From NCBI GenBank assembly GCA_002104905.1, contig MCFE01000757.1, positions 1 to 38,937 on the forward strand: DNA of 38,937 nt. Direction: 5' to 3'. Under the pieces are notes generated by a model. The model did no database searches and was not told the origin of the DNA. It saw nothing but the letters and a program-made list of their open reading frames with translations. Below, piece after piece: positions 1 to 38,937 of this stretch (position 1 is its first letter; each line of letters starts with the position of its first letter). Made by a program: the position numbers and the translations under genes. This stretch comes from Basidiobolus meristosporus CBS 931.73 (lineage: Eukaryota > Fungi > Basidiobolomycota).

Positions 1-807
1 GTGCACTCTACACACCTGACTTGACTTTAGCGCGTGGTAGACACTCTATGTTGAGGTGATAGGGCCAGCACGGTGCTCAGAAGTGGACAATCTCCTATGC
101 TGTGGCTGTACCCCTGAGTGTTGCCGAAAATACGGTCTTTGCCATTGCCTTGAAACAGGAAGGAAGTCAAGCTCACCGATCTTACTGGAACCTCAAGTCT
201 CCTCGAAAGTCTTGGGATGCAATACTCCACGTGCACATGCAACTACCCGAAGCTTGAATAGGCGCATAGCAGAAGCTCACACTATATCCGACATGCGAGC
301 TTGGGAATTTCCGATTATCCACAGGCTGTTCAATCAAAGTCATATCTGCACAGAAGCGTGAATATGACATCCTCGTCGATCCTGTTATATACTACATTAT
401 GTGTGCATTTGTTGTTACATGCGATACTGGATGTTATCTATCAATCGGAACTACCATGGGTACGGAGTCTTATTCTTAATAATTTATGCGATGTAACACG
501 CAAATTAGTTCATTAACCTAATATGAGCAATATGAGCTACTAAGGTGGGCTACAAGATTGTGAGAGGTGATTTGGAAATGAGGAAATCACAATTGTCCAA
601 AAGAGAAGCTAAACTAGTGGTAGAGAAGAAGGCTGAACATTAGAAGTAGTGGAGTTTTAAAAGGTTAGAAGGATGGGTTTAGCTGTACAGAAAAGTCTAT
701 ATTGATGTTTATCCAGACAAACGAGCGATAAGAATATCTATTCTATTTTACATAAAGCGTGAATGTTGCGACGAAGCGATTCTGCTAGATTCCTTCAAGC
801 AAGCCCC

Positions 808-1199
808 TTAAGGCCTCTTTCCCGGGAAAACGCCATTATATATGTGGACCACTGCACACCTTCGGCCGCTAGAGGCAATGTATTGCTGGCATAGGGATCC
901 GTTAGCAATGGGAAACCGCATACCGTAACGAGACATACTCACTTGAGCATCTCTATAGGATTGCGCCTCGCTGAAGAAAGAAGCGTGCTTTTTGCAGCGG
1001 TCTAAGGAGAGGAACTCTTTAAGAGCTTTAGTAAATCGAGTCAGGAGCGGTTGCGACAAAAGCCCAGAATCGGATTACCTGTGGAGATTTTGCGTTTGGT
1101 AGTAAAGGTGGATTGCAGGTGCTTGTGGGTTAAGGAGTTGACTTCACTGGGCAAGAACTGCACATCGCAGACATTAATATTCATACCAACGGCGGACAT
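808..1199 (-). CDS. Small spliced hypothetical protein (~90 aa); exons 1199-1079, 1025-943, 885-808 (3' end uncertain)
   Basis: Two introns keep one open frame: GTAATC..CCTGAC..AAG (1078-1026, 53 nt) and GTGAGT..GCTAAC..CAG (942-886, 57 nt). Product starts MSAVGMNINVCDVQFLPSEV. No recognisable family. Confidence 0.4.
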
Positions 1200-3701
1200 T
1201 GTGTAGGGTCAATGTCAAAGTGTAATGAATGGTATCAAATGAAGTGATTTGGAGGAAGCTGGAGGAGATTTATATTTAGGAGTAATCCGAGCTGCCTTGA
1301 TAATCTGATGCAAGTGTAAAATAAGCAAAGCAGTATCCCTAGTTTAGATTAGGAGAATTGATTAGGTAAGTATCTTGCAGGAAGCAAATAGCGAGGTTTG
1401 GGCTTATGGTTCAAACAATAATTAAAGCTGAAGCCAATCACCTACTTACCTGCCAGCTGATCTGGAGTGGTATCAGAATGACGGATGTGAAGCAAGAGAT
1501 TAATAAGCATGTAAGTCACGCTGTAACATCTAATAAATCCAAATCGAACCCTCGACATGATATTGATGTAGAGCAGCGCGTTAGCTCAGAAGTCATTTAT
1601 GTAATATCAAGCTCCACCAGGTAGCTGAGCAGTTCCCTTTCCGACTTGCCCCAACGATCACCTTTAGTCCATCGCTCACCCCCCATGCATAGTTAGTATC
1701 TAAAGATCGGCAAGCGCCATATGTTGGCAGTCATGGAGAATAGGTGAGCGCTCAGTAATGCTTTTATTGAATGCATGCGAAACCAGACATATGCATATAT
1801 CGATGCGATTTGATGCGAATGGGTTTAGGCAAGCTGATGGATCCGGATGATGGTTGCATCCACGGATTCATGAGGTCATCAGCTAAAGGCTGGGATGCGT
1901 AATTAGGGAAGGATGAGCATGTATAACTTGCTCTCGTCGCACTCCACATTGGCATACAACCACCCAACAGTGATACTACGCAGTGCCATATGGTTTCCAC
2001 CCTTAATCCTCAGTGTGAGCAGACACTAATTGACAGTAGAAGTGTAAAACTTCTTCTCAAGGGATGCTTAAACGAGGTTACAAGCAAGGGTGCCAGCGAT
2101 GGTAGCGCAGGCTCCTGTACACAGTGAGGCTGCGCCTCTTGCAAGTGGCCCACATCGGCTAGTTGCTCTAATTTATTATGAGTGTGCCAAAGCACTATTG
2201 CCATGGAAGCAGCTCACAGCTAAACCATCCTTCAGTGGGCTAATGGAGTAAGATAGCATAACGAATTGAAACCCTCCGTGCTTCCCGCGCCACTCATTCT
2301 GTCTTTTACTCTACAGCGGTGGCATGACTTACAAAGGCAAACCTGACACTCTAATAGCTGTATCCTTACCGGTCCTCTACCTCGTCAGGAGCAGTACTAC
2401 ATCTCTAATCAGTGCAACCACATCACCCTTTAGCGCAATCTTGACGATCACCTCAAACCCGAAGTATAGCACACTGTGACCATGTATGAGACATAGGCCC
2501 TGTATTGTTTGGTTGGGATTCTTTGGAAATAGCTGCCAATCGTGATTCTGTCTCAACTGTAGAAAATAGAAATGATTAAGAATAGAAAGTCAAAATGATC
2601 GTGCTCTCTTTTTGAAGCATCAAATATGCATATACGCCTAGTGCGTCGACACCCTCCAACAGACACATTTCTTCGATAAGACATTAATCAAGTAATTGCG
2701 CTGAAGACAAGGGGTGGAACCAAAAGCCCAGAGCGGTGAGTCATCTACTCATCCATCATGGAAACACAATAGACCATTGCTCTATGGTACGGAGTTGTGC
2801 CAACTGAGGAATAGAAGCGTGGTTGTATTTAGATAATAATAGCAACAATACGCTTCTACAGGGATATCCAGTGCAGATCGTTCCAACGGCGATTCATTAA
2901 TAGACCCGTAGGCCCTGGCGGATGTTTGTAGAGCATCGGATATCGCAGAGTTTCAAACATTCAGGGACCCAAAGGGGACAATATAGGTATGCATTACCTC
3001 TCGCAAGTATAATAGACAATAGCTCTTCATTTAGGGTTTGATGTCGGATATTATAGGAGACTAATGAAGAGGCTGCCAAGGAACTACGACATACCGAATA
3101 AATGGGCGTTTCTAATTAGAATTCCTGTATGGGTCTAAAGGTTTAACCACACAACGGGCTACGCCATCCAACTTAGCATACTTAATGGCATAATGACTTC
3201 TCATCCCACCCTGAGTAGCCGTTCCTCGTGGGATATCCTTGGTATGCACAAAGTCGTATTCCGATAATTTCCTCCTCTATAACCAACGCGATGGTAAGGG
3301 CGGAGACGCTCAGCATATCGGTGTCTAAAGAGAGCCCCCTACCAACTTGCCGCCGATTTATCAGGAACAATTGTAGCTAACGCCATAATAATAGGCCTGC
3401 CCCAACTGCGATCGCACTAGGTTCAGGATCGATAGTATTGTGAGTATGTAGTGGACTTCCCAGATCAAATGGTTATGCTGCTTGCAAGTTGATTATCATG
3501 GATTGCTATTGTATTGCTTCGGCGTACATACATTGTGAAGAGTTATTACAAACAATGCCTCTGTATGGCTTGTACCACTTCCCCAACGTTCACTTCCTCA
3601 CCAGTGGAGAGATGTGGTCTCTCCTCAACTCTATAAAAACCTGGAGATCCAGTTGACTTTTTTTGTGTTGGAGTCGGATACTACTACCCATATCTTAAAC
3701 C

Positions 3702-5004
3702 ATGACTCGTAAACTCTTAATTTGTTCCCTGCTGATTGCTCTTTCCCTTAATCCTGCTAACACACAAGATGATGGTACTAGTTTTCTCTTCAAGTGCGAT
3801 CACCCAGGGCATTTCGCTTTGACCTTCGATGATGGTAATGTCCCTTGCTTTCAACGCTTTCACCACCCTCATTTTAACCCGTGGCAATGGTAAATTTCGC
3901 TTAGGTCCTGGCGAGTCCACTGAGGATTTGCTCAGAATCCTCAAGGAGAAACAAGTGAAGGCCACGCTCTTTGTCCTAGGTAGTCAGGTTGCGGAAGATG
4001 GCATGGCACGACTACTTAAGCAAGCATATAACGATGGTCATCAGATTGCGTCTCATACATACGACCATATAGATCTAAACAGACTGAGCTCCGAGAAGAT
4101 AAAGCAACAGATGTTGAACACTGAAGCCGAAATCAAAAAGGTTATTGGAGTGGTGCCAGCCATGATGCGGCCGCCTTACGGGAACTGCAGTGAAACCTGC
4201 ACCAAAGTGATGAAAGATTTAGGCTATTCGGTTATCCAGTGGAATGTGGACTCTGACGACTGGACTTACATGGGGAAGCCCAAGGAATATGATGAACTTG
4301 TGGATAATATTTTGAGCAAGGTTTACCGTTCCAATCCTACCAAAGATAGCTGGATCTCACTTCAACATGACATCCACAAATTTAGTGTTGAGAGAACTCC
4401 AAAGATCGTTGACCGTATCAAAGCCAAAGGATATAAATTCGTCACTGTCAACGAATGCCTTAGTAGCAGGTTTCCAGCTTACAGAGCACGACTCAACCTT
4501 CCCATCCCGCCTTCAGACATGAATCAGCACCGTCGGACTCACGCCAAGCCTCCGGCTAGCTCATCTGCTAACCCTGGGCTACTTTCGGATCAAACAGGAA
4601 CAAACCCTTTTGATTCGGAAGATCCTGCACCAATCAGCCCTGTCAATCCAACCTATATTAACTCCTCAGCCTCTAACCCAACTAACCTCGCTGACTCCAA
4701 CCATAATGATAACCCTCCTAATCCAAAGAATGCACTATTGAGCTCGACCAGCTCTCCCAACCCTACCCGAACTTCGACAACCACTTCCCCGTCTGGCTCC
4801 GCCTCTACCAACCTTTCATCCAACAAAACTAAAGCGACAACATCTACTTCTCAGATGTCGTCGGTTACATCAAAGTCCTCACCATCTCCCTCTAACACGT
4901 TACCACTGCCGACGCTCGAGGTCGAAAGTACCGCCGTCTCTTTGTCACCTCTTCTTTTTGCACCCATCCTTTTCGTAGGGTCAGTTCTGTATTGCTGGAT
5001 GTAG
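3702..5004 (+). CDS. Chitin/polysaccharide deacetylase (CE4, NodB domain) with signal peptide, Ser/Thr/Pro-rich stalk and probable GPI signal; intron 3835-3904
   Basis: Splicing GTAATG..TTAG restores TFDDGP. HTYDH, RPPYG, WNVDSDDW and LQHD motifs are present. Hydrophobic N-terminus (LLICSLLIALSL) and C-terminus (LLFAPILFVGSVLYCWM). Confidence 0.93.
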
Positions 5005-5311
5005 AGCCATATGCATCCATACATGTACATATATCTTCATCTAATAGATAAACCTCTGTTGGGCTCTCTGCTCCTATGGCAGGAATTAAAGACTAGTGAT
5101 GTCAGACAGAGTCAGAACTCGTTCATCAGGTAATCTGGGCAGGAATCTGGTGCGAGATCATTTAAATCCAAAGTGCTGGCATCCCTTTTTTGGCAATCCA
5201 TTTGCACCATGAAACTTGGTCGGTCGGTATACACACATGAAACTCGGAAATCAGTGATCGTTGGCCCATGAAAATTGATCAGAAAAGGATTACTTAGTGG
5301 GAGAGGATCAT

Positions 5312-5400
5312 CCAATCAGATTGGCTGTTAGAATGCAAACAAGGAATCCATAATAAAAGGAAGCCTCCACCTCAGGTGACCTTCTCTTTTCTTCCTGGTC
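5312..5400 (+). promoter_or_regulatory. Candidate RPL30 core promoter
   Basis: Inverted CCAAT pair CCAATC-A-GATTGG (5312-5324), TAATAAAAGG near 5351, and a pyrimidine tract CTTCTCTTTTCTTCC typical of ribosomal-protein gene starts. Confidence 0.35.
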
Positions 5401-5411
5401 ACCATATACCA

Positions 5412-5479
5412 GTAAGTTACAACCGTGCATTCATGAACTACATGCGGATACTAAAGTGATGCTCTTTCGTGTTGTTTAG
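5412..5479 (+). other. Probable 5'-UTR intron of RPL30
   Basis: GTAAGT donor at 5412, CTAA-type branch, pyrimidine-rich TTTAG acceptor ending 14 nt before the ATG; 68 nt matches other intron sizes here. Confidence 0.65.
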
Positions 5480-5493
5480 TCGAAAGTATAGAA

Positions 5494-5829
5494 ATGGCTC
5501 CTATCAAGAAATCCAAGAAGTCTGTTGAATCCATCAACTCACGCTTGGCCTTGGTCATGAAGAGTGGTAAATCCACCCTTGGCTATAAGTCCACCTTGAA
5601 ATCCATTCGCAACGGAAAGGCCAAGCTCATCATCCTCTCCGGAAACTGCCCTCCTTTGAGAAAGTCCGAGATCGAATACTACGCCATGCTCTCAAAGACC
5701 AGCGTTCATCACTACAACGGCAACAACATCGAGCTTGGTACTGCCTGCGGTAAATACTTCCGTGTTGGCGTCCTTTCCATTACCGATGCCGGTGACTCTG
5801 ATATCCTGAAGACTCAAGAACAACAATAA
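5494..5829 (+). CDS. RPL30: 60S ribosomal protein L30 (eL30)
   Basis: 111 aa with [27 protein letters not shown] and [25 protein letters not shown]; strongly biased codons. Confidence 0.99.
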
Positions 5830-6132
5830 ACGCGACGAGAAACCTTGCGCTTTTACTTGAAGTGTTGCCCTGTCACCATATCACCAATAGAATACATTTA
5901 GAGGAGTATCTATCCAGATGTAGTGTTTATTCATCCATCAACGAACCATTTCCACTTCATGCAGTAGGACGACCGAAGTCGAACGTTAATTAAAGAATGA
6001 CTTGGCTTGCAATCAACCGTGCTCTCGCTTTACGACTATAATGTTCGCCGATGTAGTAGCTGTCATTTGGGATATTTGAATGGGGCAAGGGATGAGGGAA
6101 AACGCATGCTTTATGTATGAAGGAGTCTATGA

Positions 6133-7353
6133 TTATTTGAAATAGTTTTCTAGTTGTAGCATACTCACCGCCCAATTGACAGTCTCCGGCGATTTGACGA
6201 CGCCAATGACAACTTCATCTTGATCGTCCAAGTCTATCTGGAGTTCGTTGACCACATATCCGAGTTGGTCTGCATACAATCTTGCGGCATTAAAAACTCT
6301 TACGCGGTGGTCGGTTGTTGTGCCGTCTTCGTTGGCGCATTGGGCATCGGAGTACTCCATTATTTCCGATAGGTCCTCTATTGAATTAATCGAGCTCTGG
6401 TACTTCACTTCTGCATCAGCTACGGGTGTTATCGAGTCCAAAGAGCCTTTAGGGAAACGAAGTATAAATTGTAGACGCTCCCCTGGGGTGTCGAGAAAGA
6501 TCCCGTTCGCGGTACCTTTCCCTTTTGTTAAAACCCCTCCTTTGGAGGCATCATAGATCCAATCGCTCGGGATTGGATGTAATTTGAAGTCGATGTGTAT
6601 TGAGGTCGGGGAGGTTGGTGTTCGGTGGGAGTTTACCCAGGACATTCGATTGGCAAAGCGCGATTGCTTGAGCGTGTTCTTCATCAACGAGAGGGTTTTG
6701 GTTGCAAGAAGACACCCAACGTGCTTGTGCATATCAGCTCGATAGAATGCCCCTTGAGCGACGTAGTTATATCTACCTGAAATTTCGGGCCCATTTAAAT
6801 GTAAGCAAAGTGATGGTTCAAGAGCGGTCGAGAAGCAGTACCATCTTTATAGAGGGCCTCAACAACAGCCCTTCGAGACTGTACGTATTTTCCTTTGCCC
6901 AACTTCTTTCCACCAAGGCCCATATCACACACAACTACGTGTTGGGAAGTCTCAGGAACCTCTGCTTTCACCAAGCGCAGCAAAAAATCTACCCACCCCC
7001 GTCCGTTAGCACCCCATTGAAAGAGTTCACGAAGCCGCTAGATGCTTACCTTTCGGGAGTACTCTTTCGTTGTAAACACACTTGCGTAGCGGAGAGGACA
7101 GCATCTTGACTAATCAAAAGGGGTTTCTGTATCAGTCCAAACGTGCATCGGTACGTTGAGAAGTGTGAAGGAAAAAGCAAGGCAAGGTCCAATTTTTACC
7201 TTGAGCCGTTGATATCAGCTCTCGCTCGAAGTTTGGGAGTAGTTTGTATTCGAAACGTCTCGGCGCAGGCTTTCGCTCCACAAAGCGTGCCTTTCCTGGC
7301 CGGGACTTCAGCTCTCGTAGAAACCTCACCACAGAATATGGCTTCCCTGTCAT
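6133..7353 (-). CDS. Hypothetical ~334-aa protein with YlxR/RnpM(DUF448)-like module; exons 7353-7200, 7109-7050, 6988-6842, 6776-6133
   Basis: Three GT-AG introns (90, 61, 65 nt) join four ORF pieces in frame. Spliced segment PLRKCVYNERVLPKDFLLRLVK...GKKLGKGKY matches the YlxR pattern. The N-terminus is basic and Arg-rich. Confidence 0.8.
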
Positions 7354-7691
7354 TTGTGTTCACACTTATCCTTTGCACGAAACCAAAGAGCTATTTTCAG
7401 CCGGTGGCTGCTATGATTGAATGGACAGTAAACAAATCGGATGAAAAATAAAATTTTGTAGGCGGATGAATAGATCCAGCTGTCTCTCTAGAATCGGGTC
7501 GATCTTGGTGATTGGCCCGGCTGAGCATCCTCATGATTTTTACGTGGACATAGATTGGCGCAGTGCATCTTCTGCGTTTGGTTCAAGTTGTCTGGCATAC
7601 AGCTGGAATGGCCGGGGAAATTGCTATGGCGAGGGTGTCGCGGCTTCCACAATGCTGACGCGACTTGACAGAGATCTTCGCCGTGCAGCCT

Positions 7692-8484
7692 TCACCAGAA
7701 TCCTGGAATGTTGCCTTCAAGTGGCGTTGGATCATCTCTGACACATGCAAGTACCGTATTGACCAACTCCATACCTTCGGGGTGACGTATCGCATATCAG
7801 GCATAGCCCAGTCAGGCAAACCCAAATATACCTGGTGGCTCCACACACCGAGCAATCAGAGGGATGCTCCATGGACGAATAAGCAGTCAGTAGAAGGCAT
7901 CGGATGTTTACATTGTTCACCGACGCATGAATGACGAGATCAATGATTCGAAGGACAAGCTGTTGCCTCTTCGCTCGCCCTGAATGTAGCCTCGGCGCCT
8001 CTGTTTCTCATGCAACCTGTAAAAAAGGGACCACACCAGCCCAGCGACGTAGCTTGGTTGTTACCAAGATTGGCGACCGCAATCCACTCCCTGCGCTACT
8101 CGCTAATTGGTGTACTATTTCCGTACGAGGGAATGCCATCATCAATCCACGGACAACTTTATTCTCATTAAGCACTGGCGGGTTAGCCCCAGGGGCGCAT
8201 TTCTCCGCAACTAGCCACCTCTCACCACCAATATCTCGCAATCCCCACCCCTGGTCATTCGAGATCCTTTCACTTGCTCGATCACCACTATTTTAGGATC
8301 GAACCTCACGAATGGTCGCTGGTGACAGAAACATCGGGGGAGTTGCGGTGGTGGTCCCAGCTGACGGTAAAATCCTTTTAAATATAGGGAACAATGCGGG
8401 AGAAGCCATTGTTTTCGGTTTCAGTCTGTCCCTCCTCGCGATCATCACTTTATACCTTTCCAATTGCTCGATACCATCTTCCAT
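7692..8484 (-). CDS. Possible unidentified multi-exon gene; boundaries and exon chain unresolved
   Basis: A textbook intron GTGAGA..GCTAAC..CAG at 8225-8175 (51 nt), other plausible splice sites and an ATG at 8484. No unique exon chain or homology was found. Confidence 0.25.
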
Positions 8485-8547
8485 TTCCGTTCACTCTGAG
8501 CCCTCTCTCTCTTTAGTTCGTTTCCTGCAAGTGATAAACCGGCCAAC

Positions 8548-10438
8548 ATGAAGAATCATCCATGGATACCACTAAGCCCTCAAAGTGCACCGGTGCACTC
8601 CACGCCTCGCTCTGGGTTGTGCCGAAACGTGCTCAAGGTCCTTATCGGAACCATCATAATCTGCGGGATAGTGCTGGTGATCCTCAATGCTAAAGTAGCC
8701 AAGGTGTTCTCCGGCAACCCCCTTGATAATCCTCACCATGAAGAGTCCTCAACGCCCAACCTCAGCCCCAAGGAACCGGCCTTTCCACCGCTGTTCAAAG
8801 AGAGCATCTATCCGCCGACTACGCAGGCGGTAGGTCTGCAAAGCCTAGTTGAGTACGACCCAAGGAGCCACAAAAGGCTATGCTATCGAAACTACACCAG
8901 CGCGAACGATGTAATTCCGGACTTCTCTCAGGTTGGCTACGAAAGCGGCGACAAGGAGATCCCGGAAAATATCCCAACCATGGTGACGGTATCCCCCGTG
9001 GTACATCCTTTAGACGACACGGAGCGCATTCAACTTGCTATAGATCATTTGGCGAAGCTCCCCGCCGACCCACATTCTGGCTATCGTGGAGCGGTGCTGC
9101 TTCAGTCTGGCGTGTTCAAAGTCAGCAGAACTTTAAGAATCACCCAGTCGGGGATTATCGTTCGCGGGGACGCCAATGGCAACACCACCATAGTTGCAAC
9201 AGGAAAGAGCCGACTGGTAGTATTCCAAGTAGTGGGGAATGGCCGACCAATGCCACGAACCAGGTTAAGTGCTGAAATCACCCAGACATATGTTCCTGTC
9301 GGTGCGGTCCAGGTACAGATTGATCGGACGGTGGCGCGTAGATTCCACGTGGGAGAAGAGATTATTGTGGAAAGGCGTGGAAATCAAGACTGGATCCAGG
9401 AGATCGGGATGAACAACCTGAGCCTGTATCGACCAGAAAGGGCCTCTGGAGTGGTGGACTGGCAACCGTTCAAGTTGACATTCACCCGTAGGATCCGATC
9501 CTTAGATGAGGCGAACGGCATCATCACACTAGACATTCCTATTACCAACAGCATTGAGCAACGGTGGGGTGGGGGTAGGGTTTACCCCTACAGATTCCGC
9601 GGACGGGTGGACCACATCGGCGTGGAGCACATCGACTTCGTATCCGAATACGATGCTGACATAGTCTCCTTGGACGAACAGGGGGAGCAATACCACTCTG
9701 ATGGAGCCCACTTCGAGGCGGTGATTTCTTTCGAAAGAATGGTCCACGGCTTTGCCAGAAACCTCACGGCAAGGCATTTCAACAACTTTGTCTCGATATT
9801 CAACCATGCCAAATGGGTAACCGTGGAGAACTGCCAGTACCTGGAGCCAGTATCCCCTTTGGAGGGGGGAAACCGGTACGCGTTTTACATCTCTCGGGGA
9901 GCAGAGCTGACTCTCTTCAAAGGGAATTATGCCGAGCATGCTAGGCATGCATTCATCATCGGGGCACAGGTGACAGGGCCGAATGTCTTTTACAACTGCA
10001 CCGCCGAGAAGCAGCACGGAAGTAGTGGTAATTATTGATAACTGGTGGTTTGTTTATTACAAATTGAGGGTCTAACAAGCACGATTTTGCTGCCATGCAG
10101 AGCCTCATCATCGCTGGTCGGTTGGCGGACTTTTCGACAACGTCCGGTCCTCCCTCTCTGTCCAAAATCGTGAGCATCTGGGCAGCGGCCATGGGTGGTC
10201 AGGAGCGAATTATGTCCTGTGGAATACCATGGGAAGAACCGTGGTTCAAAAGCCCCCCACCGCGTGGAACTTTGCAATCGGGGTGATTGGGGAGCGAAAC
10301 AAAGGGGCCTTCGGAAAACACCCTCCCCAAGGTTGGTGGAATAGCCTGGGGATGCATGTAAATCCGAAAAGCCTTTATCAGGCCCAACTAATCCAGCGAA
10401 AGAGCCACACGGGAAGTGCATGGTGTGATCCTGTATAG
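8548..10438 (+). CDS. Type II membrane-anchored right-handed beta-helix (pectin-lyase-fold) protein of bacterial type, 605 aa; intron 10028-10100
   Basis: N-terminal TM (VLIGTIIICGIVLVIL), then DFSQVGY, DDTERIQLAID, GAVLLQSGVFKV, SGIIVRG. Splicing joins GPNVFYNC..SS to EPHHRWSVGGLFDNV..GHGWSGANYVLWN..SLYQAQL. Confidence 0.88.
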
Positions 10439-10788
10439 ATCGCACTCGAAATGTAATCAGACTGAACATATGCTCCTCAAGCTTCCATAGAACTACCGAG
10501 CCCCGATGCCACTGTGGACGCTTCCAGGATACTCGAGATGTCGAACAGAAGTGGTTTCGTAGATCGGACCTCCCCCATACGGCACCCACCCTTTCAAGCC
10601 AACTCGGGGTAAAAACAAATCATGTAATATCGACCGTGATCATTGAGAACTGGTCCTCTTTACTAATATTAAATATTAAAGAATTGTTGAGGTAAAATAC
10701 AGAATTGACCTTCTTGAAACTTATATACATGTTCTCGTTGAAGGTGAGGTAGTCGGCGGGCGAGGCTCCAATCAGGCCATCTGCATGA

Positions 10789-11144
10789 TTAGTCCTCTTT
10801 TTTGGACTCCGTGCTAGGGGCCACCTCGACCTTCTGAAGCTCCTTGACGAAGAAATTGATGGCAACGAAGAGGCAGGCGGTGGTGACAAAGACGATGATG
10901 GTGTGGATGTTTCCCCCGGTGGAATAGGAAAGGAATCCCAAGGAGAACAGTGAGGCCACGAAGGATAGGTTCATCGCCTTGACGACGGTGTCATTGACCC
11001 CGGGGTTAAAGACCGAAATCCAGATCTCTTCGAACAACCCTTTTTTCTCAACTGTCGAGGTAGGCAAACGAGTTAATCACTGAGCTGACGGCGGAGGGGA
11101 AAATTACCATTACCTTTGGTGACTTCTGTTGCTGGTGGCGTCAT
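10789..11144 (-). CDS. PKR1: V-ATPase assembly factor Pkr1-like ER membrane protein; intron 11113-11052
   Basis: IWISVFNPGVN..NLSF..two hydrophobic helices..NIH..AINFFVKEL resembles the Pkr1 family; the GTAATG..CAG intron is in frame. Confidence 0.82.
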
Positions 11145-12569
11145 GGCTAGAGATCAGTGAAACGTGAATCGATTGGGATGGTGCCCACCAGATCGTCCGT
11201 TATTATAGCAATCCACTGAATTCGATGGAATTTCCACGGAGCCATCTTGACTGTAGGCACCACCTGGTGCGTTGAATTTCGCTAAATCGCTACTGGATAT
11301 ATCCTATCGCCATGGCCTCTTTTGGAAAGGAATGTTACTTGGCTTCGATCAGGGTCTGAGGGACTTTTGATTGGGAGATGGATTGAGCGACATCCCTGTA
11401 CGAAATTCGCCATCATTTGACGCAATGCTTCACTGGCGGTTTCATTTAACCATACCTATGAAGGGCAATGAGCCCACGGGCATGTGGATGGAGGATCCAA
11501 CAAAGATCCGTTGATTCATGTGGGCACTAGCTCGTTCCAGCATGCATCCACAATCGACGAAATCAACCATTGAGGGGGGTCAGTGCGAGCTTCCATGCCC
11601 TGCGGAACATGGCGCAACGTGGCCGAGCAATCCCACATCTGGGCATTCCGAGAGATCTGGCATGCGAGGGAACGCGCGCCACTTGGTACCTCCTACCAGC
11701 CGAAGCATTGCTGAAATGTGAATTTCTCCACCGACCAGGAACGCCGCTATCCGCACCACCATGGCCTACTGGGGCCAAAGAATTTGCCTCATCCAGCGAT
11801 CCCCGTAGTCATGGTCTAATGAGATACCTTAAGAGTTTGCCTGGCACCCAAATCACCTGGCACTGCATCCCATCCTCTGCCCAATATGGCATCGGCTCCA
11901 TATCCATATTGGAGCACAGCAGCAATTTACCTCTGGTGGGGAATGGCCACGAATAGACCCATTCATCCATGATCGGATAGAAGGGCGCATTTGAAAAAGG
12001 AAACAAGTGCCCTGTATATAGGCAGATTCGCGGCACTCCCACGAACGAATCCATATTCCCCAGGATCCCTTCCCTGTTCTACTCGAGACTTACTTTTGCT
12101 CGCGAGCCAATCGCCCGATTCACTCGAATCTGTACTGCAGACCAGGCTACGCTGTGCACATCAGAATGGGTGGGTGATTTTATGGCGCTTTTGGGTTATA
12201 ATCAACATGTATTGGTAAATGGATGCGGGATAGACATGCTTCATTGTCTGGCATGTTGATGGTGATGGAGTCATTGGATGAAAGGTTAGGGTTTTAGAAA
12301 GTGGGGGGGGGGGGGGAAGAGAGGGAGGGAGCAAGATGACTTCTCGTTCGATTACAAAAATTCGTTTTTTAAATTGGACTAAATACTGGGGATAGTGCGC
12401 CACATCTATTTCGAGCTCGCAATTACAATCAACAGGCATCGATTCTGGGAAAGGATGTATACTCGCAATGAACCCACATGTCTCTATCTAAAGGTAAACT
12501 TCTCTGAGGACCAGCACCCCCGCACCGGGTCGACCTTCTCGGGAGTGGATTGATTGGGTCGCCGCCTCT

Positions 12570-14729
12570 TTACTCTTGGTCACTGATATCCATGCTTTGC
12601 GTATCGTCACCGAACTGCTGACGAAAGTCATCGATGTTGATCACCGTTCCGTGTTTCCGTGCCTCCTCCGCGGCGAACACACACAGATGGATGTCTAGAA
12701 GCCACGGTTAGCCAAGAGATCGATGAACAGAACAGCCGGTAAAAATCACCTAATGCATTCTCGGATTCGCAAGAGTAGAGCCCGTTGGATTCGTAGTACA
12801 CAATATACTCCAAAAAAGATCGGATCACTCCGCTGTTGTCCCCATCTGCATATTAACGGTGTTAGCTTGGCCTATCGCCAGTCGTGGTGGAGTCCTTACC
12901 ATGGACGGAGACTTCTCCGTGATCCTCATCCCGCTCCGGTCGGATGATCTCGATTCGACGAGTGAGGAAATTGAACAGACGGATCGCCTGTCCATCCGCC
13001 TCCAGCTCCCCCAATGTACCAAAAATTCTTGTCTTGTACTCGCACGATGATTCCGTACAAGAAACCATGGTGAAGTTGCATGTTTTGCCTCCATCAAACT
13101 CCATACTTATAATCTAGTCACAAGTTAATACGTGCGTTTCAATCTCGAGACAGCTAGAGAAAGGGTCTACCTGACTACTAACGCTGTCATCCGTACTAAC
13201 TGTTGTGTTGAACACATCTGGTAGATTTTCGATCTCTACAGACGACTGTCAGCATTTCGCCATGGCGCTTCCATTTGGGTAACGTGAGCTTACCGTTGAT
13301 GAATGCTGGTGCGGCTTCCGATGAAGCCTCGAACGCGTTTGGAGATGAAAGGTACATCTGCTTGGCAGAGTTGCAGCACTCTCGTTCGTGCGGGCATTGC
13401 CGGCACCGACTAAACACAGAGATGTTAGTGTCGTAATCCAGGGTCAGGGTTACCCAGCTAAACCTGCCTTGAATCAGGAAGTTGAAAGCCTTTCTTTGAT
13501 TTTGGAGCTGAGTAGAGATCTCCAAAAGAGCTGACTTGCTGTTAAACACACACCCAGATCAAAAGGTCAATTCTCCATCCGACACGAGAGGACACAAGCA
13601 TATGACTAACTAACCCGACACTGAGTTCCGATAAACCATGTGATGAGATCGATGTCATGAAGATTCTGTGGGAAGGTTTGATATCAGTGGATTGGGCTAC
13701 AGTATTCGAAATTCTTTTTTCATACCTTAGCCAAGAGAGACAGGGAGCTGCTTTTCCGTTTGGTGCCACTACGTGTAAACTGAAGTGATATGAGCGCGAT
13801 GACCAAAGAAGAACATCATCTGGCTAGCTTACCGAGGGCTGGAAGTGATAGATGCCCACTGGCTCAAGATGCTGAATGCTCATCACCTCTCCTATCGCCC
13901 CGGAATCGATGAGACGCTTTATCGTTTTGTTATAAGCGCTATACCTTCTTGGATGCCCGATGTAGAACAATAACTGCGGGGCCCCATAGAAAAACCAATT
14001 CCGGTTAACCATCATATCCGAGAAATCAACAAGATCAACTCATTACGTTATTTAGAATGGCAGTGTCGACCGCCCGTCGGCAGCCTGCAAGGTCTAAAGT
14101 GGTGGGATTCTCCAGCAAGACGTGGTAGCCTTTCTCCAGAAAAGCTGGACCCGGTCCGGGTTAGTACCTTCGAAAGGTGAAATATTGGGGCGAGCTTCAC
14201 GTACCCAGAGCACATTCATACTGCAAAGAATCGAGGTTGGTGATGATGACAGCATCAGCTACTTTGGACTGGTTTGCCAACTAAAGGTTGGGTGAGAAAT
14301 CGAGTGGTACCAAGTCAGTGCACAGGAATTGGTGGCCACTACGTGGATAAATATACTAACGTTTCTCCAACTGGAAAATATCATTTCCGGTGCAATGTTG
14401 TGTCTCTAGAAAACAACAGTTCGTTAATGCACCGCAGGGCAACCAGCCGGGAAGGTGGGGAATAGGCTTTAGTCAAACCTTGGCTAAGTTGAACCGTCTA
14501 AATTCGGTTGGTGAAGCAACTGCTGCTATCCGCATCAGGTTGGGATTTTTTAGAGCAAAATTGGCGTAGACCGCACCTCTGCAATGTGGAGCAGCGAGTT
14601 AGGAAAAAAGCCGAGTAGAATGGTGCCTACTATGAGGCTTTCAATATCAGACGAGCCAACACACCTATTACCACCACCAATGATGCATATACTGACTGGA
14701 ACTCTAGGATTCAAACCAGAGTTGGGCAT
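12570..14729 (-). CDS. Gfo/Idh/MocA-family NAD(P)-binding oxidoreductase-like protein, 13 introns including one GC-AG
   Basis: Spliced model gives IIGGGNRG, ADAVII, GYHVLLENP, IGH..RYS.YN..IKRLIDSGAIGEV.SIQHLEPVG, LHDIDL, VSSFG, RCRQC..EC, MEFDGG..FTMV..KTRIFGT.GELE and HLCVFAAEEARK. The frame stays open to TAA at 12572-12570. Confidence 0.9.
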
Positions 14730-17700
14730 GATGATATTAAGCTAGCACACCCAGCGAATATGAAGAACGAGATAGGATACTTCTAAACTTCAAGGAAACT
14801 AGCAGGAAGGCTAGGGTCCAAACTGGTGAGGAGTGAAAAGGCAAGTATTACTTGGAAGTATGTTGGAAACAACGAAGGCTGTGTCGGCGAAAAGCTACTC
14901 AAGTCTAAGGTATGGATGACAGTATATCATCAACGGAAAGAAATATTCCAATGACACATCCAGCGAGGTAATACATCACTATATTTGAAATGGACCCTAG
15001 TTTAAATCCGTTAGGAACCACCAGAGGATCGTGAAAATTGGGGGAAACACGAAGATGGACCCAATTTAGTTGGAAGTGCGAGTGCTGAAACCAAGAAGTG
15101 CTAAATTAAGATCAAATATCCTTGTTTAAATTAACTCATTTAGTCAAGCTGATTCGACTGCCATGTTGGGTTTGCTCAGCGATCAAACTCGATTCCGTGG
15201 AATGGATTAGCATCGAGTGGATCTTGATTATCTACTGACGTCTCAGCTCAACAAGAGTTGGGGGACAGCAGGTGTCTCTAAGAAATCCCAATATGGAGAC
15301 GCACAGGTAGACCAACCACGGAATACAGCCACTCAAGTTCGACCCGTTCTCCCTGATAGCCTCATTCCCACTCACTAAGCAAGGCTGTTTCCATATTTGC
15401 GCTAGTCCCCTTAAACCGCTTATAGACCGAAATCTAGACCGTCCGATCCACCAAATATAGCCATTTATGTAATGTTGGGGGAGCCAATGGTGACAACCAT
15501 TGCCTTTTCGACTGGCACGCAGACAACCAAGCAAACACCAGCATCGATAGGTAGTGTTTCCAAGAGCTGTGGCCAACCCCATATGGCCGCGGCTGACGAA
15601 CACTCGTTGGCTGGGAAGGCAATGGTCCTGTTTGGCCTATTCACTGGGATCGACGTTTGTCAATTCTGGTGGGCCCAAGGCCAAATTTATTCACGGTGTT
15701 TCACATGTTTCAGTGTCATTACGACCGAATGTCGCACCATGATTGGGCAACAAGCTAGCTGTAGAAGGAAGAAACCGGTTCAGCTATGGGGAGCTGCTGA
15801 TTGGCACCGGTGCCTTGTGGAGAGTGATTAACGCCAGAATGCGGCTTGGATGGTTTAGTTGTGATTAGATGATCATAGTGCAAGCACCAAGCGCGGTGTA
15901 CCCAATCCATTGCCAGCTTGTGTTTCATGTACTTCTCACATTTTGCCAAATTAGACTCTTGTGGAACCGTAACAACATTAACCAGAAATGACCCATGGTG
16001 CATGATTCAGATTAGCATTAGGTCGGCGTGGATCCACTAGTAACTGAAAGAGCCCGACACTACTGCAGTCTGAGTGCATGGAGGTGGGCCATCAATGGAT
16101 CTATCATTCAGCCCACCACCAAGGCCCTTTCTATTTGGGAAAATGGCCCATATACAAAGGTTTATTAGATACATACTTGTACATAGAGGATGTTCTATCT
16201 GCCGGATCTGTGGCCACGCTCCGCTAATCACAGCCTCGAAAGCCGTTCAATTTGGTTCGCGGAAGCTCGTTTGCGCTGGTTAGCTGGGCGTTTGGGATGG
16301 ATGGTGAAATGTTGCTGGATGCGGCATTTCCTGTCCCTTCCAACAAATCGTGGATTTTCGATGTATGCCTACTCGGTAATTGGAGTTATTAATCACGATC
16401 TGCCCTCCAGCAGATTTCGAGAGATTTCTTGACTGATTTTCTAGATTAATGTTGGATCTCCATAGGTAGCATGGGCGTGAGCGTGGGCGGGGCAGGGGAA
16501 GTTGGAATGGTCATCTGAGCTAGCTATGAGGCTTGTTGTCGCAGGCAGCCGCTCCAATCGCCAGTGGGTGTTGTACCATACGGGCCATCATGACATCGCC
16601 ATATGGGCGATGCTCCCAGATACGAAGATATGCCATCTTCACACGAAGCGAATCCTGTAGTTTTCATGGGGCATTGGATGCTCATCGGACGGATGGTCAT
16701 TCTAGGCCTATGCAACTGCTGGATGGGTGCAAGTGTAGTGACACTGTGTCAATACTGGATGGCGGGGAGTGAGTATGGGAAATGCGCACACGCATAATTT
16801 GCGATACTTGATCATCATTGTTTGTCTTACAACATCCGCTATTGTATGACTTTAGGGCTGCACACCGGATGGATTATTATTGCATTTGCGGTGATCCTCT
16901 GGCTCGATCCGTCGCCTGACCTCAAGGACTATAAGGTTTGTATTGATAGTCAATAGATCCTGAAAAATGGGATTGGGATTGGGAATGAGGCTCATGCATC
17001 CATGAATCCTAACTTAATGTAGAGTATCATGCGGTAACGTAATGTCAATCCTAAACCTTGAGAAGTCTCGCCCCAGAAAGTGCTGGCCGCTAAGATGAGA
17101 CATGGCTCAGTATCCGGTTGTATCTGCTACATGCTGCATATCCGACGCCGGCGAGACGCTGAGGGGATGGAAGCACCCACCCACGGGTATTCTAAGACAC
17201 CGGAGATTTAGGGAACAGCCAAAGGCCTGCAAACCACATTAGTGGGCATTCAACTCGCGCTTGGGTAGCGCGAACATAGGCTCCCAGTAGTTGAACGACC
17301 GAACATGATGGAGAATAGGGGCAAGGAGGCCTCGCCGCCCTTTGCGGATGATAGATCGATCTAACCGGTATCACTGACCACATCATTACATGGTAGGTGC
17401 GCCAACCCTTATTTTCAGAAGATATCTATTCAGCAACAGTGGCCGATTTGTGTAGATTTAAAGGCCTTGAGTTCAGCACCTGTACACCCGAATATCGCTT
17501 ATGATGGTCTGTGGTTGTAAGCCACTCCCTTGGCAGCGCTGTAAGAGAGCTTAGCTTGAAAGCAGATTTGGCCAAAGCGGCTGGTACGCAGTATATCTAA
17601 ATATAGCCCTGGACAATGCTGGTGAGGGGCCGAAAGGGGGTGATTTGCTGCTAATATTAAAACGGTCCCGTGCTGAAGTGAAGTTTGGGATCCCGTACTT

Positions 17701-19110
17701 TTGTTGGGGTATGTATAGCGACCGCATTCCTTCTAGTATCACCTTGGGGATGTCTTCATTTCGCAAATCCCGCCTGTTGCAACATGTCGACTTCTCATAT
17801 ATGGCTACATGTAATACGAAATGAAAAGTCTGTCAGATGCTTGAGGTTGTCATCAAGGCTTGGGAGGGTGTGTATCGCGCCCATTTAATTGATTCCATTA
17901 CTCCAGTCCACTGTTCAGTACGCCAATCCTGCGAAATCAAATGTGGGAATGGGACCCAGAAGGCTTGGTCGGTGAATGGAAATGGCCCACCTGAATAAAA
18001 CAATCGAAATCACAGGCCGGCTGCCGGAAAATCCCCATTACCCCGGGATTCGACCATTCAAGGGATGGGGTTGGCCTCTATATTTGAGATAACACGACCC
18101 CACTCTGGCAAAAGGAAAGCGGGCTTTGAAGGCTTTTCACAAGTGAAGAAGGTTAGGCGCAGCAGTCTATAATGTTGAATAGTGTTAGTCTCCTATAGAA
18201 CCTAAAGCCCATAGTATTGTTTGCTTTGGATAAGGGAACCATGAAGATTCAGTGACTAAATTTGCCTACCATATGCTGGTTCTGGATAGTGGGGAACTCG
18301 GGGGGGGGTCCCTTTGGCTAAGTAGTGGGTGTAGCATGAATTGATGACTATGTTGATAGTATTTCACTAGCTTTGTTACAAAAATCTCCAAGTATCTTTT
18401 GTCAAGCAATCAAAGCTCTATTTGCTAATAGGCCTCATCTCTCAATTCTGGGAAGTGTTCTTTGTGTACAGGGCATTAGGTTTCCTTGCTTAACACTAGG
18501 TCTACAGGTGATGTCAAAGTCAAAGCAGAGCTGCAAGCGTGACTATCTGCATGTTTTGGATTAAGTACCTTGGAGGTACTTGAGTGACTTGTTCCTGTTG
18601 CAAGTTTTGTAATTACACCTAAATACTCACTTAATCACTAAGATTGCTGTCTGCTCAATTACCTTACTTAGATTTATCTAGAATATCTCAGCAAGATATC
18701 AGAAACTTGGGACATGAAGAATCTCAAGGTTTTTCATTTTGTAAGAGTTTTGGAGATTTAGGAAATGATTGGGCAAACAAGTAAGATATGGGGTCTTCAC
18801 TTAATGATCTATTGAACATAGAAGCAGTATAAGTATTTTACATGTTCATGGCAAAATAAACTCACAAATAATGTTTACAAAGATTCCAAAAACATGTATG
18901 CAAAGTTTGACAAATTTTAAGCAACTTATATTTAATCATATATTTTCAGATGTGTTTGGTGAAAATTCTATAAGGAAATTCCAAAAAGAAATCTGACCAC
19001 AGTTCTCTAGCATTTGCAGACTATGATATAAGCTCTGAGGTTAGATATGTTTTAGATGCACTTGGAAAGCCTACAATACTCCCACCTAACTAAATAATCA
19101 TATCTACTAA

Positions 19111-20066
19111 CTGTACTGACAGCCAACTGACCTTGGAGGTACTACTTGTGAGGAATACTCAGAGTAGGTATCTTTTATTATATTTGATTCTTTCCCAAGT
19201 TTGCTCTTGTACAGGCAAAGATACTTTTCTGTCTTTGTAACTAATGACCACAGCTGCATTCTTATCAACTCCCTGCTGGTGGAGTTTACAGTTGCTTTGA
19301 CTTTGGAAGCTTTAGTACATTGTCATTTCAAAGGATGCTGAACCCAGCACATACTTCTGTCAAGGTGCCAACTAAGTTTGGGATTGTTCCTCAATAGTTT
19401 CCCTTTACAAGCATGTGGCTTTATTTCCCTTCACATTGGAGTAGAGTACATTGCGTAACATTGACTTGGAGCTTTCCAGAGGTTGCTAGAATGTAGTACA
19501 ATTTTCTAGAAGGAACTGGGATTTCTTCAGCAACTTGATTTAGCTTGAACATCAGAGACCAGGGATGTCATGTGATCATGACAGCTCCTGAGGTAGCTAC
19601 TGGTTTTTATTGCTGCCAGGTCCTTCTCTGTTACTTTGACTGAGTGCTCTTCAAGTGGAATTACACTTTCTGCTTGATTATCAAGTTTGTTCTGGTACAG
19701 GCAAAGATACGTTTCAGTCTTTGTAACTATTGACCACAGCTGCATTCTTATCAAGTCCCTGCTGGTGGAGTTTACAGTAGCTATGACTTTGGAAGGTTTA
19801 GTACATTGTCATCTCAAAGGATGCTAAACCCAACACATACTTCTGATAAGGTGCCAACTAAGTTTGGGATTGTTGCTCAATAGTTTCCCTTTACAAGCAT
19901 GTGGCTTTATTCCCCTTCACATTGGAGTAGAGTACAGTAGAGTAGAGACAGAACCCAAGTATTCCTAGCAAGCTTTTGCCAGAGGTTATTGCACCCAGTG
20001 AACACCCCACACATAAACCACTTGAGAAGTGTTGGACATATCTCTCCCTTAGACTTTACACCACCA
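19111..20066 (+). repeat. Two partial, tandemly arranged LTR fragments (about 19111-19447 and 19682-20066), same family as the Ty3 LTRs, opposite orientation
   Basis: Reverse complements of LTR segments (CAGCTGCATTCTTATCAA.TCCCTGCTGGTGGAGTTTACAG twice). The second fragment ends with the LTR terminus-like TACACCACCA. Confidence 0.85.
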
Positions 20067-22300
20067 GAGTGCTGATTGGCAAGGACTACAGCTTTTTTCT
20101 TATGCCTCCCTGTCTCTGGCCTGAGTAGACTTTTTTCCCTTTGCTTTTTCCTTTGTCACTGCCAGGTCTTTCATTCATACCTTGACTGAGTGCTTCTTGA
20201 GTAGAAGTACACTTTTTCCTTTGTAAATGTTGTGCTGGTGCATCTGTGTCTGCGTGCTTGTCCCTTATTGGCACTCTTCCAGGCACCTGATGCCTCTTTG
20301 ATGCTTGTTTGGAGTTTTCAGCTGTGCTTGTAATGGGCTGTTGAGGAAGCTGCTGGCTTTTAGCCATTGCACCCTTGTTCTGCCATTGATGGTTTCTGCT
20401 ATTCTTGAAATACTTGCTTACCAGACCAATGCTGGCCCAAGATATGTTTGCTTGTTTGAGTCCAGGATAATGCTCACAGAACAAGCCAAGCATATTCTGC
20501 TTGGCCTTGAGTTCTTGATGGTCCCATGTGTGTTGGCCTTAAGGTTTGGGCATGCTAAGCTTCTAAGAGCCTCTTGAATATTATCCCAATTTTCATCATT
20601 GTACTTAACATCTTCATGTATCTTCAATGACTTTTGATTTTTAGGCTTTGGTTTTAACATTGAAGCTTCTCCCTCCCATGCTGTGATAGGTTCTTCAGTG
20701 GGCTTTATCTTGAGTCACTGTTGTTATGCTTCCAAGATTGTACAGTGTTCATCTGCTGTTACATCAGGAAATGGCTCAATACTTGGTTATGATATTGAGC
20801 CACTTTAGTTCCTCCTTTGCAGCAAAGATACTGCTTTCTCTACCTGAGATACTGATTGTTCTACACATACTATCTGCTCATCCTGTTTCTGGATTATTTC
20901 CTGATTTTTCTAGGCCATTGCATCTATCTTGTCAGCTAATGCACTTAATTGCCTCATTAATGCTTTGGTATTAGCTTACAAAATATTTGCTAATACAGGT
21001 AGTGGTGATGCTACAATGGCCACTTGCTTGTCTTCAGCTGAAGGTACTGCTTTTGCTGAATTCTCATCTGCCTCTGCATTATAGTCAGCTTACAGCTCTA
21101 CAGAGATTCTCAGTTGCCTACATGACTGAGAGCCTCAGGAGTCAGCACTATAACCTTGAGTTAGTGCACTGTCCCCAGGGCGTTTTTTGGTTGTAGCCCT
21201 GCTTGTTGCACTGAATGTCAAAGCAAGCTGTTGTCCAACTGTTCTTCTGCTGCCATCAGCAGTGGGGCTTGGTTGGGAACCAGACAACTTTGCTTTATCA
21301 TTTGGCAGCATATATATGAAAGTGAGTGAAACTAAAGGGAAAACAAGGTTACATATGTATGTGTATGTGGTGCCAAAACTTTGTTTATAATGCTAACTAT
21401 GGCAGGTCATCATTGAATCTTACATTCATGTAGGTGCAATGTCTCAAATACAAGACTGTCTTAAGTTCACAAGAGTATTGACCAAAAAGTGATATAATAG
21501 TGTTGCATTGTTGAAGGTCAAGCTGTTTGCCTCATGGACACAACTACTTTGACTTAATGCCATAAGAGAAGAGAAAAAAGACCATGTGGCTATTGTGGCA
21601 AGCCTCCCAGCCATGAAGCATGCACACAGCATAGGATGTATTACAAGGATTGTGGCCAGTGTTTTGCCACACAAGTTGTATTTGACCATTCACCAGTCAC
21701 TAGTGCACCAACAATATCTTGTAAGCCACTTTATACTTCTATAATGACACCTGACTGTACTTGCCACCTTGCGCAAGCTGAGTCAGGTGAGTTTGTGATG
21801 CATTTAGGCTCATGCCAGCCTTCTGAACATTGCACACAGAGTGTTAGCTCTGAAGAAGCAGGCTCACTGATGGATTATGAACCTATCTCCCCAAACAACA
21901 GTACCCTGCATGAGCCTGCTAATACCCAAATATTTACCAAGAAAACACCTGTAGAAAAAAATGCCAAGGGCACTTTATAGAGTCAAGAGAGCCCAGTATT
22001 CCATCTACTGGTGAATGATGTGATGTTGTGGTTAGAGAAGTGGTGCATTTCCACTAATACCAGCAACGGGGGCTTTGAGGATTTACTAATACTTCTTGCT
22101 AAAATCATCCTGGGACGCAACTTACCATTTACATGGTAAAAATGGACAACTGTCATGCAGCTGACAACATATGACCAAGATACCATTCTGTTGTCTGCAT
22201 GCTTTAGCAATTGCATAGCATTCAAATCAGAAAATGCTACTGTTGCAAGATGTCCAACTTATTGGGAATCCACCACCATTGGGGGAAACATTTTTCACAC
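20067..22300. mobile_element. Degenerate CACTA/EnSpm-like DNA transposon, copy 1: ORF2 remnant on minus (~21311-20086) and transposase N-terminus on plus (~21870-22300); ends approximate
   Basis: Inverted homology to 24070-25680 (DVMLWLEKWCISTN.SNGGFEDLL; MLP..KAKLSGSQP start). Termini not identified. Confidence 0.65.
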
Positions 22301-22699
22301 TCCAGGTATTTTCCAGTAATACCCTATCTAAAGAAGCTCAAGCACTCAAACAGATATTACAAAGGTACAGTTCTATCACCTCAACTCTACAGCTTTTTGG
22401 TGTAATACTTGCAAAGCTGCCATTTACCTGGTACTGCTGGTAACATATACATCTTGCAAACATATGCTTGGTTGTTGCCACTTCTGCCATGAATACCTCC
22501 TGAATATTTGCAAAGAACTTCTGGGTATTTAGCCAATATATTCCTTCTCCTTGCTAGATTCTAGTCCCCTAATAGGTGTGCTCTGGCTTTGCTTGTGTGA
22601 ATTCTGTATTGAATGGTGTTGAAGTTGGCTTGTGACCATGAGAAATCCAGCATATCTTGGTAGAGTTTTCCTAATAAAGATTAGTTGTTTGCTGCACCC

Positions 22700-24462
22700 A
22701 ATCTAACTGTGGGTTACTTAATGAATTGCCCACACATTGGGGCAGTTTAGCTTCTTGATGTCATAGGCATAGGTGTCTCCATGTGCACATCAGTCTTCAA
22801 TACTTTTCACCTCTTTTTGGCTGTCCTCAACATGCCAGCACATCTCATCCATGACAGACTTGAAGGTAATATTGTTGATGAGATTGGGTATGGTAGTGCC
22901 TGTGACTTGATTTATCATCCTGTCTCACCACAAATCTGCTCCATAGCAAACTCCCAGAAGGTGAAGTAAGGCCCAATATTCTCCACACACCAAGCAAGAT
23001 GGAGTAGGAAATGGATACAGTAGTGGCAGATATATACTTGTTCAGCTTTATGGTTGTAGTATAGCTGCTCAAATCCCATCTCAAGCTCTTTGCACAACAA
23101 CTGTAGATGCCGCAAGTTGGCATTGGTGATCTGCTTCTGGATAAATATTCCTAAAATGTCCACATATGACTCCCAATGCTTCCAATGTACTCTTGGTAAG
23201 AACGGCTTCAGAACACCACTTGAATAAATACATATCCAGTTCATCCAGTCTTTGCATTTGTATTGTCACATATACATATGAATATTAAGTGGAGCGTGTG
23301 AGAAGTACTTAGGGTAGCAGATACTCTGTAATATCTTGCCAATTCTTTCAAATTTCTCTGGTATGTTGAAGGGCACATTCAGCTTGAAAATGCCCATGTA
23401 CAACTTGGTCATCAGTATAGGGATATTGTTGAAAAGCAAATGCAATGCCCCCAGTGGAAAGCTTTTGCTCCAACAGATACCCTCTATCTTAAGTATCACT
23501 GGTTTCTAATTGATTCTATATTCTGGCCAATGGCTATAACTTGCCAACTTTGCTGCAACTGCATGCTTACTTCTGTACATTCTCTCTGTGGAAAGATGAT
23601 GTTCTTAGTGCTGGTGTTTGGATAATAAAAATGTGCCTGAGTAATGGAATAAATCCCCAGGATCTCACACATTTGATAGCAATACCGTCCATTGTACCCA
23701 GAAAAATCTGCTATCTTGCTGATGGCTGGGGTATCTCCAATGCAGAAAATAATATGCGCTTTTACATGACAGCCATATACTAATATGGTGTTGGAAAGCA
23801 TACACAATTCATCCAGCAATGGATACAGGTGGCTATCCAGATTGCTAAGGCATGGTCATGCATACCTTGAGAGTAATCCTTGCTTCTTAGCTGTTTGTAA
23901 TGTTTGCCATCAAATATATATTGGATATGTTTACGCTTGATTGATACTGAGTGCAATACTGTATAGCTTTGCAATACTTGTTGGACTGCATCAGATTCCT
24001 CAGACAGGGTTTGACTGGAATATATCCAGAGTGTGAACAATGTTTTCCCTCAATGATTGTAAATCCCTGACAATTTGGACATGTTGCAATGGTAGCAATT
24101 TTGGATGTGAATGCCATGTAACTGTTAGCACATGCTGGAATCAGGACAGTCTCTGGATCATATGTTGCCTGCTGCATGGCAGTTGTTGACTTGTACCATG
24201 TAAACGTTGAGTTGCATCCCAGTGTGATTTTGGCAAGAAGTAGTAATAAATCCTCAAAGCCCCCATTACTGATGTTAGTGGAAATGCACCACTTCTCTAG
24301 CCACAACATAACATCATTCACCAGTAAATGGATTACTGGGCTCACTTGGCTCCATAAAGTATCCTTGGCATTTGTTTCCATGTGTGTTGTCTCATTGCAT
24401 ATAGAGATGTGACTGGGCTCATACATGGTAATCTTGCTGGCAGAGATAAGCTCAAAATCCAT
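22700..24462 (-). pseudogene. Disrupted CACTA/EnSpm (Tnp2-like) transposase, copy 2; left end approximate
   Basis: Fragments carry CANS.MAF..CPNC, IFDGKHY, GDTPAISK..GYNGRY.YQMC..G..YYP, LHLLFNN and FEQLYY..IHFLLHL..GPY..WEFAMEQICG; multiple stops and frameshifts. Confidence 0.8.
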
Positions 24463-24894
24463 CAGTGAGCCTTCTGTGTTAGAGCTATCACTCTACATGC
24501 CATATTCAGAAGGCTGAGGTGAGCCTAAAGGCATCACAAACTCACCTGACTCAGTTTGCACAAGGTGACAAAGATGGCCAGGTGCCATTAGAAAAGTATC
24601 AACTGGCTGGCAATATAATGTAGGTACAGTAGAGACCAATGGATGGTCAAATATGAATTGGGTGGCAAAACACTGGCTGTGATCCTTTTAATATTTCCTA
24701 TGCCATCTGCGTGCTTCATGGCTGGGAGGCTTGCCACAATAGCCACATGGTCTTTTTTCTCTTCTCTTATGGCATTGAGTCAAAGTAGTTGTGTCCATGA
24801 GGCAAACAGTTTGACCTTGAAGAACGTAACACTATTATATCACTTTTTGGTCAGTACTCATGTGAACTTAAGACAGTGTTGTATTTAAGACATT

Positions 24895-25105
24895 AGACTT
24901 GTTCCATTGTGCCATTGATCACAGTGCCAGAAAGTGCTGTATATTTTGTTATTAATTTAATATTTTAGGGTCATATGCATGTCAATTTTGATCCCAAATT
25001 GGCACTGTATGGCACTATCTGGTACTCTGTGGCATGATCAGGCACCATCTGGCATGCTATGGCACTATTGGGCACTATGATCAGCTGGAATGATGGAACA
25101 AGTCT
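24895..25105. mobile_element. 211-bp MITE of the Harbinger-type element at 32942-37178
   Basis: TIRs AGACTTGTTCCAT..ATGGAACAAGTCT with ATT duplicated at 24892-24894 and 25106-25108. The empty site (GACATTG) is visible in the paralogous copy near 21438 on the minus strand. GGCACTAT subterminal repeats are shared. Confidence 0.92.
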
Positions 25106-25680
25106 ATTGAATCTACATGAATGTAAGATTCAATGATGACCTGCCACAATAAGCATTATAAATAAAGTTTTGGCACCGCATACACATGCCAATCCAACCC
25201 CATTTCCCCTTTAGTTTCACTTACTTTCATATATATGCTGCCAAAAAATAAAGCAAAGTTGTCTGGTTCCCAACCAAACCCCACCACTGAGGGCAATAGC
25301 AGAATGGTTGGACAACAGCTTGCTTTGACATTCAGTGCAACAAGCAGGCTACATCCAAAAAAAGCCCTGTGGACAGTGTGCCCATTGAAGGTAATAATGC
25401 AGACTCCTCAGGCTCTCAGTCAAGTAGGCAATTGAGAACCTCTGCAGAGCCACAAGCTGACCATTATACTCAAGAAGATGAGAATGTAGCAAATGCAGTA
25501 CCCTCAGTTGAAGATCAGCAAGTGGCCATGACAACATCACCACCACCCATATTAGCAAGTATGTTGTCAGCTCATACCAAAGCATTAATGAAGCAATTAG
25601 GTGCAGTGGCTGATTGATTAGATGCAATGGCCCAGAGAAATCAGGAAATAGTCCAGAAACAGGATGAGTGGATAATACAT

Positions 25681-26750
25681 TGTGGTGGTTTATAAGTCCA
25701 AGGGAGAGATACATCCAACACTTCTCAAGTGTTTTGTGTGTGGGATGTTCACTGGGTGTAATAACATCTGGCAAAAGCTTGCCAGGAATACTGGTGTTCT
25801 GTCTCTAATCTAATGTGATAGGGAATAAAGCCACAAGTTTGTCAATGGAAAACTATTGAGCTACAGTCCCCAACCTAGTTGGTGTCTTATCAAAAGTACG
25901 TGCTGGGCTCAGCATCCTTTGAGATGACAATGTACTAAAGCTTCCAAAGTCAAAACAACTGTAAACTCCACCAGCAGGGACTTGATAAGAATGCAGCTGT
26001 GGCCAATGGCTTCAAAGACAGAAAAGTATCTTTGCCTGTACAAGAACAAACTTGGGAAAGAATCAAATATAATAACAGATACCAACTCTGAGTATTCCTC
26101 ACAAGTTGTGCCTCCAAGGTCAGTTGACGGTCAGTGCGGTTTCCTGGGAGTCTCCTGTGGTCTAGGGTTGAAAGTTCAGGTAGCAGCAGGTAGCAGTGAT
26201 CATGCTAATCAACAAGTTGGTATATTGATAAAAGGGATGATGATTTATTGTTGAGGGATAGCCTCCCTTATATACTTTGATTACTGGCTAAATGACTACT
26301 AATCATGGTGTTCCAGAAGGTCCCGGATGTCAATAGAAATCTTAATGACATCAGAATGACCTAAGAATGCTCTAAGTAGGTGCTGGAAGGTTCTAAGAGG
26401 CACAGCACATCCAACCAATCAGGAATCAGTATTCTGAAACCTGTGTAACATAGGGATACCATATATGGTATGGAAATGGTAGGGATGGTGACATGGGTTG
26501 ATCATGTGTCACAGGTACTGGCGCGGGTACTTGCCTAATATAGAAGCACTTATAGCTAGTAATCTACATAAAGTGAGGGGTAACTTATGCAATATGGTAA
26601 GCAGGTGTGATAGTCAACCGGCTTATGGGATAGTACTGATTGGGTAAGACAAATGGGATAAAACTATAATAAATGTAGTAGAGATATAGGGAAGTAGAAA
26701 ATGAGGGAACAAGCATGTCTGTCAGTAGGTGTCACTGTTACCCCACTACA
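25681..26750 (-). repeat. 3' LTR (copy A)
   Basis: TG..CA termini (TGTAGTGGGG..ACCACCACA on minus), immediately preceded by the PPT. Confidence 0.92.
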
Positions 26751-26763
26751 TCCACCCCCTCTC
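26751..26763 (-). other. Polypurine tract GAGAGGGGGTGGA
   Basis: Purine run abutting the 3' LTR; the same sequence begins again at 38931. Confidence 0.85.
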
Positions 26764-26787
26764 AGCTTTGAACTTGGGTAAAGCAAA

Positions 26788-29700
26788 CTAATCTTGATGT
26801 GCAAAATTCCTATGCTTGAATAACTTAAGTTGGTTTCCAGCAACTGGTGCCCTCAACTGGGTGTTGTCAAGCTCAGATATGTAATAACTTTCATTTCCAA
26901 TCACTTTGGAAATGAGGTAGGGGCCAGTCCATTTGTTGTCAAACTTCCAACTCCATTGTTTGTCCAAGGTGGAATCATAGAGTAATACTGGGTCTCCTAG
27001 TGATAGTGGTTTTGGTCTTGTTGGGTGTTATTTGTCAAAGGGCACCTTGTTCTTCAGTTGTGTATCCTTAAGTTGTTCAGCAACTCTGCTGATATTCAAG
27101 TCATGGTGATCAAGTTGCTGTATGCAAGTTGCAAGGAGGTCTTCAGTCTGCATATTGGATCTCCAGTTCAATGAGTTCCAAGTGAATGTGTTTAACTCAA
27201 CTGGTAGTATGCAGTCATGTCCATAGAGTGGTTTGAATGGCAATAATCCAGTTGTTCTCTTGGTAGTAATTCTATCTGCCCAGAGTGCAAGATGTAATTG
27301 CTGTGGCCACAGTGTTGTGTTATTCTCACAGGTCCTGACAAGAGAGTTCACCAATGGTCCATGTCCTCTTGCTATCATTACATTGGCTTGAGGGTGGTAA
27401 GCTGTTGTAATAGCAATGTGTATCTTGTACTTTGAGCACAGCTCCTGGATCATTTGGGATGTCATCTCTCCTCTGTCAGCAACAAACTGTTGGATGCGGC
27501 CAAATCTGCAGATGATGTCTTCAAGTATAAATCTCCATATGGTATGGCTCTTGTTGTTGGGCAAGGCTCAAGCCTCTGCCCACCCACTAAGGTCATCTCT
27601 AGCAACAATCAGGTACTTTTTTGATCCAGCTGTTGGCAAGTGGACAAGGTCAATACCAACCTTTTGCCATAGACAGATTGTGTAAGTAGGATGCAGTGGT
27701 TCTTCATAACGCTTGGAGGATCTCTTCTGGCAGGATACACATGACTCAACAAAATGTTGGATATCATAGTACATGTTTTCCCAGTAGTACCTCTGAGCTG
27801 TGGTATTGTAGGTGACTTCTTGTCCTCTATGTCCTCCTGGTTCTCCTTGATGGATACTTGTCATGATGTTCAGTTGCTCTTGTGGGGTAGTGACTACTCT
27901 TCTTGGCATAAGTCCAGGCTTCACTTGCTTAAAGAGAAGATCATCTTTAAGATAGTAGTGGTGTGCCTTCTTCCTGAGTTTTCTAAACTCCTGAATTTCC
28001 ATCCAACTAGGTTTCTTAAGTATCCTTAGATATTCCTTGATCAGACTCCAGGTAGTTCTCTCTTGGTCTTTGATGGCAATCCGCCAGATCTCTGCATCAA
28101 TAATATCATCAAAGTGAGGGTCCAAGTCTTCAAATAATTGTGGTGCCTTCCTGGAGAGTGCATCAGCCACAACATTTGTCTTGCCAGGGATATGTCTGAC
28201 CTCAAAGTCAAGCATTTTCAGCCATGCCATCCATTGGTTTGTGGCATCATCAGGTAGGTCAGGTTTGTTGATCATTCCTATAAGTGGCTTGGCATCTGTC
28301 TCCAGGATAAAATGTGTCATGTAGAGTTGTGACTTAAGTTTCCCCAGCATCTTCACAGCTCCTAGTAGTTCTCTCTTAATCTGACAGTATCTTTGTTCAC
28401 TAGGAGAGAATATGCAGCTCTCATATCTGTAGGCACAGCGGTTGCCATCTTCATCATCTTGTCTAAGTAGTGCTCCAGCTCATATAGGGCTTGCATCCAC
28501 TGTCAAAATAGGTGGGCATTCAGTGTTTTGATGGTCAAGAGGTCTTAGAACTGGTGGAGATACTAAGGCCTCTTTCAGTTATTGCATGGCTTCTTCTTGC
28601 TCTTCTCCCTAGATGAATGGGGTATTCTTTCTCTGTAGTTGGTAGATTGGTTCTGCTATCTCAGAAAATCTTGGGATCCAGATCCTAAAGAACCCACAAG
28701 CTGCCACAAAGCTACAAGCTTGTGTTAGATTTGTGGGGGTAGGCCAGTTGCATATCTTTTGTGTCTTGGAATCTCCAGGTGAACAACCAAAAGTGTTGAA
28801 TTTTTGTCCAACAATGGATATCTCTGATACACCAAAGCTGCTTTTCTCACCACTGATGGTGAGTCCAGATTCTTCAATGGCTCCTAATATGACATCATTG
28901 TCTGAAATATGGTCATAGACAAACTTTGTTACTCCAGGCATGACTTCAGTGGTGTCCTGGGTTTTTGGTCCTTTGATGCCTATGTCATCAACAAAGACAG
29001 CAAGCCTCTCAGGTATAAACTGGTATAGCACATTCACCATGCATCTCTGAAACTGAGTCATGGAGTTTGTAGCCCCTTGGCCGAGTCTTGTCATCCTTAA
29101 AAGTCCAAATGGTGTCTGTAATGCAAACCTATCTCTTGATGTCTCATCAAGGGGAATCTGGTCATATCCTGAGTAGAGATCATATGTTGAGTAGATGGAG
29201 TAGCCACTAAAGCTTTCTGCAAAGTCATCAATAGATGGAGGTATAGCAACATCTCTGATAGTGACAGCATTTGCAGGTTGCATGTCTTGAATGAATCGGA
29301 GCTTTCCATTCTTCTTTATGGTCACAAACCATCTGCTAGCATAGGGTCCATGGCAAGGTTCTAGGATACCAGCTTCTATCTTCTTCTTAAGTAGGTCATG
29401 TACATCAGCTTAGAGTCCTCTGGGCAGTGGGTAAGGCTTAAATGACCAGGGTGTGTGGGGCACTGTATGAATCTTGATGGGTTTTTCAACCAATATCTTT
29501 AAGAGCCCCATCTCCTTGTCATTATATGAGAAAACCTTATCATGCCTTTTCAAGGTTTCTTCAAATAATAGTATCTCCTCTGGTGTAAGGTTTCCATCAC
29601 CAATGATAAGTTGCGTAAGTCTCTCAGGTGTAAGTTGTATATCTTCTGGTGTTTCTTCTGCTGGTCTAATGTAATCAGCAGGTCAGGATCCATCAGTCAA

Positions 29701-31641
29701 AGGGGTAAGTGATGGTCTAATCTTCTGTTCTACTGTCTTGTATTTTGTCCAAACCATTGCAGTCTGCTCCTGTATACCTAATGTGCAGCTCCAAATGTTG
29801 GGGTGTATATTGTCAGGCTCCTCATCTTCTTCCAAAACAAGTTGCGTCTTCTGGCAAGTAGTATGTGTCCTCTTATTGTTGGGTGTTACACCACAGGAGG
29901 TTGACTGTAGTCCTGGGTTGGATCCTTGTATGGTGTACCATACTGACCCATTGGAATAGTTGGTAGTTGTAGCCTTAGTACTGGTTTCCCATTGTCTACC
30001 TAGCAGAAGGTCAAACTTTGCCTTCTGGCAGATGAAGAGGGGAAGCCAGACCTTGATTCCTTGTACCTCAATAGGGAACTTGTGTACTACACCATAGAGT
30101 GGACTAGATCCTGAGTTTCCATCTGTCATGTTCCATGCAATATCTCTATTAACAGGCAGTAGCTCCTTGCTACTAAGTGTCTTCCAGAAGTCTAGCAGCA
30201 TAACACAAATCTCTGAGTTACTGTCAATATGGCAGTCAACAGGGTCATCATATATATACCCTTTCACCACAGCAGTTGCAACTGAGTAAAAGGTCTTATA
30301 TTCAGTATTGTTGTCATCCTTTTGGTGGTCTTCAGGGTTTGTCTGAATTATATGGGTGTCCATTTGTTCCACAGCTTGTTGTCTTGTTCTAAGCTGCTCA
30401 TCAAAGGTCTTCCTAACAGATGGGGATACACTCATGATTTCTCAAACCAACAAAGTGAGGTTCTGCTTCAGCAGCTTCTCAGTAATCAGTTGAGGGCTTG
30501 AGTAGTTTGCTATCTTTGAGGTCATCTGAAAGTGAGGCAATGGATCTTGGGTGGGCAGCATACTAGGCCTCTTGTCAATAACAACTTCAGGTTCTTCAAA
30601 TTGTGGTCTTCTAAGGATGGGTTTGGCAGGTTCTTCAGGGAAGTGTCTTTTGGTAGCAAAGGCATCAACTTCATATTGTCTGTTGTCAGCGCTGCTTGGA
30701 TTCACTCTATGAGTCCCAATAGAGGCACCAACACTAATCTTTCTGGTTGCTGAGTCAGATTTCTGGAAAAGGGCTCTCATCCTTCCTCTTTGGAAATTAG
30801 TGGGAATCCTTCTTCCTTCCTTGTCAGCAAGCATTCCATCAGCATCAAACTGTACTGCTCCTTCTCTGAGTAGCTGACTAAGCTCTGATCATTCTTGTCT
30901 GGCATTCTGTGTAGAGTCACACCAGATGTACTGCCTGGGCAAAGGTCTTTGTACCTCAGTAGCAACCTCAGCTGAGTCATTAATCTTGAGGGCTAGCTTT
31001 TGTAGCTGTTCAGCAAGTTAGTCAATTCTGTTGGTAGTGTAGGTCTGATTGTCAGCAGCAGCACTCCTTGGCTTCTTGGTTGACTGGTCTGGCAGATTAA
31101 ATGTCAGGAGTCTCATGAAGGTAGAAGTTTGCTTTGCCTCTAGGAGAACACATTTCATCTCTTCAAAGCAAGGAATGCCAGACTTGTCATCCTTGGCTGC
31201 ATGTAAGTCAACTTTCCTTGCCAAGTCCTGGGGAAGCCGTTGTGCAAGGTAAAGTATCATGGTAAACGCAGTTATAGCCTGGGACTCTAGAAGTGGCTTA
31301 GCCATGTCTTCATATTGTTGAATGAACTCTTCAATTGATAGCTTGGAAAGTCCAGTTCTTCCAAAGTGTTGGAGGTCTTCAATTCCATAGTATATCTGGG
31401 GTCTACCATACTTGGTCTGTAGGTAGGTCTTCATTAAGGCCCAGTCAGTGAGAATGTCTCCTTGTCCAAGAAGCTTAGTGGTAATTTCATTGGTGCAGTA
31501 GTAGGGGAAGTCTTCAGCCTTTTCTAGTTCAGATAGGCTGCACATCTTGCAGAGCTTCTCCCATTTGAATATGAAGCTTTCCACATTCTTTCCATCAAAC
31601 TGTGGGGCTCCATGTGAGAGTTGTAATGGCATAGAGTTCAT
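26788..31641 (-). pseudogene. Single-frame gag-pol (1618 codons) with about 10 in-frame stops
   Basis: Gag APQFDG; protease IDSNSE (degenerate DSG); RT FVDD; RNase H TVDAS..RELL; integrase H-x6-H..CVSC, DLVH..DDLSGWAEA, ADRGE and WTGPY. All listed ORF pieces share one frame. Confidence 0.92.
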
Positions 31642-31759
31642 TTTGGGCAGGTAGGTTGGTGTTGTAATCTTGGTAATATTGGTAGTCTCTTTTCAATAGG
31701 TGGATAACAGCTCAAATCTTCAGGTAAATCTTATTGGGTCCTAGGGAACTTGTATGAAC

Positions 31760-31777
31760 CCCCCACATTGGGTGCAA
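31760..31777 (-). other. Primer-binding site, tRNA-Lys(CUU)-like
   Basis: TTGCACCCAATGTGGGGG, 4 nt after the 5' LTR, versus the canonical Lys PBS TGGCGCCCAACGTGGGGC; two of the differences are CpG transitions. Confidence 0.7.
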
Positions 31778-31781
31778 ACTA

Positions 31782-32850
31782 TGTTGTGGTGTATAGGTTC
31801 AAGGGAGAGATATGTCCAACACTTCTCAAGTGTTTTGTTTGTGGGGTGTTCATTGGGTGCAATAACCTCTGGCAAAAGCTTGCTAGGAATACTGGTGTCT
31901 GTCTCTAGTCTAATGTGAAGGGGAATAAAGCCGCAAGCTTGTCAAGGGAAAACTATTGAGCTACAATCCCCAACTTAGTTGGCATCATAACAAAAGTATA
32001 TGCTGCATTCAGTGTCCTTTGAGATGACAATGTACTAAAGCTTCCAAAGTCAAAACAACTGTAAACTCCACCAGCAGGGACTTAATAAGAATGCAGCTGT
32101 GGTTAATAGTTACAAAGACAGTAAAGTATCTTTGCCTGTACAAGAACAAACTTGGGAAAGAATCAAATATAATAAAAGATACCTACTCTGAGTATTCCTC
32201 ACAAGTAGTGCCTCCAAGGTCAGTTGGCGGTCAGTGCGGTTTCCTGTGAGTCTCCTGTGGTCTGGGGTTGAAAGTTCAGGTAGCAGCTGGTAGCAGTGAT
32301 CATGCTAATCAACAAGTTGGTATATTGATAAAAGGGATGATGATTTATTGTTGAGGGATAGCCTCCCTTATATACTTTGCTTACTGGCTAAATGATTACT
32401 AATCATGGTGTTCCAGAAGGTTCCGGATGTCAATAGATATCTTAATGACATCAGAATGACCTAAGAATGCTCTAAGTAGGTGCTGGAAGGTTCTAAGAGG
32501 CACAGCACATCCAACCAATCAGGAATCAGTATTCTGAAACCTGTGTAACATAGGGATACCATATATGGTATAGAAATGGTAGGGATGGTGAAACAGGTTG
32601 ATTATGTGTCACAGGTACTGGCAGGGGTACTTGCCTAATATAGAAGCACTTATAGCTAGTAATATATATAAAGTGAGGGGTAACTTATGCAATAATGTAA
32701 GCAGGTGTGATAGTCAACCAGCTTATGGGATAGTGCCAATTGAGTAAGACAAATGGGATAAAACTAAAATAAATGTAGTAGAGATATAGGGAAGTAGAAA
32801 CTGAGGGAATGAGCACATCTGTCAGTGGGTGTCATTGTCACCCCACTACA
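31782..32850 (-). repeat. 5' LTR (copy B)
   Basis: Colinear with copy A, TG..CA termini, followed by the PBS on minus. Confidence 0.92.
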
Positions 32851-33124
32851 GTGGTTTCCTGGGAGTGTCCTGTGGTCTGGGATTGGAAGTTCAGGTAGCG
32901 GCAGGTAGCAGTGATCACACTAATCCACAAGTCAGCATATTAGACTTGTTCCGTTGGACAGTGCCACATAGTGCCAGCCTGTTTATAGTGCCGGATCGAT
33001 CTAGCACTCTACGGCACTATCTGGCACTATAATTTCTACCATGATGCCAGTGGTATGATGCAGTTACTGGTAATTTTACTCAATCTTACTTATGTTGCTC
33101 AGAATAGTGCTTTCTTTGCTTTAT

Positions 33125-34009
33125 TTACTCTTCATAATGCTCCAGACACATTTCTCTCAGTGGATGTCTTCTTGTATGAACATACTGTGCATCAATAAGT
33201 ATCTTAACTATTTTACCTATTCTGCTGTTTTCTCCTACATATGACTTTCCTCTGTATTTACCTGCCAATATGCTGAATCTCTTCAGATATCCAAATGTGT
33301 GCTCTACCCTTACTCTGAAATGATTAAATATCTCATTGTAGAGCTTCTGCTTCCTGCTAAGCACACCATTCCTTGGCATCCTATAAGCTGTAATACATCC
33401 TAATCTCTGACAATTCTCTCCTATATAGGCTAAGTCTGCGATACATTTCTCCCCTCTACTGAATTCAGGATGATTCTCTACCCAGAGTGCTTTGTCATGC
33501 CTACTTCCAGCAAATGGCCCACTAAACCAGATGATATTACCCTCAATGTCAGACAGTGCTTGAAACTTCACGCAGTGTGCCTTGTACTTGCCAGAATAAA
33601 AGTGCCTCTGCCCTCTAGAAGGTCTGCTAATCCTCACTGGGAAGGTATCCAAAATACTCCTTATATGGAACCTGTTGCTGAACACTCTGGGATATGGAAG
33701 TCTATTGGAGCTTCTGAACCTAGTATTCCAAGCTTGCTCTAAGTCATTCATACCCTCTGCAAGGTGGTTCTCCATTGCTGTCAGCTGGGAATGAAAGCTT
33801 CTAGGACTTTTGTTGCCATGGATGGTGGGATGAAACCTTGTGGGGCAATAGTTCTTGTAATAGCAGAGAAGCTTAACAAGGGATCTCCTTGAGTAGATTG
33901 GGGTTGATGGTCCACAGTACTTGGTATAGATCTCCTCCAGTGTGTCAAAAGGAAATCCAGTAGTAGTGATGGGATTGATGAGAAAAGACCATTCAGAAGA
34001 GTAAGTCAT
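33125..34009 (-). CDS. Harbinger-type DDE transposase (DDE_Tnp_4-like), intact 294 aa
   Basis: ILDTFP..YSGKYKAH.VKFQ..GSRHD..IADLAY.G..YN..RVRVEH.FGYLKRF.IL..YR; D, D and E are all present. Confidence 0.92.
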   Translation of the reverse strand: MTYSSEWSFLINPITTTGFPFDTLEEIYTKYCGPSTPIYSRRSLVKLLCYYKNYCPTRFHPTIHGNKSPRSFHSQLTAMENHLAEGMNDLEQAWNTRFRSSNRLPYPRVFSNRFHIRSILDTFPVRISRPSRGQRHFYSGKYKAHCVKFQALSDIEGNIIWFSGPFAGSRHDKALWVENHPEFSRGEKCIADLAYIGENCQRLGCITAYRMPRNGVLSRKQKLYNEIFNHFRVRVEHTFGYLKRFSILAGKYRGKSYVGENSRIGKIVKILIDAQYVHTRRHPLREMCLEHYEE

Positions 34010-34368
34010 ATTAAAATTGATGGATGATTGTATGGAGGCGGTATGAATCGATTCGGCGCGATCTGCGTTATTTATCTGATTTTTAACACATTTTGGTTAA
34101 ATCTCCATCAATTGCCATGTATCCCATCATTATGTCGCAAAAATCATCCGCAAACAATGCCTTGGTACTTCTATTTATGGTTTAATCATAGGTCTATAAT
34201 CAAATAGGAAATCTGCAATTGATGTGATCTGATCCGTGTCAACGCGATCCAAGATGCATCATGCATAATATATGGAAAATTCAACAATCACATTAGTTTT
34301 CATATATATTTCATATAAGACCAGGTTGATGCCAATATACTGCTGTATAAGTATCCAAATCTGTTGCT

Positions 34369-36436
34369 ATGGTCCCCATACCAAGCCTCAACTCATCTTT
34401 AGTACAACCCAGACAAAACCCATCTCCTAGCTCACAAGCGCGGTCCGGACCGGAAAAGTTGATGTTGGATCCGTTTGAGTTCTCACCAAATGATTTTAGT
34501 ATGGCCCAAGTGTCTATGATGAGCCTTCATACAGATATTTGGGCACTACTGATTAATCTAGCAGAACTAGATACCTCAGAGAGTCGACAAAGATGGAAGA
34601 ATTTGAGTAGAAAGCTGTGGCATGAGTTCTACATCAAGATGCCAGCCGATGTATGTAAAAAGATATATAACAAGACAAGTATTGAAATCAAGAATGAGCT
34701 GAGAGTGAGGGGATTTGACGAAGAAGCTGCGCGGGAACAATTTTGCGTGCAATTTGCACAGTACGGCCGGACGCGTCCGTTCGTGCCTCAACTTTGGGAA
34801 CCAAAGAGATTTTGAATGAGTTTTTGCCTCAAATGACTAATGTACTACGTGATAATTAGTAGAGCTAAGTGGCTTCCGAGAGCAATATACACAGGACTCA
34901 TCCAGGCAACAGCTCCAAAGTATCAGACAGAGGGTAAGTGAATACCTTGAGGAATCAGATGGTGAGCTTCAGGAGGAAGAATACAGACCGCGAGCAACAT
35001 TGTCCAGATTGCGCCAGCATGCCTCGCTGGATTCCCTACCATCTCTTGCAACCACAGCGCGCCGGCGCACGTCAGTCCAGAGTACGCCAACACCCTTTAC
35101 CAGAACGCCCCGCGTCAAGTCAACGCGCATTGAGTCAACCTGCGTTGGGTCAACGCGCACGCTTCAGAGCAAAACTACGAGAAATCGCCAAACTGCTCAT
35201 TTAGACACAAGTCCATTGGAGCGGACCAAGTTGCGTCAACATGCAGCATGACATCAAACTCAGCCAAGGGCCATCTCAACGCGTCAAGGCGCGCCTGCGC
35301 TGTGGTAGGGTAAACATACCTCCCACAGACAAGTTTATTCATATAGTCATTATGATATACTTATCCATATTTTATCTTATCAGTATTATCCCATTCTTCT
35401 TTTGCCCATATTATCAGTTTTATCCCCATATGATGTTTACCCTGATTATTTATTAGCATTAGTTATCCCAGATGTTATTCAGCTTTGTGATCAGTAGATG
35501 TATCTATATAAGGCAAGTACCCGCGTCAGTACCTGTGACACATGATCTAGGTCTGTGTTACCATCCCTACCATTTCAATACCATATATGGTATTTCTATG
35601 TTGCACAGGTTTCAGACTACTGATTCCTGATTGGTTGAGAGTGCTGTGCCTTTTAGAACCTTCCAGGACATTCTTGGCATATTTTTAGCTCATAGTGATG
35701 TCATCAAGAATTCCACTGATACCTAGAATCTTCTAGAACCTTGTCATTAGTAATCACGTGGCAATCAGGAAAAGTATTTAAGGGAAAGCAATCCCTCATC
35801 AATAAATCATCCCTTCTATCAGTAACACTTCTACCTTATTGATTAGCAGTTGATCACTGCACCTGCCTTCAACAGTACATCTCAGACCTGCAATCAAGGA
35901 GCTTTTCAGGGTAGTGCACAAGACACACAGAGGCCTTTGGAGACACTTGGGCACCTAGGAAGCTAGAGAAGCAGGAGCTTTTACCATAGTGGCATATTGA
36001 CAAAGACACCAGCAGTTTAGACACAGAGGTTATTGCACCCATCAGACACCTCACACACCTTGAGTTGTGTAGTTTCTCCCAGGAGTACCTCTACACCACC
36101 ACAGCGTGTGCCGTCTTGCCTGACCATCAGCGAGTTACTTCTGGTGAACTGACTGATGATGACCAACATGAAGTGCCTCAACCACCGGAGCCTTTGGCAA
36201 GTAAAAGAACGCGTCAGCGCGTGGCACTACAGGCCGGTTCAGTTGGTTCAGTCGGAGCGATTCAGCGCGGCCAAGCTGCAGCATTGCACTCATCAACTAG
36301 GAGGCAAAATACTGACTACGAATACACAAGTAGCCAAGATGATAGTCAGCCAGGAAGTAGTATAGGTGTGCCAAGTGAGTCACTACCAAATGCTTCAGTA
36401 GTAATCCCTGTGAGAAAAAAACCCTGGAGAAGATGA
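34369..36436 (+). pseudogene. Second gene of the Harbinger-type element (Myb/SANT/MADF-like N-terminus), interrupted by a solo LTR and one stop
   Basis: RQRWKNLSRKLW motif and a probable intron near 34773-34859. Removing 35301-36107 rejoins the 35000 and 36065 ORF frames; TGA at 35249-35251 looks like a CpG transition from CGA. Confidence 0.65.
35301..36103 (+). repeat. Solo LTR of a second, related family (803 bp)
   Basis: TGTGGTAGGG..CACCACCACA termini; homology to the first LTR family (GGCAAGTACCCGCG.CAGTACCTGTGACACATGATC); flanks GCGC and GCGT. Confidence 0.85.
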
Positions 36437-37706
36437 TGCAATCGCTTTGAATTGCTCACATTTGTAATGATCCCGACAACCCTTTTTTTTGCGATCCAAA
36501 TTGAGCCATCGCAAATCAGTGATCATCAAATTTTTGATATAAGTAATATCAAGGTTGTCTCACATTTGAGACAGAACCCCTATAAATAAACACCCTGCAT
36601 ATATATACGTCATCTGTACTACCAGTGCAGCTATTGGATCTGTTTCGCACCTACACAATCGCTTGCGTGCTAGCTATGACACCTTGTCCAATCACTAGGA
36701 TCAGGGATTTACTTGCTCAATGGGCAAAATGGGATATTTAATGGCGAATCAGGTAGCTTTTTCAGTAGTCAATGAGCCAATTGGGGGCTGCCAGTTTCAG
36801 GATACTTTTGGACCAATTAACCACTGAGATACCGTCCAATTGGAGTGAGGGTAACCAAAATGGTAAGTATCAGTGTAGTTTATAGTGTGATACACATTTA
36901 TTTCCATTTACATTAAAGAAACATATCCAAATACCGGATTTTACCTGCCATTATAGCGGTATCCAATCGCGCACGTGATGCAAACATTACGAGTTGGCGT
37001 GATCATCCGCGCCGACCTCATCGTGTCAGATTGTGCCGTAGTGTGTGAGATCGTCCCGCATAGTGCGAAATTGTCCAAGAACGATCCTGCCTTCTGGTAG
37101 CTATAATATCACGCCCAATCCTTCTTTGCGACCGCGGATTGCGCCGCGCGCCCTGGCACGGTACAATGGAACAAGTCTATTGATAAAAGGGATGATGATT
37201 TATTGTTGAGGGATAGCCTCCCTTATATACTTTTCTTACTGGCTAAGTGATTACTAATCATGGTGTTCCAGAAGGTTCTAGATATCAATAGAAGTCTTAA
37301 TTTCATCAGAATGACCTAAGAATGTTCTAAGTAGGTGCCAGAAGGTTCTAAGGGGCACAGCACATCCAACCAATCAGGAATCAGTATTCTGAAACCTGTG
37401 TAACATAGGGATACCATATATGGTATGGAAATGGTGGGGATGGTGACACAGGTTGATCATGTGTCACAGGTACTGGCGCGGGTACTTGCCTAATATAGAA
37501 GCACTTATAGCTAGCAATCTTATACAAAGTGAGGGGTAACTTATGCAATATGGTAAGCAGGTGTGATAGGCAACTGGCTTATGGGATAGTACTGATTGTG
37601 TAAGACAAATGGGATAAAACTAAAATAAATGTAGTAGAGATATAGGGAAGTAGAAAATGAGGGAACAAGCATGTCTGTCAGTAGGTGTCACTGTTACCCC
37701 ACTACA

Positions 37707-37885
37707 GCGGCGTTAATTGGCAAGAACTGCATTTTTTTTTGCATACCTCCCTGTCTCAGGCTTGGGTAGATATTTTTCCCTTTACATTTTCCTTTACCAC
37801 TGCCAGGTCCTTCACTGCTACTTTGTCTGAATGCTTCTTGTGAAGAACTACATTTTCTTGTAGATAAATTCTGCTCTAACACATC
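37707..37885 (-). repeat. Fragment of the CACTA-like ORF2 3' region
   Basis: Homologous to ~20067-20230 (ATTGGCAAG..CCTCCCTGTCTC..CACTGCCAGGTC). Confidence 0.75.
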
Positions 37886-38930
37886 AAGATATGTCCAGCA
37901 CTTCTCAAGTGTTTTGTGTGTGGGGTGTTCACTGGGTGCAATAACCTCTGGCAAAAGCTTGCTAGGAATACTGGTGTTCTGTCTCTAATCTAATGTGAAG
38001 GGGAATAAAGCCACAAGCTTGTCAAGGGAAAACTATTGAGCTACAATCCCCAACTTAGTTGGCATCATAACAAAAGTATATGCTGCATTCAGCGTCCTTT
38101 GAGATGACAATGTACTAAAGCTTCCAAAGTCAAAACAACTGTAAACTCCACCAGCAGGGACTTGATAAGAATGCAGCTGTGGTCAATAGTTACAAAGACA
38201 GAAAAGTATCTTTGCCTGTACAAGAACAAACTTGGGAAAGAATCAAATATAATAAAAGATACCTACTCTGAGTATTCCTCACAAGTAGTGCCTCCAAGGT
38301 CAGTTGGCAGTCAGTGCGGTTTCCTGGGAGTGTCCTGTGGTCTGGGGTTGAAAGTTCAGGTAGCAGCAGGTAGCAGTGATCATGCTAATCAACAAGTTGG
38401 TATATTGATAAAAGGGATGATGATTTATTGTTGAGGGAGAGCCTCCCTTATATACTTTTCTTACTGGCTAAGTGATTACTAATCATGGTGTTCCAGAAGG
38501 TTCTGGATATCAATAGAAATCTTAATGACATCGGAATGACCTAAGAATGCTCTAAGTAGGTGCTGGAAGGTTCTAAGAGGCACAGCACATCCAACCAATC
38601 AGGAATCAGTATTCTGAAACCTGTGTAACATAGGGACACCATATATGGTATGGAAATGGTAGGGATGGTGAAACAGGTTGATCATGTGTCATAGGTACTG
38701 GCGCAGGTACTTGCCTAATATAGAAGCACTTATAGCTAGTAATCTACATAAAGTGAGGGGTAACTTATACAATAAGGTAAGCAGGTGTGATAGTTAACCA
38801 GCTTATGGGATAGTACCTATTGGGTAAGACAAATGGGATAAAACTAAAATAAATGCAGTAGAGATATAGGGAAGTAGAAAATGAGGGAATGAGCACATCT
38901 GTCAGTGGGTGTCACTGTCACCCCACTACA
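37886..38930 (-). repeat. 3' LTR (copy C) of another Ty3/Gypsy element running off the window; ~20 bp missing at its left end
   Basis: Colinear with copy B, ends CCCCACTACA, followed by TCCACCC (the PPT on minus). Confidence 0.9.
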
Positions 38931-38937
38931 TCCACCC

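Follow-up and report, generated by a model that had tools for sequence, protein, structure and literature searches.

A fungal protein family with a bacterial-type YlxR domain and a degenerate L7Ae-like second domain, probably including mitochondrial RRG8

How a nuclear gene of a fungus comes to carry a bacterial-type RNA-binding domain, and what its product might do, is the question raised by a locus on contig MCFE01000757.1 of Basidiobolus meristosporus CBS 931.73 (positions 1 to 38,937, the whole stretch of DNA analysed and hereafter the window). A first-pass annotation, made from the DNA letters alone, had recognized a YlxR/RnpM-like module split over several exons and suggested a nuclear-encoded mitochondrial cofactor of RNase P or of RNA processing, with an endosymbiotic origin. 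Here, we provide evidence that the homology to bacterial YlxR is genuine, that the remainder of the protein appears to be the counterpart of the second domain of a bacterial two-domain protein, and that a specific role with RNase P is weakened. The best explanation overall, to which we assign a probability of roughly 0.68, is a mitochondrial YlxR plus L7Ae-like protein descended from bacteria, in a fungal family that probably includes RRG8.

On a comparative splice model, the locus holds an intact nuclear gene of B. meristosporus with four exons, ordinary and unremarkable in its predicted structure. It lies on the minus strand (7353..6133, the strand of all features given below), and its spliced product of 334 aa is identical, letter for letter, to the annotated hypothetical protein K493DRAFT_390296 of the same strain, the annotated gene occupying exactly positions 6133-7353. 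Exon 1 (7200..7353, with the ATG at 7353-7351) encodes residues 1-52; residues 1 to about 30 are basic and presequence-like, and residues 31-55 form conserved short helices ahead of the YlxR core. Intron 1 (7110..7199, 90 nt, GTAAAA...TTAG) would, if left unspliced, introduce an in-frame stop just upstream of exon 2. Exon 2 (7050..7109, residues 52-72) opens the YlxR domain with its P-L-R-x-C motif and carries the peptide PLRKCVYNERVLPK, and exon 3 (6842..6988, residues 72-121) holds the YlxR core with its FLLRL, VxD, and G-K-G-K-Y motifs, in the peptide DFLLRLVK...GKKLGKGKYV; both peptides, quoted in the first-pass annotation, are thus present after splicing. Between them lies intron 2 (6989..7049, 61 nt, GTAAGC...GCTAAC...TAG), flanked by tblastn HSPs in different frames, and intron 3 (6777..6841, 65 nt, GTACTG...TTCAG) precedes exon 4 (6133..6776, residues 121-334, stop at 6135-6133), which encodes the end of the YlxR-homologous stretch, a long linker helix, and a degenerate L7Ae-like C-terminal domain with lineage-specific insertions. 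All three introns are GT..AG and in phase 1. The region homologous to bacterial proteins, comprising YlxR and the opening helix of the L7Ae-like domain (6679..7098, residues 56-153), contains introns 2 and 3, so that the earlier description of a module over three exons was a fair one: the Pfam match falls on exons 2 and 3, and the homologous region runs on into exon 4.

These exon borders are drawn by comparison with relatives. The ortholog in B. ranarum, 63% identical, yields tblastn HSPs at 7113-7051, 6989-6840, and 6777-6136 that stop at the borders of exons 2, 3, and 4, in alternating frames, and the same three segments are recovered with the far more distant orthologs of Calcarisporiella and Syncephalis. 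Exon 1 is missing from the B. ranarum protein model; it alone supplies profile positions 22-51, which orthologs of other phyla matched in an exhaustive HMMER search, the alignments of Glomeromycota, Basidiomycota, and Mortierella orthologs beginning at profile positions 22-28. At the other end, the protein carries a C-terminal motif that is conserved across the fungal family with the same end point. A GTGAGT near the stop was considered as the donor of a further intron and rejected, because the Basidiobolus C-terminus ends where the family ends. The fungal neighbours of the gene are an unnamed 563-aa gene and RPL30, with no nusA-infB setting.

Residues 56-153 are a true homologue of bacterial YlxR/RnpM, with a similarity far beyond chance. 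The Pfam YlxR model (PF04296.18) matches the full protein with 26.0 bits (E 8.6e-06; cutoff 26.9) at residues 60-121, on profile positions 1-55 of 75, and exon 3 alone matches at E 0.017 (profile 15-53 of 75); precomputed annotation with PF04296.19 lists the YlxR domain on the Basidiobolus protein, marked as "weak". Twelve further members of the fungal family match the same model, each from profile position 1, the P-L-R-x-C motif, and among the members scanned the Basidiobolus protein is the closest to bacterial YlxR. For a comparison of profile with profile, we aligned 20 fungal sequences and set them against 56 nonredundant alphaproteobacterial YlxR proteins, which had been collected through a DNA pattern for LPGRGxWVT (120 loci, nearly all in Alphaproteobacteria, from which 102 proteins were extracted before redundancy removal) and which, where scanned, score 66-81 bits each to PF04296. 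The resulting hhalign match (Prob 97.8, E 8.8e-13, score 90.8, 91 columns) covers residues 56-153, extending from the YlxR domain across the linker to the opening helix of the domain that follows, compared with scores of at most 20.3 and a best E of 0.046 for 21 control profiles (20 column-shuffled and one reversed). The hallmark residues of the domain are kept across the fungal family, with R60, G102, and the aromatic Y/W106 present in 20/20 sequences, C62 in 19/20, and G104 in 18/20.

Structure prediction leads to the same domain. Given only the two Basidiobolus sequences, AlphaFold2 returned a model with a pLDDT of 31, which the 20-sequence fungal alignment remedied (pLDDT 82, pTM 0.81); by region, pLDDT is below 50 for residues 1-24, 77-92 for residues 31-60, and 90-95 for the YlxR region, and residues 31-55 are modelled as confident helices. 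A Foldseek search of the PDB with this model put 1G2R at the top of 350,542 chains (probability 1.00, TM 0.60 by target, with an rmsd of 2.9 across 80 columns); this entry, the YlxR of Streptococcus pneumoniae, is the sole YlxR structure solved. VIA, which is independent of Foldseek, likewise placed it first of 48,161 chains, at Z 7.8 and with an alignment over 93 of 94 residues. The likeness might in principle be a chance or convergent short motif in an unrelated fungal protein, as the marginally subthreshold Pfam score and the blank sequence-profile searches against PDB sequences, where HMMER profiles of the fungal family did not find 1G2R, could suggest. We reject this reading as very improbable on the separation of the hhalign match from its controls, the first rank of 1G2R in both structural searches, and the invariance of R60, G102, and Y/W106; the homology that the first-pass annotation had recognized from the sequence alone is in this way borne out by profile and by structure.

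The approximately 200 aa that follow had been taken as extra sequence fused to the YlxR module. Judged by predicted structure, the C-terminal part is instead the counterpart of the L7Ae-like second domain of a bacterial protein, and no new fusion is needed. Both the AlphaFold2 model and the Atlas's own model superpose on Pseudomonadota clusters annotated with YlxR and Ribosomal_L7Ae (219-237 aa), at TM 0.63-0.70 by target and with 186 aligned residues spanning 34-334. In a wide PDB search, residues 141-334 align to chains of the L7Ae superfamily, namely SBP2 (Z 4.8), Gadd45a (3.3), Snu13 (3.2), L30e (3.2), and Bacillus subtilis YlxQ (3.1), as well as to the C chains of two RNase P complexes, from yeast and human (6agb_C and 6ahr_C, Z 3.4); these scores are weak, a Z of 3-5 being within reach of unrelated folds. 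The order of elements in the Basidiobolus domain is collinear with that of the bacterial L7Ae-like domain, with insertions at about residues 172-200 and 229-259 and extra beta hairpins in the fungal protein. At the level of sequence, the L7Ae model PF01248 gave no match to exon 4 or to the whole protein at E values up to 10, and beyond residue 153 the hhalign comparison of the fungal and bacterial C-terminal domains was not significant (E 0.4), with a collinear alignment. The stretch ARKAG...G..KV, conserved in the bacterial proteins, is missing from the fungal domain. Because the sequence signal is nonsignificant, the Z scores are weak, the domain holds insertions, and the conserved stretch is absent, we describe it as degenerate and L7Ae-like, with a likeness in modelled structure only, and kink-turn binding cannot be assumed.

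The bacterial counterparts themselves have weak Pfam L7Ae matches (E 0.0011-0.16), and in Mesorhizobium the gene was confirmed in a rimP-nusA-ylxR-infB context. L7Ae proteins with an upstream YlxR domain were described from Alphaproteobacteria and other phyla by Yutin et al. (PMC3353972). The alphaproteobacterial two-domain model PRK09190 matches the Basidiobolus protein at E 0.031 (13.7 bits, short of its cutoff of 184) and is matched by 8 of 20 family members; look-ups in the Atlas of the C-terminal domain by features and of the Mesorhizobium protein returned no result.

The distribution of the family bears on how the domain reached Basidiobolus. An exhaustive HMMER search of 1.84 billion representatives returned 23 matches at E <=0.001, and all of the 20 whose source was looked up are fungal. 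The lineages recovered span four phyla: in the Glomeromycota, Funneliformis, Acaulospora, Diversispora, Dentiscutata, and Paraglomus; in the Basidiomycota, Punctularia, Grifola, Mycena, Fibroporia, and a microbotryomycete; and among Zoopagomycota and Mucoromycota, members from Mucorales, Umbelopsis, Calcarisporiella, Mortierellaceae, and Syncephalis. Homology among these proteins is full-length and includes the C-terminal motifs. A word-index protein search with the alignment as query recovered mainly Umbelopsis proteins, and with the domain of family member P0017 as query only that protein itself. Recent acquisition by Basidiobolus of a bacterial ylxR gene through horizontal transfer would account for a domain that is overwhelmingly bacterial, but the presence of full-length orthologs across four fungal phyla effectively refutes it. 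The gene moreover has three spliceosomal introns, its identity to the bacterial proteins is only about 26% over 91 columns, and a pattern and tblastn search of 185,579 genomes found no close bacterial relative. We consider such a transfer exceedingly improbable, and the bacterial origin that was first proposed for this gene is sustained as an ancient one, plausibly endosymbiotic.

The Ascomycota RRG8 family, with yeast Rrg8 (YPR116W), is probably part of the same fungal family, as suggested by sequence models and predicted structures. The nearest Atlas cluster by features is ascomycete and bears PF17068 (score 0.95, 225 of 256), and by structure the RRG8-bearing clusters align at TM 0.60 over 242-245 residues, or at TM 0.51 with the C-terminal domain alone. 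Precomputed annotation places PF17068.12 on four family members (P0009, P0042, P0044, and P0017). In our own scan with PF17068, whose cutoff is 27 bits, P0017 reached 17.2 bits (E 0.0034) and P0021 an E of 0.12; the Basidiobolus protein itself gave no match. In P0017, the YlxR match (residues 82-149) and the RRG8 match (residues 60-145) fall over the same residues. An overlap with Rrg8-like proteins had been guessed at in the first-pass annotation, and the Atlas features, the structural alignments, and PF17068 on family members now lend it substance. The gene itself was already annotated, with PF04296 attached by public pipelines, and it belongs to known families; the reading of RRG8 as a protein of bacterial ancestry that joins YlxR to an L7Ae-like domain was not found in the literature searched, nor was any link of YlxR/DUF448 to mitochondria or to Rrg8.

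What is known of yeast Rrg8 gives the family a cellular setting. The protein is mitochondrial by GFP, and deletion mutants show no mitochondrial translation after cytoduction and lose their mtDNA (PMC2768984); it has been classed with genes of mitochondrial translation and RNA maturation (PMC7453639), and the literature searched gives no molecular function for it. The leader of the Basidiobolus protein has 9 R/K and 2 D/E in its first 30 residues and is disordered in the model, and such basic, acid-poor leaders are common to the family, with 3-9 R/K and 0-3 D/E over the same length, in keeping with the Arg/Lys-rich N-terminus remarked upon earlier. Mitochondrial import through this leader, two acidic residues notwithstanding, would be consistent with its composition. 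Given the phenotype and location of Rrg8 together with the basic leaders of the family, we infer that the product may act in the mitochondrial matrix, as an RNA-binding protein on which organellar gene expression depends.

We propose that the ancestor was a bacterial information-processing gene encoding a YlxR-L7Ae protein of the nusA-infB type, because the three-part layout of the fungal protein matches that of the alphaproteobacterial one. The source was probably the mitochondrial endosymbiont. After transfer to the nucleus, the gene would have acquired introns and a leader and changed in sequence, giving a protein of three putative parts: a basic leader, a YlxR/DUF448 domain in which R-x-C and G-[KR]-G-x-[YW] are kept, and a degenerate L7Ae-like domain. 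Once imported into mitochondria, the protein may bind a structured RNA of the organelle by way of the basic surface conserved in its YlxR domain, and this binding would support mitochondrial gene expression, a role suggested by the translation defect of yeast rrg8 mutants. We rate rRNA or intermediates of ribosome assembly as slightly likelier partners than the RNase P RNA of mitochondria.

That last RNA stood at the center of the original proposal, in which the protein would be a true mitochondrial RnpM that binds a bacterial-type RNase P RNA encoded in mtDNA and modulates the 5' processing of mitochondrial tRNAs. Several observations favor such a role. The RnpM equivalog (NF047356) is the best bacterial model match of the Basidiobolus protein (E 6.6e-06); RNase P RNA is a ligand of B. 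subtilis RnpM (PMC10853771); rnpB is encoded in zygomycete mtDNAs such as those of Rhizopus, Mortierella, and Smittium (PMC3630166); and in yeast the RNase P RNA is mitochondrially encoded and rrg8 mutants lose mitochondrial translation, an outcome to be expected of a defect in tRNA processing. However, the equivalog score is 26.1 bits against a cutoff of 80, which is not reached, and only 5/20 family members match that model at E <=0.1; the type of bacterial ancestor suggested here is the two-domain nusA-infB protein; and binding of RNase P RNA by RnpM is shown only in bacteria (PMC10853771). Five genera of Glomeromycota keep the gene, though the mtDNAs of Glomus and Gigaspora are tabulated without rnpB (PMC3630166, Table 1), and Agaricomycetes keep the family, though a survey of 38 dikaryan mtDNAs found rnpB, on the basidiomycete side, in no species but Schizophyllum commune, Ustilago maydis, and Microbotryum lychnidis-dioicae (PMC3942027). 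Because the family is kept in lineages without mitochondrial rnpB, the RNase P idea is weakened, the phyletic pattern speaking against strict dependence on that RNA. No paper was found that connects the Basidiobolus mtDNA with rnpB. We regard a true mitochondrial RnpM as unlikely: the specific RNase P part of the earlier proposal is not supported, and its more general part, involvement in translation or in the handling of RNA within mitochondria, agrees better, by analogy, with the yeast rrg8 phenotype (PMC2768984).

That mitochondrial translation and the maintenance of mtDNA depend on RRG8 has been known since 2009. If the RRG8 family is indeed composed of YlxR plus L7Ae-like proteins of bacterial origin, Rrg8 can be put to direct test as an RNA-binding factor of mitochondria, and another gene of the rimP-nusA-ylxR-infB cluster would have been followed into the organelle. 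The Basidiobolus protein serves as a bridge here, because among the fungal members scanned it is the nearest to the bacterial domain. A bolder version, in which the RRG8 family descends from an endosymbiont YlxR(RnpM)-L7Ae protein and still serves as an RnpM-type partner of RNase P wherever mitochondrial rnpB is kept, appears doubtful to us; were it true, the family would be the first case in eukaryotes of an RNase P modulator with a bacterial ancestry.

Compared to known systems, the Basidiobolus protein agrees in modelled domain order and overall shape with the alphaproteobacterial YlxR-L7Ae protein (PRK09190/NF006622) of the nusA-infB cluster, on which it superposes at TM 0.69 by target over 186 residues and with which it has in common the motifs R-x-C, [LI]-R-F, V-P-D, and G-[RK]-G-x-[WY]-V. 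It differs from that protein, beyond the low identity given above, in being encoded by a nuclear gene with three introns and in possessing an N-terminal leader and about 25 conserved extra residues. With the bacterial RnpM/YlxR proteins of B. subtilis and S. pneumoniae, which are stand-alone and about 90 aa long, it shares the N-terminal and GRG-type motifs, and RNA binding through a basic surface may be expected, but the fungal protein has a second domain in addition; to the S. pneumoniae structure 1G2R it has the same fold at 24-28% identity. That second domain resembles the L7Ae/L30e/eS12/Gadd45 superfamily (PF01248, which includes YlxQ) in fold only. RRG8-bearing clusters, finally, are the nearest in the Atlas by features and by structure, and the role of yeast Rrg8 in mitochondrial gene expression is, by analogy, likely to be common to the Basidiobolus protein.

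The 3' end of the YlxR-like gene (7353 to 6133, reverse strand) contains a consensus-looking splice donor, GTGAGT, at 6163-6168 on the same strand and 10 codons ahead of the stop, but we rejected it as a used donor because the C-terminus of the protein is conserved across the whole family. Among the fungal homologues, the Basidiobolus ranarum protein K7432_012975 (P0002) is modelled without the N-terminus encoded by exon 1, beginning instead at MFAGFF, and carries the UniRef name 'Ribosomal protein L9'; it is probably a truncated gene model under a misleading name. Some Glomeromycota models are much longer and bear the family domain at their C-terminus, as in Funneliformis (P0003, 646 aa) and Paraglomus (P0007, 799 aa), and within the set of profile-search matches a cytochrome P450 domain occurs in one member and a protein kinase domain in a second. 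All of these probably represent merged gene models and not real fusions.

The genomic neighbourhood includes an intronless ORF of 111 aa at 5494-5829 on the forward strand, encoding the L30e ribosomal protein RPL30 (Pfam Ribosomal_L7Ae). This ORF and the YlxR-like gene converge, with approximately 300 bp between their 3' ends, and it looks like coincidence that an L7Ae-family gene lies next to one whose product itself ends in an L7Ae-like domain. The annotation of this locus also places a polysaccharide deacetylase gene past RPL30, a gene for a 563-aa protein without Pfam matches upstream of the YlxR-like gene, and, among the further neighbours, genes for a GFO_IDH_MocA oxidoreductase and a Pkr1 homologue; none of the annotated neighbours has any relation to mitochondrial RNA metabolism.

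A DNA pattern for the peptide LPGRGxWVT matched at least 120 loci in genome contigs (L002-L121), and nearly all of the matches listed were from Alphaproteobacteria. The pattern is almost diagnostic for the alphaproteobacterial counterpart, the YlxR-L7Ae-like gene located between nusA and infB.
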